Below, piece by piece: positions 1 through 64,000 of a DNA stretch of 64,000 bases. The notes beneath the pieces were generated by a model, which ran no database searches, had not been told where the DNA came from, and saw nothing but the letters and a program-made list of their open reading frames with translations. The stretch spans positions 202,564-266,563 of the forward strand of contig JAEOTO010000032.1 of the NCBI GenBank assembly GCA_016839805.1. The letters are read 5' to 3'. Source of the DNA: Candidatus Hermodarchaeota archaeon (GTDB taxonomy: Archaea; Asgardarchaeota; Hermodarchaeia; Hermodarchaeales; Hermodarchaeaceae). The position numbers and the translations under genes were made by a program. The number at the start of each line of letters is the position of its first letter. Within the stretch, counting starts at the first letter, position 1.

Positions 1-1
1 A

Positions 2-109
2 ACTGTATATGATACCTTGATGAATCTCCTCATTTCTGGGGTTATTGAAAAGTATGTTGAAAAAAATGGTCGTCGTGGTCGGCCATCTGTTTATTATCAA
101 CTTGTATAA
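2..109 (+). CDS. C-terminal fragment of an ORF truncated by the window edge (winged-helix regulator-like tail)
   Basis: Frame open from position 2 to TAA at 107-109. Tail ...VIEKYVEKNGRRGRPSVYYQLV* resembles the wing of an ArsR/MarR-type wHTH. Only 35 codons are visible. Confidence 0.3.
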   Translation, partial: TVYDTLMNLLISGVIEKYVEKNGRRGRPSVYYQLV

Positions 110-124
110 TCCCTAGCAACTAAG

Positions 125-145
125 CCCCTTTGTTTCCACTGGAAC
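125..145 (-). promoter_or_regulatory. Origin recognition box ORB-1 (Orc1/Cdc6 binding site)
   Basis: Reverse complement reads GTTCCAGTGGAAACAAAGGGG, identical to the copy at 1278-1298. Core TCCAGTGGAAAC plus a G-string matches the archaeal ORB consensus. Confidence 0.8.
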
Positions 146-327
146 CTCATTTATTAGGTTTTTCTGTGATAATCTAGACACATTAGAAAATGCGCAAAAC
201 CATTCTATGAAACATTAAGAAAAGGCTTCTAGAAACGGGAAACTATTAATACATCCTAAACTAAAAACAAACGGGTATTATTCTTCGAATAACATATTTC
301 CATGCACAAACTCTTTATTTTCTTCGA
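146..327. other. AT-rich spacer between inverted ORB-1 and ORB-2: candidate duplex unwinding element
   Basis: 182 bp, visibly AT-rich with A/T runs, no ORF, bracketed by inverted ORBs. Confidence 0.45.
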
Positions 328-348
328 GTTCCAGTGGAAACGAAGGGG
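328..348 (+). promoter_or_regulatory. Origin recognition box ORB-2
   Basis: GTTCCAGTGGAAACGAAGGGG; 20/21 identical to ORB-1 and ORB-3; inverted relative to ORB-1. Confidence 0.8.
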
Positions 349-516
349 AGTAATATTATTATTTCATCATCTTGTTCTTAGTAGATCGTAGAACGTCTTC
401 ATTGATGTAATATATGAAAGTTTATAACTATAGTTCATAACTTTTTATAATAAAACAATACACACAATCAAAAATCCCTAAGAATTGATATCATAGAGTC
501 TGAAGATTTTCGGTGG

Positions 517-972
517 TTATACTTTTGTAGCCAGAATTGTGGCAATTTCTTCTTCTAATACCTCGATATTAACCCGGTATTCACGTTGTGCAGGTGATCC
601 ACGCCGGGTAAGGTTGCCTTCGTCATGCAGTCTTCGGAGGTATTGAGATGCAGTAGCTAATCGGAGGGGTGTATGGAAGGTCCGATTATAGAGTTCTTGG
701 ATGTCACTAGAGGTAAACCAGCCGTGCCGGCAGTGACGGAGTACAATATAGCGGACTTTACGGAACAGGCTCCAAGATTCGATATCCGCTAGAGTGGTTA
801 ATTCCTTTGCGGGTGTTGTTGGTGTTTCTTCAGTGCCAGATTGATTGAGTGCTTTGGATATTGATTGTGTAATGGATTCAGGCAAACCATCATCGAAGGT
901 AATGGTCAGGTTGCAGGTTTTTCCCTCGATTGTGAGGCCTTCGATGGTAATCTTTTGCTTCTTTTTCTTCAT
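517..972 (-). CDS. Small winged-helix DNA-binding protein encoded inside the origin region
   Basis: 151-aa ORF. Lys-rich N-terminus and an acidic/Thr-Pro linker. C-terminal wHTH-like segment: FRKVRYIVLRHCRHGWFTSSDIQELYNRTFHTPLRLATASQYLRRLHDEGNLTRRG...REYRV. Confidence 0.55.
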   Translation of the reverse strand: MKKKKQKITIEGLTIEGKTCNLTITFDDGLPESITQSISKALNQSGTEETPTTPAKELTTLADIESWSLFRKVRYIVLRHCRHGWFTSSDIQELYNRTFHTPLRLATASQYLRRLHDEGNLTRRGSPAQREYRVNIEVLEEEIATILATKV

Positions 973-1277
973 TGTTCCGTCACCTGGTATCTTCTACCCT
1001 GCTCTCCGCGTCCCATTATATTCTGGCTTGTTCACAATAATAAAAGTGTGACGGTGTGAAGTACTAAGTTAGGGTTTATACACGAAATGTGAGTTGATGT
1101 CTTTCTTGTAATTATGGGGGTTTCAAGCTTTATTCAGAATTCTTTGGTTTTTGGTGGTAAATACGGGTTCTCTGGGTTTATTTTTGGATTTCAGGTACTT
1201 TCTCCATTTCTTCTCATTGTTCACAAGTTATCGTTTGTTTATTAGTTGTTTGTATTAATCTAAGGTCTTAGAGGGTA

Positions 1278-1298
1278 GTTCCAGTGGAAACAAAGGGG
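1278..1298 (+). promoter_or_regulatory. Origin recognition box ORB-3
   Basis: GTTCCAGTGGAAACAAAGGGG, about 250 bp upstream of the orc1/cdc6 start, within a T/G-rich noncoding stretch. Confidence 0.8.
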
Positions 1299-1545
1299 TG
1301 ACTATCTGTTCACTAATGTTTTTATTCGAAATAATGGCGCGTTTAGAGAAAGATATCATAAAATAGGTTATTTTTGATGTTATGTTGACATTTAACGCGC
1401 CAAATGTGAACAAATCAACAGTGATTATTTCAAAGAATCGTTTGATAACTCACCTTAATTACGAAATGCTAATATGGAATGGGTGCACACTTCCAAAAGA
1501 AACGCTGGGATTTCCTATGGGAGCCTGGTGGAGGATCGATGATTT

Positions 1546-2781
1546 ATGGATGACCCACGCCCACTTGATCGCATCTTCGAACGTTTTAGTACCGGGCCCT
1601 CCCTCATTCGTGATAGGAAAGTTCTCTGGCATTCATATGTTCCGGATGAATTACCTCATCGTGAAGAACAAATCACCCAGATTGGAAGCATTTTGGCAAC
1701 TGGGTTGAAAGGAAGTCGCCCGTCTAATGTTTTTGTGTATGGGAAACCTGGAACGGGGAAAACGGCAGTAACTCGGTATGTCCTTCGAGAGTTGACAACT
1801 AAATTTGGAGAGCTTCAGTTACCTTTCAAATCGGTGTATTTGAATTGTCGTAACGTTGATACTGATTATCGGGTTCTGGCCCGAATTTGTGCAGAGTTGG
1901 GTCAAAAGGTTCCTTTTACTGGGTTGCCAACTGACGAAGTTCATTCGCGTCTTATTGAGTTGTTGGAAAGCCAGGATTTACTCACTATTATTGTTCTTGA
2001 TGAAGTTGACCGTTTGGTTTTGAAGAGTGGAGATGACACCCTGTATAAATTAACGCGAATTAATTATGAGCTATCAAATTCACGGGTTAGTTTAATTGGG
2101 ATCTCTAACGATCTTCGATTTCCTGAATACTTGGACCCGCGGGTGTTGAGTAGTTTAAGTGAGGAAAAGGTCATTTTTCATCCGTATACGGCATTACAGC
2201 TGCAGGATATCTTACGACGCCGTAGTTCTCATGGCCTAAAAGATGGAATTCTTGAAGAACCTGGTGTAATTAATTTGTGTGCGGCGCTGGCTGCACGAGA
2301 AGAGGGTGATGCAAGACGCGCTTTAGATCTATTTCGAGTTTCGGTAGAGGTCGCTGAACGCGAAGGAAGTAAAGATGTTTCAGTTGACCACGTTGAAAAG
2401 GCACGTTTAAGCATTGAGCGAGATACCGTGCTCGAAGTGCTCCGTACACTTCCTTTACAACAGAAATTGGTTCTTTATGCTGTTTACATACTGGGTCGTT
2501 ACAAACATCCACATCCTGTAACGGGGGAAGTTCAAGATGTGTATGGCGATTTATGCAATGAATTAGGGATTGACTCTCTAACGCAACGTCGTGTTAGTGA
2601 TCTTATCAATGATTTAGATGCCATTGGGCTAGTAAATGCTAAGGTAGTCAGTAAGGGGAGGTATGGCCGGACAAAGATAATTCGGTTGAGCGTTTCAAAC
2701 AAAATGGTAGCTGAAGTTTTAGAACGTGATAGCCGAATTAAAACGCTCTCAAGTTATATACCGAAAAATCTTGGAAAATAA
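1546..2781 (+). CDS. orc1: Orc1/Cdc6 replication initiator
   Basis: 411 aa. Walker A GKPGTGKT, Walker B VLDEVD, AAA+ lid and a C-terminal winged-helix region. Adjacent to the ORB elements. Confidence 0.95.
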   Translation: MDDPRPLDRIFERFSTGPSLIRDRKVLWHSYVPDELPHREEQITQIGSILATGLKGSRPSNVFVYGKPGTGKTAVTRYVLRELTTKFGELQLPFKSVYLNCRNVDTDYRVLARICAELGQKVPFTGLPTDEVHSRLIELLESQDLLTIIVLDEVDRLVLKSGDDTLYKLTRINYELSNSRVSLIGISNDLRFPEYLDPRVLSSLSEEKVIFHPYTALQLQDILRRRSSHGLKDGILEEPGVINLCAALAAREEGDARRALDLFRVSVEVAEREGSKDVSVDHVEKARLSIERDTVLEVLRTLPLQQKLVLYAVYILGRYKHPHPVTGEVQDVYGDLCNELGIDSLTQRRVSDLINDLDAIGLVNAKVVSKGRYGRTKIIRLSVSNKMVAEVLERDSRIKTLSSYIPKNLGK

Positions 2782-2805
2782 TTGTCCGGTAATGAGGGTT
2801 CTTCT

Positions 2806-3384
2806 ATGTTTGGTGTTCCACGTGGTTCAATTCGTTTGGTGGGTTATGCGTTTCGGGCCTTAGGAAAAAAAACTATACCTTTGCAGCAATTAATTTTTTT
2901 TCTCTCTTTTGATTTAAGACAAATGACTCCTTCCAAAGCAAAGAAATTTATTCACGATTTACATGCTGACGGAAGAATTGTATTTAAAGACGATTTGGTC
3001 TCATTACCTCCTGACCTTGTGATTGAATCGGAACAGCCTACATCTAGTTCTACTGAAAACTTAGGGGCCTTACTCCAGCACTTCGTTAGCAATTCACGCC
3101 TTTCTCGGGCAGTAGGGATGAGTAATCAAGCCCTAGAAATTAAAATAGCTTCACAAAACCCATTAAGACTAGAAGCTAAAGTACATGGGTCCCAGGATTA
3201 TATTCTTGTTCTTGATGAGGCCCTAAGACAAATTCAGCATAATTGTCCTGATTGGAAACGAGTAAGTGTGCTTCACCGGTTTTGTAAGCATGTGGCGAAA
3301 CTCTTTTTGTTATTAGAAAAAGATGAGTCGATTAGGGTTTTACAGTCTTTGCAAGAGGAATCGTGGGATTTTGTTCAGCTTTGA
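2806..3384 (+). CDS. Hypothetical protein with C-terminal SWIM-like H-C...C-H motif
   Basis: The ORF track starts at TTG 2782; the first ATG is 2806 (MFGVPRGS...). C-terminus HNCPDWKRVSVLHRFCKH resembles a SWIM zinc finger lacking the second Cys. Its 3' end overlaps the dp1 3' end by 10 nt (convergent). Confidence 0.5.
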   Translation: MFGVPRGSIRLVGYAFRALGKKTIPLQQLIFFLSFDLRQMTPSKAKKFIHDLHADGRIVFKDDLVSLPPDLVIESEQPTSSSTENLGALLQHFVSNSRLSRAVGMSNQALEIKIASQNPLRLEAKVHGSQDYILVLDEALRQIQHNCPDWKRVSVLHRFCKHVAKLFLLLEKDESIRVLQSLQEESWDFVQL

Positions 3385-4946
3385 GTGAAATTCAGAGTTT
3401 TCACATTAAGGGTTTGAAGATTGACAAGTGGAATGATTCCGGGTGTTGGTTCGATTCCGATAAGCTTTTGATAATTAGTCTGACTCTGAAAGGTACCGGA
3501 ATTAATGAGAAGGGTTTTCCGGTAACTTCCTACGCTGGTAACATGAACATGTCCGCAATGGAGTATATCAGGTACCTCATCGATAACTAGCCAATCACGG
3601 GGCTCGGGTGCTAATGTAGTCCCAATTCGGTCGTCTTTCTTTTTTCCGTAAATTGGGGCAAGGTGTCGACCACGAAGCATCTCTCGCATTGCAACGAACC
3701 TTGCCTCCATTTCGGGTTTAGAAAGAGCGGCCATGATATCTACTAAACTGTCACCATGATAGATGAGGACATTGACTCCATGAAGACTCACTTGCGAAGG
3801 GCATCCTAGCGAAGTTACTTCAGTTCCTGAATCGTTGAGTACACTTAGAAACTTCTCATCGATTGCAGGTCGAGGTAAAGCTAACCGAACTCCATCATGG
3901 TTACCAGGCGCTATTAAGACTTGAATGTGATTAGGGATTTCTTGAAGAAGACGATTCAGTCCCTTGAATTGACTATCAAGGTCATGAATGGTAATTTCAG
4001 CAAGTTGGTTCGGGTAAATTCCAATTCCATCAACAAGGTCGCCATTTATTATGATATATTTCACGTTACCCGCTAGCTCAATATGTTCCTTACTACCTTC
4101 CTTTCCCTGCAGCCAATCAAGAACTCTTTGGAATATTTTATCCAGAAAATGCTGGCTTCCAAAATGTATATCGGAAATCAGTAACGCGCTAATGTCCTCT
4201 TTAGCACGATTATTACGGCGATTAGATGGGATGTCGGGTAGAAACAAATCCTTTGCAATGAGCATTTCAGAGCTGATGATCGCACCTTCTATGCAAAGCA
4301 CTTGGTCGAGTAAAACTAATTGTACTTTGGAAAAGAGATTCGGGTCCCGATTCTGCACTATGACAGTGACTCGTCCTGTTAGGTCGTCCAATTCTATAGC
4401 AATATTCCCACTCTTTGTCATAGTCTTTTTCGTGACTTGACCAACAATTTTGATTGTTCTATCTTTATCATTCGTTGTGTTCTTCTTTGATTTCATTGCA
4501 TCTTGGATGTCAATTATTCCCTTTCCATCTACTCGTTGGCTTAAGATGTCACGTAATCGGTAATATCGATCCTGAAAATTTGAAAGAAAGTCATCAATAG
4601 TGCCCTTGCCACGTAATTCGGGTGTAGGATCTTTGAGAATCTTGATTTCCGATTTTATGCCTTCTGCCGGCTGTCTTTTTTTTGTTGGCTGTGTTATTGG
4701 TTTCGTTGGTTTAGCGTCTTTTTCTTTGGTTATCTCAGGCGGTTCAATCCGAGGTAATTGAAAATGTGTGGGTTTGAGAACAGGAGTTTCTAAAGGGTGA
4801 ATTTTGTTTGTTGATAGAAAGGTATCCACAATCTGGTTTGGATTTGGTTCTTTTTGCAACATATCTAAGGTTTCTGGGCTAATTTGGAATCCGGCTTTGA
4901 TTAATTTCGCAACAGCTGTTTGTACGTTGGTTTCTTCTGTTGACAC
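3375..4946 (-). CDS. dp1: DNA polymerase II (PolD) small subunit DP1
   Basis: 523 aa. Calcineurin-like phosphoesterase motifs LISDIHFGS, INGDLVDG, GNHD, GHVH follow an OB-fold-like middle region. Confidence 0.9.
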   Translation of the reverse strand: MSTEETNVQTAVAKLIKAGFQISPETLDMLQKEPNPNQIVDTFLSTNKIHPLETPVLKPTHFQLPRIEPPEITKEKDAKPTKPITQPTKKRQPAEGIKSEIKILKDPTPELRGKGTIDDFLSNFQDRYYRLRDILSQRVDGKGIIDIQDAMKSKKNTTNDKDRTIKIVGQVTKKTMTKSGNIAIELDDLTGRVTVIVQNRDPNLFSKVQLVLLDQVLCIEGAIISSEMLIAKDLFLPDIPSNRRNNRAKEDISALLISDIHFGSQHFLDKIFQRVLDWLQGKEGSKEHIELAGNVKYIIINGDLVDGIGIYPNQLAEITIHDLDSQFKGLNRLLQEIPNHIQVLIAPGNHDGVRLALPRPAIDEKFLSVLNDSGTEVTSLGCPSQVSLHGVNVLIYHGDSLVDIMAALSKPEMEARFVAMREMLRGRHLAPIYGKKKDDRIGTTLAPEPRDWLVIDEVPDILHCGHVHVTSVGSYRKTLLINSGTFQSQTNYQKLIGIEPTPGIIPLVNLQTLNVKTLNFTQS

Positions 4947-5047
4947 GCCTTATCGCCAATACATCAATGGGCAGTTATCTTTTTTGTAGAGTTCGGTTAG
5001 GATGATATCATAAGGAACCTTAACGAATATTATCAAGAACTCGATTT

Positions 5048-6016
5048 ATGGTGGTATCCATGGAGGCAAGGAAGTTACAGCAAGTTGGGGCGACTTTTCT
5101 TCTCTCAGTTCCCAAACACTGGGTCGAAGAACAAGGCCTGAAAAAAGGTTCGATGATTATTGTACATGAACGCGTGGATGGAATGCTGATAATTGATCCT
5201 GGTCTAGTTGAAGAACCATTGAAATTACGAAGTGTAATCACTAATCCGTCGAATTTGGGGCGTAATATTTTAGCAGGGTATCTTGCGGGGAATGATGTTA
5301 TTGAGGTTAATCTTGGGAATGAGATGACTCCGGTACTAAAACGTGAAATCAAGCGTATGTCTCAGTTTTTGGTTGGAGTTGAGATTATGGAAGAGGATGC
5401 GTCTACAATGACACTCCAATGTCTAATTCCACGAAGTATTGACTCTCGAACTTATTTGCGACGTACTTATGGTATCGCTGCAAAGATGCATGAAGACGCA
5501 ATACGTGCTTTTATTCGGAATGACCAAGAATTGGCACAAGATGTGATTAACCGAGATCGCGAAGTGGATCGATTATATTTCCTTGTTGTTCGTCAGCTCC
5601 GGAAAGCTATTGCATCACCCACTGGTGACCTTATGCTTTCCCCACTTAATCTCCTCGATTATCGGCTTGTTGCCAAGGAAGTAGAAGCTATTGCAGATGG
5701 TTGTGCAAGTATCGCCGAACAAGTGATTACAGAAGGTTATGTGGTTCCTCCTCGTCCATTTGCACGTGTTCTAACGGAAATCAGTCAACAAGTCCTCCTC
5801 GCACATCGAGAGGCTATTACAGCGGTTATTAAACAAGATAATAACCGGGCACGGCGTGTTATTGCCCTTCAAGAAAAAATTTCAAGGCTTGTTGTTGAAA
5901 TAACTGAGGTATTAGCAAAACAGGACACATCGGTATTACCCGTCTTTGATCGGGTAATCCATAATCTTGAAAGAATCTTTGAATCTAGCATTGATATTGC
6001 GGACCTTGTAATATGA
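5048..6016 (+). CDS. AbrB/SpoVT-domain plus PhoU-domain protein (archaeal PhoU-like regulator), copy 1
   Basis: N-terminus KLQQVGATFLLSVPKHWVEEQGLKKGSMIIV is a swapped-hairpin AbrB-type domain, followed by two PhoU-like helical repeats. Paralogue at 24846-25838. Confidence 0.75.
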   Translation: MVVSMEARKLQQVGATFLLSVPKHWVEEQGLKKGSMIIVHERVDGMLIIDPGLVEEPLKLRSVITNPSNLGRNILAGYLAGNDVIEVNLGNEMTPVLKREIKRMSQFLVGVEIMEEDASTMTLQCLIPRSIDSRTYLRRTYGIAAKMHEDAIRAFIRNDQELAQDVINRDREVDRLYFLVVRQLRKAIASPTGDLMLSPLNLLDYRLVAKEVEAIADGCASIAEQVITEGYVVPPRPFARVLTEISQQVLLAHREAITAVIKQDNNRARRVIALQEKISRLVVEITEVLAKQDTSVLPVFDRVIHNLERIFESSIDIADLVI

Positions 6017-6028
6017 ATAAATATGGAG

Positions 6029-6125
6029 TGGCGCGGAGTAGGGGATTTGAACCCCTGCGACCAGATGGTCACTGGATAACCCGATTTATCTCGAGTCCAG
6101 CGCGTTACCGCTCCGCCAACTCCGC
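6029..6125 (-). tRNA. tRNA-Ser(CGA), class II, with a 12-nt intron at the canonical 37/38 site; CCA encoded
   Basis: Hand fold of the minus strand: GCGGAGT-TG-GCGG-AGCGGTAA-CGC-G-CTGGA-CTCGAGA-[TAAATCGGGTTA]-TCCAG-TGACCATCTGGTCGC-AGGGG-TTCAAAT-CCCCT-ACTCCGC-G-CCA. Confidence 0.85.
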
Positions 6126-6241
6126 TAGAATTTTGAATATGACGGTACTCGCCAATAAACGTTTTTTCTCCTCTTTATCTTGTTTCACCCAAACACTTTA
6201 TTTCCTGGGACGAGTCCCACAACTCAAATAGGTGAATCTCT

Positions 6242-7090
6242 TTGGTCCAATCAAAAGACGTAACAGCTATACAAAGGAAGTATAAAATCATTGGGCGCCA
6301 AGACATAATAACTCAATGTCTTGCTTCGGATCAGGCAGATAAACATCTTCTTATCGAAGGACCAGTTGGTGTTGGCAAAACCACGATTGCTTCAGCTATA
6401 GCTGATTTCTTAGGGCGCTCTTTTTTCCGTGTTGATGGGGATGAACGTTATACTTCAGCAAAGCTGGTTGGTTGGTTTGATCCCCCCGTTGTGTTGCAAC
6501 AAGGCTATACACGCGACACTTTCGTTCCGGGTCCATTAATTGAAACTATGGAAACTGGTGGGGTACTTTTTATTAATGAAATCAATCGGATGCCTGAAGC
6601 AACGCAAAATACATTACTCCCTGTCATGGATGAAGGGCGCTTACATGTACCCAAATTAGGAACAATCCTTGCAAAAAATGGTTTCCGCATTATTGCTACA
6701 CAAAATCCTGAAGCCAGTGTGGGTGTTACACCTCTTGGTGAGGCGCTTCGTGATCGCTATGTCTGGTTGTACTTGGACTATCATTCTGAATCAGAAGAGC
6801 AAGAAATTGTGAAAATAAATACTGGCGTTAAAGATGAAGAAATTCTCAATATTGCTGTAGCTATTACACGTGCGACACGTGATTATGTCGACATTTTACG
6901 AGGGGCCAGCGTTCGGGGTGCAATAGATACCGCTAGTTTATACAAACAACTTCCTGGGGATGGTCATAAAATTTGGGAACAAGCAGCGGTGATGTCGCTG
7001 GTGCCAAAAATCGAATTGAATGATAATGCCCAAAAATCACCAGTTGAAGTGATATTAACCTTAGTAAAATCAATTTTAGCAAATTTTTGA
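6242..7090 (+). CDS. MoxR-like AAA+ ATPase
   Basis: 282 aa. Walker A GPVGVGKT. Walker B region reads LFINEINRMPEATQNTLLPVMDE (Asn where MoxR proteins usually have Asp). TTG start per the ORF track. Confidence 0.85.
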   Translation: MVQSKDVTAIQRKYKIIGRQDIITQCLASDQADKHLLIEGPVGVGKTTIASAIADFLGRSFFRVDGDERYTSAKLVGWFDPPVVLQQGYTRDTFVPGPLIETMETGGVLFINEINRMPEATQNTLLPVMDEGRLHVPKLGTILAKNGFRIIATQNPEASVGVTPLGEALRDRYVWLYLDYHSESEEQEIVKINTGVKDEEILNIAVAITRATRDYVDILRGASVRGAIDTASLYKQLPGDGHKIWEQAAVMSLVPKIELNDNAQKSPVEVILTLVKSILANF

Positions 7091-8160
7091 TCACGGAGGA
7101 GGCTGTGCCCTCCGATGACGTGCCTATTGTACTGTCGGGGACCATTTCAGATGAGAAACTATTTGAATCGGAAATCCGTGCTAGTGGGCGTGATTTTCAG
7201 TACTATCTTCGGCTGGGACGGACATTTGACTATCCTGCTGCTAAACAAATGGCTGAACTAGCCATCGAATTCGGTAACGTATCCGCGTTGCAAGCCTTGG
7301 CTCAACTCCAACCTATTGCCACTAGTGAAGCGATTTCCAGTCAAAATGGCGTTCACTTGATTGCGCGTTCAGCCCGAGAAGGTAATGTCGCTGCGCCCTT
7401 ACTTTTTTTCCAACTCCGACATCAAATTCGAGGTAAATATCGAGAAACTTTCCGAAAACTTGCCCGTGCTACCATTATCCATTCAGCGCTCCGGATTAGC
7501 GGTCGTGGTTTACGACCTGAAACAATTCAAAATGTTCCTTTCCATCCAGGTCTCAATGAATTCGATCTGGATGCTACACTAGAAGAAACCCTTCTAAAAC
7601 CTGAATACGTTAGTTATACCGACATTGTCGGCATCGAGCGTGTAGCTCGAAGAAAAATCGGTACCATCATTCTCGATACTTCAGGATCCATGGCAGGTCT
7701 CAAATTGCTTACTGCCGCAACAGCAGCTGCGGTTGCTGCTTACCATCTTCGGCACGATAAATACGCGCTCATCGCTTTCAATACTGTCGCAAATACTGTC
7801 AAATCAATGGATCAACATACCACCATTGATTCTATCGTTGACACAATCCTCGATACCGAACCCGCTGGTTATACAAATATTGCTGACGCTCTCAAAACGG
7901 CTTATACCCAATATGAGCGCTCTCACCGGTATGAATCCTGGGCTATTCTCATTACTGACGGTATCGCCAACCGTGGTGGGTCACCAGAACCCTTTGCTCG
8001 TAAATATCAAAACCTCCATGTTCTTCAGACACCTGGGACTCATCCCCAAGGTGAAGAAACCTGTCAACGCATCGCACTACTCGGTCGTGGACGTCACATT
8101 AAGGTAAACTCCTACACCGAAGTGCCACGTGCCCTAATACGACTCTTACGACATACATAA
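7087..8160 (+). CDS. von Willebrand factor A (VWA) domain protein, MoxR partner
   Basis: 357 aa. MIDAS motif ILDTSGSM and downstream ITDG. Overlaps the MoxR stop by 4 nt. Confidence 0.8.
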   Translation: MITEEAVPSDDVPIVLSGTISDEKLFESEIRASGRDFQYYLRLGRTFDYPAAKQMAELAIEFGNVSALQALAQLQPIATSEAISSQNGVHLIARSAREGNVAAPLLFFQLRHQIRGKYRETFRKLARATIIHSALRISGRGLRPETIQNVPFHPGLNEFDLDATLEETLLKPEYVSYTDIVGIERVARRKIGTIILDTSGSMAGLKLLTAATAAAVAAYHLRHDKYALIAFNTVANTVKSMDQHTTIDSIVDTILDTEPAGYTNIADALKTAYTQYERSHRYESWAILITDGIANRGGSPEPFARKYQNLHVLQTPGTHPQGEETCQRIALLGRGRHIKVNSYTEVPRALIRLLRHT

Positions 8161-8520
8161 CAAGAGAAAGTTGGTTAATAGGGGAAAGGACAAACGCCTA
8201 ATGGACCAATTTCTTCTCCAGGAAGAGGATACACATAATTCACCAAAAGTTGGTGTGTAATTTCATACTTAAACACCAAAACATTTCGTACTATAGTATC
8301 GAAACAAAACCAAACTCATTTACTCAATTTTACAAACGAATCTAAACAAACTTCGTAAGGCCAAATTACTTGCAAAAACTCTCTCAAAATCTCGTAAAAA
8401 TAGTCCAACTCTTTTCGTGTAATTTTCTTTGTTTATATAGAATTTTAGAACGGCTCCTATAGTAATAACAACTATGGAGGCATCTAACAAAATGTACCCC
8501 CCGCAACATCCCTTCCCTTA

Positions 8521-10278
8521 TTAAAAACTATTTTTCCTCCTTTTTTTTGACTTAATTTTTGGTAGTGTATTCTCTGTCCATACCCATTTTTTTGCATCAA
8601 AATCATAGTACTTTGGTTGAATTGGTGATTCAAAACCTGTCATTGCCTGCCAAGTAGGTTTCACTTGAAATGCTACATTGATTTCCTGGTTTGAAAAGAT
8701 TTTTTGTAATGTTGATAGAACATCAACAGCATTATGATTCGGGACATAAAGGAAAACATAACCATTACCATTTTCAAGAATTACTCCACTAATATTAGGA
8801 AGTATATGAAGCGATTGAAGTACTTGTATAGTTATTTCTCGTGGTTCGAAAATGTAAATTTGGATTACTGTGTCCAAGCCCACGTGGTAAAGAATCAATC
8901 CTTGTAGTTTGCTTACGTTGTTTTTTTCTAATTTCTTTATTTGTCTCCTAAATTTCATATGAGCTGAATCTGCAAGACCTGCGTAACGGGCTTCAAGTGA
9001 TGGTTGTGCTGCTACTCGATCTGTGCTGAGAATAATTCTGTGATCTCGTCTAAAATATATGAAATCCTCAGGATTCAATTGAACAGGGAATTTCTGAGTG
9101 CTCTGTAATAAGTTGTAGGAAAATTCCAGTGAATACGTTTTTGGTATTTCTTCAACTGGTATCTCTTCTGATAAAATTGTACGAGATTTTTCGAGAATAA
9201 CCGAAAAGTCTTGGGGCCATCCAATTTCGGGTATATATGAACTAAGATTCCAGTTGTTAATAATCTCAGAGCTTCGTACGTTCATTAATATTGAGATCTT
9301 CTCTTGAACCACGAGGTCTTCTAACCAATCGTTAAAGGTCATTCTTTGGTTGTTTGGGATAAGTACTCTACAATGAAGTAGGTTATCCTGAATGAGGTTA
9401 ATTAACCAGGTGTAACAAATTTCAGAAAAGAAAGATGAAATCTGCTGGCATTTCTTTTGGCTTGGTATCTGTAGAATTACCTCATGGGGAGTTAATCCGA
9501 TTAATGGTAAGTTGATAAAGTGATATAAGCGAAGTAGATGTCTTTGAGCAAGTTTATTCAACGCTTGACTAAGAGCAGAAGGGGTCATTTGAAGTTGTTT
9601 AGCAAGTTTGCTTTGATGGAGGGTAGTTATGTGTTTCAGCGTCAAAAGGATACGTAGCTCACTACTCGTAAGAGGGGTATGGGTCTCAAGCATCCACCGT
9701 TCAAGGGCGGCAGTATAGGTTGATGTGGCGAGGGGAGTGCCGGTGCTTGTGGGACGAATAGTGTTAAGCCAGTGGAGGGCGCGGTGGAGAAAGCTGCCGG
9801 CAACAACTTGATCGAAGAGGGGGAAGCCTAAGGGCGCGTCGTATATGTAGTGCTGGTAGTGTTGGGGTGGGGACACCTGCTTCCAGATCTTGGTAAACGC
9901 CTTATATTCAGATTCGGTATAGTTGCCGTAACGGAGACCAGCGTAGAGGCCAAGGTCAGCCGCTTCGGGGATGTGACGTAGGTGAGGTAGAAGAAGGCTT
10001 AGGAGGGCTTCCCGCCAAAGCACCCAATCTAAGACATGGGAGTCAGCATCTTTGAGGTCCCGGGCGAGGGCAACGTACCAACCGCCGCGTAGTTGGTTCG
10101 CAAGTTGTGTTTCAAGAGCGCCAAAGCGTGGGCGATCATAGATTAACGGGTTGTCACCCCATACGAGGTAAAGAATACGGTCTTGCTTCCGGAATAAGGA
10201 ATCCATAATGAGCTCGGTGGCTAATTGATCCTGTTTACGATGGAACCTTTGCATCAGCTCACGCGACCTCGATGACAA
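8521..10278 (-). CDS. Uncharacterised 585-aa protein with internal MarR-like wHTH (paralogue A)
   Basis: Long clean ORF. wHTH segment LAKQLQMTPSALSQALNKLAQRHLLRL. Colinear similarity over its full length to the ORF at 10635-12365. Confidence 0.85.
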   Translation of the reverse strand: MSSRSRELMQRFHRKQDQLATELIMDSLFRKQDRILYLVWGDNPLIYDRPRFGALETQLANQLRGGWYVALARDLKDADSHVLDWVLWREALLSLLLPHLRHIPEAADLGLYAGLRYGNYTESEYKAFTKIWKQVSPPQHYQHYIYDAPLGFPLFDQVVAGSFLHRALHWLNTIRPTSTGTPLATSTYTAALERWMLETHTPLTSSELRILLTLKHITTLHQSKLAKQLQMTPSALSQALNKLAQRHLLRLYHFINLPLIGLTPHEVILQIPSQKKCQQISSFFSEICYTWLINLIQDNLLHCRVLIPNNQRMTFNDWLEDLVVQEKISILMNVRSSEIINNWNLSSYIPEIGWPQDFSVILEKSRTILSEEIPVEEIPKTYSLEFSYNLLQSTQKFPVQLNPEDFIYFRRDHRIILSTDRVAAQPSLEARYAGLADSAHMKFRRQIKKLEKNNVSKLQGLILYHVGLDTVIQIYIFEPREITIQVLQSLHILPNISGVILENGNGYVFLYVPNHNAVDVLSTLQKIFSNQEINVAFQVKPTWQAMTGFESPIQPKYYDFDAKKWVWTENTLPKIKSKKRRKNSF

Positions 10279-10349
10279 TATTTAGCCATCCAACCACACG
10301 ATGACTATACAAGGGATTCAGGTTAATTTTACCTTCCGATTATCCTTGA

Positions 10350-10393
10350 AGTATCAATAAATAAAAGAAAGGAAGGAAACCATCGAGGTTTCC
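10350..10393 (-). terminator. Hairpin plus oligo-T: candidate terminator of paralogue B
   Basis: Perfect 7-bp stem GGAAACC/GGTTTCC (10375-10393). On the minus strand it is followed by TTCCTTTCTTTTATTTATT. Lies between the stop of B and the start of A. Confidence 0.35.
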
Positions 10394-10634
10394 TTTTAGT
10401 AAGTACTAAGTAGGAATCGATGTATGTCCCTTTTTATTTCCTAAATATCATGAGGGTCAGGACGACGAGGGGGCCACATTGTTTTGATGCCTCCGAGGGT
10501 TATCTACTCTTCATTTCATGTAAGTTTCCCTTTAAAGACCGAAAATTATTTGCAAAAAGTAGGATGGATTTTTTTTCTAAATGGACTTTTTGTGTAATAA
10601 TCTGGTTATTGGTTGTTACATTCATGAATAATTA

Positions 10635-12365
10635 TCAGGTGCGAGGTAGTGGCAAGGTATCTTTTGTCCATATCCACATGTTTTTTCCAAAGTCGTAGTT
10701 AACAGAATCTATAGTATATGGTCCCGTCCATCCATAAGCTTCCCACGCAGGTCTAATTGCTGTAACGGCCGGAATTTCAAGGGCAGTGAGTAATTCGTTT
10801 AAGGAGATTTGTAGATATACAGCGGACTCAGAAGGTACAAGAAGTGTAGCAACACCAGCTCCATCATCGAATATTCTTCCTGCAACGTGTGGAAACAGTT
10901 GACACGCAGTGAAGATTAGGCGAGTTTCCTCTATTGATGATTCAAGGTATAGATAGAGAGCAGTATTTAAGCCAATATTTAACAACCCAAGTCCGAGTGG
11001 TGGGCTAATTACTTCATTTTTTTCAAGATATTTGACACGTCGACGATAAGCCATGTGTTCAGATTCTTTATATCCAGCCTGCCTCAACTCATGGGACTCA
11101 AAAAACTTCATGTGCTCAGTAGCGAGATAAGCATCAGATGCTCTTTGCATGAAAAAGAAATCTTGTTGTTTAATCTCGATGCTTTTTTTCGAATGAGAGG
11201 AAGCCAGCTTGTAAAAGTTAATGGGTGGTAAATGTGGAATCCATTCTTCTGATATTAATCTCGAAAAATTGTCAAATATTGATTCGATTTCAAGGGACCA
11301 GCCATCCTTTTGGGGGTCGTACAGATTAAAGTTTCGAGCGTGCATTCTTTCTGAAATCATTCGTAGTTCCGGTGAGCTAAGACCATAACTTGAAGACACT
11401 TGTTTAAGCCATTGGCGGAATCGTGTCATTCGTTCTGTTGGAATTAAGAATGAAGCTAAAAGCTGATTATTGAATTCTTGAATTGCAAGTGCATAACGAA
11501 TTCTAGAGATTATTTGCGTCAGGGAATTTTTAATTCTCATATTCGAAGTAGAAAATTTGACTGTGATTGGTTGAAGACCAAGTATCGGATAATTTTCGAA
11601 GATAACAAACCGTAAAAGGTGTTTTTCTGCAAGTCTTTTAATTACTTGACTTATTGTTGGCTGGCGGATGTTGAGTTTATCAGCTAATTCGATCTGTGAA
11701 CAGGTAAGACAATTGTTAATGCCCTTTAGGATTTTAAGTTCTATTGGTCGTAAAATTCTGTGATAGTTGAACATCCAGCGTTCGAGATTCTCAGCATAAG
11801 TCTGTGTGGTCATCTTCGTTGATAGTTGAAAGAATGGTTTGAACCATAGTTTGGTCTTCTGGAGAAAGGTACCATCTACAAGTTTATCGAAAAACGGAAA
11901 CCCTGCTGTGGGAAAATAGCGGTAAAAGGTATATTCTATAGGTGGTGATGTAATTTCCCAGATTTGGAGAAACCAGTGTCGCTGCTTCTTGGTTCTGAGT
12001 GCATAGCGGGAGTAGCAATATAGACCGAGATCAGAGGCTTCTTTTACAGAGCGTACTATTTTGGGTATGTGGAGTAGATAGGCTTCACGCCATAATACCG
12101 CATTAAGAAGATTCCTACGTTCAGTAAGCAATTCTTCCGATAATTCCAAAGTTAATTGATTGTTGGTGCTTGTTTCGTTAGCACCGAAGCGTGGTCCGGT
12201 GAGTTCGATTGGGTTTTGGATCCAGCGAATAGTAGTATACGTGTCGAGGGATTCGGTACCAATAATCTGTTGTAATTGTCGTGCGATTTCATTAAAACGA
12301 TGCAAAGCTTCTGTCTTTCGTTGCTTAAGGATTTCATCTGAAATTTTAGAAGGATTTGTATTCAT
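10635..12365 (-). CDS. Uncharacterised 576-aa protein with internal MarR-like wHTH (paralogue B)
   Basis: Long clean ORF. wHTH LADKLNIRQPTISQVIKRLAEKHLLRF. Shares conserved blocks with paralogue A (listed in findings). Confidence 0.85.
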   Translation of the reverse strand: MNTNPSKISDEILKQRKTEALHRFNEIARQLQQIIGTESLDTYTTIRWIQNPIELTGPRFGANETSTNNQLTLELSEELLTERRNLLNAVLWREAYLLHIPKIVRSVKEASDLGLYCYSRYALRTKKQRHWFLQIWEITSPPIEYTFYRYFPTAGFPFFDKLVDGTFLQKTKLWFKPFFQLSTKMTTQTYAENLERWMFNYHRILRPIELKILKGINNCLTCSQIELADKLNIRQPTISQVIKRLAEKHLLRFVIFENYPILGLQPITVKFSTSNMRIKNSLTQIISRIRYALAIQEFNNQLLASFLIPTERMTRFRQWLKQVSSSYGLSSPELRMISERMHARNFNLYDPQKDGWSLEIESIFDNFSRLISEEWIPHLPPINFYKLASSHSKKSIEIKQQDFFFMQRASDAYLATEHMKFFESHELRQAGYKESEHMAYRRRVKYLEKNEVISPPLGLGLLNIGLNTALYLYLESSIEETRLIFTACQLFPHVAGRIFDDGAGVATLLVPSESAVYLQISLNELLTALEIPAVTAIRPAWEAYGWTGPYTIDSVNYDFGKNMWIWTKDTLPLPRT

Positions 12366-12486
12366 TGTGAGAGTTCCCGTGGTTTTCCCTAGACTAGTCT
12401 ATTCATGAATATGACATCTTAATAGTCTTAGGAAGAATAAGTGATTGAAGGTGTGGAGTTTTTCTATTCTATAGTCTTGAGATGAA

Positions 12487-12660
12487 TGGCGCGACTGCTT
12501 GGTCGTAGTCCGGGTGGCTGAGCGGTGTACAATCTGTGGGGTGGTTGGATGCCTCGCAACAATAATCGATTGCACATCTCCCCTCGTTGGATCCGACTGC
12601 CGATTGAGGGTCCGGAATCGTGCCGGGGGTACAATACGGTAGTCGGAGCACGGCCACTAC
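12487..12660. ncRNA. GC-rich structured-RNA candidate of unknown class (strand unresolved)
   Basis: About 175 nt. A 60-nt line inside it counts 62% GC, against an AT-rich flank. Two homologous modules lie 102 nt apart, and there is a long near-perfect hairpin at 12592-12652. It sits in the tRNA cluster. Confidence 0.4.
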
Positions 12661-12710
12661 GTTAGCCAATTTTTATCAGAAATTGCTAACAGTTCAAATA
12701 GCAGAAGAAG

Positions 12711-12830
12711 TGGTAGCGGGGGGTTGATTTGAACAACCGATCTCGGGGTTTCCCAAGGGGATTTATGAGCCCCGCGGGATATCAGGTCTCGGTGAGGAAC
12801 ACCAAGATATCCTGGCTACCCCACCCCGCT
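12711..12830 (-). tRNA. Initiator tRNA-Met(CAT) with two introns (D loop and anticodon loop); CCA encoded
   Basis: Minus strand: AGCGGGG-TG-GGGTAGCCAGG[..~28 nt..]ATCCC-G-CGGGG-CTCATA[~14 nt]A-CCCCG-AGATC-GGTTG-TTCAAAT-CAACC-CCCCGCT-A-CCA. A1:U72 and three G-C pairs next to the anticodon loop are initiator hallmarks. Confidence 0.8.
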
Positions 12831-12938
12831 TCCGAAGATAATGGGAATCGTTAGAGAAGAGCCGGCGTTATTGATTTAAGCTTTGTGCCTTGAAGAAGAT
12901 AAGCAACCGGTTCGCTTTGAGTGATGGAGAAGAAGTAG

Positions 12939-13015
12939 TGGTGGGTCGGACGGGCTTCGAACCCGCGACCTCTCGGTTATCAGCCGAGTGCCCTACCAAG
13001 CTAGGCCACCGACCC
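12939..13015 (-). tRNA. tRNA-Ile(GAT), uninterrupted, CCA encoded
   Basis: GGGTCGG-TG-GCCT-AGCTTGGTA-GGGC-A-CTCGG-CTGATAA-CCGAG-AGGTC-GCGGG-TTCGAAG-CCCGT-CCGACCC-A-CCA (77 nt). Confidence 0.9.
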
Positions 13016-13086
13016 ACTCGTTGTTCGGGATTGCGCGTAGGGTTTTTCGTTTATATGGGTTTTGCCGATGCAGTGATGGGGTGAGT

Positions 13087-13161
13087 TGGTGGAGTGGCCG
13101 GGATTTGAACCCGGGGCCTCGTGTGTGCGAGACACGCGATCTACCGCTGATCTACCACCCC
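13087..13161 (-). tRNA. tRNA-Ala(CGC), uninterrupted, CCA encoded
   Basis: GGGGTGG-TA-GATC-AGCGGTA-GATC-G-CGTGT-CTCGCAC-ACACG-AGGCC-CCGGG-TTCAAAT-CCCGG-CCACTCC-A-CCA. The G3:U70 Ala identity pair is present. Confidence 0.9.
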
Positions 13162-13174
13162 ACTGGGTTCGGGG

Positions 13175-15589
13175 TTATTTTGGTGGAAGTATTTGTGTGT
13201 TACCCTTTGTGGTGAATTCTAGGATCTCGATGTTGTGCATCTGTTTCAAGTCATTAGCATAGGGTTGTAGGTCTTTGGTCGTGGTGACTCGGGGTATTAC
13301 CTCACGAAAGCTCATTTTGTGGTCTTTTTTATATTTCCATACATCTGCGTTGAACTGAGTTAATGTGTCAGTGGGATGGTCTTGGTCGATGATAGCAATA
13401 GGTTCGGGAAATAATTGTTTATGAATCGAACTGTCAGGGCTGTAGAGTGTGCGATGGATTTTATCGGTGATGTATGGGCAGATGGGAGCAAGGAGTTTGA
13501 GAATACTATGGAGCACGGAATGGAGAGTATGCCAAGCAGCGTTACGCTCAGCGGTATCTTCTTCACTGTAGGCACGACCCTTAACTAGTTCAAGGTAGTG
13601 ACTAGCAAAAATGTCCCAAGTGAAGGTTCGGAGTTCACGGGCGGGGATATGGAAATCGAGTTTGTCATAACCCTTGCGACTTTTTTTTATGAGGTTGTTG
13701 AGTTCAGTTAGAATCCAGTTATCGGTAGGTTGAAGGTCATCCTTGTCTGCGTTGATATAGGGGAAACCGGAGATAAAACGGGAAATGTTCCAGAGTTTAG
13801 TGAGGAATCGGTGAGCGCCAGCTAATCGACCTTCACTATATCGGAAGTCAGAGCCAAGAGAGGCTTCGAGCGCGCCCCATAGTCGTAAGGCATCAGCTCC
13901 AAACTGGTTAATGATAGGGTTAGGATCGATGGTGTTACCACGAGATTTACTCATGGCTTCACCCTTTTCATCGAGTCCGTGACCACTAATCCAGATGTAT
14001 TTGAAAGCGGGAGCTTTGAAAAGTTGATAGATTCGGAGAATGGAATAGTAGAGCCAAGTTCGAACTATATCCTTGCCTTGTGGGCGAATGCTCGCTGGGA
14101 AGGCATGTTCGAAAAATTCATTATCTTTGGAATAAAAGATTGTAATAAGGGCGCTTATGGATGAATCCATCCAAGTGTCCATGGTGCGGGTTTCGCCTTC
14201 GAATCCTTCGGTAGCTCCACATTTGGGACATTTTTTGGTTGGTGGTGGTGTTTTCCATGGTTGATAATAAACACCTGGTGGTGGAACGATGGTTTCATTG
14301 CATTGAGTGCAATACCAGAGCGGAATTTCCGTTCCATAAAAACGGCGTCGACTAATGGGCCAGTCATGGGTGACACTATTAATCCAATCAATGAGTATTT
14401 GTTTGTGTTTTGGTGGGAAGAATTCCATCTGGTCAGTAACAGTTAGGAGATCATCAATGTATGGAATTTGCTTCAAATAATATTCAGGCATAGCCACAAA
14501 TTCAATGGGATTTCTGCTTCGCCAACACGTAGGGGTTCGATGGATGGTGGTATCTTGTTTGATAACAAGATCCTTTTTACTTAGGTCTTTGAGGATTGCG
14601 CTTCTTGCCTTGTTGACGGTCATTCCCTTATATGGGCCCGTTACTTCCGTCAGTTTTCCGTCGGGACCAAGTGCGTTAATAGGTTTAAGTTGCAGGTCTC
14701 GAAAGAGGCGCACGTCAGTATAATCACCATAACTGCACACCATGACGACTCCGCTACCAAATTCGATGCGCGCCTCATGGTGAGGGATAATTGGTACATT
14801 CTTTTCGTATAGCGGTGTAACTGCTGTTTTGTTGTGGAGGTGTTTGTACCGTTCATCTTCTGGGTTAACAAGCACAGCTGCACATGCAGACAACAGTTCC
14901 GGTCGTGTTGTAGCAATCGGTAATTCTTCATTCGTATCCTTTACAGAGAATTTTATTGTCGAGAGGGTTGTTTCGATGTCCTTGTATTCGACCTCGGCAT
15001 CAGCAATGGTGGTTCCACATTCAGGACACCAATTGTTTGGTCGGTCATCGATGAAAATTTGGTTTTTGTTGAAGAGTTCTATGAAGGTGCTTTGTGTAAC
15101 GGCTCGATATTCAGGGCTATCGGTTCGATACATCTCATCATGTTTGAAGGAGTTACAACTCAATCCTAGACGCTGTGCCTGAGCCACGACTAATTCTTCA
15201 TTTTGATCCAAGAATTTTGCACACATTTCTAGAAACTTTTGTCGCGGTATATCATGCATACTAATATTGTAGGCTATTTCGACTTGAACTTCAATAGGTA
15301 ATCCGTTTCGGTCTAATCCCATAGGAAAGATGACTTCATTTCCTTCCATGCGTTTTGTACGGGCAATCATATCAATTTGAGCATAGTGAATTGCACCTCC
15401 AACATGGAAGGGACCACTCAGATAAGGGGGTGGTGTGTCAACAGAGAAGATGGGGTTTTTAGTATCTCTTTCAAAAGTGTATAGCTGCTCCTTAGTCCAT
15501 AACTGAAGGATTTCCTCCTCGATTTTTGGCTTCCAACGCTTTTCTTTTAGCAGTATCTTTTGCCCCATCATTTCTAGCCTCTGCACCAT
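13175..15589 (-). CDS. valS: Valyl-tRNA synthetase (class Ia aaRS)
   Basis: 804 aa. DTPPPYLSGPFHVGG (HIGH-region variant), GLDRNGLPIE, editing insert, AMSKSRGN (KMSKS). The N-terminal pattern and size fit archaeal ValRS best. Confidence 0.8.
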   Translation of the reverse strand: MVQRLEMMGQKILLKEKRWKPKIEEEILQLWTKEQLYTFERDTKNPIFSVDTPPPYLSGPFHVGGAIHYAQIDMIARTKRMEGNEVIFPMGLDRNGLPIEVQVEIAYNISMHDIPRQKFLEMCAKFLDQNEELVVAQAQRLGLSCNSFKHDEMYRTDSPEYRAVTQSTFIELFNKNQIFIDDRPNNWCPECGTTIADAEVEYKDIETTLSTIKFSVKDTNEELPIATTRPELLSACAAVLVNPEDERYKHLHNKTAVTPLYEKNVPIIPHHEARIEFGSGVVMVCSYGDYTDVRLFRDLQLKPINALGPDGKLTEVTGPYKGMTVNKARSAILKDLSKKDLVIKQDTTIHRTPTCWRSRNPIEFVAMPEYYLKQIPYIDDLLTVTDQMEFFPPKHKQILIDWINSVTHDWPISRRRFYGTEIPLWYCTQCNETIVPPPGVYYQPWKTPPPTKKCPKCGATEGFEGETRTMDTWMDSSISALITIFYSKDNEFFEHAFPASIRPQGKDIVRTWLYYSILRIYQLFKAPAFKYIWISGHGLDEKGEAMSKSRGNTIDPNPIINQFGADALRLWGALEASLGSDFRYSEGRLAGAHRFLTKLWNISRFISGFPYINADKDDLQPTDNWILTELNNLIKKSRKGYDKLDFHIPARELRTFTWDIFASHYLELVKGRAYSEEDTAERNAAWHTLHSVLHSILKLLAPICPYITDKIHRTLYSPDSSIHKQLFPEPIAIIDQDHPTDTLTQFNADVWKYKKDHKMSFREVIPRVTTTKDLQPYANDLKQMHNIEILEFTTKGNTQILPPK

Positions 15590-15704
15590 TCTTTAACTGA
15601 GTTACATGAAAGGAGCCATATTTGGCACTTGTTGTATTTTTCTTTTTAACTAGGAGACGGCATTCTTTCGTATATTAAAAAGGCTTTCTCCAAGAATTTC
15701 TGAC

Positions 15705-16973
15705 CTAAGCCTGTTCAGCCCATCGTAAAATCGCTGCAAAACCTCGAAATGCACCTAGTAATTGTTTTCCTTCCTCAGTCTCAGGCGAGATGATTTCCAG
15801 CGTGGACCCAGTTTCTTGTGCTAGTTCGTTAAACTCTTCAATGATGTCTTGGGCTTTTTCAATTCCAAGGGACTGGTTATGACAGTTAGGACATTGTTGT
15901 TCTGCTAATTGATCTTCAAATTCGGAAATGGAATCAGGCTCTAAAGTTTTCTCGGAGCTGTAACCACAAGAACTACAAGTAATGGTAGCACGTTCATAAT
16001 CAATACCTTCAGAAACTAATATTGTGTCAACAGCTCCTCGATCAAGAGCTTCTCGGACTTGTTTTTCTCCATATGTAGCACGACCTGTATCACGGGCGAG
16101 TTCACTGAGAAACCGTTGGACCAGGCGCTTTTCTTTAACAAGTCGTTGGTTTCGTAGAATTTCCTCAGATTTCTCTACCAGAGCCCTAATGCCTTCTTCT
16201 CCCGCATATGCTGTATCGAGAACAGCCAAGATTTTGTCTTTGAGGGGGCTAGTGAGATAACCTTTCTCAGCAAAGACTGCCTTGGTAAATCCCGGTCCTC
16301 CGATAATTATTCCACTCAAATCGGAAATTTCCTCGAACAGTTCTCGAGTCAATTCGCTTGATTTAGTGAGAAATTCGTGAGCTGCTTGTTCGATTAGCCG
16401 TTCAAATCGTCTCTGACTCTGACCTCCTGCTCGGTGTTTACCCATAATTCCCGATTTAAGCGTTTTAACAATCTTTAAATTAGTTCCTCTGAGGAGAGCC
16501 CATGCTGATTGACTACGATCGATTGAAATTAGCCCATAACTGCTTTTAGGGCTTAACATATCACGGAGGGGATCAAGCCAGAACTCAGAGGCACATTGGT
16601 AGATATACACATTGACCGGTTCTGGTGGTTCAATGAGGTAAATTTCCATTTTTTCGCTACCTGGTGCCCCTTTCGGGATTGCGCCAGCAAATACTGCAAG
16701 TCCATTTGGAGGTGGTTTAGGAATGATTTTTAATCGCTGGATGACGGTTTGGATGGCGTCCATTACATTTTTTCGTGTCGATTTCGACTTGATGTTTGTT
16801 GCGGTCCCGTATTCAGTGCGTAGTGTTCCAATGACGTCACTTATTTGCCGGTCTGAAGGAATATAGAGAGTGATTAATTCCGTGTGTAGTCCTTTTTTTC
16901 GTGCTAAAGTGTCCACTACCTTCTTGAGTTTGAACCGCTGATACGATTCACTAGTAGTAGACATAGTGTACAA
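15705..16973 (-). CDS. prf1: Peptide chain release factor aRF1
   Basis: 422 aa. NIKS motif (TATNIKSKS), GGQ motif (HRAGGQSQRR), C-terminal Zn-ribbon insert CSSCG...CPNCH. Confidence 0.95.
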   Translation of the reverse strand: MYTMSTTSESYQRFKLKKVVDTLARKKGLHTELITLYIPSDRQISDVIGTLRTEYGTATNIKSKSTRKNVMDAIQTVIQRLKIIPKPPPNGLAVFAGAIPKGAPGSEKMEIYLIEPPEPVNVYIYQCASEFWLDPLRDMLSPKSSYGLISIDRSQSAWALLRGTNLKIVKTLKSGIMGKHRAGGQSQRRFERLIEQAAHEFLTKSSELTRELFEEISDLSGIIIGGPGFTKAVFAEKGYLTSPLKDKILAVLDTAYAGEEGIRALVEKSEEILRNQRLVKEKRLVQRFLSELARDTGRATYGEKQVREALDRGAVDTILVSEGIDYERATITCSSCGYSSEKTLEPDSISEFEDQLAEQQCPNCHNQSLGIEKAQDIIEEFNELAQETGSTLEIISPETEEGKQLLGAFRGFAAILRWAEQA

Positions 16974-17071
16974 CCCTTTTTATCGCGTAAAACGATATGA
17001 ATACGCCATTGACTGCGAGCAGCAACACATTAAAGGTAATCATAAACTTTTCGAACTAAAGAGGCATCTCT

Positions 17072-17761
17072 ATGAAGCTTGTTCTCAAAATTGGTGGGTC
17101 ACTCCTTTTTGGCAAAAACCAAGAATTCAATATAGATCGATTTAAAAAATTTGCAGAAGTTATTCGGAAATTGAAAAATCAAAATCACGATCTAGTCTTG
17201 GTGGTTGGCGGAGGGATATTGGCAAAATCTTTGGTTGAACTGGGAAAAGTGTTAGAAGCCGAACATGATGACCTGGATCGCCTGGGAATTGCAGCCACAT
17301 GGGTTTGTGCACAACTTATGATTGCTGCTTTAAGTGACATAGCTTATCCTATCCCGATTATGACAGAGCAGCAGCTGACACGTCTCAAGGGAACTGAAAA
17401 AATCCTTGTTTTAGGAGGGTTGCTTCCTGGGCAATCAACCAATGCTGTTGCCGCTTGTGCGGCAGAACTAACTAATTCAAGAATTCTGATCAATGCCACA
17501 GACGTAGAAGGTGTCTATAATGGTGACCCCAAGAGGTCCACGAAAGTAAAACTTCTTCCGGAATTGACAATCGAGCAATTACGCGTAATCGTTAGCTCGT
17601 TAGAAAGTGAACCAGGAACATATCCGCTTTTTGATAAACGTGCTTTGGATGTCGCTAAACGGGCTCATATTGAGGTTTGGTTTGTTAATGGATCAAATCC
17701 TGAGAACATACTCTTAGCAATAGAAAAGAGAAAAATCGGTACACGGGTTGTGCCGTCGTGA
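17072..17761 (+). CDS. pyrH: Uridylate (UMP) kinase, archaeal type
   Basis: 229 aa amino-acid-kinase fold. N-terminus MKLVLKIGGSLL, VVGGG, typical archaeal PyrH length. Confidence 0.8.
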   Translation: MKLVLKIGGSLLFGKNQEFNIDRFKKFAEVIRKLKNQNHDLVLVVGGGILAKSLVELGKVLEAEHDDLDRLGIAATWVCAQLMIAALSDIAYPIPIMTEQQLTRLKGTEKILVLGGLLPGQSTNAVAACAAELTNSRILINATDVEGVYNGDPKRSTKVKLLPELTIEQLRVIVSSLESEPGTYPLFDKRALDVAKRAHIEVWFVNGSNPENILLAIEKRKIGTRVVPS

Positions 17762-17860
17762 ATTTCATCAAGGGAGATATCTTTCGAGGAACACTTTTTT
17801 CCTCACAGCTCCTTGTATTGGTAATAGCTTTCTTTCTAGCGGTGAGGTTGGCTTCATCCA

Positions 17861-18148
17861 ATGGGTCGATTAAAAGAGCTCTTCGGTGATACTCCACAGA
17901 TAAGACTATTAGAAGTGCTAATTGAACAAAAGGATACGACAATGCATCTTTCAATGTTAGCCCGGCGGGCTCAAGTATCTGTCTCCTCAGTGGAGCGGTG
18001 TCTTCTGCCTTTGATTAAAGTAGGTATCGTTTCTGATATTCGGTTCTTTCGACGACGAAGAATTTTGCATTTAAACCCGAAACATCCCATCGCGAAATTA
18101 CTCGTGTCCTTTAAAGAAGAACTTGATAATGACTGGGGTTCTAGGTAA
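17861..18148 (+). CDS. Small winged-helix transcriptional regulator
   Basis: 95 aa. PQIRLLEVLIEQKDTTMHLSMLARRAQVSVSSVERCLLPLIKVGIV is an ArsR-like HTH. Confidence 0.6.
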   Translation: MGRLKELFGDTPQIRLLEVLIEQKDTTMHLSMLARRAQVSVSSVERCLLPLIKVGIVSDIRFFRRRRILHLNPKHPIAKLLVSFKEELDNDWGSR

Positions 18149-18157
18149 CACGCCTTT

Positions 18158-19303
18158 CTAATTCTTTGAACTGGCTAGCGCTTTTAATCGGGAAAGCATC
18201 CTTTTCGGGTGAATAACTTCTGCCCAGCGCTTTCTCTTTCCAATCTCAACATGTACTAAAGTGTCTGATTTCCTAAAGGCACGTTGGACATAACCCAAAC
18301 CAACGCCTTTTTTAATTAATGGTGAGATTGAGCCACTTGTGACCTCCCCGATCATTTCGCCTTTTGAAGAAATTGGGTTTCCTGTTCGGGGGATACCTTT
18401 TCCTAGCATAATGAGCCCAATGCGTAATTGTTGAGGCTTTTCTTGTTTTTCGGTTACTAGTGCTTCTCTTCCAAGAAACGTTTTTTTCTTTAAATGGACG
18501 ATAAAACCAATACGGGCTTGGTATGGTGAAGTCTGTTCATTAATGTCGTTACCATAAAGAACCATCCCCGCTTCTAAGCGTAATGTGTCACGGGCTGCTA
18601 ATCCAACAGGGACAAGTCCCTCTTCTTGTCCTTTATCCAGAATTCTGTTCCATAGATTAACCGCCTTTTCCTTTTCATCGAGACTCACATTTAGTTGGGC
18701 AATTTCAAACCCATCTTCACCGGTATATCCACTACGTGTAGCAATGACTTCATGCCCGTCTAGCTTTATCTGAATAGAACTAAAACGTGGCACAGATGAC
18801 AAGTCAGTCGTAGTCAGTTTTTGCAGGATCATAACTGCGGCTGGCCCCTGGAGAGCAAACATCGGAGTAATGTCAGAGATATTAGCGACTTTTACTTTAA
18901 ACCCGTCTGCATGTTTATTCATCCATGCAAAGTCTTTCTTGCGATTAGCACCATTTACTACAACATAATATTCATTTTCGGCGAGACGAAATAGGAAAAG
19001 GTCATCTACGATTCCTCCCTTCATTGTACAAAAAGTGCTATACGTTCCTTCCCCTGTTTCTAGTCGCTGAATTCGAGTAGGCAAGAGATACTCTAGATAT
19101 TGAGTTGCTTCGGGACCTGTAATCATAGCTCTACCCATATGGGTAACATCGAAAATTCCCGCGGCTGTCCGTGTAGCAAGATGTTCGGGAACGGCTGCCT
19201 TGTACCACAAAGGCATATGAAAACCAGCGAACTCAACCATTTTTGCGCCATGTGCTACATGCCAATCGTGCAAATGGGTTGTTAATAACTGTGAGCTCGT
19301 CAT
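18158..19303 (-). CDS. gcvT: Glycine cleavage system T protein (aminomethyltransferase)
   Basis: 381 aa. N-terminus LHDWHVAHGAKMVEFAGFHMPLWY, plus SRSGYTGEDGFEI, typical of GcvT. Confidence 0.9.
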   Translation of the reverse strand: MTSSQLLTTHLHDWHVAHGAKMVEFAGFHMPLWYKAAVPEHLATRTAAGIFDVTHMGRAMITGPEATQYLEYLLPTRIQRLETGEGTYSTFCTMKGGIVDDLFLFRLAENEYYVVVNGANRKKDFAWMNKHADGFKVKVANISDITPMFALQGPAAVMILQKLTTTDLSSVPRFSSIQIKLDGHEVIATRSGYTGEDGFEIAQLNVSLDEKEKAVNLWNRILDKGQEEGLVPVGLAARDTLRLEAGMVLYGNDINEQTSPYQARIGFIVHLKKKTFLGREALVTEKQEKPQQLRIGLIMLGKGIPRTGNPISSKGEMIGEVTSGSISPLIKKGVGLGYVQRAFRKSDTLVHVEIGKRKRWAEVIHPKRMLSRLKALASSKN

Positions 19304-19372
19304 AATGCTGACCTCTTTGAAACGGTCGAGTTCTTATTTAAGCAAGTGGCATTAAGTTTTCGGTGACTACAA

Positions 19373-20209
19373 ATGGGTCCCTTCCAAGCACAACTTGGTC
19401 CTGTAACAGTTGGTGATCATGAAGACGTTGCAGTCATGGGTATTATAAATCTGGATCCTTACTCCTTTTATCAACCATCTTATTTTGCCTCTTCGAAAGA
19501 GGCTCTTTCCGCAGCTAAAATGATGATCGAGGAAGGCGCTGATATCATTGACGTTGGAGGTGTATCCACAGCACCTGGGTCTCCAGAAGTATCCGTTGAC
19601 ACCGAAAAGCGTCGTGTTGCCACGATTATCCAACAGATAGCACAAAATTGGGATATCCCAATTTCTATTGACACCCAACGGACTCAAGTCGTTCAAACTG
19701 CAATAAGGTATGGAGCCACTATTGTTAACGATGTATCTGGCTTGAAATATGACCCTGATATGGCAAAGACGATTCAGGATAGTGGTGTAAGCTGTGTGTT
19801 AATGGCGGCAGGAAATCGACCTGGAGATCGGGCCACACTTCCTGAGATCATCTCGGCATTAGAGGATAGTCTTCAAATAGCTTTGTCTGCAGGAATTCCT
19901 TCTAACCACATCGTCGTGGATCCAGGGATTGGATTTGGCAAACCTTTCAAATGCGATCTTGAAATACTCCGAAATCTTCGGCGGTTTCGTGTTCTCGAAC
20001 AACCAATTCTGCTTGGCGTATCAAGAAAGCATTTCATCGGTGAAGTGCTTGGTTACTCTTCGCCGCATGATCGGCTCTATGGGACTCTTGCTGCTTTGAC
20101 AATAGCGCTCCAGGAAGGAGTGCACGTTATTCGGACCCATGATATCCTTGCAGCACAAGACTGTGTAAAGATGGTTAATGCCCTTCTGTCAAACAAAGAG
20201 GGTGAATGA
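19373..20209 (+). CDS. folP: Dihydropteroate synthase
   Basis: 278 aa pterin-binding fold. MGIINLDPYSFY, GADIIDVGGVSTAPG, VNDVSG, VDPGIGFGK. Confidence 0.9.
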   Translation: MGPFQAQLGPVTVGDHEDVAVMGIINLDPYSFYQPSYFASSKEALSAAKMMIEEGADIIDVGGVSTAPGSPEVSVDTEKRRVATIIQQIAQNWDIPISIDTQRTQVVQTAIRYGATIVNDVSGLKYDPDMAKTIQDSGVSCVLMAAGNRPGDRATLPEIISALEDSLQIALSAGIPSNHIVVDPGIGFGKPFKCDLEILRNLRRFRVLEQPILLGVSRKHFIGEVLGYSSPHDRLYGTLAALTIALQEGVHVIRTHDILAAQDCVKMVNALLSNKEGE

Positions 20210-20212
20210 AAT

Positions 20213-20992
20213 ATGGAGCTCTATGGACTTTCAACACCAATTATACAACCAGGTGATAATTTAGTTCGGATTGTCTTAACGGCTATGGACCAACAGGGAT
20301 TAGTACCGAACACACATGATATCTTCGTAATAGCCGAAACGGTAGTTGCCACAAGCCAAAATCGAATTCGCGAATTAACAAAAGTAACAGTTACCCCACA
20401 TGCTCTGGAACTTTCAGAGCAATATGGGCTAGATGCATCCCTTGCCCAACTAATTCTAGACGAGGCTGATGAAATACTTGGTGGAGTCCCCCATGTGCTA
20501 TTAACAATTAAAGATAACACCTTAATGGCAAATGCTGGAATCGATCGCTCAAATGCACCACCAGGTCATGTCGTCCTTCTACCCATTCAACCTACTGATG
20601 AAGCCTGGCGAATAAAAACCGAATTAGAAAACCAAACCGGTCACGAGCTAGGAATAATTATTGCTGACAGCCGAACTCAACCACTCAGACTAGGAACGGT
20701 TGGGCTAGCTGTGGCAATCGCTGGGATTGAACCAGTCAAAGATTTTCGAGGGCATCCCGATTTGTATGGCACACCACTACGAATAACTCGCTCAGCAATA
20801 GCTGACAATCTTGCCTCGGCGGCTCAACTATTATTCGGTGAAGCCAATGAACAAGTACCCCTTGTGTTAATTCGAGGAGCACCCGTAACTTTTACAAAAA
20901 AACGGATACAACCAGAATCAATGACCATCGATCGACAAGATTGCTTGTACATGACGATATTCAAAGATTATAGTGATTCAATTAGAATCTGA
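20213..20992 (+). CDS. cofE: CofE-family gamma-glutamyl ligase (F420-0:L-glutamate ligase-like)
   Basis: 259 aa. ANAGIDRSNAP and IIADSRTQPLRLGTVGLAIA are CofE-family signatures. Starts 4 nt after the folP stop. Confidence 0.75.
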   Translation: MELYGLSTPIIQPGDNLVRIVLTAMDQQGLVPNTHDIFVIAETVVATSQNRIRELTKVTVTPHALELSEQYGLDASLAQLILDEADEILGGVPHVLLTIKDNTLMANAGIDRSNAPPGHVVLLPIQPTDEAWRIKTELENQTGHELGIIIADSRTQPLRLGTVGLAVAIAGIEPVKDFRGHPDLYGTPLRITRSAIADNLASAAQLLFGEANEQVPLVLIRGAPVTFTKKRIQPESMTIDRQDCLYMTIFKDYSDSIRI

Positions 20993-21013
20993 GCATTTGA
21001 AAAGGCGGAGAAC

Positions 21014-21046
21014 GGCTCAGTACTCAAGATCCTTATCATCCCTAAT
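21014..21046 (+). repeat. Left arm of an imperfect inverted repeat (core GTACTCAAGATCCTTA, 21020-21035)
   Basis: The core matches the reverse complement of 23149-23163 (GTACTCA-GATCCTTA) at 15 of 16 positions (one extra A). Weaker similarity extends to about 32 nt. Confidence 0.5.
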
Positions 21047-21139
21047 AGCACGCTACAGGTCGTAAGGGTCAGGTCTTCACAGCCAATCTCCAATAAGAAT
21101 CATATTTTCCTTCCTTTTATGCATTCGCAAAAGAAAATA

Positions 21140-21244
21140 TGGTGCGGCTTCCGGGATTTTCGGTGACTTTACAAAGCAGTCAAGCATTCGAACCCGGGTC
21201 TCAGGCGTGGGAGGCCTGGGTCATAACCACTAGACAAAAGCCGC
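21140..21244 (-). tRNA. tRNA-Gly(CCC) with a ~30-nt intron in the T loop; CCA encoded
   Basis: GCGGCTT-TT-GTC-TAGTGGTTAT-GAC-C-CAGGC-CTCCCAC-GCCTG-AGAC-CCGGG-TTCGAA[TGCTTGACTGCTTTGTAAAGTCACCGAAAA]T-CCCGG-AAGCCGC-A-CCA. Confidence 0.8.
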
Positions 21245-21378
21245 ATGGTTCTAATGTGAAGAAGTACCAAGTAAACCTAAAATCATTTTGGTAGATTAAT
21301 CCTTAGATAACCTATTTTACACCTAAAATGGAAAAAAATCTATGAATAGTGTCACGTCCTCACAAGAAGGAATCTATC

Positions 21379-21591
21379 ATGTCTTCCAAAGTTGAAGAGA
21401 TTGCTATCATCGCCATCATCATTGGTATTGTTTTGATTATCGCAGTTACTCTAGCTTGGGTCTTTTTACCTCCACCTACCAATTACACCATAGGAGGAGG
21501 GATTTTTGTGGCAGGTGTAATAGTGTTAATTGGTGGGGTTGTAATAGTTACAACGGCCAGGACCTGTAGAACGAAAGACCTTATAGAATAA
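21379..21591 (+). CDS. Possible small membrane protein (two predicted TM helices)
   Basis: The ORF track gives 21349 (GTG); the first ATG is 21379. Hydrophobic runs IAIIAIIIGIVLIIAVTLAWVFL and IFVAGVIVLIGGVVIV. No homology recognised. Confidence 0.3.
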   Translation: MSSKVEEIAIIAIIIGIVLIIAVTLAWVFLPPPTNYTIGGGIFVAGVIVLIGGVVIVTTARTCRTKDLIE

Positions 21592-21792
21592 TGTGGAACG
21601 AAGCTTGGACAAGTGGCACAAGTTCTTAACAAATTCGTTCCTGAAGTCACGCTTCTCAAATCCGTCAAGAGCCACCTCTATGCAAATGCAATTATTGTTG
21701 TTCATAGATGGAAAATTTTCCGTGGTGTTTTTTGTACTGATTGAAGAGATAATTGACGTAGGTCATCTGTTATTTTGGAGTATAGTTAAAGA

Positions 21793-23151
21793 ATGCAGAT
21801 TACGGTGTGCGGTAGAATATTTCCTTCAAAAGAAGAAGCTGGAAAACTGGATCTCCTAATGAAACACCAATCAACTTGTATGCGATCAGCTTACAAACGT
21901 ATTTGTGAAGGAAAAACCAAATCTGAAATAGACCGATTTCTGAAAAATTTGTATCCTGAATTGAACTCCCGTTATCGTAGAGATGGCTATTTCAGAGCGC
22001 TGGTCAACTATGAAGTAGCAGTGAAATTAGAAAAAATCGGTCTACTTAATTCTATTGAGAAGGTAATATTCGGTGGTCGAAAAAACTTCCAGCGAAGAGA
22101 GCAAGGAAAACTTACATCTGAGGAATGGAAACGGCTAAGGAATAATCAACTTTTTTCAAGGGGCGACAAATCCAAAAAAGGGAATCTTAACCTGCGATTT
22201 TTAGAATTAAATGGGCAATTGTTTCTTCGTGTGAATACAGGTAATCGTACCTGGGTTAACATACCCGCTTACCTCCCCAAACATGTAGAAGAAATCGTCA
22301 ACAGTGTAGTACCTTACGGAGTAAGGATCATAAGGAAAAATGCTTCGTATGAATTACGCGTTAACCGAAGACAAGATTTCGATAATAAATTTAATTTTGA
22401 ATTAGGGGCGGTGGGTGTTGATTTCAATCATAATACGGTTGATTTAGCAGTTACCAATAAACAAGGACAACTGAAGAAGCAACGAACAATAAATTGCCAA
22501 TCATTAACTTGTGCTCGTAAAGGAAAACGGGATTGGCTAATTGGGAACCTGGTCAAACATATTGTCTATTATGCCAAGTATTGGAAACGGGGACTAGTTA
22601 TTGAGAATCTGCATAAAGTGACTCAAGGTCAATCAAATCACCATGTGTTCACCTATCGAAAATTCTCTGAAGCTATTAAACGACGTGCCAAAAAAGAAGG
22701 TGTACAGATTCGAATAATAAATCCTGCATATACCTCTATTATAGGACGATGGAAATACGCCCCCTATTATCATCTCACGGTCCATCAATCCGCCGCTTTA
22801 GTAATTGCGCGGCGGGGACAGGGCTTTTCCGAACATCTCCGAAAGCTCAAGTCTTTAGTCCTCGAACCAATGGAAGGAGGAGAGGCTAGAGAGCATTCAC
22901 CCCGTCGTCGGGTACATGCATGGCGTTTTTGGAAAAAGTTGGGAAGCCTACCCTCCCATAACGGGATGAACACCCGGCACTCCAACCAACCCTGTAAGAT
23001 CAATAGGATGGAAAGTTGGAGAACAAGGAGTTCACACGAAAATAATCTGGATACAGACGACATATCCAGAGGGAAGATCGTCATCCCTGGTAGCGGTCCA
23101 TCACAAAGTGATGTGAATAGGATCCTACATTCCTCAGAAATAGAATCGTAA
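21793..23151 (+). CDS. tnpB: TnpB-like (IS200/IS605 OrfB-type, RuvC-fold) protein, divergent
   Basis: 452 aa. N-terminus RIFPSKEEAGKLDLLMKHQSTCMRSAYKRI is TnpB-like. RuvC-like motifs GAVGVDFNHNTVDLAV and GLVIENL, then INPAYTSIIGRWKY...VHQSAALVIARRG. No CxxC Zn-ribbon seen. Long low-complexity C-terminal tail. Confidence 0.7.
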   Translation: MQITVCGRIFPSKEEAGKLDLLMKHQSTCMRSAYKRICEGKTKSEIDRFLKNLYPELNSRYRRDGYFRALVNYEVAVKLEKIGLLNSIEKVIFGGRKNFQRREQGKLTSEEWKRLRNNQLFSRGDKSKKGNLNLRFLELNGQLFLRVNTGNRTWVNIPAYLPKHVEEIVNSVVPYGVRIIRKNASYELRVNRRQDFDNKFNFELGAVGVDFNHNTVDLAVTNKQGQLKKQRTINCQSLTCARKGKRDWLIGNLVKHIVYYAKYWKRGLVIENLHKVTQGQSNHHVFTYRKFSEAIKRRAKKEGVQIRIINPAYTSIIGRWKYAPYYHLTVHQSAALVIARRGQGFSEHLRKLKSLVLEPMEGGEAREHSPRRRVHAWRFWKKLGSLPSHNGMNTRHSNQPCKINRMESWRTRSSHENNLDTDDISRGKIVIPGSGPSQSDVNRILHSSEIES

Positions 23152-23169
23152 GGATCTGAGTACCAGGCC
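23138..23169 (-). repeat. Right arm of the imperfect inverted repeat (core TAAGGATCTGAGTAC, 23149-23163)
   Basis: See the left arm. The core contains the tnpB-like stop codon (23149-23151). The outer part overlaps the tRNA-Thr-like anticodon loop. Confidence 0.5.
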
Positions 23170-23197
23170 TAAATCCTGACCACTAGACCACGGTCGC
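23160..23197 (-). pseudogene. Orphan 5' half of a tRNA-Thr(GGT)-like gene (positions 1-38 only)
   Basis: Minus strand: GCGACCG-TG-GTCT-AGTGGTCA-GGAT-T-TAGGC-CTGGTAC. tRNA likeness ends at 37/38. No matching GCCTA, T arm or CGGTCGC-N-CCA found in the window. Confidence 0.6.
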
Positions 23198-23267
23198 GAT
23201 AAATTGTGTGAAACTGGAAGAAAGACCCTATAATAATTTCCGATACTAAGTTCTCTATGGTAAGAAG

Positions 23268-24701
23268 TCAGTTGTCTTCTGTTGCAGGTGGAGAATACCG
23301 GTATTGCTGTTGGGTTTTTGCCTTTTCAATAGTTTCAGGGTCAATCCGTTTGAGTTCACGTTCAGGAAATGTTGAAAGCATTTCCCAACCCAAATCAAGG
23401 GTTTGTTCAATAGTGCGTTCTTCGAATTCACCCTGATTTAGGAATTGTGTTTCAAACATTTCTATGAAGTTCAAATACACCCGATCCCGGTCTGAGAGGG
23501 CCCCTTCACCTACAACTGCCACAAGGTCTCGGAGGTCTGAACCTTCGCTAGCAGCATAGTATAATTGAGCTTGAACCTCATTATGATCTGCACGAGTATG
23601 CCCTTCCCCAATTCCTTCCTTCATTAATCGACTAAGACTCGGTGCAGGGTCAATTGGAGGGTAGATTCCTTTATTGTGAAGGGAACGACTTGTAATAAGC
23701 TGTCCTTCAGTGATATAACCGGTGAGATCAGCTACTGGATGCGTAATATCGTCACCGGGCATTGTTAGAATGGGCATTTGTGTGATAGTACCTTTTCGTC
23801 CAATGATACGGCCTGCTCGTTCGTAGATAGATGAAAGGTCTGTATAGAGATATCCTGGATACCCTCTACGACCAGGTACCTCCTCTCGGGCCGCTGATAT
23901 CTCACGTAGGGCGTTTGCATAGTTGAGCATGTCTGTTAGTATAACGAGAACATGCATACCCTGTTCAAAGGCTAGATACTCAGCAATTGTGAGGGCAGTT
24001 CGTGGTGTAATAATTCGTTCAATCGGAGGATCATCTGCAAGATTTAACACAAGCACACTTGTGGCTAACGCGCCCGTCTCTTCTAAAGTCTTCATGTAAA
24101 ATTGCGCAGTTTCAGCTGTAATTCCGATTGCGCAAAGTATTACGGCAAACTGTTCCTCTTTACCCGGAATTTTTGCCTGGCGTGTGATTTGGGCTGCAAC
24201 CCGATCATGTGGCAAACCGGAACCACTGAAAATTGGGAGTTTCTGACCACGAACGAGCGTGTTAAGTCCATCAATGACGCTGAGGCCTGTTTGAATAAAT
24301 TCTCGTGGATATTGTCTTGCATCGGGGTTCATTGGTGCTCCATTGAGATCCAATTCGTCATCAGGGACAATCGGTGGTCCCTTGTCAATAGGGATTCCAG
24401 AGCCTGTGAGAACTCGTCCGAGTAGATCAATGGTAACCGAAGTTCTCATCGTTTCACCAGTAAGACGTACTCGAGTTGCCTTCGTGTCAAGTCCACGAGT
24501 TCCTTCAAAAACTTGAACTATTGCACGCCCTCTCATAGCCTCTAATACAGTACCTCGACGCAGAGTTCCATCTGGTGCAGTTACTTCGACAAGCTCATTG
24601 TACGCAACATCTCCTACCTTATCCAGAATTAGCAGGGGACCTGAGACAGTGGTCACAGTCTGATACGTCGGCTTCAAGGCAGAGGTTTGTTTGTCAGTCA
24701 T
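23268..24701 (-). CDS. atpB: A/V-type ATP synthase subunit B
   Basis: The ORF track starts at TTG 24716; ATG at 24701 gives [23 protein letters not shown]. Conserved [22 protein letters not shown] and [17 protein letters not shown]. Confidence 0.95.
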
Positions 24702-24845
24702 TATTAGCAGCCTCAAATTTTGAGTTTATGTGTTCGAAAATATGACGGGCTTCGGTCACTAGGCTTGTGCAACTTTTAAGCCTTACTTTAAGACGAGAAA
24801 AAACTTTGGAATTTGGTCACTCCTGAAATAAACTAAATTTAAAGA

Positions 24846-25838
24846 TCACGTTTTCAGAAGTAATGCAGTTTTAGCAATTCCACTATTATAGGCCAACATT
24901 TCTTCCATTCGATCAAGAATTATCTGTGTAATGACTGAATCTTCCATAACATCAACGATGGTTTCGGTTTGTCGCTTCCATTGTCGTAGGAGGGGAATTT
25001 CATCAAGTACTTGGCGAACAGTTTCTTGGTTGCGTTGAAGAAAGGCGGAAATTGCCTTTTTAAAATTATCACAAACCTTTGCTAAAGCTGCAACAGCAAT
25101 TTTGGCTTGATCGTCCGGTGGTTGGCGACGGGTTAACGCCTCAGCAATATGCTGAGTATTCTCGTGAATGTTACTTAATTGAAGTACAAAATATGCAGTA
25201 TCAAAAACATCCGCGGTTTCTAATTTCAAGCCTGGCGGGCGAATGCTCATAGCTTTTCTTAATGCACGTTGAGCTCGAAGATAATTCCCGCGTTGGCGCC
25301 AACTGTCCTCGATTAATTCATTTGCCATCTGTTCCGTTAAATCGGGACCGGCTCGTAACCCAGAGATGAGTTTTTCAATTAATTCAATTGTGGTTCGGCT
25401 ACTCATCTTAACAAATTCCATGATGTCGTGTCCGCGAATGGCACTTACTCCTTTGATAACGATTCTCCTGTCGGTGGTTTCTAATATTTCGTATCCAGGA
25501 AGCTGATTTACAATCTTATTCAAAATCTTTCGAACGGGTTCGTTCAATCGGCGGCTACTCTCGATAGTTAGTTGATCATAGCCTACGATGTAATATGTTT
25601 CTAGAATTGTTGTAAGCGTGGTTTCGTCCTGTTCTAGGAGACGGATTGTGGCCATTTTTTCAGAAGGTGTTTCAGAAATTTGTAAGGGAGTGATTCGTAG
25701 AGATCCTTCAGTTGCTTCTTGAATGCGAAGTTGTGAGTCAGGTTCAATGGCATATTTCTTAATCCAGCGACGAGGTAAGCTCACTACCAGGGTTTTACTT
25801 CTCCCCCATTGGATAGCTTTTCGGGTTTCATCGATCAT
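24846..25838 (-). CDS. AbrB/SpoVT-domain plus PhoU-domain protein, copy 2, located between atpA and atpB
   Basis: 330 aa. N-terminus SKTLVVSLPRRWIKKYAIEPDSQLRI (AbrB-like) plus PhoU-like helical repeats. Same architecture as 5048-6016. Same strand as the atp genes. Confidence 0.75.
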   Translation of the reverse strand: MIDETRKAIQWGRSKTLVVSLPRRWIKKYAIEPDSQLRIQEATEGSLRITPLQISETPSEKMATIRLLEQDETTLTTILETYYIVGYDQLTIESSRRLNEPVRKILNKIVNQLPGYEILETTDRRIVIKGVSAIRGHDIMEFVKMSSRTTIELIEKLISGLRAGPDLTEQMANELIEDSWRQRGNYLRAQRALRKAMSIRPPGLKLETADVFDTAYFVLQLSNIHENTQHIAEALTRRQPPDDQAKIAVAALAKVCDNFKKAISAFLQRNQETVRQVLDEIPLLRQWKRQTETIVDVMEDSVITQIILDRMEEMLAYNSGIAKTALLLKT

Positions 25839-25906
25839 TGGAATACGCCTTTTCCCTGACGGGGAGGCTAGTTATCAAGTATATTGACCTGATATTGATT
25901 ATGTAA

Positions 25907-28900
25907 CTAATTCGCTTCAATGGAAATAAATTCGTTGTTAATCTCACTTTCGAGGTCTTGGAAGTATTTCAGCATTACATCAAGATTCTCATGAGGTTGA
26001 ACTTTCATACGTGCAATTTTTCCTACTACGGGGAGTGCTATAATCCGACGGAGTGCAGTTCCCTCATCAATTGCTTGCCGCATACGGTTCCAGAATTCCA
26101 TGATAATCTTTAGCATCCAATAGCTTTTGGTCTCAGGGCAATAGGTATCAATGGGATGGAGTGCTGATTGCATTAGGTAGTCTTCCTTAACCATACGTGC
26201 TGCCTCTAAAATCGCACGTTCACGTTCAGGTAAAGCATCTGGACCGACTAGTTGGACGATTTCACGGAGTTCTTTGTCATGTTGAAGAATTGATAGCGCT
26301 TCTTCAGTAATTTCGGGCCAATCATTTCCCATCTTGCCTTGGTACCATGTTGCTAATTCGTCTTTGTATAATGAATAGCTTTGTAGATAGTTAATAGCTG
26401 GGAAGAATCGCCTTGAAGCCATATCCTTATCAAGTGCCCAAAAGACCTTCGTTATCCTTAATGTTGACTGAGTAACTGGTTCAGAAAAGTCGCCACCTGC
26501 TGGTGAGACGGCTCCTGTGACTGTTACACTCCCTATTCGCGTTTCTGAGCCAAGTGTTTCCACACGGCCTGCGCGTTCATAGAATTCAGCTAATCGGCTT
26601 CCAAGATACGCTGGGTATCCCTCTTCACCTGGCATTTCCTCTAATCGACCAGAGATTTCACGTAGTGCTTCAGCCCAGCGGGACGTGCTATCCGCCATCA
26701 GAGCAACGTCATATCCTTGGTCTCTGAAATACTCTGCTATGGTAATTCCAGTGTATATTGAAGCTTCTCTAGCCGCAACTGGCATATTACTTGTATTAGC
26801 AACAAGAATTGTTCTTTCCATTAGCGATTTTCCACTTTTGGGGTCCTTAAGCTTAGGAAAGTCCTCAAGGACTTCTGTCATTTCATTTCCTCTCTCTCCA
26901 CAGCCAACATAGACAATGATATCAGCATCAGCCCATTTCGCTAATTGATGAAGAGTTACAGTATTATGAAGTGTAACGGGTAGAACACCACCAACGAAAT
27001 TATGAGTTTTTTCCACCGTGATGTCATAAACTGGAACGTTTGTTTCAGTAATTTCTATTTTCTTAATTCGGTCAAAGTAGACTTGCTCGAGGATGTTCAA
27101 AATACTTTGTAGTTGTTCTCTTGTTTCTTGAGAGACTTGGGTATTGTTCGCATCTATTATCTCAAAGATAAGTCGTAATGTGTCGTTAGATGGTGTTTCG
27201 TCTAATCTTGTATAATTATCTAAGCGTAAACCACTCATTTTTCTGAAAACATCGTGACCTTGAGGAGTTTTTCCTTCTGTTTTGAGAGAAAGTAATAGTT
27301 GTTGGTTAACAGGAACGACATCTAAGCCAACGAAGTGTGTAATTTCTTGTGATGCATATTCATATAACCGTTGAATTTTGATGTAGGGATATACTCCATT
27401 ATCCTGCATGCATTTTGAAATACGTTCGGCAAATTTCCCATCAATTTCAATTACATACGAGTCATTCTTCTGTCTAGCCCGGTAAATCAGTCCAAGTCGT
27501 GTTAAGAGGTACCCTAAATCGCTATGAAGTTGATGGCTTGCCGTACTTAGTTGAAGGGAATATTTCGAGAAATGTCCATCACCAGCAATATATCCAGTAA
27601 GAAAGTGAATGAAGTAATCTTCTGGTGCAATTCGAATACATGAAGGAACACGAACGGTGTGGGATTTATCATCTCTTGGAAGATCAAGGGAGATTAGGAA
27701 TTTCTTGAGGCTGGTATTTCGAAGATAGGCATATGGAGTTCTATCAGATGAATCTTGATCGATTTTTGGTTCTAGACCAAACACAATTAAGGATAATTCT
27801 TTGAAACGATACAAAATTTTTGGAGAAGAATTGTATAAGTAAATCCCTTGATATTTTCCTTTGAAATGTCCATCAGCCACAAATAATCCAAGCCATTCTG
27901 AAAGTTCCTTAGTAAGCTTGGTTGGAATGCGAAAGGGTTCTGACCCTCTTTCTGCTTTAACGAGAGCAACAGGTATTCGAGGTTTACCTACGAATTTCAC
28001 TAATTTATCAAGAAATCTGAGCGTGGGTTTATTTTTTCCACTCTTATAACCAATGAGGACATCATAAGAAACTTCTAATTTCTTTGACAGAACTTTTAGT
28101 GTCATCTGTTTTTGGAGACTCTGAATCAACTCTTGCATCATTTGAATAGCTTGTGGGTCGACTACACGCAAAGAGAGATCTATTTCATAAGAGTCAAATT
28201 GGGGGATTTGACCGGGTATGTTTAGTTTTCTTGGTACGACGAGGTGATCACCTACATTTAATTGCTGAGCTTCAACTTCTTCGATTATTTCACCATTAAA
28301 TCGGAAGAGCTTGTGAACTGGTGTAACCTCTACAGTTCGTCCAGAACGAGTAGTAATCTTCACAATCGCAGGAGTTGTTCCTCTGTATATGTGAGTTGCT
28401 TTAGCGGGAATGTATCTTGCTCCATCAAATGATAGGATTCGAAGAGGAGTTTTCAGACTAATAAGTGTCTCATCTTCTGAATCTTGTTCAATAAATTCCC
28501 CTTGTTGTAAGAATTTCTTGTATAAGACTTGAATTGGTGTGGTGTCGCCATTCGAAAGTAAAACAGGAGTATCACCTGTCACACATTTTCCGGTGCCAAA
28601 CCCTCCAGGAATGGCTCCAGTTCCACCTTTTGCAACTGGGAAGAAGGTATCAATGACACGTTGGCCTGTGTATAAGGGTACTTCGGTGCTAATTTTTGTT
28701 TTATAGGGTCGACCAATACGTACGGGCCATCGTTGGGTTAGTTTAATGTCACTTTTACCCGAAGGGGTTTGAATCTGTGCGATGACGTCCTTGATAGTGT
28801 AATCACCGCCATTGACTATCTGCGTTACTTTGCCCTCAATCCCAGGCGGTACAAGGATGCGGTGAAGAAATACGCTCGTTTCTTGTACCGTTCCTATTAC

Positions 28901-29305
28901 ATCACCAGCCGCGACTGTTGCACCCTTTGTGACAATGGGCTTAAATGTCCATGGTTTATCCTCTGGGAGCGGTGGTGCAGTAACTCCTCGTGTAATGAAG
29001 TCTCCGATCTGGTTTTTGATACTGGGGAGTGGTCGTTGAATTCCATCAAAAATAGAGCCAACTAAGCCTGGACCAAGTTCAACGTCAAGAGAAGTTCCAG
29101 TAGCAACAACCGGTTCTCCCGGTTTTAATCCAGATGTTTCTTCATAAACTTGAATATAGGCTCGATCACCTACAACTCGATTGACTTCACCAATTAATTC
29201 CTCTGTCCCAACTTTACAGACCTCAAACATAGTAACTCCAAAAAGTCCATCAGCTTCGATGAGTGGACCCGCAATTCGTTGTATATTTCCTGTTCGTGTA
29301 GACAT
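25907..29305 (-). CDS. atpA: A/V-type ATP synthase catalytic subunit A, interrupted by an intein
   Basis: The ORF track starts at 29338; ATG at 29305 gives [16 protein letters not shown], typical of AtpA. The P-loop GGFGTGK is split from [10 protein letters not shown]...GERGNEM by 541 aa. The C-terminal half has [22 protein letters not shown]. Confidence 0.95.
26963..28585 (-). mobile_element. Intein in AtpA P-loop with LAGLIDADG homing-endonuclease domain
   Basis: Begins [10 protein letters not shown] (Cys1, residue 252 of the track ORF) and ends VTLHN. The +1 residue is Thr, which completes GKT. Block B is TPVHKL. LAGLIDADG-type motifs [10 protein letters not shown] and [11 protein letters not shown]. 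541 aa by hand count. Confidence 0.9.
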
Positions 29306-29392
29306 AATCAACCGCCTTTTTTGAAACTCTGCTAACAAGTGTCACTATCAGCTATACTCAATTGACAAAAAGTTTATGGTAATTATCCAGTT

Positions 29393-29716
29393 TCAAAATC
29401 CTTCTAGTTCTACTCCAATTGCACGTTTGACTAGGCGTCGAAGTGGGCTTTCTTTCTTTGCAAGGCGACCACTTTTTTCAGGAATTTCCACAATTACTGG
29501 ATATGGACGCTGAGAAATCTCCTCAATATTCTCTCGGATATCTTCTGCCAACGGTTCAGTGATGATTATTATCGAAACATCAGAATCACGCGAAAAATCG
29601 AGTAAAGCTCTCCGAGTTGATGCAGGATCAGTTGGAATATCTGATTTGAGAATACCTGCTAACCTAAATCCCACAACAGTATCGATGTCACCAATTATGG
29701 CAATTTTATCAGTCAT
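29393..29716 (-). CDS. atpF: A/V-type ATP synthase subunit F
   Basis: The internal ATG at 29716 gives a 107-aa protein MTDKIAIIGDIDTVVGFRLAG..., typical of AtpF. The longer track ORF (to 29848) overlaps the upstream gene. Confidence 0.85.
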   Translation of the reverse strand: MTDKIAIIGDIDTVVGFRLAGILKSDIPTDPASTRRALLDFSRDSDVSIIIITEPLAEDIRENIEEISQRPYPVIVEIPEKSGRLAKKESPLRRLVKRAIGVELEGF

Positions 29717-30506
29717 TTTGATTCGTCTCTTTTTTTTCGTTGAGAGGAGATTTTTGCAGAGTGTGCAATCGACGTAACATCGCTTCAATTGATTCCATTC
29801 GAGATATCGCCAAGGGAACCCGTTCTCTGTTTGCGAGCTCGATTGCAAGATAATCGATTTGTTCTACACCATGTAATACAAAAAGACTTGGTTTTATTTC
29901 CCCCTTCACTGCAACTAGGGGCGATCTACCTGTTGATACATGGACAAGAATAAGAGCTCGGTCAGTCGTTGCTTCAAAAAGTTTGAGAAATCCAACGCTA
30001 GACAATACGTCAAGTGCTTTTGTAGTGTTTACCACCAAGTATCCGAGAATTTCTCGGTCGAGAAGCTCTTCACCAGCCACAACCTGACCCCGGATACATT
30101 CAATGAAATCTTGTACTTTTACACTTTGGCTGAACTCTCTAATATCAATAATAATGTTCGTGGGTATCTCAACTCCCATTAAACGTTGAAAGGCATTGAC
30201 TATTTGCCCTCCATTTTGTTCATCTAACATAATGATGGCTTCTACAAAGCGTTTAATGGTTTTAGCACCCGGCGATTGGCGACGCCCGCTCTCATAATCA
30301 CTGATAACCGAAGGAGACACACTTCGTTCTCGCCCCTCCGAATCTGTATAGACTAGTGACTCAGCCAATTGAATTTGTGGAATGTGAAACATTTCACGCC
30401 ATTTACGCATAACACGACCTGGGTTTTCCGATAATGAAATCTCGCCTGCAATACGTCGAGCAAGACGCTGTCTAATTTGTGCCGCCACAGGCATAGCTAC
30501 ACGCAC
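29709..30506 (-). CDS. XRE-type HTH domain protein with uncharacterised C-terminal domain, translationally coupled to atpF
   Basis: 265 aa. HTH region HIPQIQLAESL...VSPSVISDYESGRRQSPG. Its stop (29711-29709) overlaps the atpF start (29716-29714) by 8 nt. Confidence 0.7.
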   Translation of the reverse strand: MRVAMPVAAQIRQRLARRIAGEISLSENPGRVMRKWREMFHIPQIQLAESLVYTDSEGRERSVSPSVISDYESGRRQSPGAKTIKRFVEAIIMLDEQNGGQIVNAFQRLMGVEIPTNIIIDIREFSQSVKVQDFIECIRGQVVAGEELLDREILGYLVVNTTKALDVLSSVGFLKLFEATTDRALILVHVSTGRSPLVAVKGEIKPSLFVLHGVEQIDYLAIELANRERVPLAISRMESIEAMLRRLHTLQKSPLNEKKETNQND

Positions 30507-30612
30507 TCAACCATACTTTAAGTGCTTTACGCAATTTAACGAAATATACTAGATTTCTAACAAAATTGACGAATTTTTATGAGAAAAAAAACGCTTTCAG
30601 GTAGAGGAAAAA

Positions 30613-30813
30613 TGGTGGGCCGACGGGGATTTTCCCAAGATGGCAATTACCATCTAGCTTTGAACCCCGGATCTCACGGATTGTCGCTATGGGTTTGGAC
30701 TGACCGCATAGTCCCGAACCGCGAATCTTCGGCGGTTAGAAGGAACTGGTCCTTTCACTTATACCATGCTAGTCCGAAAAAGTGAATTTTTCGGTTATCT
30801 AGACCATCGACCC
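30613..30813 (-). tRNA. 201-nt multi-intron tRNA gene, probably tRNA-Arg(TCT); CCA encoded
   Basis: Acceptor GGGTCGA / TCGGCCC-A-CCA pairs 7/7 (one G-U). T arm CGGGG-TTCAAA[29 nt]T-CCCCG. The best fold has D stem GTCT/GGAC and anticodon arm AGTTC-CTTCTAA-[21 nt]-GGACT. About 124 nt of intervening sequence lies at four or more sites. The anticodon call is tentative. Confidence 0.65.
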
Positions 30814-30841
30814 ATTGCTGCAGTCTACCGTCAAATACTGA

Positions 30842-31681
30842 TTAAAATTTTTCTTCCTTGGTTTTTCTCCTCGATTGAAGGTCTTCGAGTCTTCCCAATG
30901 GCGTGTGATCAAGCAGAAAGATTTCCGAATTATTCATTGAAAGGTGTCGAAACAAGGGGATTCCCAGATGATTTTCTGTTACCTCACTATTAAGGACGTG
31001 ACCTCTAAGCAGATCAAGGAAAGCTGGTAAAATTAGTACCCTCATATTAAGCAACTGATCAACGTTTGCCCTCCTTGAGTCAATAGTTGCTTTTCCCAAC
31101 CATTTTTTCATTGCATCAATTATAGTTGGTTTCCATTTTGCCTTAACCCAAACCCGGTGAGTAGTAATCCGGTTTTTTAGAGATGAAATGGCAATAACTG
31201 GATGAATATGGGCCATTAGAAGACTACTACAATCGAGGATGTCTTGTGTGGGTTGGGCATGACCGTGAATAAGAAATACTTGCTGGGAATCAAAGCTGAG
31301 TTTGAAACCGGAGGCTGGGATAATCTGGGTGTCATCGGGAACGACCAATTCTATGTCGGCATCATGATTTCCCCGCACAATGGTTAATGATGCCTTTTGT
31401 TTAATTTGGTTTAACAATACAGCAACCTTATGGAACTCTTGCGGTGAAAAATCACGAATTGAGTGTTTTAAATCGCCTAAAATAATCACTTCACTAGGCT
31501 TGACATTGGCAACCAATTGTTCAAAACGTTGAATAATCCGTTCTGCAAGGTTTATTGAATATTGATCTTTCTTAAAGAGAGTGCGCTCGTAACCGATGTG
31601 TAAATCTGCGACGACAAGGATACGACGCGATTTTTCTTGAAGTAATAGTGCGGGTTCGTTTTTTATTAGTTTCAAATGCAT
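30842..31681 (-). CDS. Calcineurin-like metallophosphoesterase (MPE/PdeM-like)
   Basis: ATG at 31681 (MHLKLIK...) gives 279 aa; the track ORF extends to 31792. Motifs VADLHIGYE, GDLKH, GNHD, HGH, HIH. Confidence 0.8.
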   Translation of the reverse strand: MHLKLIKNEPALLLQEKSRRILVVADLHIGYERTLFKKDQYSINLAERIIQRFEQLVANVKPSEVIILGDLKHSIRDFSPQEFHKVAVLLNQIKQKASLTIVRGNHDADIELVVPDDTQIIPASGFKLSFDSQQVFLIHGHAQPTQDILDCSSLLMAHIHPVIAISSLKNRITTHRVWVKAKWKPTIIDAMKKWLGKATIDSRRANVDQLLNMRVLILPAFLDLLRGHVLNSEVTENHLGIPLFRHLSMNNSEIFLLDHTPLGRLEDLQSRRKTKEEKF

Positions 31682-31744
31682 AATATCTCTAAAGTATTCA
31701 CTTGATAGGTATTTTTTTCTTTGTGATATGAAACAGGTGTAGCA

Positions 31745-32179
31745 ATGAAAGACGAAATCAACGTTGTGATTCAAACAATTCGAAAAAAACAAGGCATTTC
31801 AGGCTCAGAACTTGTTGTACTTGCACAGTTTTTTGGAGATCGGTTTTGGAAGGCTCTTCAGGCCGTAGTTAATGATTTAGTGAAAAAATACACCTTTGAA
31901 CCAAGCGGAAGAGATGCATGGATTGTCGTTGGTAAGGCACGGGACTACCGCGTTTTATCTGAGGTTTATTGTGATTGCGACGATTTTTACATCAACGTAA
32001 TTGTGAAACGCAGCGCTGATCTTTGTTACCATATTCTAGCAAAAATCCTCGCCGAGGCCCTTGGGGTGTTTTCTGAAATTTGTGTGGATGATATGATGTA
32101 TGATACGCTCCGCGATGAATGGGAGGCAATTCCTGAACCTCAATCAACTAGAAAAGGCAAGAAGCGGAGCATTGAGTAA
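31745..32179 (+). CDS. SWIM zinc-finger protein
   Basis: 144 aa. Canonical CxCx(n)CxH: CDCDDFYINVIVKRSADLCYH. Divergent from the MPE gene with a 63-bp spacer. Confidence 0.7.
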   Translation: MKDEINVVIQTIRKKQGISGSELVVLAQFFGDRFWKALQAVVNDLVKKYTFEPSGRDAWIVVGKARDYRVLSEVYCDCDDFYINVIVKRSADLCYHILAKILAEALGVFSEICVDDMMYDTLRDEWEAIPEPQSTRKGKKRSIE

Positions 32180-32348
32180 AAGTTTTAAACCTGCTAAGGG
32201 ATTTGGCAGAACGGTTCTCCCCATGAATCTAATATACCAGATTTACTATCTTGTGGCTCTCGGATTAGCAATTATTAGTGGATTTCTTATCTTAGCGTAT
32301 CATCTCCTTAGTGGTCGCGAGGAACGATAATTCAGTGATATCATTCTT

Positions 32349-35165
32349 CTATTGGGATTTTGGTTCAGCCCACCATTCGCGGGTTCGGATAAACTGCTTT
32401 TCATTTTCTAATATGAGACGGAAAAACTCACTCTCTGAACGATCATGACTCCCAGCCAAAACTCGTTTAACAACCGTCGGTCCAATACCTCGACCTGCCA
32501 TCGCAATTAACGCAGGTTTCCCATAAGCCAACACTACGTTAGCATTCTCGCGACCTTTGCGGAGTGTTTTTCGTTCTTCTGGCGATAATTTTTCACCTGC
32601 CCTGTGACGACGAATTGCACGTTCTAAAAGATCATCAGTTGGAAACACTCCTGCAACTAACCTTGACTCACATTTCCTACATTGGGGATGTTCTCCTAGG
32701 TGTTTTATAGTACGTACACTTGCCCATTGACCACAATGTAAACAGACCAGTTTGACTTTTCGATTAATCAAACGCTTTTTAGTTTGCTCAAGGATATAGG
32801 CCTCAGGAACTTCGGGCTCGAGAAACTCCCCAAAACGTGCAAGAATCTGACGAGCAAAGGGAGATGGTCGTTTCCGGAATAATCGTTGCAAAACAACTTC
32901 GCCGTTCTGGATTGCCTTCAGGAGATCCTGGGTTTCTTTCAGAGACAGCTTATCTATGTAAAATTCACGAAGCGCCTCTTCAATGATTGGAGTTCCAGTA
33001 AAATATTGTATCATTCTCAGTAATTGAGTACTTCGAAGATTAGCCTCTCGGGAAATGACTCCAAATCTTAATGCGATGTGTACAAACCGTCTAGCAAAGT
33101 ATGGAGACCGTAATAAAATGAGCTCCAACAAATCATCCATATGGGTAGGTTCAAGCGATTGGAGGCCCTCACAAATAGCTTCACCAACTTCATATCCTCC
33201 TCCACGTTCAAACCGGAAAAGAATACGGTACTGGTCAGCATGAAAAACGACTTCGACGCCTAATTGTGAAGTTAGGAGACCGGCAAGGACTCGTCCAAGA
33301 GTTTGATTAATGCGTGTACCGTAGCAAGAATGAATTACTACAAGTTCATGCCCAATCTCGATGTAGATTCTTTGGTTATCTGGGATAAAATCCTCTTCAA
33401 GTTGTTTTGTGATAGTTTTTATTAAAACTTCACGTGCTTGAACATCATAATCGATCTTAAAATCGATGGATTTCGGGTGATCTAGATTGTCAGCGATGGT
33501 ATTCCAAAGATCTGCAACTCCTTTGGCCACGTTTTTCGATACTGGAATTAGTTCTCCACTCCATCGCGGAATTCGACCTTTTGTATGATTGATAGCTGTA
33601 ACATAGACTTTCTCGTCATCTTGTTTGACAACCTCCCATGGACGCCCGCGTAGAACCAGAATATTTCCTCTTTGTCCATATTCTTCGGCAAAACCGGAAT
33701 CGAGTCGACCAATAGGTCTGCTAGTAGCCATGTTAACAACACGATGAAACGGGATGTCTGGAATGACTGAGAGATTTTCGAAATAATATGCATAAGACTT
33801 ACGTCTCGGTCTGAGTATGAACTCATCTCTTGCTAATAACCCCTCTTTTTGAAGGAAATATATGACCTCTGTTATTGTATCTTGTTCAAGTTCGTTATAG
33901 GGCGTTGCTTGTTTTATAATCTCAATTGCGCGTTGGTATGGGAGGGTTTTGTATTCAATAGCCAAACCAACCAGTTGGTGAGCAAGAATATCAAGGGCAA
34001 GATTATGGATAGGAGGTGTTTCAAGCCGACCTTTCAGGGCTTGTTGTGCAACCACTAGACTCTCACAAATATCATCAAACCGCGTAGTTAACATAACCCC
34101 CTTCGACTCTCGGTCTAACTGATGCCCAGACCGTCCAACGCGTTGAAGTAATCTAATAACTTGACGGGGGGATCCAAATTGAATTACCAAATCAACAGTG
34201 CCAATATCGAGACCTAATTCCAAGGATGAAGTACAGACTAAGTAGGGAATGATGCCCTCTTTAAAGTGGGTTTCGGCTTCAATACGGGCTTCGCGAGAGA
34301 GAGAACCGTGGTGAACTCCAAATTCATTCCCATGAAGTTTTGCCAATCTAAGGGCTAATGCTTCAGCTGTTTGTCTTTCATTACAAAATATAAGCGTGGA
34401 CCTGTGTTCAGTAACAAGCTCCCATATCCGTTTCGCAGGTCCATCGAGTGGAGATTCATCCGAATCCCCATATGAAAAGGGAACATATTCAATGTGAAAA
34501 CGAAAATCTTTGGGTGCAGGGGATTTAATAATTCTGACCTGTTCTCCCCCACTCATAAAAGCTCTAATTTCGTCGGGGTTTCCGATAGTTGCAGACAGAC
34601 CAACTCGTTGAAACGCTTTACCTGTTAATGCTCGGAGCCTTTCTAATGCTACCATTAGCTGAACTCCGCGTTTGCTGGTAGCTAGTTCGTGAATTTCGTC
34701 GATGATAACACACTGAATATGTTTCAAGTGCTCTCGAATACGTTTTCCTGCTAAAAGGGCTTGAATTGTCTCAGGAGTTGTGATGAATAGTTGAGGAGGT
34801 TTAAGTGTTTGTCGTCGTCGTACTGAAGGTGAAGTGTCACCGTGACGGACTTCGACGCTAATCTGAAGTTGCTTTGCAATCAGAACTAATCTTCTCAAAA
34901 TATCCCGATTTAAAGCACGTAATGGTGTAATCCAAAGAATTTGTACGCCTTTCTTGTTGTTAGGTTTTGTGAGAAGACGGTGGATTAGGGGGAGAAAAGC
35001 CGATTCGGTTTTTCCATGACCAGTCGGAGCAATGAGTAGGACGGATTCCCCGCGAAGTATGTGGGGAATACTACGTACCTGTATAGGTGTAGGGTTCTGA
35101 AATCCCAGTCTTATGATTTCCTTGTAAAGCTGAGGATTCAACTTTTTAAATACGTCCTCGACCAC
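32349..35165 (-). CDS. lhr: Lhr-type superfamily 2 DNA helicase
   Basis: 938 aa. Motif I APTGHGKT, motif II DEIH, GLSATIGN, HHGSLSRE, QRVGRSGH. Long Lhr-type C-terminal extension with Zn-ribbon CLHCG...CRKCE. Confidence 0.9.
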   Translation of the reverse strand: MVEDVFKKLNPQLYKEIIRLGFQNPTPIQVRSIPHILRGESVLLIAPTGHGKTESAFLPLIHRLLTKPNNKKGVQILWITPLRALNRDILRRLVLIAKQLQISVEVRHGDTSPSVRRRQTLKPPQLFITTPETIQALLAGKRIREHLKHIQCVIIDEIHELATSKRGVQLMVALERLRALTGKAFQRVGLSATIGNPDEIRAFMSGGEQVRIIKSPAPKDFRFHIEYVPFSYGDSDESPLDGPAKRIWELVTEHRSTLIFCNERQTAEALALRLAKLHGNEFGVHHGSLSREARIEAETHFKEGIIPYLVCTSSLELGLDIGTVDLVIQFGSPRQVIRLLQRVGRSGHQLDRESKGVMLTTRFDDICESLVVAQQALKGRLETPPIHNLALDILAHQLVGLAIEYKTLPYQRAIEIIKQATPYNELEQDTITEVIYFLQKEGLLARDEFILRPRRKSYAYYFENLSVIPDIPFHRVVNMATSRPIGRLDSGFAEEYGQRGNILVLRGRPWEVVKQDDEKVYVTAINHTKGRIPRWSGELIPVSKNVAKGVADLWNTIADNLDHPKSIDFKIDYDVQAREVLIKTITKQLEEDFIPDNQRIYIEIGHELVVIHSCYGTRINQTLGRVLAGLLTSQLGVEVVFHADQYRILFRFERGGGYEVGEAICEGLQSLEPTHMDDLLELILLRSPYFARRFVHIALRFGVISREANLRSTQLLRMIQYFTGTPIIEEALREFYIDKLSLKETQDLLKAIQNGEVVLQRLFRKRPSPFARQILARFGEFLEPEVPEAYILEQTKKRLINRKVKLVCLHCGQWASVRTIKHLGEHPQCRKCESRLVAGVFPTDDLLERAIRRHRAGEKLSPEERKTLRKGRENANVVLAYGKPALIAMAGRGIGPTVVKRVLAGSHDRSESEFFRLILENEKQFIRTREWWAEPKSQ

Positions 35166-35267
35166 ATTTCGCGCCTCTGAGATAGCGAGTTCAAAGAGAG
35201 GTTTTTAAACATTGGTAGTAAAAACCAGTGGTATCGAACAATCTATTATCGGAGGTTGTTTTCCCAC

Positions 35268-37010
35268 ATGTCACTTAAGCTTGCCGAAATTGTGGATTTA
35301 ATTGTGAGCAAATCCGGAAAATCCAAGGATGAGGTCCTTAAGCTCATTGAAGCTAAAAAGAAAGAACTGAACGGTTACGTCACTGACGAAGGAGCCGCAT
35401 CACTTGTAGCTCGAGAGTTAGACCTCGATCTCTTTGAAAGACAACAAACACCAGAGCTCAAATTAACCGTCCGTGACCTTGTTGCGGGAATGACAGGTGT
35501 TTCATTAAATCTGAAAGTACTTCGAATTTATCCTGTTAGAACGTTTCAACGTAAACAAGGAGGCGAAGGAAAAGTTGCTAGCATACTAGGCAGTGACTCA
35601 ACAGGATCCATTAGAGTGACATTCTGGAATAAACACACCCAACCTATTGAGGATCAAGAATTTGACGAAGAGGATATTCTTCGAGTTATCAATGGAAGGG
35701 TGAGAACCGGGCTGCGTAATCAATTAGAAATCCATCTAGGAGGAGGAAGTCGAATAATGATCAATCCTCCTGACGTTGATTCAAAAGATTTTCCTAACGC
35801 TGTCATCACCTTTTCTAAAATAAATACACTTGCTGAGGGAATGAATGATGTTCACGCTGAAGTAAAAGTGGTTGCCAAATATCGTGTTACCACTTTCAGC
35901 CGTGGTGATTCAGATGGAACAGTAGCGAGCTTAGCTATCCGCGATGACACTGGTCAAACTAGATTAGTATTATGGGATGAACAAAGTGAATGGTTCAATA
36001 AACTTTCATTAAACGATAGCATTCGAATCGAAAGTGGCTATGTTCGATTGGACCGAAATAATGAACCTGAACTGCATTTAGGTCGTCGTGGCCGAATTCA
36101 GATGATTAGTTCCGCATCTGATCTATCTTCCTCGGTGAAGCCATCGCAGTTGCAGACTCTTAAGGATCTTAATCCTGGTGATTTCGCGAGTGCTATTGGT
36201 GTAGCTGTATTAGAGAACCAAGGTCTAAGCACATTTACTCGGCGTGATGGCAAAGAAGGAAAACGGCTGGTTTTCACATTTGCCGATAAAACTGGAAAAG
36301 TGCGGGCTGTTGCCTGGGGGCAAGCTGCTGAACGCCTTGCTGATGTCGAGGTAGGATCAACACTTCTACTAGAAGGTGCTAGTTGCCGTTCTGGGCTTCG
36401 GCAAGAATTAGAAATCCACATTAATGAATCAACACAGGTTATTCGAAATCCACCGAAATTAAAGATTTCAAGTCCTTCGGATACTCTCCTTATGAGCAGC
36501 AAATCCGATGCCCCGCATCAAATTATTGCGAATGTGATTGAAGGTAATTATGTCACAGTGAAAGGAACTATTGTGCAGGTAATCCACCAAAAATCCGTTT
36601 ATGATTCTTGTCCCCGTTGCTTCAAAAAGGTATCAATTAGTAATTCAACAATATCCTGTCCTAAGTGTGGTGAAATCTCCCAATCGGAACCACGGTTAAT
36701 CGCAAAAATTGTCATAGATGACGGAACAGAAAACATTCGTGCAAGTCTCATTGGAACATCAGCAGAGAAACTATTTGGCATAAGTGGGAAAGAAGCAAAA
36801 ATCCTCATCGAAAAATCTGGTAACGAAGATGAACCGGTTCGACACGTAGAAGATATCTTGCTTGGAAAAGAAGTCAATTTATCTGGTCGAATTAGTCTAA
36901 ATAACTTCTCAAACCAGTTAGAACTCTCGGTCAATGAAGTCTCGGAGGTTAATGCTCTTGAGACAATTAAACAGCTGATGGATATCCACGAACGAAAAGC
37001 CCAAAGGTAA
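35268..37010 (+). CDS. Replication protein A (multi-OB-fold ssDNA-binding protein with Zn ribbon)
   Basis: ATG at 35268 (MSLKLAEIVD) follows a GGAGG; the track starts at TTG 35256. Repeated OB-fold units and C4 motif CPRCFKK...CPKCG. Confidence 0.85.
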   Translation: MSLKLAEIVDLIVSKSGKSKDEVLKLIEAKKKELNGYVTDEGAASLVARELDLDLFERQQTPELKLTVRDLVAGMTGVSLNLKVLRIYPVRTFQRKQGGEGKVASILGSDSTGSIRVTFWNKHTQPIEDQEFDEEDILRVINGRVRTGLRNQLEIHLGGGSRIMINPPDVDSKDFPNAVITFSKINTLAEGMNDVHAEVKVVAKYRVTTFSRGDSDGTVASLAIRDDTGQTRLVLWDEQSEWFNKLSLNDSIRIESGYVRLDRNNEPELHLGRRGRIQMISSASDLSSSVKPSQLQTLKDLNPGDFASAIGVAVLENQGLSTFTRRDGKEGKRLVFTFADKTGKVRAVAWGQAAERLADVEVGSTLLLEGASCRSGLRQELEIHINESTQVIRNPPKLKISSPSDTLLMSSKSDAPHQIIANVIEGNYVTVKGTIVQVIHQKSVYDSCPRCFKKVSISNSTISCPKCGEISQSEPRLIAKIVIDDGTENIRASLIGTSAEKLFGISGKEAKILIEKSGNEDEPVRHVEDILLGKEVNLSGRISLNNFSNQLELSVNEVSEVNALETIKQLMDIHERKAQR

Positions 37011-37073
37011 TGGCGTTTTAATATTTCAAGATGCTATATAGAACATCAAACTTATGCAATGAAGGGTATTCAA

Positions 37074-37352
37074 ATGGGTCGGCGACGTAGAAAAACAACT
37101 CCCAAGCGTCCTGTTCGAACAATTCCATCAATTTTCAATTGTCCGAGATGTGGACGAAATGCAGTTCGTGTGGAACTAAACCGGAATATTGGGCAGGGAA
37201 CAGTTCATTGTGGAAACTGTGATGTACAAGCCACAATTACTATTACACCTCTAACAGAACCCGTTGATGCATATGGTGAATTTGTAGATATTTGTGCAAC
37301 CCAACCTGTAACCTCATCAAAGACACCAAATTCACGAGTTTCTCAGGAATAG
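37074..37352 (+). CDS. Elf1-family transcription elongation factor homologue (C4 zinc ribbon)
   Basis: MGRRRRKTTPKRPVRTIPSIFNCPRCGRNAV...VHCGNCDVQATI..PVDAYGEFVD. Basic N-terminus plus CxxC...CxxC as in Elf1. Confidence 0.7.
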   Translation: MGRRRRKTTPKRPVRTIPSIFNCPRCGRNAVRVELNRNIGQGTVHCGNCDVQATITITPLTEPVDAYGEFVDICATQPVTSSKTPNSRVSQE

Positions 37353-37405
37353 TAAGGTTTTTCATTTTTACCCAACTACGTATCCAAATCTGAAATGGCT
37401 CTCAA

Positions 37406-38107
37406 TTGCTGGTTTACATGATAGTCTGTTGCATCATTCCTGCTTATCAAGAATCGCGTGCGGTAGATCAGGTAGTAACAATTTCTCAGAAGTATTGTGA
37501 CCTGGTGGTGGTAGTTGACGATGGCAGTACTGATGGTACAGGACAAATTGCCCAAGATGCGGGTGCCACAGTACTCCGGCATCACCAAAATCGAGGGAAA
37601 GGTGCAGCTCTAAGGACTGGATTTGCCTTTGCAATAAAACACCAATATGATGTGATAATCACCTTGGATGGGGATTTGCAGCATAATCCTCATTCCATTC
37701 CCCGGTTTCTTACACACCTTAAACAAGGATTCGATATCGTTGTGGGCTCGCGATATTCAACTCGATCTGAAAAAATGCCGTTTGTACGGAAATTAAGTAA
37801 TCTCATCACTACACAAGCTCTTAGGGTGTTCTTCAAAATACCCGTGACAGATTCCCAATCAGGCTATCGCGCTTTTAGAAGAACAGTGTTAGAAAGAATC
37901 TCTGTACGTGATGATGGATTTGCAGCAGAAACGGAGATCCTCATCGACGCTCAACGAGCTGGGTTTGTAATTTCTGAGGTTCCCATTGCAACAAATTATG
38001 GGGATGAGGAATCGAAAATAAAGGCTCGCCGTGATATTGCACAATGGCTTTTAACGCTTGCACGAAACCTGGTTTACCGTCCACGTTTTTTCAGCCACAG
38101 CACATAG
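37406..38107 (+). CDS. Family 2 glycosyltransferase (dolichyl-phosphate sugar synthase-like)
   Basis: 233 aa. IIPAYQE, VVVDDGSTDGT, TLDGDLQH, SQSGYRAF. Confidence 0.85.
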   Translation: MLVYMIVCCIIPAYQESRAVDQVVTISQKYCDLVVVVDDGSTDGTGQIAQDAGATVLRHHQNRGKGAALRTGFAFAIKHQYDVIITLDGDLQHNPHSIPRFLTHLKQGFDIVVGSRYSTRSEKMPFVRKLSNLITTQALRVFFKIPVTDSQSGYRAFRRTVLERISVRDDGFAAETEILIDAQRAGFVISEVPIATNYGDEESKIKARRDIAQWLLTLARNLVYRPRFFSHST

Positions 38108-39051
38108 ACAAACACTACAATCCCAGCAACTAACACTAATACTACAAAGAAAATCATAATCGACGTAGGATCTTGGAGTAAGGGAAAGGACATCCATCTA
38201 AAAATATTAGACCACAATAAGGAATTATCCATTGATTGGAACCAACTTTGATTTGTTGCAGCACAAATAGTGTCAGCAAACATTGTAGTTGATGTACATA
38301 ACACAATTCGTGAATTTCCGTTTTCAAAGGCTGCTAACCATCCTGGTTGGTTACTGATGTGTTGTCCATTTATCGCCACGGCTTCTGAGGTCTCAGCTCC
38401 TGTGGAGACAAGAAGAGGGGAGATATCGGTGGTAAGAGAACCTGCCGCAATTATGATGGATTTAAGCCCCGCTGCAAGGAGGTCACGATAGAAAGTCGTA
38501 TTAAAGTCTGAACCGTTTATCTGGATGTTATAAGGGATACCAATAGCGTTCATAGGATCGATTATCCCATCTCCTTGTGTATTATTACCCTCTAAGAATG
38601 TGGTAAATTGGATTCTATCTTCAGGCAGCCTTTGTAAAATCGCGTTCAATGCTATTGGATTTCCTAGCTGCCTTCCATCAACTTGATAGTCACTTAGCAG
38701 GAACAAAGAACCGCCCCGAGTTACGTAATTCGAGATGACTTCCTGCTCTGATGATGAATAGTTTTTGCCTGGATTAGGAATGACCAAAATATGAGAACGA
38801 GATAGATTTTCTGCTGTTAATCTTCCTTCTTCCAAAATTCTTACAAAATATTCTGGATACTCTTGGAGTTGATCAATGGCTTGTGAAAAGTTTCGATTTA
38901 TAGGGCTAAACAATTGGTCGTGGCTAAAATCAATCACAATCGTGATTTGCCCTTCTTCTCCTGAAGTCCTTGCACCTACTTGAGGTAGCACAAATATCAG
39001 TAGAATAACCACAAGTCCGACAATAATCTGTTGGCGGGAGGTATGGGCCAT
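38074..39051 (-). CDS. Extracytoplasmic protein anchored by N- and C-terminal TM helices, function unknown
   Basis: 325 aa. N-terminal signal/anchor IIVGLVVILLIFVL, C-terminal TM IMIFFVVLVLVAGIVVFVYVLW followed by KKRGR. Its 3' end overlaps the GT2 gene by 34 nt (convergent). Confidence 0.6.
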   Translation of the reverse strand: MAHTSRQQIIVGLVVILLIFVLPQVGARTSGEEGQITIVIDFSHDQLFSPINRNFSQAIDQLQEYPEYFVRILEEGRLTAENLSRSHILVIPNPGKNYSSSEQEVISNYVTRGGSLFLLSDYQVDGRQLGNPIALNAILQRLPEDRIQFTTFLEGNNTQGDGIIDPMNAIGIPYNIQINGSDFNTTFYRDLLAAGLKSIIIAAGSLTTDISPLLVSTGAETSEAVAINGQHISNQPGWLAAFENGNSRIVLCTSTTMFADTICAATNQSWFQSMDNSLLWSNIFRWMSFPLLQDPTSIMIFFVVLVLVAGIVVFVYVLWLKKRGR

Positions 39052-39204
39052 TTAGCAAATTCACCTGCGTCTGATAGGCAGATGTGACAGGTGTTACACT
39101 TTAAAGCCTTTTCCTAATCGGAGTTACTAGAAATGAATTAAAAAATGAATATTAGGTGCTGTCGTCAAAACGCATAAGAGTCACCATCATCCCCTGGTTA
39201 GACA

Positions 39205-39906
39205 ATGGCAACTCCTGTCGTCACTACTGAAGTTCAACGGAAGCTCTTTCATTCACTAATGGTTTTAGTTGTTTTAATCAACTGGTTAGGAGTGCAATTT
39301 CTTGGACCTTTACGCGGTCCCCTATTATCCATTGGGTTTACAGGCATCTGCTTAGTATTCTTTCTTGGCTTTGACATTGCACGTATCCGAGTCTATGGCT
39401 ACTTCCCCTTTCGACATATTACTGACCGTGTCATGCGACCCAAAGAACGTACACGTCTTGGTGCAAGTGTATACTTTGCAGTTGGTACTATGTTCGCTTT
39501 TCTGTCACTTTATTTCATTAGTAATCTTCTTTTAATGTGGTTTAACTTGCACCTTAACTGGATGCTTTCAGGATGGCTAGCTGCTGGTGCTGTTCTCGTT
39601 GCAGCCATTGGTGATGGAGCTGCCGCAATAATCGGCATGAGATTTGGACGCCATCGCATTAAAGGAAACCGCACCGTTGAAGGAACAATTGGTGGGTTTA
39701 TCTTTGGATTTCTGGGGTTCATTCCCTTATGTTATTTTATCGGTGTTCCTTTGATTTACGGATTTATTGGTGCAATTGTTTTAGTGATTGTAGATTTTAT
39801 TGCCTCACCAATCAATGACAATTTATTAAACCCAATCGTTATTGCGTTTACCCTAGCAATTTTTGAAATTACTATTCTCATTTTCTTTAGTATGGGGGTT
39901 GGTTAA
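39205..39906 (+). CDS. Polytopic membrane protein of the CTP-dependent dolichol kinase / cytidylyltransferase family
   Basis: 233 aa, about 6-7 TM helices. GDGAAAIIGMRFGRHRIKGNRTVEGTIGGFIFGF resembles the CTP_transf_1/dolichol kinase signature. Confidence 0.6.
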   Translation: MATPVVTTEVQRKLFHSLMVLVVLINWLGVQFLGPLRGPLLSIGFTGICLVFFLGFDIARIRVYGYFPFRHITDRVMRPKERTRLGASVYFAVGTMFAFLSLYFISNLLLMWFNLHLNWMLSGWLAAGAVLVAAIGDGAAAIIGMRFGRHRIKGNRTVEGTIGGFIFGFLGFIPLCYFIGVPLIYGFIGAIVLVIVDFIASPINDNLLNPIVIAFTLAIFEITILIFFSMGVG

Positions 39907-42900
39907 TGCGGTATCAAGAATCCTACATCACAGCTATCAAAGATGAAGTTCAACGGCTCGATCAGACCGCAAAAAAGGCGCGTGGTAAAGGTCTAGATCC
40001 AACTCCGAATGTTGAGATGCATCCAGCTGATGATGTTGCTGGGCGCGTGGAAGGATTAGTGGGACCTCCTGGTGTTGGGGAACGAATAAGACAATTAAGT
40101 GAAACTGAACCTGCTCAAAGCGTGGCATTTGAAATAGCCCGAGAGATCATACATGGCGCACGTACTGAGGGATTGGACATTGAAGCCGCTGCAGAACAAG
40201 CCATTCGTACAGCCTTGGCAATTTTGACCGAAGGAATTACTGCGGGACCCATCGAGGGAATTGCTACTGTAAAAGTCAAGACCAATACGGATGGAAGTCG
40301 ATATTTAGCCGTCTATTTTGCAGGACCTATCCGTGCTGCAGGTGGGACAGAGGCAGCACAAACTGTAATCGTTGCTGATGCAGTTCGACAAGAACTGGAT
40401 TTAGATCGGTATAAACCTTCAATTGAGCATGTTGAAAGATATGTTGAAGAAGTCGATTTGTATAATCGGCAATCTCATCTTCAATACCCCTCAAAGCCGG
40501 AAGAGGTAAGGGTGGCAGCACGTAATATTCCCGTTGAAGTCACAGGTGAACCCACAGCTGAAGTAGAAGTCACCGGCTATCGAGATCTTCCCGGTGTAGA
40601 AACCAATCGACTTCGAGGGGGAGCAATCCTTGTTCTAAATGACAGTATCCTTGGAAAAACTCATAAATTAGCCAACCTCGTCGTGCAGCATTCTTTGTCA
40701 GGCTGGGATTGGCTGGAAAACTTAGCGCCTAGCGAAACAGACGAGAATTTTATTGAACACCGGATTCAGCCGGAAGAAAAATACCTTGAAGATATGCCTG
40801 CTGGACGTCCAGCGTTAGCTTACCCATCACGGAAAGGTGGGTTCCGGATAAGATATGGTCGATCGCGAAACACTGGACTAGCAGCCCTCGGAGTTCACCC
40901 AGCTACAATGGTGCTCCTAGACAATTACATCGCTTGTGGAACTCAATTGAAAATTGAACGGCCGGGGAAGGGCTGTATTGCAATGCCCGTTGACTCCATT
41001 CATGGCCCCATCGTGAAATTACATAATGGCAGTATTATTCGAGTAGATAAGGTTGATGAAGCGAACCAAATCCGTGATTATATTGCTAAAATTCTGTTCT
41101 TAGGCGACCTCCTAATTGGATTTGGAGAATTTCGTGAGAATAACCATCTACTCATTCCTGCCGGTTATTGTCCTGAATGGTGGGCTCAAGAAGTTCTAAG
41201 TGGTTTTCTCTCAGCATCTTCGGCGCAGCGTGATGAACTATTCCAAAGCGTTGATAAACAAACCTTCTCCCTAATACTTAACGAACCTTTTCAAAACTTT
41301 CCGGATCCATGGCAAGCTTTAGCGATATCCACCATTATTGGTGCTCCTTTACATCCACGATATCTATATTTCTGGGAAGACCTTTCTGCTACACAGCTAC
41401 AGACATTACAAAAATGGACTCTTCAACTTACTGTGAAACATAATAAGTCGCGGGTTATAGAGCTCCATGGTCCATTAGACACAGAGATAGAGCAAATTAT
41501 CGATACTCTATGCATTCCTTGCGAAATTAAAGAGAATAAGATAGCCTTCAAGGAAGCTGCTCCTATTCTTCATGCACTCTTCTTGGGTGAAACTCGATGC
41601 AAATTCACATCTTCACTAGATGACACAATTGATATCATGAGCTATTTGCAAGCTAACTGGGTAATCCCCATTCATCCTAAAGGTACGTTTTATATTGGCG
41701 CTCGAATTGGACGTCCAGAAAAAGCAAAACGCCGAAAAATGGACCCACCACCTCATGGTATTTTTCCAGTGGGAAATGCCGGAGGAGCTACGAGGGATAT
41801 ACGAAAGGCTGAGAAAAAGAGTTCGATTACAGTTGAAACCAATATCCGCCTCTGTCCTAGGTGCAGAGAAAATACCTTTCTTCGAATATGCCCCGAGTGT
41901 GAAATCGAAACCGAATCCATTCGTTGGTGCCCTACTTGTAAGCGACAAACTAAAGCCCAAACTTGTGGAGAATGCGGAAATTCAACCAATACGTATGGTC
42001 AAATCGAACTACACCTAAAGAAGTATATGGATCGAGCGCGGAAATGCTTTGGTGAAAGACTTCCTGGACGAGTAAAAGGCGTGAAGGGGTTAATGAGTAA
42101 ACACAAGACCCCAGAACCTCTAGAAAAAGCTATACTCCGAGCACGTCACGATCTTTTCGTCTATAAAGACGGCACAATCCGGTTTGACATGACAGATGCC
42201 CCTTTAACCCATTTCAAGCCATGTGAGCTTAACGTCTCATCGGAAAAACTTCGTGAACTAGGGTATGCATTCGATAGACAAGGAAACACTCTAAACACCA
42301 AAGAACAAATCCTCGAACTCAAAACACAGGATATCATTATTCCCTATGACTGTGCAAAACACCTCTACCGCGTATCCAAGTTTATCGACGACCTCCTCGT
42401 CCAGGTTTATCATCTCGATCCCTACTATGAACTCAAAGCTCCTGAGGATCTTCTTGGACACTTAGTCGTGGGTCTCGCACCCCACACCTCCGCAGGCGTT
42501 ATCGGAAGAATCATCGGATTCACCCCACTCCGAGTATGCTACGCACACCCCTTCTGGCACGCAGCGAAACGACGCAACTGTATTGACGGAAGTGAAGAGA
42601 TTCTGATTTGGGATGCAGAAAAAACCAGACTTCTCAGACGCCCTCTTGGGAGCACAGTTGAAGAACTCATTAATCAAGAAGTAAAACAAAGAATTGTTGA
42701 TGATTTCGGAACCATTGCAATTGATAATCCCTATCATAATTGGTTTGCTCTGAGCTTTGATCCGGAAAAATTACATCCAATACTACAGCCAATTAAACAT
42801 TGGATTAAAGGGCAAAGTACGAACTGGGTTGAAATCACAACGCAATCTGGCAGAAGTATCAAACTGACACCAGATCATGGCATCTACAAATGGAATAACA

Positions 42901-44972
42901 CCACGAAAGCCCTTGAAAAAGTCAAAGCACTCAATTTGAAAAAAGGCGATCATATTCCTGTCATATGTTCAAATCATATACCTTCGGATTATTCCATATC
43001 CTCATTTAACGTCCTTCAAGAGCTGGTTATTAACCTCCCCCATACAAAAAAATTCCAAAAGTTTAAACATGCCACACGACTTCGTGAAGCGTCCAAATGG
43101 ATGAAGTCTAAACTTAACCAGTTTGGTCTGAGTCTTCTACAAAATAAGACTAAGGTGAATTTGCAACCGAAACCAGGTCAATGGAAAATTTCTAACACTT
43201 TACGAAAATATTTCCAATCCAAACTTCCAAGACGACCCTACAAACAAATTTTCAACTACAATTGGTTCAACTCTATTCCATTATCCCACTTGGAGATCCT
43301 TGAAAAAGAAGGCGTGTTCAAATGGGAAGAAATTCCAAACACGTCCAAAATTGGAATGGCACGTGATGCAAAGACAATTTCTCCTTATATCCCATTTACA
43401 GATGAATTTTGTCGTCTTTTAGGATACTATGTCACTGAAGGTTACATAAGGGATGAACCTAGCTGCTACCAAACCAACTTTAGTGTTCCCAATCAGGAGA
43501 TTCGTAATCATCTTAGAACACTAATTAAAAACATTCTTGGCTCGAAACCTTACTACAAGCAAGATAATCATCAACTAGTTCATTCAAATCGTATTCATGC
43601 GTATTTGTTGGCCTACGCATGGGAAATGGGCAAAAAAGCACTAGATAAACGAATACCAAATTTCATTTTCAATGCCAAGAAACAACACCAACTTCATTTT
43701 ATATCAGCCCTCATCGATGCGGACGGATCAATAATTCCCCAAGCATGCCGAACTACCCTCTATACGGGTAATAAAAAACTAGCAGAAGATTATTGTCTCC
43801 TTTTCTCGTCCTTAGGAATTTTTGCCCGAATTAGTCCTGTAAAAGGTGGACGCTTTGGTCAAAAAGTGTTAGAAAGATACGATGAACTTGGGATCCCACC
43901 GAAGGAAACAACGGGTCTTTACCACGTCAATATTCCCGGATGGGAGAACATACCACTATTACCAAATCTATTATTGGTTCATAGGAAAAAATCTGAAAGT
44001 GTCCAGAAAATAATCAGAGAGGGGTACCCCAAGTCGCAAAGGATTTCAAGAATTAGTGACTCGATGATAGCTGATCAAATTAAAAATATTGAATATTCCC
44101 ATGAAACTAATCCTTCATACTGTCTTGAAGTTCAAACGGTGAACGAAGAAGTTCCTGCTTATCATAACATCGCTCAAAACACAATGTTATGCGTTGCTCA
44201 ATGTGATGGTGATGAGGATAGTGTGTTGTTGGCTCTTGATCCGATGATTAATTTTTCGCGGGAGTATCTTCCAACGTCGCGGGGTGGGACGATGGATACT
44301 CCGTTGGTGCTCAGTGTGTCGATCACTCCGAAGGAAATTGATGCTGAAGCACATAACATTGATGGAAATGGGATTTATCCGCTTGAGTTTTATGAGCGGA
44401 CGATGCAATTCGCAGATCCCAAGGATGTCGAAGATATCTTTGATTTAGTAGCTCATCGGGTGGTTGATCATCGAATTAGTCCTACAGCAGAGTCCTATGG
44501 CCTGCAGTTTTCACATCCTACAGGTGATGTAAATTATGGTCCACGGATTACTACCTATACGAAATTGAATACAATGCAAGAAAAGGTTGAGCGCCAATTC
44601 GCTATTGGAAGGCGAATTGCAGCAGTGGACGTCCAAGACATGGCTAGGAGACTTTTGGACTCCCATTTCCTTCCTGATATTTTTGGAAACATTCGGGCTT
44701 TCTCCACTCAGCAATTTCGGTGTACAAGTTGTAATGAAAAATATCGGCGTATACCATTATCTGGTAAATGTTCAGTGTGTTCAGGAAAATTGGTATTAAC
44801 TGTCACTAAAGCTGGAATTATCAAATATTTGGATTTAGCAACCAAAATCGCTCAAGAATATAATCTACCTCAATATTACCAACAACGATTAGAGATGGCA
44901 GCCAGAATCGTCGATTCGCTCTTTCCTCCTGAAGAAGATAAACAACAAACCACTCTAAAGCGGTTTTCATGA
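39906..44972 (+). CDS. dp2: DNA polymerase II (PolD) large subunit DP2, interrupted by an intein
   Basis: 1688 aa. Conserved DP2 blocks include Zn modules CPRC...CPEC, CPTC...CGEC. The catalytic HPFWHAAKRRN|...|CDGDEDSVLLALD is split by 541 aa. C-terminal CTSC...CSVC. Confidence 0.95.
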   Translation: MRYQESYITAIKDEVQRLDQTAKKARGKGLDPTPNVEMHPADDVAGRVEGLVGPPGVGERIRQLSETEPAQSVAFEIAREIIHGARTEGLDIEAAAEQAIRTALAILTEGITAGPIEGIATVKVKTNTDGSRYLAVYFAGPIRAAGGTEAAQTVIVADAVRQELDLDRYKPSIEHVERYVEEVDLYNRQSHLQYPSKPEEVRVAARNIPVEVTGEPTAEVEVTGYRDLPGVETNRLRGGAILVLNDSILGKTHKLANLVVQHSLSGWDWLENLAPSETDENFIEHRIQPEEKYLEDMPAGRPALAYPSRKGGFRIRYGRSRNTGLAALGVHPATMVLLDNYIACGTQLKIERPGKGCIAMPVDSIHGPIVKLHNGSIIRVDKVDEANQIRDYIAKILFLGDLLIGFGEFRENNHLLIPAGYCPEWWAQEVLSGFLSASSAQRDELFQSVDKQTFSLILNEPFQNFPDPWQALAISTIIGAPLHPRYLYFWEDLSATQLQTLQKWTLQLTVKHNKSRVIELHGPLDTEIEQIIDTLCIPCEIKENKIAFKEAAPILHALFLGETRCKFTSSLDDTIDIMSYLQANWVIPIHPKGTFYIGARIGRPEKAKRRKMDPPPHGIFPVGNAGGATRDIRKAEKKSSITVETNIRLCPRCRENTFLRICPECEIETESIRWCPTCKRQTKAQTCGECGNSTNTYGQIELHLKKYMDRARKCFGERLPGRVKGVKGLMSKHKTPEPLEKAILRARHDLFVYKDGTIRFDMTDAPLTHFKPCELNVSSEKLRELGYAFDRQGNTLNTKEQILELKTQDIIIPYDCAKHLYRVSKFIDDLLVQVYHLDPYYELKAPEDLLGHLVVGLAPHTSAGVIGRIIGFTPLRVCYAHPFWHAAKRRNCIDGSEEILIWDAEKTRLLRRPLGSTVEELINQEVKQRIVDDFGTIAIDNPYHNWFALSFDPEKLHPILQPIKHWIKGQSTNWVEITTQSGRSIKLTPDHGIYKWNNTTKALEKVKALNLKKGDHIPVICSNHIPSDYSISSFNVLQELVINLPHTKKFQKFKHATRLREASKWMKSKLNQFGLSLLQNKTKVNLQPKPGQWKISNTLRKYFQSKLPRRPYKQIFNYNWFNSIPLSHLEILEKEGVFKWEEIPNTSKIGMARDAKTISPYIPFTDEFCRLLGYYVTEGYIRDEPSCYQTNFSVPNQEIRNHLRTLIKNILGSKPYYKQDNHQLVHSNRIHAYLLAYAWEMGKKALDKRIPNFIFNAKKQHQLHFISALIDADGSIIPQACRTTLYTGNKKLAEDYCLLFSSLGIFARISPVKGGRFGQKVLERYDELGIPPKETTGLYHVNIPGWENIPLLPNLLLVHRKKSESVQKIIREGYPKSQRISRISDSMIADQIKNIEYSHETNPSYCLEVQTVNEEVPAYHNIAQNTMLCVAQCDGDEDSVLLALDPMINFSREYLPTSRGGTMDTPLVLSVSITPKEIDAEAHNIDGNGIYPLEFYERTMQFADPKDVEDIFDLVAHRVVDHRISPTAESYGLQFSHPTGDVNYGPRITTYTKLNTMQEKVERQFAIGRRIAAVDVQDMARRLLDSHFLPDIFGNIRAFSTQQFRCTSCNEKYRRIPLSGKCSVCSGKLVLTVTKAGIIKYLDLATKIAQEYNLPQYYQQRLEMAARIVDSLFPPEEDKQQTTLKRFS
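42579..44201 (+). mobile_element. Intein in DP2 with LAGLIDADG homing-endonuclease domain and C-terminal Gln
   Basis: Begins CIDGSEEILIWD (residue 892) and ends TMLCVAQ (residue 1432). The +1 residue is the Cys of CDGDED. Block B is TPDHGI. LAGLIDADG-type motifs LLGYYVTEGYI and FISALIDADGSI. Confidence 0.85.
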
Positions 44973-44990
44973 AGTTACTCAGATTACATG

Positions 44991-45836
44991 CTATGGTGGT
45001 TTTTGTAAAAGAATTTTCATTAAATTCTTGTCACGAATGATACCAACTAGTTCACCTTGTGCAGTGGTGACTGGGAGTTGATCAATATCGTGTCGGCGCA
45101 TGATTTTGGTGACCTCACCAATAGTGGCCTGCTCGTATGTGGTGATGATTCCGCTTATCATCACTTCTGTTACAGGTTTATCTGGAAGTTGTAATTCATT
45201 TGTTGTAATATAGAGCACAGTTGTGGCGTCCCAAGACCAATCCGTTCCTTCGCTTGCTGCGGACGATGTCGATCTGCGTTCACGTACAATTTCACTTAGG
45301 TTTATTATATCGCTTACAGAGATGATTCCCACAAGGTCACCTTTCTCTGAGATAACAGGCAAAACATCAGTAGCAGCTAACCGCATTATCGTGTACGCGG
45401 CTTTCAGAGGTGTATTTTCCCAAACAGCTGTTACTTGTCGCTCAACAAAAGGTGTGATTGGCTCATCGACATATTGCACGCTTATGACCTTTCGGATTAT
45501 CTGATGGACCGTAATCATACCTTTCAGGCGACGTTTTGAATCAACTACCGCTAGCCGTCGAATTCCTTGGTCCAGAAGAATTCGAACTGCTTCTTCAACG
45601 TCGTTTGTCTGAGAGATTACAGGTGGGTTTCTATCCATTAAGAGTGCTAATTGATCCTCATCGGCTTTTCGCATCAAGTCAAGACGTGATACCATTCCTG
45701 CCAGCTCCTGGGTATCCTTTTTCACTAAAGGAATAGCCGTTTTTCCATGATCTGACATAATCTGGAGTACAGTGTCACGAGTACCAGGAACTGACGCCTG
45801 AGCAAATTCCGTCTTCATCACTTCTTTAACTTTCAT
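44991..45836 (-). CDS. Four-CBS-domain protein
   Basis: 281 aa composed of four CBS repeats (for example IPLVKKDTQELAGMVSRLDLM, LAVVDSKRRLKGMITVHQII, LPVISEKGDLVGIISVSDII, LPVTTAQGELVGIIRDKNLM). Confidence 0.85.
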   Translation of the reverse strand: MKVKEVMKTEFAQASVPGTRDTVLQIMSDHGKTAIPLVKKDTQELAGMVSRLDLMRKADEDQLALLMDRNPPVISQTNDVEEAVRILLDQGIRRLAVVDSKRRLKGMITVHQIIRKVISVQYVDEPITPFVERQVTAVWENTPLKAAYTIMRLAATDVLPVISEKGDLVGIISVSDIINLSEIVRERRSTSSAASEGTDWSWDATTVLYITTNELQLPDKPVTEVMISGIITTYEQATIGEVTKIMRRHDIDQLPVTTAQGELVGIIRDKNLMKILLQKPP

Positions 45837-45938
45837 AATAACGCATCCCGAGGAGCAATATCACTGACAAAACAGCATGATATTGAAAACCTTAAGTTAT
45901 TGGACACAGACCGTTAAAAAGGGTTGCTAATCGGATTT

Positions 45939-47270
45939 TCATCGCATTTTGATATAATCATAGGCATCGCGTGCTGTATCAAATGCGTAAAAGACCTTTT
46001 GAAACTCTTTACGAAACTGAGCAACATCTTTAGCAACCTTGTTTGTAGCTTCTTGGTTAAAGACAATTCTACGCATGAATTCTGCTATTTGTGTCATCTC
46101 CGGTTCTTTCATACCAAGGCGAGTAATTTCGCTAGTACCCAATCGTATTCCGCCTGGGCGGATATAATCTCGACCAAACCGTTTGTCCCATGGAAGTAGA
46201 TTTCGGTTTATGATAATATTTGCGTCTTCTAATTTTTCTTCTACAGCACGCCCGTTTCGAAGGGGCGTATCTGCCACTTCAATTAATAGAACGTGTGATT
46301 TGGTAAATCCCTTATGTTCTGCAAGAACCTTGAATCCTTCTTCGGTTAAGGCTTGTCCAAGGGCTTGAGCGTTCTTAATGATTTGTTGACTATACTCTTT
46401 TCCAAATGCCAGCATTTCAGCCATCACAACAGCTTTCGCGGCAACGTGGTGTAGATGATGGTTACTGTGAAGTGCTGGAAAGACGCCTCGTTTAATACGA
46501 TCAGCAAATTGTTCATGCGCAACAATACATCCTCCTTGGGGACCTGGAAGGGTTTTATGCGTGCTGAATGTGAGACTATCTGCCCCTTCACGAAGAGGAT
46601 CTTGGAAATTATCAGAAGCAACTAATCCTGCGACGTGCGCTGCATCATAGTTTACATAAGAACCATTTTCCTTGGCAACCTGTGAAATCTCATCTATTGG
46701 TTGAGGAAACGGAAACACTGAGGCTCCAAACATAAAGAGGTCAATATGCTTGCCCTTTTGCTTTAACCGTTCGATTTTTCTTATCGTCGCATCAACATCA
46801 ATGTTCAACTCGTATTCATCATACTTGAAATACTGAACTTTAAGGCCTCGTACACGGCCTGCTGTGCCCCATAAACGATGACGAGCTGATGAAATGTGAC
46901 CACCAGTTGGAATCGATAAACACATCATTCGATCGCCTGGTTCAGTAAACGCTGTGAGGATACTCAGATTTGCTAGTACTCCACTAATTGGGCGAACATC
47001 AGCAAATTCCGCTCGGAAGAGCTCTTTCGTAAGTTCGTTGCCTAAAATCTCAACCTCATCAATGTATTTCGTCCCAGCGTATACGCGTTCGCCAGGCCAG
47101 CCCTCCGCATAGCGGTCGCTGAAATCTACTTGCATTGCTTCCCGAACTGCAGGAGAGTGAACATTCTCAGAGGCAATTAAATTGATAGTTTCTCGCATCC
47201 AGGAATGGTGCTTTTCTAGGAGTGAGAATATCTTATCATAAGCTGAACGGGGGTCATCTGGAGTCATCAT
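45939..47270 (-). CDS. glyA: Serine hydroxymethyltransferase
   Basis: 443 aa. LIASENV, PLP-lysine motif TFSTHKTLPGPQGG. Confidence 0.95.
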   Translation of the reverse strand: MMTPDDPRSAYDKIFSLLEKHHSWMRETINLIASENVHSPAVREAMQVDFSDRYAEGWPGERVYAGTKYIDEVEILGNELTKELFRAEFADVRPISGVLANLSILTAFTEPGDRMMCLSIPTGGHISSARHRLWGTAGRVRGLKVQYFKYDEYELNIDVDATIRKIERLKQKGKHIDLFMFGASVFPFPQPIDEISQVAKENGSYVNYDAAHVAGLVASDNFQDPLREGADSLTFSTHKTLPGPQGGCIVAHEQFADRIKRGVFPALHSNHHLHHVAAKAVVMAEMLAFGKEYSQQIIKNAQALGQALTEEGFKVLAEHKGFTKSHVLLIEVADTPLRNGRAVEEKLEDANIIINRNLLPWDKRFGRDYIRPGGIRLGTSEITRLGMKEPEMTQIAEFMRRIVFNQEATNKVAKDVAQFRKEFQKVFYAFDTARDAYDYIKMR

Positions 47271-47376
47271 AATCTACTCTTGCATTTTTCAACTAGCCAG
47301 AGATAATTGTTAATTCAAGAAACCTTAAAAACGGATAGGATTTAAGAATCTCACACAATTACTATGCCGGGATTGC

Positions 47377-47574
47377 ATGCCAAAATCAAAAAAGAAACGA
47401 CAATCTGAAGGTCCAATGCCTGCTGCCGGAGCAGGACTTATCCGGTTCTTTGCTGATTCTAGTGAAGGCATAAAAGTGGGTCCAATTACGGTTCTCATAC
47501 TTTCAATTTCGCTAATGGTTATTGTACTATTAGCCCAACTTGGAGTATTAGCTTTCTTCTTCCCAACTTTCTAG
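47377..47574 (+). CDS. Preprotein translocase Sec61 beta (archaeal SecG) subunit
   Basis: 65 aa. Basic N-terminus, PMPAAGAGLIRFF, single C-terminal TM. Confidence 0.8.
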   Translation: MPKSKKKRQSEGPMPAAGAGLIRFFADSSEGIKVGPITVLILSISLMVIVLLAQLGVLAFFFPTF

Positions 47575-47669
47575 CCTTATGATACAGTGTTTCTAGCAGG
47601 CTTAATTAGGGAAAATGCTTATTCCTGCTGATAGTAGATTCTCCTTAAAATGTAGCATGGGACCTAAGA

Positions 47670-48713
47670 ATGTGGCAGTCCTCCTCTGATTTCAAGCTGG
47701 TTAGTTCACGAAACCTAGTTATTAGCGCAGGTAAGCAACGATTTCTATTTGATCCAACTGTAGTTAAGAGTCATTGGCGATCACAAAATACGATTGCATG
47801 CATTTCCCATGCCCATACAGATCATATCGCTGCATTTGAAAGCTCGCTTCAGAAAATCGTGACTCCTCCAACTTTGGATATATACAGAGCTCTTGGAGGT
47901 AAGCCCAGCAAATTTCACCCTATTGTACCAGGTGAAGAATTTTCATTAACAGATGGGGGATCAATACAGGTTCACCCAGCTGGTCATATGCTCGGTGCAG
48001 CACAATTTGTTCTCGAAAAAAATGGGGCAAGACTTGTTTACACTGGTGATTTTAATCTCACTTCCTCCCTAACTGTTAATGGTGCGAATCCTATACGATG
48101 TGATGTTCTATTAATGGAAGCAACTTATGGACGACCTGATGCTGTATTCCCACCCCGCGAACGTGTATACGCTGAAATCGCCGAGTGGACCAGTCATGAA
48201 TTAACCAAGGGAAAAATTCCAGCATTTCAGGTCTATGCTCGGGGAAAAGCTCAGGAGATTATTCAGATAGTAAATACGTATCTTACAACACCAGTAGTTG
48301 TAGATTCGACAATTGCTAAGGTCAGTGAGATATATCGAAAATATGATATTCCCCTCGAATTCATCAATGAACGCTCTGAGGAAGGACGAGAAGTAATGCG
48401 TCAGGGCGGATATGTATACATTTCATCAAAGAGTTTACGTTCACCAAAATCGATTTTCAGGCACCAGTATGTTCGAGCCGCAGCAACAGGATGGGCGCAA
48501 CTATACCAATTGAAAAAAGTAGACAGGGCATTTCCCCTATCAGCACACGCAGATTTTCAACAACTAGTTCAATATGTACAAGCTGCTAAACCACGTGCAG
48601 TGTATCTTACTTGTGGGGACACCGTTACTTTTGGCGCAGTGCTTGAGAAATTAAATGTGAAGCAAATTGTACCTCAACGCCGTCGACAATTAGAGCTTTT
48701 GGATTTTGTTTAA
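47670..48713 (+). CDS. Metallo-beta-lactamase / beta-CASP family nuclease
   Basis: 347 aa. HAHTDH (HxHxDH), GHMLGAA, YTGDFN, EATYG, SAHAD. Confidence 0.75.
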   Translation: MWQSSSDFKLVSSRNLVISAGKQRFLFDPTVVKSHWRSQNTIACISHAHTDHIAAFESSLQKIVTPPTLDIYRALGGKPSKFHPIVPGEEFSLTDGGSIQVHPAGHMLGAAQFVLEKNGARLVYTGDFNLTSSLTVNGANPIRCDVLLMEATYGRPDAVFPPRERVYAEIAEWTSHELTKGKIPAFQVYARGKAQEIIQIVNTYLTTPVVVDSTIAKVSEIYRKYDIPLEFINERSEEGREVMRQGGYVYISSKSLRSPKSIFRHQYVRAAATGWAQLYQLKKVDRAFPLSAHADFQQLVQYVQAAKPRAVYLTCGDTVTFGAVLEKLNVKQIVPQRRRQLELLDFV

Positions 48714-48785
48714 GATTTAGAGAAGCTATCGAATTCGCGCACAGTGATGAATCAAATTTTTTTAATGGATTTAACAGAGTGATGA

Positions 48786-50048
48786 TTACATTGATATTCC
48801 AGAAACATAGGGGGCACCCCCTAGGACGGCTTGAGCGGCTTTCCCTACGCGTTGGCGAAAAGGCGCAGTCGTATAAACACGAATAATATCGAGATAGCCC
48901 TTTAATGAGGAAATCACTCGAGATAACTCCACTATATCGACTGCCACTTTCTTTTTCCCGATATATGCAAAACCAGGGATTTTCATTGGATCTAATTGAG
49001 TGGAATGACGATAAGGTACCGAAGGAAGAATCGGTGAATCCAGATGCACCTTATCAACATTAACCTTCGCCTTAGCTGCAATCTCTTCTTCTATCTGTCT
49101 TCGGACACTTTCCTTATCTAACAAATCGATGGTTGGATGATCCTGGACAAGAGATTCAACAGTATACGCGCATTTGAGTAATTCTCGTCGCTCAAGGCGC
49201 TCGATAATTGGTCGTGAAGCCTTACATTGTTTTAATCCGGTCCAAGTTGTATAGTCATCCATATTTAGATAATCATCCGGGTTCTTAAACGCTGATAAGC
49301 CCAACTCTTCATCTGCAATCTTCAGAGCGTCAGCTAACATGCGTTGTACTCCGCGGCATACCCGATGATAATAGATGCTACGAAAACTCAAAACTCTTGC
49401 AATTAAAAACGCCTCAAGGGTTGTAATTGCCGTGATATTTACAGCTAAATTCCCCTGAAATGGCTCAATAGTATAAATTAACCGAAAAATGTCAACACTG
49501 CCGTATTCAGCTCCAGTATGGAAGGAGTCACGTACAATATAATCTAACTTATCAGCATCCACCGAACTGCGAATAACTTGGTTGAGAAACGTTCTAGTTT
49601 TCTTTTGCAATTTTCCAACAACAAGTTGGCTCAAATCACCAGTATTGAATCCCGCGTCTTTCAAAATATCAGCTAGCTCTGTAGATTGGACTAGCCAAGT
49701 GGTTATATCCTCATGGTTCCGTCCCTGCTTTACTAAAATTTCTTCGAAAATGTGACTAAAGGGACCATGACCAATATCATGCAACAATCCAGCTAATCGT
49801 AATGATTGTATTTCATTTTCATCATTAGTGATATTCTCCGCCATCAATCCTGCTAGATGCATTGCTCCTACGCTGTGTTCAAATCGTGTATGATTAGCAC
49901 CAGGGTAGACAAATTCCGCTCCAGCTAATTGCCGTAAACGACGTAACCGTTGTACAACTTTGGTATCGATAATACGCTTTTCCAGTGGAGTGATTGCTAC
50001 ATAACCATACAAGGGGTCTTTGATGAACCCCCACCTTTCACGAACCAA
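48786..50048 (-). CDS. HD-domain phosphohydrolase (SAMHD1/dGTPase-like superfamily)
   Basis: 420 aa. HTRFEHSVGAMHLA and LLHDIGHGPFSH, later DADKLDY. Confidence 0.8.
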   Translation of the reverse strand: MVRERWGFIKDPLYGYVAITPLEKRIIDTKVVQRLRRLRQLAGAEFVYPGANHTRFEHSVGAMHLAGLMAENITNDENEIQSLRLAGLLHDIGHGPFSHIFEEILVKQGRNHEDITTWLVQSTELADILKDAGFNTGDLSQLVVGKLQKKTRTFLNQVIRSSVDADKLDYIVRDSFHTGAEYGSVDIFRLIYTIEPFQGNLAVNITAITTLEAFLIARVLSFRSIYYHRVCRGVQRMLADALKIADEELGLSAFKNPDDYLNMDDYTTWTGLKQCKASRPIIERLERRELLKCAYTVESLVQDHPTIDLLDKESVRRQIEEEIAAKAKVNVDKVHLDSPILPSVPYRHSTQLDPMKIPGFAYIGKKKVAVDIVELSRVISSLKGYLDIIRVYTTAPFRQRVGKAAQAVLGGAPYVSGISM

Positions 50049-50122
50049 ATAATAAACCTCCTTAACTATTGAACACTGTTCTACAATTACAGATAACTTT
50101 ACTGCTCAAATTACATTTGAAA

Positions 50123-50497
50123 TCACTCTAAATTCATCGCAAGAGTCTCTTCGCTATCTAATTTCAACACAACTTGTCGTACAACCGATAACACAGACGA
50201 CACTTTACTCGCATTTTTTTGTGATAAAAAGAAATTCACAACAACAATTCCCCCCAACTTTTGAGCCGCAACATCTGCAATCGCCCGCACCTCGGCTTGA
50301 TATCGCGTTCCTACCATACACGAGGTCGCCGTTGGCGACAACTCTCCGAACGGTGTCGGAACCCCAATCGCAATAGTTCCAAACCGGTGTTCTCCATCAG
50401 TTATCAACATCAACGTCCCATTTGCCAAACGACTCACAGCAATACTAATTCGAAGATCATCAACCTCTACAGACTCTTCTACAAACTCCGGAGTCAT
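50123..50497 (-). CDS. Hypothetical conserved-looking protein
   Basis: 124-aa ORF in a gene-dense minus-strand run. No family recognised. Confidence 0.5.
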   Translation of the reverse strand: MTPEFVEESVEVDDLRISIAVSRLANGTLMLITDGEHRFGTIAIGVPTPFGELSPTATSCMVGTRYQAEVRAIADVAAQKLGGIVVVNFFLSQKNASKVSSVLSVVRQVVLKLDSEETLAMNLE

Positions 50498-50575
50498 TCT
50501 ACCACCAACCTTTCATACCCTTATTTCCAACGGCTTCAAAAAGGATGCTATATCAAGGAAACCAAGAACGGTAAT

Positions 50576-51484
50576 TTAACAACCAACTCGCTTTTTCAGA
50601 ATCTCCCATTCACGGTTAATACCACGCTCAAACTCCTTCACACGTTCAGGATCTTTAATGAGCGTCCGAAATCGACCCTGCGGCTTCAAATAATCCATCA
50701 ACGGCTTCCGCTTTATTTTACCCTCTGCAATTCGCTTACTAAGACCCAAAAACCGCCACTCATCTCCCTCCTTCTCCCACATGATCCATACACCAGTTTC
50801 AACCGCTAGTTTACCAAATTTAACACTGTCCCAGGTCGCACACCGCCAACCTGTCGGGCACATCGCATGTACTTCAATGAAACGTGTTCCAACAACATCC
50901 TTGGCTTTGGAATAGGTTTCAAAAACCAATCGAGGATATGCAGCCGAAATTGACGCCGTATACGGAATCCCGTGTTCCGCCATAATTCTAGCCATTGGTT
51001 TACGGTGCTCTTGTTTTCCGATAATTGGTGTAGTTGTGCTAAACGCACCATAGGGAGTAGCGCCAGAACGTTGTTGACCAGTATTGCCATAGCTCTCATT
51101 GTTGTAACAAGTGTAGATGAAGTTAGTCTGTCGTTCGGCAGCACCGCTGAGGGCTTGGATACCGATATCATAGGTTCCCCCGTCACCAGCCCAAGCCATA
51201 ACGTTGATATCTTTGTCTTTGCCCATAAACTTGAGACCAGCAGCAATACCTGAGGCAGCTGCTCCGGCTGTTTCAAAGGCGGTGTTTAGAACGGGTAAAT
51301 GGAGAGCATTTTTGGGGAATAGTCCTTGGATGACGGACATGCAACAAGCGGGAACTGTAAGAATAGTGTTACCGCCGAGTGCTTTTAGAGCATGGCGAAT
51401 TGCAATGGTTGCACCACAGCCTGCACAGGCAGCATGACCAAGTTCAATGTATTCATCCCGTGGTAATTCTTTGATGGTTACCAT
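50576..51484 (-). CDS. porB: Pyruvate/2-oxoacid:ferredoxin oxidoreductase beta subunit (TPP-binding)
   Basis: 302 aa. N-terminal Cys motif GHAACAGCGA, TPP motif WAGDGGTYDIG, CPTGW. Confidence 0.9.
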   Translation of the reverse strand: MVTIKELPRDEYIELGHAACAGCGATIAIRHALKALGGNTILTVPACCMSVIQGLFPKNALHLPVLNTAFETAGAAASGIAAGLKFMGKDKDINVMAWAGDGGTYDIGIQALSGAAERQTNFIYTCYNNESYGNTGQQRSGATPYGAFSTTTPIIGKQEHRKPMARIMAEHGIPYTASISAAYPRLVFETYSKAKDVVGTRFIEVHAMCPTGWRCATWDSVKFGKLAVETGVWIMWEKEGDEWRFLGLSKRIAEGKIKRKPLMDYLKPQGRFRTLIKDPERVKEFERGINREWEILKKRVGC

Positions 51485-51490
51485 TGTTGT

Positions 51491-52669
51491 TCACCTTTTT
51501 AGTCCATAGAAAATATCGGGTTTTACTTCACCTTTATCGGCGGCGTCAAAACCGAGGTGTATCAATTTCTTAATGTCAGTGTAGCGAACGTCTCGACCAC
51601 CAAGTCCAGCAATGACGCCTTGAACAGGGATAGTTTGACCGCCTCGGTAGAGGGCAGAACGGATTTCTGTGACCGCACCACCCAGGTGTCCATAAGAAAG
51701 ACTTCGGTCAACAACAACAAAGGCTTTAGCTTTGTTTGCAAGGGCTTGAATTTGTTCCGCAGGAAATGGGCGGAACACACGGAGTCGAGCGGATCCTGCT
51801 CGAATTCCTTCATTTCGAAGTTCTTCGACAGCAAGTTGGGCTTCTTCACCCATGGTTCCCATAGCAATGAAAATGACTTCAGCATCGTCACATTGGTACG
51901 TGTCGATGAAACCGCCATGAAATCGACCAAAGTGTTTCTTGAAGTCGGCTTCAACTTTGGGGATCATTTTTCGTGCGGCTTCAAAGCCTTCATGAACAGC
52001 GTAGCTTAGTTCATAGTAATATTCAGGTCCAGCAATATTTCCCGTTGCCATAGGGTCTTTTGGATCGAGCTTCCAATGCTCTGCTTGATAGGATGGGAGA
52101 AAATCGGTAATTTCTTCATGATCGTAGACTTCAATGGAAGTGAAAGTGTGACTAAGGATATACGCATCCAAAGCCACCATTCCTGGAAGCAAAACTTTGG
52201 GGGCTTCGCATAAACGAAATAGCATGAGAACAGTGTCGTAGACTTCTTGGTTATTAGAAGCGTAGAATTGAATCCATCCTGTATCACGTTGGGCCATAGA
52301 ATCTGAATGGTCAACCCAGATATTCCAGGGTGGTCCTAAGGATCGATTAACTACTGGCATTACTACAGGCAATCGTGCACGACCTGCCCAGTGAAGCATT
52401 TCATGCATTAAAGCCAAGCCATGGGACGAGGTTGCTGTGAAGGTACGGAGCCCTAAAGCTGAAGCTCCAATACATGCAGCCATGGCGCTATGTTCGGATT
52501 CAACACGCACATATTCAGATTTTAAGTCACCATTTTCCACAAATTCAGCGATTTTCTCTACGATAGTAGTTTGCGGTGTAATCGGATAAGCCGCGATTAC
52601 CGCTGGAATCGCTGTTCGTGCTGCCCAAGAGGCGGAATGGTTGCCTGTTACTGATACGATTTTAGACAT
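51491..52669 (-). CDS. porA: Pyruvate/2-oxoacid:ferredoxin oxidoreductase alpha subunit
   Basis: 392 aa. VTGNHSASWAARTA..AYPITPQT, typical POR-alpha N-terminus. Confidence 0.9.
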   Translation of the reverse strand: MSKIVSVTGNHSASWAARTAIPAVIAAYPITPQTTIVEKIAEFVENGDLKSEYVRVESEHSAMAACIGASALGLRTFTATSSHGLALMHEMLHWAGRARLPVVMPVVNRSLGPPWNIWVDHSDSMAQRDTGWIQFYASNNQEVYDTVLMLFRLCEAPKVLLPGMVALDAYILSHTFTSIEVYDHEEITDFLPSYQAEHWKLDPKDPMATGNIAGPEYYYELSYAVHEGFEAARKMIPKVEADFKKHFGRFHGGFIDTYQCDDAEVIFIAMGTMGEEAQLAVEELRNEGIRAGSARLRVFRPFPAEQIQALANKAKAFVVVDRSLSYGHLGGAVTEIRSALYRGGQTIPVQGVIAGLGGRDVRYTDIKKLIHLGFDAADKGEVKPDIFYGLKR

Positions 52670-52683
52670 TTTTCTTACCCGGT

Positions 52684-52989
52684 TTATTTCTCCACGGCTG
52701 CTTCTGCTTCAGTTTCACGCACACGACTGATTGCCTTGACTGGGCAGTTTGTTTCACAAATCATACAACCTTTGCAGTATTCGAGATTGAAGACTGGCTT
52801 ATTGTTTTCGTCCATAGTAATCGCAGTATCAGGACAATACATCCAACAGATTTGGCAACCAGTACATTTTTCCTTGTCCACAACTGGGCGAAATATGCGC
52901 CAATCACCTGTCAGGCCCATCGCGCCTGCTTCAGGATAGGTAATACAGGTAAACCGTCGGTTTGGTGGATTTCGTTTAAGTGGCGTCAT
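52684..52989 (-). CDS. porD: Pyruvate:ferredoxin oxidoreductase delta subunit (2x[4Fe-4S])
   Basis: 101 aa. CTGCQICWMYCP and CKGCMICETNCP. Confidence 0.9.
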   Translation of the reverse strand: MTPLKRNPPNRRFTCITYPEAGAMGLTGDWRIFRPVVDKEKCTGCQICWMYCPDTAITMDENNKPVFNLEYCKGCMICETNCPVKAISRVRETEAEAAVEK

Positions 52990-52991
52990 AA

Positions 52992-53564
52992 TTAATACCC
53001 TATTTGAAGTTCATTGTATGCGCGTTGAGCGGCTTCAACATTAGTTTCAATAACTTTCTCTGGAAGTTCTGCTAGACCTTTACGAATGGCCTTCTTCACA
53101 CTTTCAATTGTAACAATGCTTGTGGCTCGAGCCACAGCCCCCAACATAATTGTGTTAACAACAGCAATACCCGCAACTAAAATCCCCACATCGAGTGCAA
53201 TTGTTGTTGCATCAACTGTAGAAATTTTTGGCTTTACTTTAAGCTTAATTTCTTGTGGGGCTTGAGGGGTGTTAATAACGACAAAGGTATCTTCGTTCAT
53301 CCCTTCTTGAACACTAGGAATGTCGAGGAGTGTTTCATCCAGAATAACTATAGTTTCTGGGTCGTAGATGTAACTATGGATGCGGATGGTTTCGTCAGCA
53401 ACGCGTGTGAAGGCCATCACTGGGGCACCACGTCTTTCAGCCCCGTAATGGGCAAAGGCTTGAAAGTGTTTGTTTTCTAGCCGGGTGGCATCACCTAGAA
53501 TTTTTGCCCCGGTCACCGCACCTTGGCCACCACGACCATGAAAACGAATCTCAAACAAATTCAT
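52992..53564 (-). CDS. porG: Pyruvate/2-oxoacid:ferredoxin oxidoreductase gamma subunit
   Basis: 190 aa. EIRFHGRGGQGAVTGAKILG. Gene order gamma-delta-alpha-beta. Confidence 0.9.
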   Translation of the reverse strand: MNLFEIRFHGRGGQGAVTGAKILGDATRLENKHFQAFAHYGAERRGAPVMAFTRVADETIRIHSYIYDPETIVILDETLLDIPSVQEGMNEDTFVVINTPQAPQEIKLKVKPKISTVDATTIALDVGILVAGIAVVNTIMLGAVARATSIVTIESVKKAIRKGLAELPEKVIETNVEAAQRAYNELQIGY

Positions 53565-53635
53565 AATTGAATCCGCCCAAATTAGATATCGTTACAGAAT
53601 CACAATCATCTAAAAAGGATTATGAACCGTTAATT

Positions 53636-55519
53636 TCAGATGGGAAGCGGGAGAACGAAGAGAAGTAAGATGAGGGAAATGATGAACGCAACTGCATAGA
53701 TGATAATTCCCCACCTTTTTGCAACGCTTGCTGAAACGGGAATAAGGCTCGTTAGCTTATCAGCAGTTCCTTGACCCATTACTACAAGGGGTTCAGTGGT
53801 TCCCTGGTAAAGTGCCACATTTCCTGGCTCAAGTTTTGTGGTCGCTTCTCTTACAAGTTCGATAATTTGGCTTGTCAGGTCCTCGTGAGATATTAGTTCT
53901 CCTATGGGACTATACCCATTAGAGGCAGAAATTGCAGCGGTTTGGTGGGTATCTGAAGTCATGATTTCTGCAGCGTCCACATGTTGTGGAACAAGAGCGT
54001 TAACAATTTTTTCTCGGAATCCCACTACCATGTTATTTCCATCGAGGAGGACATAAGCCATCTTCTGACCTGCCACTTCAATAATCGAAACAGTAATCCC
54101 TTCTGAACCCATTCCTTCGCCTTCCGTATACCCCGTTTCTGTTCTTTGCGCAACTCCTATCTCAGGTTTACCCCGTGCAGTTTTTAATGCCTCACGAACA
54201 GCAGTTTTTGCAGCGGCAATCATATCAGGAATTAACTCAGATCCTTCATATACTGATTCTTTGAGCTCACTCATACAATTATGCGTATCAATGATAATAC
54301 ACCGTTTTATGAGGCTCTTCAATTCCGAAGTAATTTGCTCCGCTACAGCTAAGCTAATGTCATCCATTTCGATGGGAGAACGAGTAAACAGGAGAACCGC
54401 AGTATCTCCAAAAACTTGACAACCAACATGTATTGTTCCCGAAGTTGTTCGACAAAATTGACTCACATCCGAAATGGGCGTCGTCTGTTCATAAGCGGTC
54501 TGAACCATATTCATGAATCGTTCGACCTCGTTCTTTGAGACGAGGTTCAAATCATGAGTGGAGGCACTGTGTGGCGAACAGGCAATTGAATTCAATGTTG
54601 TTCGTCCCCATTCACCAATTCGGGTAGGTAGTGCGCTGCTACCTGTGTTTTTAAAAGGACCCGGGTGTGCTCCCGGAATGACCGTTACCAATAATGGATC
54701 TTTGGTGTTAGTACTAAATTTCATAACCGATAACGGTAGGATTTTCTCCTGCCCTATCTGGGTAAGGCTTTCTTCCATAAGATCTGCTCTGTCTTCCATC
54801 CAAACTTCAAGGAACCCCCTGAACATCTGAATTCCATCAACACTGAAGGCTTTTTTCAATGGGTGTCCGACTGCAGTAAGCAAAATCCCTGAGCCACTAA
54901 TAAATGTCAAAGTACAGAGGAAATAAATTATAAGGAAAATCCATTGTGTCGGAACAGGTTCTGTTAAAACGTACATCACCATTGCAGTTGTGGGAAAGAC
55001 AAGTGTGAGAAAGACTCCGCCTGTAACGCCAACACGACTTGTGCTTAACACGATAAGGAGCAAAATCGCTGATGTAAACGCAGCCGCTAGGATCAGATTT
55101 CGAAGGTAGAATGTTGTCGCAATCCCTCCACCTGCTAGAGGACCATAATGAAGCTTGAAAATAATCTCAATTGTCCATCCAATAAGTGTTGAAAGAAACC
55201 AGATAAGTAAGAGAACAATGACCGCTGTTGTTACGACTCCAAGGAGTCGATGCCAATTCAAAATAGTTCCCTTGCGTGTACCAAGACGGAAAGCAAGCAA
55301 AGTTAACAGCGCTGCAGGTATTGTGATTATCAACCCACGGATTGCCCCTCTCAGAAACACCATGCCAGTAAATGGACTGCCACCAAGGTATCGGAGAAGC
55401 TCTGTTAGGCCACCAACAAGAAGTGATGCCCCGAATATTATTATAATTTGCGTACGATTCCTCGGCAAACTAAAGAGCCGTTTGTAAAGCGAAATCGTGC
55501 TCTGGACATCCTCGCTCAT
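53636..55519 (-). CDS. Large polytopic membrane protein with soluble middle domain (DUF2070-like)
   Basis: 627 aa. About 6 N-terminal TM helices, a ~330-aa soluble region, and a C-terminal TM. The family assignment is from memory of the architecture only. Confidence 0.6.
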   Translation of the reverse strand: MSEDVQSTISLYKRLFSLPRNRTQIIIIFGASLLVGGLTELLRYLGGSPFTGMVFLRGAIRGLIITIPAALLTLLAFRLGTRKGTILNWHRLLGVVTTAVIVLLLIWFLSTLIGWTIEIIFKLHYGPLAGGGIATTFYLRNLILAAAFTSAILLLIVLSTSRVGVTGGVFLTLVFPTTAMVMYVLTEPVPTQWIFLIIYFLCTLTFISGSGILLTAVGHPLKKAFSVDGIQMFRGFLEVWMEDRADLMEESLTQIGQEKILPLSVMKFSTNTKDPLLVTVIPGAHPGPFKNTGSSALPTRIGEWGRTTLNSIACSPHSASTHDLNLVSKNEVERFMNMVQTAYEQTTPISDVSQFCRTTSGTIHVGCQVFGDTAVLLFTRSPIEMDDISLAVAEQITSELKSLIKRCIIIDTHNCMSELKESVYEGSELIPDMIAAAKTAVREALKTARGKPEIGVAQRTETGYTEGEGMGSEGITVSIIEVAGQKMAYVLLDGNNMVVGFREKIVNALVPQHVDAAEIMTSDTHQTAAISASNGYSPIGELISHEDLTSQIIELVREATTKLEPGNVALYQGTTEPLVVMGQGTADKLTSLIPVSASVAKRWGIIIYAVAFIISLILLLFVLPLPI

Positions 55520-55624
55520 GGTATATCGCTCATCAGGAATTCTAAAGGGAAGTTACCCATCCTAAGTAGTTCTTGAAAAGTTTTTCTTGTAATTTACAGG
55601 TAAAAACGATTTGAATCGGCTACT

Positions 55625-57556
55625 TTAATATGCGTATAATGAAGGACATTTACCACGAAGGCAGTCTTCGCATTGTATACAATTTTCTTCAATAATCCGC
55701 CCTTGACCCGTATCTATTGATATCGCGCCATTTGCACATAGAGACTGGCATGTGCCACAGGCAGTACAAAGCAAACCTCGGAGTACTGTTCGAGCAAATT
55801 TAACAGCATCTTTCTTCATAACGGGACCTGATAAGGAAAAATGACCACTTTCGAAGAGATAGGCTTTGATTTGTTCATCTTTCTTTGTGATTGAAAGTTC
55901 AATCATATTCCGTTCTAAATCTAATATTACTTTGCCCAATGCTGGAAGAAAGGCAACGGCTCGATTCAAATCTATAGGTTCATTGAATTCTCCTCTAATC
56001 AAATTCTCCTCATATTGGTCTTTGGACCCTAATACAAATGAGAGGGTTTCTCCTGTACGATTTGGATCTATTGAGGGCAACTCAATCTCCATGTTCTGCG
56101 CTAACTCTCGGATTTTAAGTGGATGAGTTTTCCAACGCCAGAATCCATGAGTCAAATATTTCTCGCTCATCCCATATTTTTTAGCAACTTTTTCAGCATT
56201 AGATTGCCAACGTTGCCATTCTAAAGGACAATGATCAGCAATGACCATTAACTCGCTCATAGTTGAGGCGGGGCAAAACATGCATCCAAGTCTTTCAAAC
56301 CCTTTTTCGTATAACGGGTTATAACTTACAGGTTCTTGGAAAATGTAAAGCCAAATCATCATTGCAGTCCAATTGTGAATTGGACTAGCTCCAATTTGTT
56401 TTGGAACCCACGGATTTTTCCAAATTCGTCTGCTAGCTGAACGCCGATGAGATTCATAACGTCGTTGACCAATGAAACTTAAACATCCATCAGGAAAATG
56501 TTCCTCAATGAGTTGGCTTGTGGGTCCAAGTTTAAGGGTTTTACAGCAGACTCGATAATCTCGGGCTACAAAACCATACAAATCAAGCACTCGGAAAAAT
56601 TGGTCCTTACCAACATTCTTCACTAATAACTGATTTTCTAAATCAAAATGTGCTACTGTTGAATATACATTTTCAACGGTTTCAGGAAATTCAATACCTG
56701 TATCGATAAACATGACATGAAATGATTGATTTGGGAGGGCCTTTTGCACTAATACAAGAACAGCTAAGCTGTCTTTACCACCAGAAAATGCTACAACTTT
56801 TTGAAAACGATATTCATGGGCAGTTTTTTGAATGAAAGTAATTGCTTCCTTTTCTAAGCGTTCAAGAAGCTCTGAGTTAGCTTCTAATACGTCTTTCCAA
56901 ATTTGACTTCCAGGAAGAATATGTGCTGGATGAGGTTCACCTTTATAGCGTTTTCTGATGACCATCCCTCGCCCTTGTCGTTGCATATCTCTGCCAGTCA
57001 TCGCAGCAATTCCAACAAGAATGGCTTCTCCTTGTTCAGTAACACCAATTACATAATCTCCAGAACTGATCGAAGAATCGGCAGTTTTAACGCCTGGTCG
57101 AAGAAGATTCGCCCCCCCAACAATGAATTTAACAGCGGAATCCTCGATGACGACTTGCTTATTCTTGGTCAGCTGAACAAGTCGGCGAGCCCCTTCTAAT
57201 TTGGGAACGAATTCCCAAGAAAGGGTTTCAATCCGAAAGCGATGAAGCCCGATAATCTGACCGTCCACAATAACTTCTTCACAACAATCTATATCAGGAA
57301 TAGCATTAAGAAGTATGATTTTGTCAGCAGGGACAAGTTGTTCAGCTACTTTTCGGTCATATTGTTTCGAGATTGAATCAATGATCTGCTTGCGATCAGT
57401 TTCAAAGGCTGGTCTGGCATCGCCAGGTGGAGCTACGTTAACCGGTCTGGTTTGTCCCCCACAACGCCCACATCGCACCCTTTTAGCTAATGGAACATTA
57501 CACTGATCACACCACGCTAGTAATAGTGGTCCCAGATATGGCTTCTTTTTCTTCAC
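55625..57556 (-). CDS. Zn-ribbon + PUA + PAPS-reductase-like (PP-loop) + 2x[4Fe-4S] ferredoxin fusion protein
   Basis: 643 aa. CDQCNVPL..CGRCGG. PUA-like GANLLRPGVKTADSSISSGDYVIGV. PP-loop VAFSGGKDS. C-terminal CTACGTCQSLC and CIQCEDCLRGKCP. Confidence 0.8.
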   Translation of the reverse strand: MKKKKPYLGPLLLAWCDQCNVPLAKRVRCGRCGGQTRPVNVAPPGDARPAFETDRKQIIDSISKQYDRKVAEQLVPADKIILLNAIPDIDCCEEVIVDGQIIGLHRFRIETLSWEFVPKLEGARRLVQLTKNKQVVIEDSAVKFIVGGANLLRPGVKTADSSISSGDYVIGVTEQGEAILVGIAAMTGRDMQRQGRGMVIRKRYKGEPHPAHILPGSQIWKDVLEANSELLERLEKEAITFIQKTAHEYRFQKVVAFSGGKDSLAVLVLVQKALPNQSFHVMFIDTGIEFPETVENVYSTVAHFDLENQLLVKNVGKDQFFRVLDLYGFVARDYRVCCKTLKLGPTSQLIEEHFPDGCLSFIGQRRYESHRRSASRRIWKNPWVPKQIGASPIHNWTAMMIWLYIFQEPVSYNPLYEKGFERLGCMFCPASTMSELMVIADHCPLEWQRWQSNAEKVAKKYGMSEKYLTHGFWRWKTHPLKIRELAQNMEIELPSIDPNRTGETLSFVLGSKDQYEENLIRGEFNEPIDLNRAVAFLPALGKVILDLERNMIELSITKKDEQIKAYLFESGHFSLSGPVMKKDAVKFARTVLRGLLCTACGTCQSLCANGAISIDTGQGRIIEENCIQCEDCLRGKCPSLYAY

Positions 57557-57631
57557 AGTAATCGAACCCTGCCGGTCAAACGGTTCTAAAAAGTAAGATA
57601 AAATCTCTTGTTTTTCTATAATAAACTGGTT

Positions 57632-57973
57632 CTAGCGAATAATGAGCCCTTGAACCTCTTTCCACGTTTCTTCTCGTAAGCGTTGCACATCTGCAATGGA
57701 AATCTCCTCGGCTTCTTTCACGGTATTAGACAATTGAATGACGTTCCCAACAGCAGAAATATTTGTGACATCAACAGGAAGCTCCACACCCAAGCCCTTG
57801 ACCTGCAACTCCACCTTGCCTGGAGGAAGTGTTACTCGAAGACTCCGGACAATGCCGATACGCCGTGCACTCCCATCAATAACTTCCTTTCCCACAATAT
57901 GACCAGGCATCTGTAATTCGTAAACTTCAGCCTCAGCCATGGATGGAACACCTGATTTCGACATAACTTTCAC
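57632..57973 (-). CDS. PRC-barrel domain protein
   Basis: 113 aa. HIVGKEVIDGSARRIGIVRSLRV is PRC-barrel-like. Confidence 0.55.
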   Translation of the reverse strand: MKVMSKSGVPSMAEAEVYELQMPGHIVGKEVIDGSARRIGIVRSLRVTLPPGKVELQVKGLGVELPVDVTNISAVGNVIQLSNTVKEAEEISIADVQRLREETWKEVQGLIIR

Positions 57974-58080
57974 ACTCCATATTCCATAAGACGTGGAATA
58001 TAGTGTAATATAAATGCGGGTAATAAAAGGATTTCAGGTAAAATCCTAGTTTAACTAAACAAAATTGTGCTGCGATTAGT

Positions 58081-60372
58081 ATGTCCGGGACGGAATTTGT
58101 CCAACATCCGCTCATCAAACCGAATTCTATCACAAAGAGATTGTATCAAGAAACAATCATTGGTACCGCAATCAAATGGAATACGCTAGTAGTGCTTCCG
58201 ACTGGGGTCGGAAAAACTGTTATCGCAATTTTAGCCGCTGCATACCAGCTTCAAAGATTTCCTAATTCAAGATGTGTTGTTCTTGCCCCGACTAAACCTC
58301 TTGTTCTCCAACATCTGAAAACCTTTCAGGATTTTATGACCTTACCAATGGATAAAATGGAAATAATTACCGGCGAAGTTACTCCTCATAAACGTTTGAA
58401 GCTCTGGGATACACTCCAGCTCGCTTTTATGACTCCCCAGGTTCTTCAAAATGATGTATTGGCAGGACGCTATCGATTGGAGGATGTATCATTATTAGTT
58501 GTAGATGAAGCGCATCGCGCTATTGGTGATTACGCCTATGTCTTTATTGCCGGACAATATTTGAAACAATCGAGATTTCCTTTGTTGTTAGCATTAACGG
58601 CGTCACCAGGCTCTGAAATTCAAAAAATACGAGAAATTGTAACCAACCTGGGCATCACGAACATTGAATTAAGAACACGAGATAGCCCAGATGTTGCGCC
58701 TTATCTCCCACCACTTGAATTCGAATGGCAAGAAGTCAAACTGCCTGAAAGATTCAAGCAAATTGGGGATGCAATTAGACGCGCCATTAAAACCCGCCTA
58801 GTCCCAATCAAAGAAGCCGGGTTCATTAACACCAGTGATATTCGAAGGGTATCCGTTCGTCAGATTTTACAGCTTCAGCGTGATATTCAACAACGTATAG
58901 CTGTAGAAACATCGCCACCAAGTCACCTATTCCAATTAGTATCTCATTGCGCTGCATTATTACGACTTTATCACAGTGTGGAATTATTAGAAACTCAGGG
59001 TGTAACTGCGCTTCATCGCTACATAGAAGGAATTCAAAAAGAAGCGCAGCGTGGAAAAACTTCGAAAGCAATTCGAGGACTTGCACAGGATCCCCACTTA
59101 TTAGAGGCTCAGCAAATTCTTAGGGAATTAATCTCTGATCACGTCGAACATTCCAAGCTACCAGTCTTAGTCAACATCGTCAAGAACCAACTGAAAAACA
59201 ACCCCAGTTCTCGAATTATGGTCTTCACACGGTATCGTGACACAGCAAAACTCCTTGAAACAACCCTTTCAACTTCAACGAGTTCGCGACCAATACGATT
59301 TATAGGACAGGCCAGTCGAGGAGACGATCGAGGGTTAACACAAAAAGAACAAGGTCAGATTCTCCAATTGTTCCGAGAAGGGACCTACAACGTTTTGGTT
59401 GCAACTAGCGTTGGCGAGGAAGGCCTTGACATTCAAGAATGTGACTTGGTACTTTTTTATGAAGCAGTTCCTAGTGCTGTACGGTTAATCCAACGGCGTG
59501 GACGCACAGGTCGTACTCAACCCGGTCGTGTAATTGTACTTGTTGCTTTAGGTACACGTGATCAAGGATATTACTGGGCGGCTATTCACCGTGAGGCAAA
59601 GATGAAAGAGCTCTTAAAGGAGATGAATGTGATGTCGCGCGAAATTGAACGAGAACGAAAACAATCCACGTTGAAAGAGTTTATGAAATCCCAGGCAAGT
59701 GATGAATCATCTCAAGATAAAGATCTTATCACCATTGTTGTGGATAATCGGGAACTTCGTTCGGCGATTACGAAGGCTTTGAAGGAACTGGACGTAAAGC
59801 TTGAAGTAGAGGCTCTTGAAGTCGGCGACTATCTCCTCTCGGATCGCGTTGCTGTCGAAGCAAAAACATCAGACGATTTCGCGCAATCAATAATTGACCG
59901 ACGTCTGTTTACCCAATTGGGGCATCTTAAAGAAAGTTTCCCAGTTCCTCTTCTTCTAATTACAGGTTCAAGTTTGTATGGATCCAGCGCCATTAACCCG
60001 GCTGCAATACGTGGTGCACTATCATCCGCAATTATTGACTTCAATGTACCAGTTGTAAACGTCCGTAATCCAAAGGAGGCCGCTGCACTTCTCTTTGCGA
60101 TCGCACGGCAAGAACAAAGTACACGAAAACACACCCTGAGCATCCGTGGAAAAAAACCAGTTCTAACTATGGCTACACTCCAGGAATATATTGTAGCTAG
60201 CCTTCCTGGAGTAAACACGACCCTAGCAAAACGTCTCTTAACCCATTTTGGAAGTATTGCTACGCTTGTCAACGCCAGTCCTAAACAACTTTCCGAAGTC
60301 CATGGCATAGGAAATACAAAAGCTCAGAGTATTCGGGAAGCTTTTGATACCAAATATGAACCTGAAAACTAG
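58081..60372 (+). CDS. hef: Hef helicase/nuclease (SF2 helicase + ERCC4 nuclease + HhH2)
   Basis: 763 aa. LPTGVGKT, VVDEAHRA, ATSVGEEGLDI, QRRGRTGR. ERCC4 region VDNRE...GDYLLSDRVAVEAKT. C-terminal LPGVNTTLAKRLL...VHGIGNTKA. Confidence 0.9.
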   Translation: MSGTEFVQHPLIKPNSITKRLYQETIIGTAIKWNTLVVLPTGVGKTVIAILAAAYQLQRFPNSRCVVLAPTKPLVLQHLKTFQDFMTLPMDKMEIITGEVTPHKRLKLWDTLQLAFMTPQVLQNDVLAGRYRLEDVSLLVVDEAHRAIGDYAYVFIAGQYLKQSRFPLLLALTASPGSEIQKIREIVTNLGITNIELRTRDSPDVAPYLPPLEFEWQEVKLPERFKQIGDAIRRAIKTRLVPIKEAGFINTSDIRRVSVRQILQLQRDIQQRIAVETSPPSHLFQLVSHCAALLRLYHSVELLETQGVTALHRYIEGIQKEAQRGKTSKAIRGLAQDPHLLEAQQILRELISDHVEHSKLPVLVNIVKNQLKNNPSSRIMVFTRYRDTAKLLETTLSTSTSSRPIRFIGQASRGDDRGLTQKEQGQILQLFREGTYNVLVATSVGEEGLDIQECDLVLFYEAVPSAVRLIQRRGRTGRTQPGRVIVLVALGTRDQGYYWAAIHREAKMKELLKEMNVMSREIERERKQSTLKEFMKSQASDESSQDKDLITIVVDNRELRSAITKALKELDVKLEVEALEVGDYLLSDRVAVEAKTSDDFAQSIIDRRLFTQLGHLKESFPVPLLLITGSSLYGSSAINPAAIRGALSSAIIDFNVPVVNVRNPKEAAALLFAIARQEQSTRKHTLSIRGKKPVLTMATLQEYIVASLPGVNTTLAKRLLTHFGSIATLVNASPKQLSEVHGIGNTKAQSIREAFDTKYEPEN

Positions 60373-60722
60373 CTTTGTAATGCTCGAATTCCGCGCAAAA
60401 TCTCTACTAAATCCTTCACAACTGCCGCAAAAGTGCGTATTTCCTCTGGATGTGGCTTTTTGGGCAAAGATCTAGTATACTCTTCTAAGATGATAAGCAC
60501 CTTAGTTGCAAGTTGGTTAAGGATGTCACCACTCGCTCCTTCTTGAATCGTCGAAGGAGTAGTTTGTTGCTCGATAACTTGCTTGTCACACTTAGCACAA
60601 TACATCGTCCCGTCTTTTAGTCGTAAAAGTGGAGTATTGCATTTTGGACAGGCTGTAATTAGAAGAGCAGCTCCTTTTCTCAGCAATTGTCCCATACGTT
60701 TTGTTACGTTTTCATCTGACAT
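60369..60722 (-). CDS. Zn-ribbon protein of the Sjogren/scleroderma autoantigen-1-like (UPF0148) type
   Basis: 117 aa. CPKCNTPLLRLKDGTMYCAKCD. Confidence 0.6.
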   Translation of the reverse strand: MSDENVTKRMGQLLRKGAALLITACPKCNTPLLRLKDGTMYCAKCDKQVIEQQTTPSTIQEGASGDILNQLATKVLIILEEYTRSLPKKPHPEEIRTFAAVVKDLVEILRGIRALQS

Positions 60723-60810
60723 ATAATCTAATTATCAGTGAAAAAAGCTTTTAAGTAATCTTGATACCTCCAAAACTCAATCCCAAAAGCATACGCCGGG
60801 GGGAATAGAT

Positions 60811-61101
60811 TTGGCTGATCCGAATAAATCAGAAGAAGTATCAGATGAAACTATGCAAAAAATCGATCAGACTACGCTGATCTTATCTCAGATTGGTGAA
60901 GATAGTACTGTCCCACGGAATATTCGGCGAGCAGCCAATGAAGCAATTGACCTGCTTCATAGTGAATTGGGGTCCGCAGCTGTGCGTGCATCCAATGCAA
61001 TTTCTCGGCTTGGGGATGCTACCCTTGATCCGAATTGTCCTAGTCATGCGCGAACAGGTATTTGGAATGCGGTGTCTATTCTTGAAACGATTAACGATTA
61101 G
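60811..61101 (+). CDS. UPF0147-family small helical protein
   Basis: 96 aa. DSTVPRNIRRAANEAIDLL matches the UPF0147 signature as I recall it. TTG start. Confidence 0.6.
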   Translation: MADPNKSEEVSDETMQKIDQTTLILSQIGEDSTVPRNIRRAANEAIDLLHSELGSAAVRASNAISRLGDATLDPNCPSHARTGIWNAVSILETIND

Positions 61102-61120
61102 GAACCAAGCCATAGCATGT

Positions 61121-61963
61121 TTAGCTGCTCTTTGTTTTTCCTATGAGTGCTAATAGATGTGTTGAAAATTCGGTGTCGCGGGCCGCAACGTATGCATATC
61201 GCGCATCATTTGTGCAGGGTCCGGTAATGGCTGATCCTTCTGGGTTGAGTAACGTTGCTCCTGCTTCTTTTAATATCAAAGCTGGTGCAGCTAAGTCGGT
61301 TCCGCGGAAAACTCCGCGGAGATCAACGAAACCATCAAGTGAGCCATCTGCCACATAACACAATTCGAGGGCGTTGGCTCCGAAATGTCTCGTATATTGA
61401 ATGCGTGAAGTGTTTGATTTTAGCTGATTACTCTTAACGTGTGTTTGAGGGAATTTATCATCTACTCCGACCAAACTCGGTTTATCCGATGTAGAATCTG
61501 CGGGTTGAATCCGTTGTCGGTCCTTGAAGGCGCCCGTTCCATTAGTAGCATAGTAACAGGTTCCAGAAAACAAATCGAGTACTACTGCGGCTTCTATTGA
61601 AGTAAATAATAGTTCAGAAGCAAAAGCAATTGCAATACACGCAAATGAGATACCATGGCTTACATTTGTACTCCCATCAATTGGATCCATAATGATAAAG
61701 CCCTCAGGTTTAGGGCCTATCCGTTGAAGACCAGCCTCTTCACTAACCAACGTAAATGCTGAAAATCTCTTAAGATACTCTACCATGGATTGCTCTGCTA
61801 TAAGATCAAACTGCTTGGTTACGTCACCACCAGCTCCAGTTCCCACTGCATCCTGACAGCTACTAGATTTTAGACACGTTAGAACATGAAGTCGAGCTAA
61901 TGTTGCGGCATTCCGAAGGTGCCTGGTCCAGAAGCATTGGTTGGTTAATGTTGAATTTGACAC
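61121..61963 (-). CDS. Inositol monophosphatase / fructose-1,6-bisphosphatase family protein
   Basis: 280 aa. TLVSEE, IMDPIDGSTN, GTDLAAPALILKEAG. Confidence 0.8.
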   Translation of the reverse strand: MSNSTLTNQCFWTRHLRNAATLARLHVLTCLKSSSCQDAVGTGAGGDVTKQFDLIAEQSMVEYLKRFSAFTLVSEEAGLQRIGPKPEGFIIMDPIDGSTNVSHGISFACIAIAFASELLFTSIEAAVVLDLFSGTCYYATNGTGAFKDRQRIQPADSTSDKPSLVGVDDKFPQTHVKSNQLKSNTSRIQYTRHFGANALELCYVADGSLDGFVDLRGVFRGTDLAAPALILKEAGATLLNPEGSAITGPCTNDARYAYVAARDTEFSTHLLALIGKTKSS

Positions 61964-62038
61964 AATTACCCGAGTACTTCTTGTAAGAGAAAAAGTTTAT
62001 CTCATATCCTGAAGTAGCTCTTCTATTCCGAAGCATTC

Positions 62039-62172
62039 GCAGGGGTGCCAGAGCTTGGTCAATCCAGTGAACGGCTTATAGATAATTGCTATTCGTTCCA
62101 TGGACCATAAGGGCTGGGTTCAGGCCCCAGTGGCGTAGGCCTGCGCGGGTTCGAATCCCGTCCCCTGCACCA
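62039..62172 (+). tRNA. tRNA-Leu(CAG), class II, with non-canonical intron(s) in the D-arm/anticodon-stem junction region; CCA encoded
   Basis: GCAGGGG-T-GCC-AGAGCTTGGTCAA..GGC-[CTTAT...ATAAG-bracketed ~37 nt]-G-CTGGG-TTCAGGC-CCCAG-TGGCGTAGGCCTGC-GCGGG-TTCGAAT-CCCGT-CCCCTGC-A-CCA. 134 nt versus about 88 expected. Confidence 0.8.
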
Positions 62173-62217
62173 ATCAATTTGTTAAATCTATTTATAATAA
62201 ATCGAGTTAAAAAGAAG

Positions 62218-62354
62218 TGGCGGGCTCGGCGGGACTTGAACCCGCGACCCTCGGGTGTCTTTAGAAGACTGCTAGAAGCTCTTCTCTAAAAGCCCGATGC
62301 TCTGACCTTACCCACGCCGGAAACCCGGTACGTGTCTGGCTAAGCTACGAGCCC
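62218..62354 (-). tRNA. tRNA-Lys(TTT) with two introns (29 nt in D loop, 30 nt at 37/38); CCA encoded
   Basis: GGGCTCG-TA-GCTTAGCCAG[ACACGTACCGGGTTTCCGGCGTGGGTAAG]GTCAGAGC-A-TCGGG-CTTTTA[GAGAAGAGCTTCTAGCAGTCTTCTAAAGAC]A-CCCGA-GGGTC-GCGGG-TTCAAGT-CCCGC-CGAGCCC-G-CCA. Confidence 0.85.
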
Positions 62355-62462
62355 GTATAATCTGTTGATTTTCTCGGTGTTCAGTCACCTGCACTTTGCT
62401 ATAAACCTTTTTGAGTTAATATGTCTTGTAAATGAACTATAATGGTGTGCAGTGGAGTCTGA

Positions 62463-62750
62463 GTGTTAGTGTTGGTAGTTCGAATCACCAATGAGGGGTA
62501 TCGACTGATTGACGATCCAAATTACAAGGAAATTATCCAAGAGCTTAATGAACGGTGGGATCACATCTTTGAAGAAGCGCGATGGGGATCTATTGATAAA
62601 GCTATGGATATGTATTCACAATTATTCGAATGGCTTGATCAATTTGGTAAGAAAGTCTCACGATACCCTTATCGGGCAGACGCAGTGTTACCCCCAAGAA
62701 ACATTGAAGCAGATGAATTAAAGGCGCTTCTGGGTAGCGAACGACGTTGA
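62463..62750 (+). CDS. Hypothetical small protein
   Basis: 95-aa ORF (GTG start per the track). Helical-looking. No family recognised. Confidence 0.4.
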   Translation: MLVLVVRITNEGYRLIDDPNYKEIIQELNERWDHIFEEARWGSIDKAMDMYSQLFEWLDQFGKKVSRYPYRADAVLPPRNIEADELKALLGSERR

Positions 62751-62764
62751 CTTTTTTCTAGATA

Positions 62765-63001
62765 TCAACTTTCTGCAGCAATGAGGGTTACAGTTTTGTC
62801 AACCTCAGGAAGCTGGCGAATTTTTGAGATGATTGTGTGTTTTAGTTGTCGGATATCTTTTACAATGATTTTCGCAACAACATCAAAATTCCAAAGAACT
62901 TGATACGCTTCTTTTACTTCCTCTATACTCATGAGAGGTTCAAGCAGGTCATCCTTTTGCACGCCTTTTTTGGCCACAATTAGTACGTACGCTTTTGGCA
63001 T
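62765..63001 (-). CDS. Stand-alone Lrp/AsnC ligand-binding (RAM) domain protein
   Basis: ATG at 63001 gives a 78-aa protein MPKAYVLIVAKKG...VKEAYQVLWNFDVVAKIIVKDIRQLKHTIISKIRQLPEVDKTVTLIA, a beta-alpha-beta-beta-alpha-beta pattern typical of RAM domains. Confidence 0.6.
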   Translation of the reverse strand: MPKAYVLIVAKKGVQKDDLLEPLMSIEEVKEAYQVLWNFDVVAKIIVKDIRQLKHTIISKIRQLPEVDKTVTLIAAES

Positions 63002-63104
63002 GGTGTTCGCCCCACATAAACCCATTAGTGCTATTATCACCCACCAGTCAAAAGCCTTATCGTACATTAATCCTTCATTAATTAATAAACAGGAAGGATA
63101 TAAA

Positions 63105-64000
63105 ATGCCAGCTACGCGAGCTTTGTTAGCAGAAGAAATGGCTGCTATCGAATTGAATACAGAATTCTTAGGAGTTAGCCGATTACTTCAAATGGAAAAC
63201 GCAGGTCGTGCCGTCGCCCATGAAATCCTTCGGCGTTTTAAACAATTACCAACTGTTGCAATTTTTGCTGGCCTAGGTGGCAATGGAGGAGATGGATTCG
63301 TTACAGCTCGACATCTTGCTCCCAGTTGTCGAAAAGTTCACTTGATAATATTAGGGAATCCGTCTACCATTGAAAATACTCCCGCTGCAAAAAATTGGGA
63401 AATCATCCGAAAAATGCGCCATTCAATAGAGCTCTATATTGTTCAGGATACCTCAGAACTACCAAAATTAACTACAACAGTGGTTGTTGACGCACTCCTT
63501 GGTACTGGTGTGAAAGGAAAACCACGGCCTCCTCTCATTAAAACCTTGCAAATAATGAATCAAATGGAAGGATTCAAGATTGCCATTGATGTGCCAACGG
63601 GAATCCATCCTAATACCGGTGAACCTACCACAAAAGATGCATTTCAACCCGATTTAACCATAACTTTTCATCGTGCAAAGGTCGGATTAGTGAAAAACAA
63701 GAAAAATGTGGGAAAACTAGTAGTTGCTGATATTGGTATTCCACCAGAAGCTGAAATATATGTGGGACCTGGCGACGTTATTCGAGCCACAAAACCTCGT
63801 CCCTTTTTTACGAAAAAAGGTGATTTTGGCCGCTTGCTTGTAATTGGGGGTAGTCCGAAGTTTATTGGCGCCCCTATTCTTGCCTCAATTGGTGCGCTTC
63901 GAAGCGGCGTGGATCTCGTATACTTAGCTGCCCCATCACATGTAATTGCAGCTGCCACCTGTCAATCCCCTGATATTATTCCTATTAATTTGGAAACAGA
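63105..64000 (+). CDS. nnr: Bifunctional NAD(P)H-hydrate repair enzyme Nnr (YjeF_N epimerase + YjeF_C dehydratase), 3' end beyond the window
   Basis: Hand translation from ATG 63105: MPATRALLAEEMAAIE...MENAGRAV...FAGLGGNGGDGFV...VVDALLGTG...KGDFGRLLVIGGSPKFIGAPILA. No stop before 64000. Absent from the ORF track because it is open-ended. Confidence 0.85.
   Translation, partial: MPATRALLAEEMAAIELNTEFLGVSRLLQMENAGRAVAHEILRRFKQLPTVAIFAGLGGNGGDGFVTARHLAPSCRKVHLIILGNPSTIENTPAAKNWEIIRKMRHSIELYIVQDTSELPKLTTTVVVDALLGTGVKGKPRPPLIKTLQIMNQMEGFKIAIDVPTGIHPNTGEPTTKDAFQPDLTITFHRAKVGLVKNKKNVGKLVVADIGIPPEAEIYVGPGDVIRATKPRPFFTKKGDFGRLLVIGGSPKFIGAPILASIGALRSGVDLVYLAAPSHVIAAATCQSPDIIPINLET

Follow-up and report, generated by a model that had tools for sequence, protein, structure and literature searches.

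What can two adjacent genes do when their products, each about 580 aa long, fall into no recognised family? They lie in a 64,000-nucleotide stretch of DNA from a Candidatus Hermodarchaeota archaeon, here called the window, where a sequence-only reading had picked them out as same-strand, colinear paralogues. Both reading frames (585 and 576 aa) are indeed present on the minus strand, gene A at 8521..10278 and gene B, with an ATG start, at 10635..12365. The start of A can be read in two ways: TTG at 10278 gives 585 aa, and the ATG at 10254, eight codons downstream, gives the 577 aa of the public protein set (entry P0001). Because the orthologue N-termini MSSEDRELFQRF and MSKRFRELMQQF align to the residues of A that follow the TTG (SSRSRELMQRF), the longer reading is at least as good as the shorter one.

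An ancient pair in Asgard archaea

The paralogy is secure. BLASTP aligns A and B colinearly from end to end, far above chance (32% identity and 49% positives over 577 aligned residues, 21 gaps, E 1e-80). The motif blocks quoted earlier are all found in the translations and all align, namely PRFGA.ET, VLWREA.L, DLGLY, SPP..Y..GFP.FD..V.G.FL, LERWM, the helix-turn-helix (HTH), HM.(F/Y)RR..K.LEKN.V and YDF....W.WT..TLP, and most are invariant or nearly so over 71 homologues. Compared with the nearest relative, dN/dS is 0.16 for A and 0.15 for B; therefore, both are real coding genes under purifying selection. They nevertheless diverge faster than their neighbours, with 45-70% identity against 80-92%.

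A phyletic profile, proposed earlier as a check, places all named homologues in Asgard metagenome-assembled genomes (MAGs), and the family is restricted to Asgard archaea. A belongs to one clade and B to another. The pair is ancient: the two clades are only ~32-34% identical, and both have orthologues of their own that share contigs. Of 17 distinct loci (16 from a genome scan, plus L004), 15 have A next to B, and this adjacency, together with the separate orthologue clades, is consistent with obligate partnership. A and B are fast-evolving, Asgard-specific sister proteins that are built alike.

Two Lrp-like modules in one chain

That the family is unrecognised was borne out. Pfam detects only an HTH core (residues ~203-250), through 47 of the 59 positions of the MarR model PF01047 (25.6 and 26.6 bits in the two proteins; cut-off 24.6). 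Its Lrp-specific models (HTH_AsnC-type, AsnC_trans_reg) match neither A nor B significantly, and NCBIfam yields nothing above cut-offs for either. The earlier description of this winged helix (wHTH) as MarR-like holds in so far as PF01047 just passes its gathering threshold, but an Lrp/AsnC type fits better. The HTH is flanked by an Lrp-type RAM domain, not by the helical dimerisation domain that defines MarR. Against PDB sequences the family profile finds Pyrococcus horikoshii PH0061 over the whole HTH+RAM unit (2dbb residues 2-142, E 6.8e-7), and its other top matches, LrpC and FL11, are also DNA-binding Lrp/AsnC proteins matched over HTH+RAM.

The AlphaFold2 model of A (pLDDT 92.4, pTM 0.88) contains a wHTH followed by a beta-alpha-beta-beta-alpha-beta domain twice over. 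The predicted architecture of both proteins is an N-terminal domain of ~190 aa, two tandem Lrp/AsnC modules and a Trp-rich tail. Module 1 of A (9250..9666, minus strand; residues 197-335) would comprise a wHTH at 197-252, with the Pfam MarR match at 203-249, and a RAM-like domain at 253-335. Module 2 (8656..9072, minus; residues 395-533) would comprise a degenerate wHTH and a second RAM-like domain. The tail (8524..8655, minus; residues 534-577) ends in the basic sequence KIKSKKRRKNSF, and conserved positions in its region are P533, W535, N549-Y550-x-F552, W557, W559 and L564-P565. In B, with limits approximate as they were carried over from A by the BLASTP alignment, the N-terminal domain lies at ~11760-12365, module 1 at ~11331-11747, module 2 at ~10749-11168 and the tail at ~10638-10748, all on the minus strand. 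The suggestion that a RAM-like domain follows each HTH is supported by the modelled topology, by the Foldseek matches described below and by hhalign, which finds units 1 and 2 colinear (E 1e-3); in distant relatives, Pfam itself picks up the second HTH.

With pI values of 9.0 and 9.1, A and B are basic, as is the family (mean 8.8), and the mean net charge across the family is +3.5 for the first wHTH, +4.2 for the first RAM-like domain and +2.1 for the second wHTH. The recognition-helix equivalent of module 2 carries a near-invariant H-M-x-Y-R-R-R-V-x-x-L-E-K, and in the family alignment the Y-R-R-R of this helix 3 is itself near-invariant. From such features we infer that A and B bind DNA.

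The module that is doubled here is a classic DNA-binding unit that senses amino acids. Classical Lrp/AsnC (feast/famine) regulators are single modules of ~150 aa that dimerise and form octamers. The members compared, PH0061 (2dbb), FL11/PH1519, Bacillus subtilis LrpC and Escherichia coli AsnC/Lrp, share with A and B the order of a wHTH and a RAM-type domain and the basic HTH regions; the family profile spans a whole module of ~140 residues, and many members are matched by Foldseek with probability 1.0. In contrast, A and B join two modules in a 580-aa chain, the second strongly diverged, and add the N-terminal domain, a 60-aa linker and the tail. Also comparable are archaeal tandem Lrp/AsnC proteins of 310-380 aa (P0197 from a Hodarchaeales MAG, P0162, P0165), which have two HTH+RAM modules per chain and are matched by the family profile in two stretches (E 1e-10 to 1e-16). 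These lack the N-terminal domain and tail and, unlike A and B, are readily matched by Pfam HTH_AsnC-type and AsnC_trans_reg. They are ordinary proteins of that class and match DNA-binding regulators in the PDB rather than NirDL. Members of the wider superfamily occur in unrelated genomic contexts, as is usual for regulator families.

The single best structural match of A is an enzyme, a point that runs counter to DNA binding. Foldseek against the PDB places first the fused double-Lrp siroheme decarboxylase NirDL (4ch7/4czc; E 3e-7, 352 columns, TM 0.53 when normalised to the target), followed by more than 25 Lrp/AsnC regulators with probability 1.0. In siroheme decarboxylase the HTH does not bind DNA, and the tetrapyrrole is held in a barrel of two RAM-like domains. 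A and B might then be a non-DNA-binding enzyme on a double-Lrp scaffold, akin to NirD-L-G-H or AhbA-B, with the N-terminal domain supplying a further catalytic or substrate-binding site. NirDL and AhbA-AhbB (4ch7, 4czc, 4un1) also have paired Lrp-like modules, fused in the former and heterodimeric in the latter, and paralogous subunits encoded side by side; A plus B would contain four modules, the number in NirD+L+G+H. The N-terminal domain is rich in invariant charged residues, and chelatase subunits are among the best weak NCBIfam matches of the neighbouring AAA+ and VWA proteins, albeit far below cut-offs.

Several observations speak against this, and we regard such an enzyme as distinctly improbable. 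Pfam NirdL-like_HTH and AsnC_trans_reg2 give no match on A or B at E<=1, the sequence of the modules is closer to DNA-binding regulators than to NirDL, and NirDL has neither the N-terminal domain nor the tail. No ahbC/ahbD/nirJ-type radical-SAM or other tetrapyrrole gene occurs in the conserved neighbourhood. Siroheme decarboxylase depends on histidines, one of which, on a beta-strand, binds siroheme (PMC4835899), and the title of Haufschildt et al. 2014, as cited in PMC10548856, speaks of 'two essential histidine residues'; in residues 197-577 of the A/B family no histidine is invariant or at least 90% conserved, the RAM-like domains included. NirDL probably ranks first because it is the sole solved fused double-Lrp protein.

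The N-terminal domain

The family-specific N-terminal domain (9679..10278 in A, minus; residues 1-192 of P0001) had been called unplaceable, and so it proved: neither sequence nor fold gave a significant match in Pfam, NCBIfam or the PDB. In the model, a helix is followed by three strands and a helical bundle. The one lead is a sub-threshold resemblance to small zincin-like peptidases, the sub-threshold BFVD fold matches being enriched in IrrE N-terminal-like and SprT-like proteins. WRExxL stands where such peptidases have HExxH, so zinc-dependent proteolysis is unlikely; the domain may derive from a small zincin fold that lost both zinc-binding histidines and kept the glutamate.

IrrE/PprI and ImmA-type (COG2856) regulators combine a zincin-like domain, an HTH and a small-molecule-binding domain, and A and B may be analogous, with a minimal zincin-like domain, an HTH and an alpha/beta sensor-type domain. 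The downstream domains, however, are Lrp-type instead of XRE-HTH/GAF, and the N-terminal domain has no significant fold or sequence match to these regulators. Its invariant residues (R43, W80-R81-E82, R93, D100, G102, W124, S128, Y136, Y138, F144 and E185 in P0001) are among about 15, mostly polar or aromatic, that would suit a catalytic or a protein-interaction site no less than a sensor. We interpret the domain as a putative sensor or partner-binding domain, unique to this family.

Neighbours, expression and proposed role

Beside the pair, on the plus strand, lie genes for a MoxR-type AAA+ ATPase (6242-7090; AAA_5/AAA_3, 282 aa) and a VWA protein (7087-8160; 357 aa). A conserved linkage, suggested earlier as a check, is real in the close clade and absent further away. 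Among all close relatives MoxR and VWA are linked to B-A, and 14 loci, with three macro-arrangements, retain the order MoxR > VWA > B > A. In one of these, the whole PhoU-MoxR-VWA-B-A block has changed its position or orientation with respect to Orc1/DP1 and ValRS. In the window and its nearest relative (L006), B-A is locally inverted and the adjacency is still kept; P0094, a B-like copy that stands alone, also has a MoxR-VWA pair at a distance of 2 kb.

The known MoxR/VWA systems, CbbQO, NorQD and CoxDE among them, remodel their targets or load cofactor onto them. MoxR ATPases are often paired with proteins joining a zincin-like and a VWA domain, and the N-terminal domain of A and B bears a sub-threshold resemblance to zincins. 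A and B could thus be clients, adaptors or regulatory subunits of MoxR/VWA, with DNA binding secondary or absent, perhaps in a four-protein machine whose ATPase remodels the A/B complex or loads a cofactor onto it. We consider this possible though unlikely; it excludes DNA-binding regulators only in part. The genomes concerned are closely related (Orc1 85-92%, MoxR 82-87% identical), so shared synteny is weak evidence, and no MoxR-VWA pair is found near distant members in Odinarchaeia and the other Asgard MAGs examined. Between B and VWA lie 0.5-2.4 kb that hold RNA genes, and B has a promoter-like box to itself; in the window B-A is convergent with VWA. Constraint on MoxR and VWA is about 4x that on A and B, which argues against tight co-evolution.

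Replication genes are also close. Within 1-8 kb of B-A there are always orc1/cdc6 and the gene for the PolD small subunit. In one arrangement another orc1/cdc6 paralogue comes directly after A, and then a small HTH_5 protein and RFC; a distant Odinarchaeial homologue has a cdc6 + HTH_5 pair 2 kb away and RFC and RadA nearby. It is very improbable that A and B are origin- or chromatin-associated proteins of a 'replication island' instead of gene-specific transcription factors: other distant homologues sit in unrelated contexts, conservation of the replication genes far exceeds that of A and B, a search beside either gene gave no origin-type repeats, and proximity is weak evidence where the genomes are close relatives and the region is compact and syntenic.

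B appears to have its own promoter. About 55 nt upstream of the B ATG is a nearly invariant CCGAATACTATTAAGA-type box (12417..12432, minus; CCTAAGACTATTAAGA in the window), a probable BRE/TATA promoter. The B-A spacer contains a micro-ORF encoding MWPPRRPDPHDI (10441..10479, minus), 225 nt upstream of the A ATG. Ahead of this micro-ORF lie a TATA-like CTTTAAAG (10530-10537) and, closer to it, the Shine-Dalgarno sequence GGAGG (10490-10494). The micro-ORF consensus of 10-14 codons, M(x)(W/Y)PPxRP(D/E)P, recurs in 16/17 loci. Between it and A stands a terminator-like hairpin, AAGGAAACC-TCGAT-GGTTTCCTT (10373-10395), with a T-rich tract (10356..10395 in all, minus); hairpin and tract are kept in 15/16 loci with compensatory stem changes. 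The micro-ORF and hairpin may attenuate A; alternatively, the micro-ORF may be a very small gene in its own right. The search for operators gave no motif shared between species; a ATTCATGAAT palindrome near both promoters occurs only in this genome.

The most likely reading, to which we give a probability of about 0.5, is that A and B form a heteromeric regulator that binds DNA and has a sensor domain of a new type. Within the Lrp/AsnC superfamily the two Asgard-specific paralogues would stand out by their architecture: each would carry two complete modules fused head to tail, which makes possible an intrachain equivalent of the ordinary interchain Lrp dimer, as in NirDL. A and B, whose heteromer we infer from their co-occurrence, would form a hetero-oligomer of four modules equivalent to an Lrp tetramer. 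It would contact DNA through its basic wHTHs, above all the Arg-rich helix of module 2, and adjust transcription to a signal that the N-terminal domain, the RAM domains or both would sense; B would be under its own promoter and A behind the proline-rich micro-ORF and hairpin. Some coupling to MoxR-VWA may exist, as their lasting adjacency points to work connected with a protein-remodelling machine and not to plain transcription control. By prediction, A and B probably represent a novel type of transcription regulator.

Paralogy and predicted architecture of A and B

Genes A (8521..10278, minus strand, 585 aa, TTG start) and B (10635..12365, minus strand, 576 aa, ATG start) are neighbors, and BLASTP aligns their products end to end with 187/577 identities (32%), 49% positives and an E-value of 1e-80. 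The sequence-only reading had described them as an adjacent, colinear pair of paralogs. It was right, and as all the motif blocks it quoted are found in both proteins, and aligned, the relationship is genuine and far outside what chance would give. In the public protein set A begins eight codons downstream (P0001, 577 aa, whose residue numbering is used here). The residues following the TTG (SSRSRELMQRF) align with the N-termini of orthologs, so the 585-aa form is reasonable. Against the nearest relative, locus L006 from a ‘Hermod’ metagenome-assembled genome (MAG), dN/dS is 0.16 for A and 0.15 for B, and about 0.04 for the neighboring VWA gene, where dS is saturated. A and B are real genes under purifying selection, evolving several times faster than their neighbors. 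Full-length orthologs in at least 16 genomes and a dN/dS of ~0.15 rule out spurious ORFs or pseudogenes.

Pfam recognizes only the HTH core of the two proteins, as MarR (25.6 and 26.6 bits for A and B; cut-off 24.6), and NCBIfam offers nothing near its cut-offs for either. The AlphaFold2 (AF2) model of A, built on an alignment of 71 sequences (A1), is a single, confident body (pLDDT 92.4, pTM 0.88). It comprises an N-terminal domain of one helix, three strands and six helices (residues 1-192), a three-helix wHTH (197-252), a RAM-like beta-alpha-beta-beta-alpha-beta domain (254-335), a linker (336-394), a second HTH-like helical unit (395-447), a second RAM-like domain of the same beta-alpha-beta-beta-alpha-beta order (448-533) and a tail (534-577). 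The 25 invariant and about 60 nearly invariant columns of A1 are distributed along the whole length. Foldseek gives as the top PDB match the fused double-Lrp siroheme decarboxylase NirDL (4ch7, E 3e-7, 352 aligned columns; 4czc, E 1.3e-6), and after it dozens of Lrp/AsnC regulators at probability 1.0 over about 140 columns each. The family profile, searched against PDB sequences, covers the full module of Lrp/AsnC regulators (residues 2-142 of 2dbb, E 6.8e-7; LrpC and FL11 as well), its wHTH part aligning to residues 2-60 of 2dbb, 2p5v and 2cfx. Modules 1 and 2 are colinear in hhalign (E 1e-3), with the conserved H-M-x-Y-R-R-R-V-x-x-L-E-K of module 2 falling on the recognition helix of module 1. 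In distant relatives Pfam itself picks up the second HTH. Matches of the HTH_AsnC type are likewise confined to distant relatives, A and B giving MarR/HTH_24-type matches, and AsnC_trans_reg has no match in A or B by sequence alone.

The model, Foldseek, the profile match and hhalign together support the earlier suggestion that a RAM-like domain follows each HTH. The ‘MarR-like’ label once attached to the wHTH survives for the HTH core; its type is better described as Lrp/AsnC by profile, AF2 and Foldseek. MarR proteins (~140-160 aa) hold their wHTH between N- and C-terminal dimerization helices, whereas in A and B it has a novel domain on one side and a RAM fold on the other. With the Pfam match limited to the HTH core (203-249) and the flanks different, membership of the MarR family is rejected. 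As modelled and profiled, A and B carry both structural features of the Lrp/AsnC (feast/famine regulatory protein, FFRP) superfamily, an AsnC/Lrp-type N-terminal wHTH and, directly after it, a C-terminal RAM alpha-beta sandwich (effector/oligomerization). The usual member has one module of ~150 aa and works as a homodimer or octamer, whereas A and B are two modules fused in 576-585 aa and, beyond this fusion, add an N-domain, linker and tail of about 250 extra residues.

Both proteins are basic (pI 9.0 and 9.1 for A and B; family mean 8.8), and the positive net charge is concentrated in wHTH1 (+3.5), RAM1 (+4.2) and wHTH2 (+2.1). The pI of ~9, the positive HTHs and a conserved YRRR helix are indirect indicators that the proteins would bind DNA, which in this superfamily is sequence-specific and modulated by amino acids or other small ligands. 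In our main reading, to which we give a probability of about one half, A and B would bind DNA as a heteromeric regulator, with a new double-Lrp architecture and a sensor or interaction domain peculiar to the family.

The top fold match invites another reading, that A and B are NirDL-like enzymes. Siroheme decarboxylases (NirDL/NirGH, AhbA/AhbB) are also built from two Lrp-like modules, arranged as an alpha+beta barrel, and A shares this fold by Foldseek. The barrel of these enzymes is reported to contain essential histidines that bind siroheme or act on it (PMC4835899; Haufschildt 2014 via PMC10548856). Across the 71 homologs, no His in residues 197-577 is invariant or at least 90% conserved and one (HIGLN, ~457) is 60-90% conserved. 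The siroheme-decarboxylase models of Pfam (NirdL-like_HTH PF22451 and AsnC_trans_reg2) have no match in A or B at E<=1. The sequence affinity is with DNA-binding FFRPs: NirDL is not among the best 60 of 78 PDB sequence matches of the family profile at E<=1, and a PDB sequence search from a tandem-Lrp relative retrieves only DNA-binding FFRPs and not NirDL. Nor are pathway genes present, as the conserved neighborhood screened for haem association (Orc1, DUF2240, PolD-DP1, PhoU, MoxR, VWA, ValRS, aRF1, tRNAs) contains no ahbC/ahbD/nirJ radical SAM or other alternative-haem/haem d1 gene. An enzymatic function of this kind is improbable. A separate 503-aa protein in a Hodarchaeota-labelled MAG (L003, 17049-18560, minus strand), with faint HTH_AsnC/HTH_24 matches and a weak match to B (E 6e-6), adjoins a radical-SAM/Fer4_12 gene. 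It may be a genuine fused decarboxylase of the AhbAB/NirDL type, or else a further divergent member of the family.

The N-terminal domain and the range of the family

The sequence-only reading could not place the ~190-aa N-domain in any family, and current libraries (Pfam, PDB sequence, PDB fold) fare no better. Modelled alone, the domain is predicted with confidence (pLDDT 92.3, pTM 0.89). No PDB fold is significantly similar, the best E-value being 0.2 and the top matches, G-protein chains, being noise; PDB sequences give 0 matches at E<=10, and Pfam no consistent match over 31 members at E<=10. A profile of the domain searched against 5.8 billion proteins retrieves only fragments of the same family and nothing outside it. 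Distant full-length relatives retain the core of the domain: (I/L)xREAF, D100-L, W124, Y138 and F144.

A zincin-like origin is a lead rather than a finding, with odds that are roughly even. Nothing is significant among the BFVD predicted viral structures (best E 0.08, probability <=0.54, TM 0.25-0.42), and about 13 of the top 50, all sub-threshold, bear annotations such as SprT-like, IrrE N-terminal-like, zincin, matrixin or putative peptidase. A minimal gluzincin would have the same succession of elements: a helix, three strands, a helix with the invariant W80-R81-E82-A83-x-L85 and a helix with E97 and D100. Zincin metallopeptidases (SprT, IrrE/ImmA) have HExxH in the helix that follows a beta-sheet, whereas the corresponding helix of the N-domain lacks both His and keeps the Glu. 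Zincins do not occur among the PDB fold matches of the domain.

The 95 homologs divide into three clades, A, B and a small third one, with identities of about 50% inside the first two, 74% inside the third and 32-34% between clades. One gene of each type, A and B, occurs on many of the contigs. The family is restricted to Asgard archaea: all named homologs come from Asgard MAGs labelled by their submitters as Hermod-, Prometh-, Thor-, Hod- and Odinarchaeota, and the closest relative, L006, is 84% identical in A and 87% in B. Hermodarchaeota are placed in the kingdom Promethearchaeati. An exhaustive family HMM search over 1.84 billion representative proteins yields three tiers: 21 matches below 1e-30; full-length relatives of 520-590 aa between 1e-49 and 1e-10, whose named members are again from Asgard MAGs (Odinarchaeia, ‘Asgardarchaeia’, Promethearchaeota); and ordinary tandem Lrp/AsnC proteins of 310-380 aa. 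Literature searches on Asgard Lrp/MoxR, on tandem or fused archaeal Lrp and on archaeal leader peptides turned up no mention of the family.

Gene neighborhood

The neighboring genes in the window are archaeal. They encode Orc1/Cdc6 (1546-2781), a DUF2240-like product, the small subunit of PolD (3375-4946), AbrB-PhoU, the MoxR-type AAA+ ATPase (6242-7090) and the VWA protein (7087-8160), and beyond A and B come tRNA genes, ValRS, aRF1, an amino-acid kinase and GcvT. In 14 related-MAG loci, those of the close clade with enough flank, the order MoxR > VWA > B > A is kept on a single strand. There are three macro-arrangements: (i) Orc1-DUF2240-DP1-PhoU-MoxR-VWA-B-A, then ValRS; (ii) ValRS, then PhoU-MoxR-VWA-B-A, then DP1-DUF2240-Orc1; and (iii) Orc1-DUF2240-DP1-MoxR-VWA-B-A, then a second Orc1, HTH_5 and RFC. 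As the order persists across all three, the linkage is robust within the close clade, yet the clade is shallow. In the compared loci Orc1 is 85-92%, MoxR 82-87% and VWA 80-88% identical to the window, B 49-70% and A 45-56%. The submitters’ phylum labels for L001-L021 (Hermod-, Prometh-, Thor-, Odin-, Hodarchaeota) do not agree with the sequences: MAGs labelled Hermod-, Prometh- and Odinarchaeota span just these Orc1 and MoxR ranges and are therefore one fairly narrow lineage. The Thor-labelled locus has MoxR and VWA at 85-86%, with Orc1 off the contig.

The link to the MoxR-VWA pair thus holds in the window and in 14/14 close-clade loci, and it fails in distant relatives, as neither the Odinarchaeia members (P0114, P0105, P0248) nor the solitary third-clade P0056 has MoxR-VWA nearby; the Odin copy lies near cdc6, HTH_5, RFC and RadA. 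Close linkage of this sort is what might be expected if A and B were clients or adaptors of a MoxR-VWA machine, a reading partly compatible with the regulatory one and, with the pair missing from distant members, unlikely. MoxR and VWA are both generic proteins, the former of the AAA_5 type (GvpN/CbbQ/NorQ-like). PADLOC defense models have no match for A, VWA or PhoU, B matches only a Csa3 HTH (E 1e-3) and MoxR only generic AAA models; a known anti-phage defense system is rejected, as no PADLOC model fits.

Window 1546-8160 is a ‘replication island’, in which synteny with PhoU-MoxR-VWA extends to Orc1/Cdc6, the DUF2240-like gene and the small subunit of PolD in all relatives (loci L001-L021). 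In some lineages a second Orc1 paralog (31% identical), an HTH_5 protein and RFC directly follow A. That A and B, amid such genes, are origin or chromatin proteins is very improbable. A quick scan of the 570-bp region upstream of orc1 (973-1545) shows no clear origin-type repeats and one weak inverted repeat.

Only in the window and L006 is the B-A segment inverted, and so convergent with VWA, in which they differ from the 14 other loci. The inverted segment includes the RNA element upstream of B and tRNA-Met; the spacers concerned are 8160-8521 and 12366-13174. A degenerate, inverted copy of the tRNA-Met 3'-end (AAATGTACCCCCCGCAAC, 8490-8507), 83% complementary to 12713-12730, lies at the opposite breakpoint and may be a trace of the inversion.

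Upstream elements and candidate control of A and B

Footprinting over 17 loci reveals, some 55 nt upstream of B (12417-12432), a CCGAATACTATTAAGA box that hardly varies and is probably the BRE/TATA of this gene. The B-A spacer holds a conserved unit (10356-10537, minus strand), found in the same position in L001, L003, L004, L006-L008, L010-L012, L014-L017, L019 and L021. It consists of a promoter-like box made up of a T-rich/TTTTTGCA element and CTTTAAAG, the latter at 10530-10537, a GGAGG Shine-Dalgarno (10490-10494) and, downstream of this, a micro-ORF, MWPPRRPDPHDI (10441-10479), all on the minus strand. The micro-ORF has 10-14 codons in the various loci and the consensus M(x)(W/Y)PPxRP(D/E)P. 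Among its five Pro/Arg codons, the first, second and third positions have 0, 1 and 8 extra base states respectively, which shows that selection is on the peptide. A GC-rich hairpin and T-tract follow in 15/16 loci (window hairpin 10373-10395, with the T-tract 10356-10395, minus strand), and the stems show compensatory changes (GGAAACC/GGTTTCC, GGAACCC/GGGTTCC, AGAACCC/GGGTTCT, TGATAGCCC/GGGTTATCA). Micro-ORF and hairpin are candidates either for a proline-rich leader/arrest peptide attenuating A or for a separate tiny gene with its own terminator. Nearer A is another conserved box, AATCGGAAGGTA(A/G)AATTA, which could be A’s own promoter.

A search for a conserved operator gives ATTCATGAAT, a perfect 10-bp palindrome, as the sole over-represented one. 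Its three copies in the window (12401-12410, 10620-10629, 54509-54518) compare with 0.24 expected, and 0/100 shuffles reach three. Two are promoter-proximal (B; micro-ORF/A unit), inside a 17-nt near-repeat, TGTYAYATTCATGAATA. The palindrome is absent from every related locus, the nearest relative included; it is therefore lineage-specific, only a weak operator candidate, and has been dropped as evidence for an operator at the level of the family.

Further upstream of B is a highly conserved non-coding element of ~170-175 nt (window ~12478-12662, minus strand; core AGCCACCCGGAnnACGA at 12503-12519), always on the same strand as B in L001-L003, L006-L013 and L019, and missing within 10 kb in loci of arrangement (ii). 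The single-sequence folds of nine species (z -0.3 to -3.6) have in common GUGGCUG/CAGCCAC as the closing stem, one long hairpin and another at the 3' side; a MAFFT alignment folded with RNAalifold gives weak structure and no compensatory pairs. Rfam has no match at E<=10, and a tRNA is rejected by the lack of an ARAGORN call. The element is probably an undescribed structured RNA. Beyond it is an initiator-like tRNA-Met(CAT) gene (12711-12830, minus strand; AGCGGGG... start), interrupted by two insertions that the intron-less L004/L014/L015 copy lacks; the L021 copy has one. Default ARAGORN and Rfam overlook this gene, and ARAGORN finds it with introns allowed. Next to it are tRNA-Ile(GAT) (12939-13015) and tRNA-Ala(CGC) (13087-13161).

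A more elaborate proposal, which we consider rather improbable, would make A and B an Asgard-specific signalling complex of an undescribed kind, a double-Lrp hetero-oligomer whose N-terminal fold would be a histidine-less zincin derivative or entirely new. The N-domain would sense a peptide or metabolite, or would be remodelled by the adjacent MoxR-VWA chaperone, and synthesis of subunit A would be gated by an attenuator dependent on ribosome stalling by the nascent WPPxRPxP peptide. If true, this would be, for archaea, among the first attenuators of the leader-peptide type.

Among known prokaryotes, Asgard archaea are the nearest to eukaryotes and, to our knowledge, almost nothing is known of their gene regulation. 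The Lrp/AsnC module is the commonest archaeal regulator module; in A and B it occurs doubled and fused, together with a ~190-residue domain without counterpart in Pfam or PDB. The annotation ‘MarR family’ or ‘hypothetical protein’ should become ‘double Lrp/AsnC-like protein with N-terminal domain of unknown function’. We know of little documentation of leader-peptide control in archaea, and the proline-rich micro-ORF and hairpin upstream of A are a concrete candidate for it. The pair lies beside origin-proximal replication genes and the highly conserved MoxR-VWA chaperone pair, of which A and B are obvious candidate targets. If A and B are regulators, they would represent both a new architecture and a new sensor domain.

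Follow-up and report, generated by a model that had tools for sequence, protein, structure and literature searches.

The window, by which is meant the whole 64,000-nt stretch of the Hermodarchaeota genome (G000) that was analysed, contains at 12487-12661 on the plus strand a G+C-rich element of about 175 nt that is bordered by a divergent regulator gene and by a convergent initiator tRNA-Met gene (Table 1). The element and the regulator gene lie back to back across a spacer of ~120 nt with two conserved promoter motifs, and the 3' end of the initiator tRNA is 30-55 nt from that of the element. An earlier note, made by inspection of the sequence, had drawn attention to the composition of this region, and its count of 37 G or C residues in the 60 positions from 12601 to 12660 was obtained again both by script and by reading; the element as a whole has a G+C content of 59% (104/175), compared to 42% for the window and 33-39% for the flanks.

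Table 1. Positions in the window of the RNA gene's structural elements, its signals and its neighbours.
Feature	Position	Strand	Remarks
Double-Lrp/MarR-type wHTH regulator, 576 aa, divergent from RNA gene	10635..12365	-	Pfam MarR match
Regulator's own conserved promoter motif CTTAATAGT.TT	12418-12432	-	Invariant even in RNA-less loci
Candidate promoter box GTGGAGTTTTTCTA	12453-12466, T-rich TATA-like part to about 12474 (12453..12474)	+	Invariant in 6 aligned loci
5' hairpin GCGACU / GGUCGU, 6 bp, 4-nt loop	12491..12506	+	Helix 1, 91.7% paired
UCCGG, largely single-stranded	12509..12513	+	Within block UCCGGGUGGCU, invariant in 15/15 sequences
Closing helix P1, 5' strand GGUGGCUG-A-GC	12513..12523	+	Pairs with 12648-12658
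Arm A, 13-bp helix (12524-12537 with 12565-12578)	12524..12578	+	Helix 3
Short arm UCC / GGA, 3 bp, variable 7-8-nt loop	12579..12591	+	Helix 5
Arm B (module B hairpin of the earlier note)	12593..12646	+	Helices 6 and 7
Closing helix P1, 3' strand GC-A-CGGCCACU (consensus GC-A-CRGCCAC)	12648..12658	+	Helix 2
T5 run, probable terminator	12670..12674	+	T4-T8 runs in relatives
Initiator tRNA-Met gene, convergent	12714..12832	-	Read by eye and by ARAGORN with introns

The same note had described two modules within the element, and the pattern GACTGC-n10-TCCGG-n13-GTACAAT does occur exactly at 12493 and again at 12595, whilst GTTGGAT is present at 12544 as reported, with its second copy at 12586 rather than one base further on at 12587. 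An internal duplication, which had been read from these matches, is nevertheless unsupported, since the two modules (A and B) are identical at only 24 of 41 positions, a level of similarity equalled by 6 of 300 shuffles, since GTACAAT is not conserved in relatives in module A or in module B, and since the modules have differing structural roles, module A covering four different structural elements and module B being a single hairpin. The 66-aa open reading frame with a TTG start that occupies 12469-12669 on the minus strand had been dismissed as spurious, and it is indeed broken in relatives. No reading frame is conserved and the element is taken to be non-coding because homologues are separated by 1- and 2-nt indels.

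Homologues were found in 12 of the 19 species genomes of the class Hermodarchaeia and on three metagenome contigs (L040, L041 and L044), the latter being reached by using the neighbouring protein as an anchor, and the resulting alignment contains 15 sequences of which 14 are distinct. Within the genus BLAST matched the element in 10 of 15 genomes with 74-91% identity, which is far beyond chance for the element as a whole given that the flanks are barely alignable, and a covariance model built from the sequences of this first genus gave full-length matches in two of the four genomes of a sister genus. Covariance-model matches scored 102-176 bits and spanned model positions 1-172, although the E-values of custom models such as these are rough. 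The element is single-copy in its own genome, and in both genera each RNA-bearing genome has one copy, at the same site. In G001 one contig ends with a full copy and another begins with a partial one, beside the regulator gene (G001:C76:8204-8373 and G001:C47:12-94), and these probably represent a single locus split by the assembly, or two strains, and no true second copy. A second covariance model yielded nothing credible in 381 further Asgard genomes, the one match (E=0.38) being noise, and there was no match to the RNA at a more distant orthologous locus (L038) or in viral and phage collections, where a single pattern match in IMG/VR was a chance match due to high G+C. On the evidence of these searches the family is confined to Hermodarchaeia, a class of the Asgard archaea.

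RNAalifold and the model alignment agree on a fold in which a 5' hairpin and the sequence UCCGG are followed by a closing helix (P1) of 11 layers and a nearly linker-free four-way junction that carries two long arms and one short one. Over 48 pairs, 94.3% of the cells are standard pairs, and when the 3' partners were slid by 1-3 columns as a control the figure fell to 36-47%. Double-sided changes were observed in 13 pairs, compared to a mean of 5.7 in shuffles and with none of 500 shuffles equalling the observed number, but covariation measures of this kind are inflated by phylogeny as there are only 14 distinct, related sequences. The strand, which the earlier note had left open, is fixed as plus because G-U wobbles, which account for 128 of 670 cells, can pair on that strand only, so that pairing is 94.3% on the plus strand and 76.7% on the reverse complement. 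Taken by itself, the window's copy has a fold energy no more than modestly better than that of shuffles (z = -2.3), and the structural case rests on the comparative evidence. One feature expected of a structured non-coding RNA gene, namely a conserved and strand-specific secondary structure with compensatory changes, is present here.

The individual helices differ in how they are maintained. The 5' hairpin is kept in the sister genus and in L040 with a different sequence. The last G of UCCGG opens the closing helix, and a column scan of the alignment found no consistent pairing partner for UCCGG; an all-against-all scan of columns for pseudoknots and tertiary contacts returned candidates on invariant bases only, such as UCCGG with UUGGA. 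In P1 96% of cells are paired, with alternation of U-A and U-G and of G-U and G-C. Arm A shows changes on both sides in 8 of its 13 pairs, and its distal part is ACAAUC/GAUUGU in the first genus and UGUGUG/CACACG in the second, while its G/U-rich tip (12538-12564) bears the conserved sequence UGGUUGGAUGCCUCG. The pairs of the short arm are nearly invariant and give little evidence either way. Arm B is the long hairpin that the earlier note had placed at 12592-12652; it is present in the ViennaRNA prediction and is preserved by compensatory changes in relatives. Its lower stem has 10 bp (12593-12602 with 12637-12646) and is extended by a further 4 bp containing one bulge, the extension reading GAUU/AAUC in the majority of homologues but AAUC/GAUU in G014. 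Above this are an internal loop (GAGGG / GGGUAYA) that is G-rich and conserved and an apical stem of 5 bp (12611-12615 with 12623-12627), which is UCCGG/CCGGG here and CCCAG/CUGGG in the sister genus, and four pairs of arm B show double changes. Between the genera, compensatory swaps are seen in the arm B stem (two pairs), in the apical stem (one pair) and in the distal half of arm A. In one species (G011) the tip of arm A is kept and the internal loop of arm B has been replaced by a very different one, and that loop may not be essential. The strictly conserved positions cluster in the junction and UCCGG and in one terminal and one internal loop, and both the sequence and this specific fold are under purifying selection. 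A resemblance was also noticed between the tip of arm A (GCUGGUUGGAUGCCUCG, window 12538-12556) and the conserved 5' end of the class's own 23S rRNA (CUUGGUGGAUGACUUGGCU, L049:2820-2840, in G006), at ~12 of 14 positions. As evidence for a fragment or mimic of the 23S 5' end this was rejected and judged to be chance, given that UGGUUGGAUGCCUCG and UGGUGGAUGACUUGG agree at only about 12 of 14 nt, that the likeness is weaker in the sister genus and that there is no match to an LSU model, though the tip could in principle mimic rRNA for a ribosomal protein.

Conservation of the element begins abruptly at 12487, with the T-rich part of the candidate promoter box centred about 25-28 nt upstream of this first conserved base, a spacing that fits an archaeal TATA box. 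TTTATTA is found at the same distance upstream in the sister genus. Termination at oligo-T is established in archaea, and in those homologues whose 3' flank was read the T-runs are situated 3-12 nt past the closing helix. It is inferred that the gene would be transcribed from its own promoter, GTGGAGTTTTTCTA, and would end at the T-run. The T5 run of the window is part of the 5' arm of a hairpin at about 12662-12693, located between the RNA gene and the initiator tRNA gene that converges on it, and the inverted repeat that forms this hairpin, GTTAGCCAATTT...AAATTGCTAAC, may act as a terminator in both directions. Among public runs, the window's own sequence occurred in no RNA-seq run and that of a relative in one metatranscriptome (X23), a run chosen for containing these words, in which a 310-nt contig is 92% identical to the relative's RNA gene. 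The same run includes a contig that continues into the promoter and another in a nearby coding gene, all at a depth of 3-4, and these data accordingly fit carry-over of DNA as well as they fit expression.

The RNA gene always lies between the initiator tRNA and the divergent double-Lrp regulator, whose orthologues occupy the same relative position in both genera with amino acid identities of 60% (G008) and 41% (sister genus) and whose family is confined to this lineage; the initiator tRNA was present in all seven RNA-bearing loci with an ARAGORN tRNA call and was recognised by reading in the sister genus. Comparison of the window (8521-12832) with G008 (L025, L059, L079) revealed that the block consisting of the initiator tRNA, the RNA, regulator B and regulator A is inverted as a unit relative to a MoxR-VWA pair, and thus the tRNA, the RNA and the pair of double-Lrp regulator genes have stayed together through at least one inversion. 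The six-frame match to the paralogue, regulator A (G000:C22:211120-212847, window 8557-10284), contains one in-frame TAA, while the listing of open reading frames gives an open 585-aa frame from a TTG start, and the six-frame match may simply begin before the true start codon.

Five species of the genus (G002, G005, G006, G007 and G009) have kept the regulator and have no RNA, even with the filters of the model search switched off, and the initiator tRNA is retained nearby in four of them; two metagenome contigs (L042, L043) likewise carry the regulator without the RNA. In G015 and G018 the locus itself is missing. These loci align to the others with a clean gap of ~170 nt, in which the promoter motif of the regulator is intact whereas the promoter box of the RNA, GTGGAGTTTTTCTA, is degenerate and decaying. 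The regulator tree, with an RNA-bearing sister genus and early-branching RNA-bearing species, indicates that the RNA was ancestral and was subsequently lost on one to three occasions, and its clean deletion from some lineages implies that it is dispensable. The RNA was hence ancestral to the class and is under selection where present, yet is non-essential. There was no link between the presence of the RNA and introns in the initiator tRNA, which is intronless in most RNA-bearing genomes.

The tRNA genes of this genome are themselves unusual. The initiator tRNA-Met of the window has A1:U72, a GGG/CCC anticodon stem and a CAU anticodon, and is interrupted twice, by about 28 nt in the D-arm region and by 14 nt at 37/38, with the result that plain ARAGORN and Rfam miss it; in most relatives it is intronless and 78 nt long and in L038 it has introns at other positions. 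At 62218-62295 on the minus strand ARAGORN calls a tRNA-Pyl (CUA), a doubtful assignment as the sequence resembles the 3' portion of a tRNA that is longer and bears an intron, and immediately adjacent on the opposite strand the intron mode of ARAGORN calls a different, probably spurious, tRNA-Leu. For the genome as a whole that mode made only 34 tRNA calls, of which several are spurious (one is a 'SeC' with an intron of 1193 nt), and Asp, Phe, Lys and Pro are without a call. It is probable that many tRNA genes of this lineage contain introns of a non-canonical kind, or else that they fall within the 13% of the genome that is missing.

The earlier note had called the element a structured RNA of unknown class and had proposed a search with Rfam covariance models and an analysis of covariation among homologues as checks. 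The second of these supported a structured RNA, as described above, and the first found no match on the element with Rfam 15, either at gathering thresholds over the whole window or at E<=10 over 12350-12900, so that after testing the RNA is conserved, structured and non-coding and matches no described class. A suspected kinship with the CR-I region of RNase P RNA was not borne out. Apart from the absence of an Rfam match, there is no CR-V-like 3' strand, and a canonical archaeal RNase P RNA (RF00373, 173 bits) is encoded at G000:C22:267787-268163, 53 kb away on the same contig; the same model matches all 15 genomes of the genus, 14 of them over the cut-off. SRP RNA and 5S rRNA are accounted for elsewhere on the contig, at C22:42590-42929 (RF01857, 110 bits) and C22:30311-30429 (RF00001, 77 bits, with matches in 17 of the 19 genomes of the class), and neither model matches the element. 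When aligned locally to the RNase P, SRP and 5S genes of its own genome, the element did no better than shuffles. A C/D box sRNA was rejected as the 5' motif is UGAC or UGGC, where a C box would be RUGAUGA, CUGA has become CUAA, CUAC or CUGU in several homologues (it is lost in 4 of 13 sequences of the first genus's type, including G012, G014/L041 and L040, and in the sister genus) and there is no K-turn. An H/ACA sRNA was rejected as the ACA is ACG in 6 of 15 homologues, that of the window included, and is absent from the sister genus, as the distance from the pocket of arm B to the box is about 22 nt versus 14-16 nt in H/ACA RNAs, and as there are no tandem GA/AG pairs and no K-turn or K-loop. 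A Y RNA or YrlA was rejected as the TROVE domain (PF05731) was found in none of the 19 genomes of the class, controls from D. radiodurans and B. thetaiotaomicron being positive.

It is thus very likely that the element is a genuine structured non-coding RNA gene of a family not described so far. The explanation put forward here, which taken as a whole is considered probable on balance, is that it is a stand-alone gene for a structured RNA of ~175 nt, belonging to a new Hermodarchaeia family, which serves as an accessory RNA under the control of the adjacent regulator. In such a scheme the regulator would set the expression of the RNA through the shared control region of 120 nt and the RNA would act in trans as an accessory factor, its rigid junction and conserved loops binding a protein or small ligand so that it might function as a scaffold, decoy or sensor. 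The conserved junction and loops in a rigid fold, the lack of complementarity to other loci beyond chance and the fact that the gene can be lost together suggest an accessory RNA with recognition by shape, which is favoured over a housekeeping RNA or a seed-pairing sRNA; the balance between binding of a protein or ligand and base-pairing as the mode of action is put at about even. Control by the regulator is suggested by the back-to-back promoters shared with a regulator of the amino-acid-sensor type. This link is more tentative, a possibility that falls short of being probable, as it relies on analogy and on synteny within a single class, in which little time has passed for gene order to erode, and the regulator gene persists where the RNA has been lost.

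One group of alternatives consists of RNAs with another mode of action. If the four-way junction formed two coaxial stacks side by side, the conserved tip of arm A might be pressed onto the conserved internal loop of arm B to make the active or binding site of a self-cleaving ribozyme or orphan aptamer, and a near-linkerless junction is an architecture common to the hairpin ribozyme and several riboswitch aptamers; here it is combined with strict conservation of the junction itself and of one terminal and one internal loop. Such a reading is nonetheless regarded as unlikely given that no Rfam ribozyme or riboswitch family matches, that the scan of columns found no covarying tertiary pairing and that G011 retains the tip yet has replaced the internal loop. 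A riboswitch acting in cis was rejected, since downstream on the plus strand there is the T-run and then tRNA genes of opposite strand, with no same-strand gene to be switched. Comparable doubt attaches to a base-pairing sRNA like GcvB or SgrS, under the adjacent regulator, that would use either the G/U-rich tip UGGUUGGAUG or UCCGG to bind the leaders of mRNAs. The divergent arrangement of sRNA and regulator is that of oxyS/oxyR, gcvB/gcvA and sgrS/sgrR and the G/U-rich loop is conserved and unpaired, but the longest complementary matches genome-wide were of 14 nt, as at random, with no target beyond chance, the tip has a different sequence in L040 and in the sister genus, and typical sRNAs of the seed type are far less structured and less centred on a junction than this RNA.

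A second group of alternatives concerns the origin of the element. It could derive from a tRNA, either as a class II tRNA gene that has been remodelled or as a decoy resembling a tRNA and recognised by tRNA-binding enzymes, and would have kept a 5' part similar to an acceptor/D arm (UCCGGG-UG-GCUGAGCGGU) and, in GGUUGGAUGCC, a likeness to a T loop; the sequence does resemble the 5' ends of tRNA-Ser/Leu and a T loop, it is located in a tRNA cluster, and the tRNAs of this genome carry odd introns that standard tools miss. This is distinctly unlikely, however, as ARAGORN found no intron-bearing or split tRNA when every segment of 8-150 nt was deleted in turn and both strands were searched, whether or not an additional intron in the anticodon loop was allowed, whereas hundreds of variants in the same scan gave the control, the two-intron initiator tRNA next to the element. 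The Rfam tRNA and tRNA-Sec models also failed to match at E<=10 in 12350-12900, a test that is weak alone because the initiator tRNA there was missed as well. Furthermore there is no 3' acceptor strand, the T-loop-like motif has no stem and its equivalent of A58 is lost in the sister genus, and the likeness to a class II tRNA D arm remarked on in the earlier note dissolves in the fold, where GGCTGAGCGGT and the tRNA-like GGCUGAGCGGU are base-paired within the closing helix and arm A and there is no D loop. It is very improbable that the element is a domesticated or decaying piece of a mobile element (a guide-RNA scaffold of TnpB/IscB type, an intron or a MITE), for which its location at the 3' flank of a tRNA gene and its presence/absence polymorphism with sharp edges might be cited. 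Set against these are its single copy per genome at a constant site in two genera, the lack of an adjacent nuclease, recombinase or RT gene, the neighbours being a regulator and tRNA genes, the lack of any visible target-site duplication and its absence from the viral and phage collections. There is also no room for a guide, which in RNAs of the TnpB/IscB type is a variable stretch of 16-20 nt at one end of the scaffold, the T-run following 3-12 nt after the fold and the 5' end starting at a hairpin, and no similarity was found between the element and the two TnpB tails of this genome.

A more ambitious version of the accessory-RNA explanation would make the RNA the effector or sensor arm of a Hermodarchaeia-specific module with the adjacent pair of double-Lrp regulators, and a new class of compact four-way-junction RNA that binds a metabolite, perhaps an amino acid, or a protein, or is catalytic. 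It is thought rather unlikely, but if true this would be the first complex-folded orphan RNA class described for Asgard archaea, which are the closest known prokaryotic relatives of eukaryotes. To our knowledge work on non-coding RNAs in Asgard archaea covers only universal RNAs, expansion segments of rRNA and tRNA introns, and a literature search on the non-coding RNAs of Asgard archaea or Hermodarchaeia returned almost nothing and none that was relevant to the element. The significance of the RNA is limited by its confinement to one class, by its dispensability there and by there being nothing that links it to eukaryote-like machinery. Even so, a well-supported new RNA family with a defined fold, gene boundaries and a candidate promoter can be added to RNA family libraries for future annotation, and sister species without the gene are natural deletion "knock-outs" that allow comparison of its presence and absence. 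It is also a tractable test case, as an RNA of 175 nt can be transcribed and probed in vitro and a candidate regulator is encoded next door.

Comparison with known systems reveals both likenesses and differences. The GUCCGGG of the element follows a hairpin as CR-I follows P3 in RNase P RNA, but it has no CR-V partner and the canonical RNA is encoded separately. Arm B has an internal "pocket" like that of an H/ACA sRNA, and CUGA and UGA(C) motifs reminiscent of C/D sRNAs occur near P1 in the window, whereas the boxes are not conserved, the spacing of about 22 nt is at odds with H/ACA RNAs and neither K-turn nor K-loop is present. With class II tRNA and YrlA/Y RNA the element shares a local resemblance to the acceptor/D arm and T loop, a closing helix near both ends and a four-way junction; it differs in having no cloverleaf, T stem or 3' acceptor strand, and in belonging to a class without a Ro/TROVE protein. 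A further parallel is offered by the bacterial pairs sgrS/sgrR and gcvB/gcvA, in which the regulator controls the divergently paired sRNA gene, and by oxyS/oxyR, since here too an RNA gene of ~175 nt is back to back with a regulator gene and the arrangement has been kept in two genera. The regulator in this case is nevertheless a lineage-specific double-Lrp protein of 576 aa, no pairing of seed and target was found, and regulation is a matter of inference from synteny. The orphan bacterial non-coding RNAs (the raiA motif, OLE, ROOL/GOLLD and HEARO) have no similarity to the element in sequence or Rfam model, the element being archaeal, smaller than OLE, ROOL and GOLLD and, unlike HEARO, without a link to genes of mobile elements. 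In character it resembles them, each being a stand-alone and relatively G+C-rich gene for an RNA with a multi-helix junction supported by covariation, with conserved loops and junction, a narrow phyletic range and a function that is not to be deduced from sequence.

Follow-up and report, generated by a model that had tools for sequence, protein, structure and literature searches.

IS607 transposons carry TnpB together with a 3' omegaRNA (e.g., of the RAGATH-18 type), and the elements of this family have GG ends and insert at GG sites (PMC6188088; PMC13565253). TldRs are TnpB-like nuclease-dead repressors, that is, exapted TnpBs with fixed guides (PMC10705468). Isolated pieces of tRNA genes are met in archaea as split tRNA genes (Nanoarchaeum, Caldivirga, Staphylothermus, Aeropyrum) or as tRNA-gene fragments from integrative elements, and mobile elements have been proposed as tRNA-splitting agents (PMC3218864). 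Here we describe a TnpB-like gene that abuts a tRNA-like fragment within a stretch of 64,000 nucleotides (64 kb), the whole of which is called the window below.

The locus shares with the IS607 transposons a protein of TnpB/Cas12f fold, a GG terminus and a 3'-overlapping structured RNA, which stops at the edge of the element so that the flank takes the place of a guide; in close relatives (L006-L009) the gene immediately upstream encodes a Resolvase (serine recombinase). Unlike these transposons, its protein has no zinc finger (TNB) and belongs to a family in which the third RuvC aspartate is replaced by histidine in 73 of the 104 members sampled, its scaffold matches no Rfam family, RAGATH-18 included, and the locus has no transposase, is single-copy in the 64 kb and is syntenic across species instead of mobile. 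As in TldRs, the gene is immobilised and vertically inherited, and both the scaffold and the sequence at the guide position are conserved; unlike TldRs, the locus comes from an archaeon and keeps D210 and E271, and its guide would derive from a tRNA gene, with no promoter-proximal target identified in the window or the orthologous loci. Since the histidine at the third site occurs family-wide, including in transposase-linked relatives, it does not establish inactivation. The isolated 5' portion, the promoter-like motif upstream of it and a junction at tRNA positions 30-32, near the known split position 30/31, recall split tRNA genes, from which the locus differs in that neither a 3' piece nor a complementary leader turned up in the window, the apparent anticodon loop is a helix of another RNA, and one orthologue has lost the acceptor part. 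As with the fragments from archaeal integrative elements, a mobile element has left a partial tRNA at its border; unlike them, the locus has neither a duplicated att repeat nor a reconstituted tRNA, its junction is a GG core of 2 bp, as is usual for serine transposases, and the 5' rather than the 3' part of the tRNA is retained.

The TnpB-like protein and its scaffold RNA

The features of the locus are collected in Table 1. The 452-residue product passed the cut-off of TIGR01766 'TnpB-related' (39.5 bits against 32) and stayed below that of NCBIfam guided_TnpB (NF040570; 25.8 bits against 100); its precomputed Pfam family is PF27229 SSO2105_N. An AF2 model (pLDDT 80) used as the Foldseek query matched AsCas12f best (8j3r; E 5.5e-10, TMq 0.47), followed by Cas12f, Fanzor2, Cas12k and the TnpB structures 8iaz and 8exa, and a profile compared with PDB sequences reached Cas12f/TnpB at E 5.6e-8. 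The overall WED-REC-RuvC fold of the modelled protein resembles that of solved TnpB/Cas12f structures. Whereas D210 and E271 were invariant in the 104 sequences, the third RuvC residue (position 331) was H in the 73 mentioned, D in 30 and Q in one, and the histidine was found both in the window protein and in Resolvase-linked relatives. The interval from PAYTS to this third site spans only ~15 residues with no CxxC, and Pfam Cas12f1-like_TNB scored 17.1 bits against a cut-off of 26.3, over model positions 1-28 only. With H in place of the third D and no zinc finger, nuclease activity is uncertain.

Table 1. Features of the locus, in window positions
Feature	Position	Strand	Basis or remark
Conserved region upstream of the ORF: 5' UTR, possibly degenerate left end	21720..21792	plus	alignment
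TnpB-related ORF, 452 aa	21793..23151	plus	core ~aa 1-355; tail aa 357-452 predicted disordered
omegaRNA-like scaffold, ~200 nt, seven helices, end …TGAGTACCAGG	22968..23167	plus	covariation across 10 loci
H5 closing helix, 5' arm CCTGGTA	23086..23092	plus	pairs with 23161-23167, 100% paired in 10 sequences
H5 3' arm TACCAGG; element GG terminus; supposed anticodon loop on the other strand	23161..23167	plus	
Reported "tRNA 5' half"	23160..23197	minus	composite: tRNA positions 1-30(32) plus element terminus
Flank at guide position, reverse complement of tRNA positions 30 to 1	23168..23197	plus	
TATA/BRE-like motif GGAAATTATTATA	23229..23243	minus	direct read; 31 nt to tRNA +1

All comparisons between loci were made on metagenomic contigs. 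Five orthologues with sequence were 60-83% identical to the protein, and the place of the gene between cofE/tRNA-Gly and atpB was kept in L001-L003, L004, L010 and L024, in agreement with the P0004 gene map. The dN/dS ratios of the orthologues were 0.08-0.19, dS exceeded 2 to L004 and L024, and identity at four-fold sites to these two was 0.33-0.39, which points to a locus that is immobile, syntenic and under purifying selection. A genome-collection scan with the protein returned two loci only, and no serine recombinase TnpA was found beside the tnpB-like gene in the window. As the element is syntenic in orthologues with dS > 2, its insertion is evidently not recent, and it appears not to be mobile either.

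The RNA scaffold overlaps the last part of the zinc-finger-less TnpB/Cas12f-like gene, where the disordered tail is encoded. In an alignment of 10 homologous loci (A2), 34 of the 52 predicted pairs showed compensatory change and 95.1% of the cells were paired, a value reached by 0 of 500 shuffles, while slid controls gave at most 10 covarying pairs. With 46 G.U cells compared with 12 A.C cells, the scaffold is more likely to be read from the plus strand. The long-range pairing of CCTGGTA with TACCAGG (H5) noted in the preliminary description is present and covaries, with the compensatory variants CCTAGTA/TACTAGG in L010, L024 and L026, CCAGGTA/TACCTGG in L006 and CTTGGTA/TACCAAG in L020. The reported hairpins held in part: CTGGATA/TATCCAG (23047-23069) and CATCAC/GTGATG (23099-23113) covary in the 10 homologues, but CTCAGA/TCTGAG is specific to the window, the conserved pairing there being GGATCC… (23120-33) with …GGATCT (23143-57). 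Rfam families, RAGATH-18 among them, gave no relevant match at E up to 10 across 20500-24000. A covariance model found one copy in the 64 kb and, when run on the window plus 15 loci, recovered the training copies only; at least 120 matches were obtained when viral contigs were scanned with the scaffold, and none of the 80 viral loci screened contained a covariance-model match. Covariation, fold and flank position agree with the earlier proposal of a scaffold from the 3' end of the tnpB-like gene followed, where a guide would lie, by tRNA sequence in antisense. Together they describe a predicted structured RNA over the end of the gene that closes at the border of the element, the flank occupying the guide position.

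A composite tRNA-like fragment and its conserved flank

The minus strand from 23197 to 23160, which reads GCGACCGTGGTCTAGTGGTCAGGATTTAGGCCTGGTAC, had been described as the 5' half of a tRNA-Thr(GGU) with a full anticodon loop, ending at the canonical position 37/38 and 9 nt from the stop codon of the tnpB-like gene; the last distance is correct. Taken alone, the fragment matched the Rfam tRNA model weakly (3'-truncated, positions 1-37; 15.1 bits and an E-value of 0.46 when 71 nt were searched), and its positions 1-32 were identical at 30 of 32 bases to exon 1 of the intron-bearing tRNA gene of L012/L013/L015. A metagenome scan with tRNA positions 10-30 as the query returned intron-bearing tRNA genes with near-identical exon 1, for which no single-intron solution gave U33, and no further copies of the element. 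The fragment is tRNA-like over positions 1-30(32), and the rest of it is the element terminus (23160-23167). This terminus, …TGAGTACCWGG, was common to 10 loci (…GG in nine; …AG followed by G in the exception, L020), and every family member ends in GAGTACCWGG irrespective of its flank; the supposed anticodon loop is not of tRNA origin. When the flanks of other tnpB-like copies were compared, those at independent sites (L005, L019, L006, L026) were unrelated, and the terminus was the same. Because the same terminus precedes unrelated flanks elsewhere, both the isotype Thr(GGU) and the end at 37/38 are artefacts: the supposed anticodon bases belong to a scaffold helix, and the tRNA need not be Thr. 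The true junction between tRNA and element is at tRNA positions 30-32, with GG at 31-32, and the tRNA-derived part is the flank only, ~30 bases. The six element bases would resemble a loop by chance in about 1 in 8 cases, given that CC is shared and only U33 and a purine at 37 are then required.

The 3' half (T arm plus CGGTCGC) was absent throughout the window in pattern and regex searches, as first reported. No fitting 3' piece, with a leader able to pair with the fragment in a bulge-helix-bulge, was found in the window or beside the left end, and neither ARAGORN nor Rfam returned a Thr tRNA gene in the window. The acceptor stem differs from that of the window by G1A in L004, G3A in L010 and C6G7 -> GA in L001, and L024 has no tRNA positions 1-13 and keeps positions 14-30, as does a second assembly (L025). 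A split tRNA joined at 37/38, one of the options first offered, is not supported: the loop bases covary with the scaffold (G34 -> A34 in L010, L024 and L026 is matched by a change in the other arm of H5), the acceptor and D-stem part is gone from L024, and no 3' half was found in the window.

The flank was unpaired in the consensus structure, and its most conserved part was the core 23168-23184/87. Compared with the window, flank bases 1-10 were identical in all four orthologues (10/10), bases 11-20 at 7-10/10, and bases 21-30 at 8-9/10 in three orthologues and 1/10 in L024; beyond base 30, identity was 35-57%. Of the 30 flank bases, 28 were kept where dS > 2. In L024, and again in L025, just the 17 scaffold-proximal nucleotides of the flank were kept, and 17 nt is a typical length of a TnpB guide. 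The proximal 17-30 nt of the flank are, on this pattern, under purifying selection. A search for the target of the putative guide gave the self match only in the window and the orthologous loci. Viral contigs scanned with the guide sequence yielded 10 matches, none of them in tRNA-like or att-like sequence, so that a viral target is unsupported.

Upstream of the ORF, the conserved region was alignable in the window, L001 and L010 and partly in L024, and it includes a candidate for a degenerate left end (TTGAAGAG… at 21741). It resembles the start of the similarity between L005 and L019 (TTAAGCA/TTGAAGCA), and pairwise upstream alignments gave a usable left boundary in these two loci only, after GGGAGGG and GAGGAGG. 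On the other side of the element, L001 and L010 share the TATA/BRE-like motif as GACC(C)TATAAT(R)(R)TTTC, L004 has it in part, and it is absent at the corresponding place in L024. Its distance of 31 nt fits the 30-49 nt spacing of archaeal tRNA promoters (PMC3218864), and the motif may be a retained tRNA promoter. The minus-strand fold of 23040-23200 had a z-score of -2.55.

Origin of the locus and competing explanations

On balance we lean, with modest confidence, towards an immobilised TnpB-type ribonucleoprotein with a fixed putative guide antisense to a tRNA gene, derived from an IS607-type insertion. An IS607-type element of the TnpB family would have entered a tRNA gene at GG (positions 31-32, on the other strand) in the ancestor of this Asgard (Promethearchaeota-related) group. 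The transposase and the 3' part of the tRNA would since have been lost, leaving the TnpB-like gene, the ~200-nt scaffold RNA overlapping its 3' end and the adjoining tRNA-derived bases, which would later have been inherited vertically under purifying selection. A plus-strand transcript, once processed, would consist of the scaffold to 23167 followed by a 3' guide from 23168 to ~23187 or beyond, antisense to the tRNA over its D arm and anticodon stem. If this guide is used, it would lead the RNA-bound protein to that tRNA sequence in DNA, and conceivably in RNA, which the protein might cleave or only bind; the obvious candidate target would be the parent tRNA gene, should an intact copy exist at another place in the genome. 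Of the options first offered, that of a TnpB system at a tRNA survives in its scaffold, fold and guide position but not in the intron site 37/38, the Thr isotype or a recent, mobile insertion, and that of a decayed remnant accounts for the vanished 3' half and the distal loss in L024 but not for the selected proximal 17-30 nt.

Counted against the guide reading is the conservation of 30 nt at four loci, and perhaps of the TATA-like motif, which exceeds the 16-20 nt that a guide needs. The lack of any target besides the self copy in the window and the orthologous loci, the histidine at the third RuvC site and the missing zinc finger also weigh against it. A conversion tract could explain why the whole 30-nt fragment and the promoter-like motif were kept if the locus were a selfish relic, that is, an immobilised IS607-derived TnpB beside its insertion scar, serving restorative homing only, with the flank maintained, for instance, by conversion with an intact paralogous tRNA gene or as a promoter. 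The GG junction, the Resolvase-linked relatives and the retained catalytic D and E would all suit such a relic. However, L024 keeps exactly the 17 scaffold-proximal nucleotides and nothing further at dS > 2, a pattern more in keeping with a scaffold-linked constraint than with conversion over the length of a tRNA, and with no transposase, one copy in 64 kb and stable synteny there is nothing left to "home"; we regard this explanation as rather unlikely.

The excess conservation would also suit a minus-strand RNA. An antisense transcript started from the tRNA promoter could run across the guide and the scaffold and act as a regulator of the omegaRNA or of the TnpB-like mRNA, with the fragment conserved as its 5' end; the promoter-like motif conserved at tRNA-promoter distance and the minus-strand z-score given above agree with this. 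Yet the 46 G.U cells of the scaffold turn into A.C on the minus strand and L024 has no motif at that place, and we hold such a transcript to be very improbable. Still a little less credible is the 5' piece of a split tRNA joined at 30-32, in which a minus-strand transcript from the tRNA promoter would be trans-spliced to a 3' piece encoded elsewhere, pairing with it through a trailer formed by the antisense of the scaffold end. Although neutral sites are saturated, all 30 nt are conserved among the window, L001, L004 and L010, the TATA-like motif lies 31 nt upstream, and a distant 3' piece could make up for the acceptor-stem differences of L004, L010 and L001. Against it, no such piece was found in the window or beside the left end, L024 lost positions 1-13 while keeping 14-30, and we know of no split tRNA reported in Asgard archaea. 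The tRNA-Lys(CUU) of N. equitans and S. marinus does join at 30/31 (PMC3218864), but IS607-type elements are described as having no terminal inverted repeats (PMC6188088), and on that description the pairing for trans-splicing would not be supplied by the insertion itself.

Implications for TnpB-related genes and tRNA fragments

A ~200-nt covarying scaffold RNA that is absent from Rfam is now defined at this locus. It belongs with a widespread TnpB-related clade (Pfam PF27229, NCBI "TnpB-related"), for which no described guide RNA was found in the literature; searches for literature on SSO2105, or on split tRNAs together with TnpB, likewise returned nothing. A tRNA "half" seen beside a TnpB-type gene may be an insertion scar joined to the end of the element's own RNA, and split-tRNA or isotype calls made from such fragments are unsafe. 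Two of the six independent insertion sites of the family abut tRNA sequence, which hints at a link between the element and tRNA genes and bears on the idea that mobile elements split them.

Under the favoured reading, the locus is a candidate archaeal case of a vertically fixed, selected guide. We put forward tentatively, as a possibility of less than even weight, that Asgard archaea have domesticated a zinc-finger-less TnpB and its scaffold with a hard-wired, tRNA-derived guide that recognises a tRNA gene or transcript elsewhere, as an archaeal counterpart of TldR. If so, its possible roles would include tuning the expression of that tRNA or guarding the integration site in the tRNA gene. If the guide is used, the target would be a tRNA gene, and the exaptations of TnpB, represented by Cas12 and TldR, would reach Asgard archaea and a new class of target.

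A structured RNA over the 3' end of the TnpB-like gene

Homologues of the TnpB-like gene were traced to their own contigs and the DNA was compared beyond the ORFs. All homologues shared ~200 nt of conserved DNA over the ORF 3' end, independent of the place of the stop codon, and at all homologous loci this stretch ended …GTAAGGnTnTGAGTACCWGG. The flanks directly after this terminus at four independent sites, L005 (TGATTCATTG…), L019 (TCACGATTAC…), L006 (CATTAATTGG…) and L026 (TATAAAACGT…), were unrelated to each other. RNAalifold on 10 loci yielded seven helices with 52 pairs (95.1% of cells paired), 34 of them with compensatory double changes. None of 500 shuffles attained any of five measures, and moving the partners by 1-3 columns left no more than 10 covarying pairs, against 34 in place. 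G.U cells exceeded A.C cells (46 versus 12), which favours the plus strand, in gene sense, as the folded one. These alignments indicate that a structured RNA is encoded here on the plus strand, hereafter the scaffold; no Rfam family matches it, and a covariance model found one copy in the 64 kb. In the Resolvase-linked loci L006-L009 the ORF stops ~110 nt short of the scaffold end, and the scaffold DNA is still conserved past the stop.

The closing helix, already proposed in the preliminary description, recurred in all 10 loci, with the variants CCTAGTA/TACTAGG (L010, L024, L026), CCAGGTA/TACCTGG (L006) and CTTGGTA/TACCAAG (L020). The hairpins listed there were all present, but CTCAGA/TCTGAG was window-specific and unconserved, the conserved alternative being 23120-33 paired with 23143-57.

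Coordinates of features in the window
Feature	Position	Strand	Remarks
tRNA-Gly(CCC)	21140-21244	minus	~30-nt insertion in T-loop, a non-canonical intron position
80-aa hydrophobic ORF	21349-21591		
TnpB-like ORF, 452 aa	21793-23151	plus	TIGR01766 above threshold
Scaffold	22968-23167	plus	
Closing helix	CCTGGTA 23086-92 with TACCAGG 23161-67	plus	100% paired, covarying
tRNA-like fragment	23197-23160	minus	reads GCGACCGTGGTCTAGTGGTCAGGATTTAGGCCTGGTAC
Flank	23168-23197	plus	
TATA/BRE-like motif	23229-23243	minus	31 nt before tRNA +1; partly conserved
A-type ATPase subunit A ORF	25907-29338	minus	1143 aa
tRNA, anticodon CUA ('tRNA-Pyl')	62218-62295	minus	ARAGORN; not reported by Rfam at gathering score

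The tRNA-like fragment and the insertion junction

The fragment can be drawn as acceptor strand, D arm, anticodon-stem strand and the loop CTGGTAC, and the Rfam tRNA model matched it in 3'-truncated form (model positions 1-37) at only 15.1 bits. Better evidence for its tRNA origin comes from an intron-bearing tRNA gene on three metagenomic contigs (L012, L013, L015), whose exon 1 it matches at 30/32 positions. That gene (L012 2886-3020) is interrupted both in the anticodon region and in the T-loop; no single-intron solution yields a U33 loop for its anticodon. Only tRNA positions 1-30 lie in the flank, and the adjoining CC is ambiguous, since on the opposite strand it is also the terminal GG. 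Because the sequence after the terminus is unrelated at independent sites, "tRNA positions 31-38", including the "anticodon", belong to the element. After the shared CC, we infer, a loop look-alike needs only U at 33 and a purine at 37 in six element bases, a chance of ~1 in 8, and covariation in the closing helix means that what was taken for a change from G34 to A34 is compensated within the scaffold. The tRNA 5' half of the preliminary description thus survives as positions 1-30, while its isotype Thr(GGU) and break at 37/38 are without basis; what looked like a "half ending at the intron site" combines the scar of an insertion into a tRNA gene with a TnpB-type scaffold RNA terminus. ARAGORN, Rfam and pattern searches of the whole 64 kb found no matching 3' half, as had been stated, and no tRNA-Thr.

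IS607-family elements have GG ends and insert at GG by a 2-bp exchange with no duplication (PMC6188088; PMC13565253). Nine of the 10 termini end in GG, and the tenth in AG, where the flank opens with G. The window junction reads …CCAGG/CCTAAATCC…, and so has the appearance of an IS607-type insertion at CC, tRNA positions 31-32. In L006-L009 a Resolvase (serine recombinase) gene lies directly upstream of the same-family protein gene and overlaps its start (L006 3795-6314), which is the IS607 arrangement, and these loci resemble an autonomous form of this family, with a tRNA-Ser(GCU) ~550 nt upstream. The window locus shares with the IS607 family the GG terminus and Resolvase-linked relatives, but is immobilised, with the transposase absent. 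At L005 and L019, two independent insertions, the motifs GGGAGGG (~4140-4150) and GAGGAGG (~185-195) stand just ahead of the start of upstream alignability and resemble the IS607 TnpB TAMs AGGAG/GAGGG (PMC13565253).

Among six independent right-end flanks, two contain tRNA sequence. In the homologue L020 (5277-5395; protein identity 56%), the base after the terminus …TGAGTACCAAG is +1 of a tRNA-Gly(UCC) that is intact and in sense orientation, with an intron in its T-loop and its CCA encoded. If transcription read through, RNase P processing would cut precisely where scaffold and guide meet.

Age of the locus and conservation of the flank

The orthologues (protein identity 83% in L010, from a MAG labelled Promethearchaeota, 80% in L001-L003, 69% in L004 and 60% in L024/L025) all lie between cofE/tRNA-Gly(CCC) and atpB; a 74% orthologue has the same placement from the gene map alone. 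Their dN/dS was 0.08-0.19, with dS ~0.5 to L010 and L001 and >2 to L004 and L024, to which four-fold site identity was 0.33-0.39. By these comparisons the element is not a recent insertion. The neighbouring tRNA-Gly(CCC), conserved upstream of the gene in L001, L010 and L024, is missed by ARAGORN (called once the insertion is removed) and scores 24.8 bits in Rfam against a 29-bit threshold. The ~400-450 bp between its promoter region and the TnpB-like gene (~21250-21720), which contain the hydrophobic ORF, are missing at the corresponding place in these three loci. Downstream, the ATPase subunit (591-592 aa in L001 and L004) carries an intein after the P-loop lysine (…GTGK/CVTGDT … HN/TV…). 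The CUA tRNA, whose acceptor pairing is seemingly imperfect, may be unusual or intron-bearing, or a genuine amber suppressor.

Flank identity to the window as reference, by segment, in four orthologues
Segment	L010	L001	L004	L024
Bases 1-10	10/10	10/10	10/10	10/10
Bases 11-20	10/10	8/10	9/10	7/10
Bases 21-30	9/10	8/10	9/10	1/10
Beyond 30	57%	57%	35-40%	36-41%

The flank, unpaired in the consensus structure, was 28/30 identical between the window and L004 despite saturated neutral sites, which argues that it is under selection. L024 retains only CCTAAATCCTACCGCTA (17 nt, as does the second assembly, L025), so tRNA positions 1-13 are lost there, and tRNA constraint is ruled out as the cause of conservation in that lineage. 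Constraint anchored at the scaffold end, fading with distance and of TnpB-guide length in one lineage is the pattern expected of a selected guide. Flanks are unrelated at independent sites, and same-site orthologues keep all or part of the tRNA-derived one.

The protein and a putative guide

Only the NCBI "TnpB-related" domain TIGR01766 passed threshold, the guided_TnpB model being missed by far. The AlphaFold model from a 104-sequence alignment (pLDDT 80; residues 357-452 disordered) had AsCas12f, other Cas12f proteins, TnpB, Fanzor2 and Cas12k as Foldseek neighbours. D210 and E271 were invariant among the 104 sequences, of which 73 had H and 30 had D at the third RuvC position. The window protein resembles TnpB in predicted fold, but lacks its zinc-finger insertion and has H at the third RuvC site, so both cleavage and binding are possible outcomes.

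In TnpB systems a transcript gives rise to scaffold and 3' guide, and the protein uses this RNA to find complementary DNA (PMC13565253). Most likely, the plus-strand transcript here would likewise be processed and used by the TnpB-like protein. The guide would lie antisense to a tRNA, over its D-arm and anticodon-stem region, and the parent tRNA gene, in an unbroken copy, is the natural candidate for its target; within the window it matches only itself. The preliminary option of an insertion sequence guided to a tRNA gene was right in outline, although the insertion is at 31-32, not the intron site.

However, the whole 30 nt is kept in four orthologous loci (the window, L010, L001 and L004), versus the 16-20 nt needed for a guide, and the TATA/BRE-like motif is partly kept as well, which leaves room for preservation of the flank through gene conversion from a tRNA paralogue, for an antisense transcript from a retained tRNA promoter, or for a real 5' portion of a split tRNA with its joint at 30-32. 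The last also has in its favour the nearby 30/31 junction in tRNA-Lys(CUU), which is split in N. equitans and S. marinus (PMC3218864). It is weakened by the loss of the acceptor part in L024, by the absence of a 3' piece from the window and from the left end, and by IS607-type elements being without terminal inverted repeats to supply a pairing trailer and leader (PMC6188088). The preliminary option of a split tRNA broken at 37/38 is not supported, as its loop bases follow the scaffold helix. A decayed remnant, as also suggested, is half right: it agrees with the missing 3' half and the L024 loss but not with selection on the flank. Overall, the sequence comparisons suggest classing the locus as an immobilised member of the TnpB family, from an IS607-related clade without zinc finger, whose scaffold RNA had not been catalogued before and whose putative guide is derived from a tRNA and under selection.
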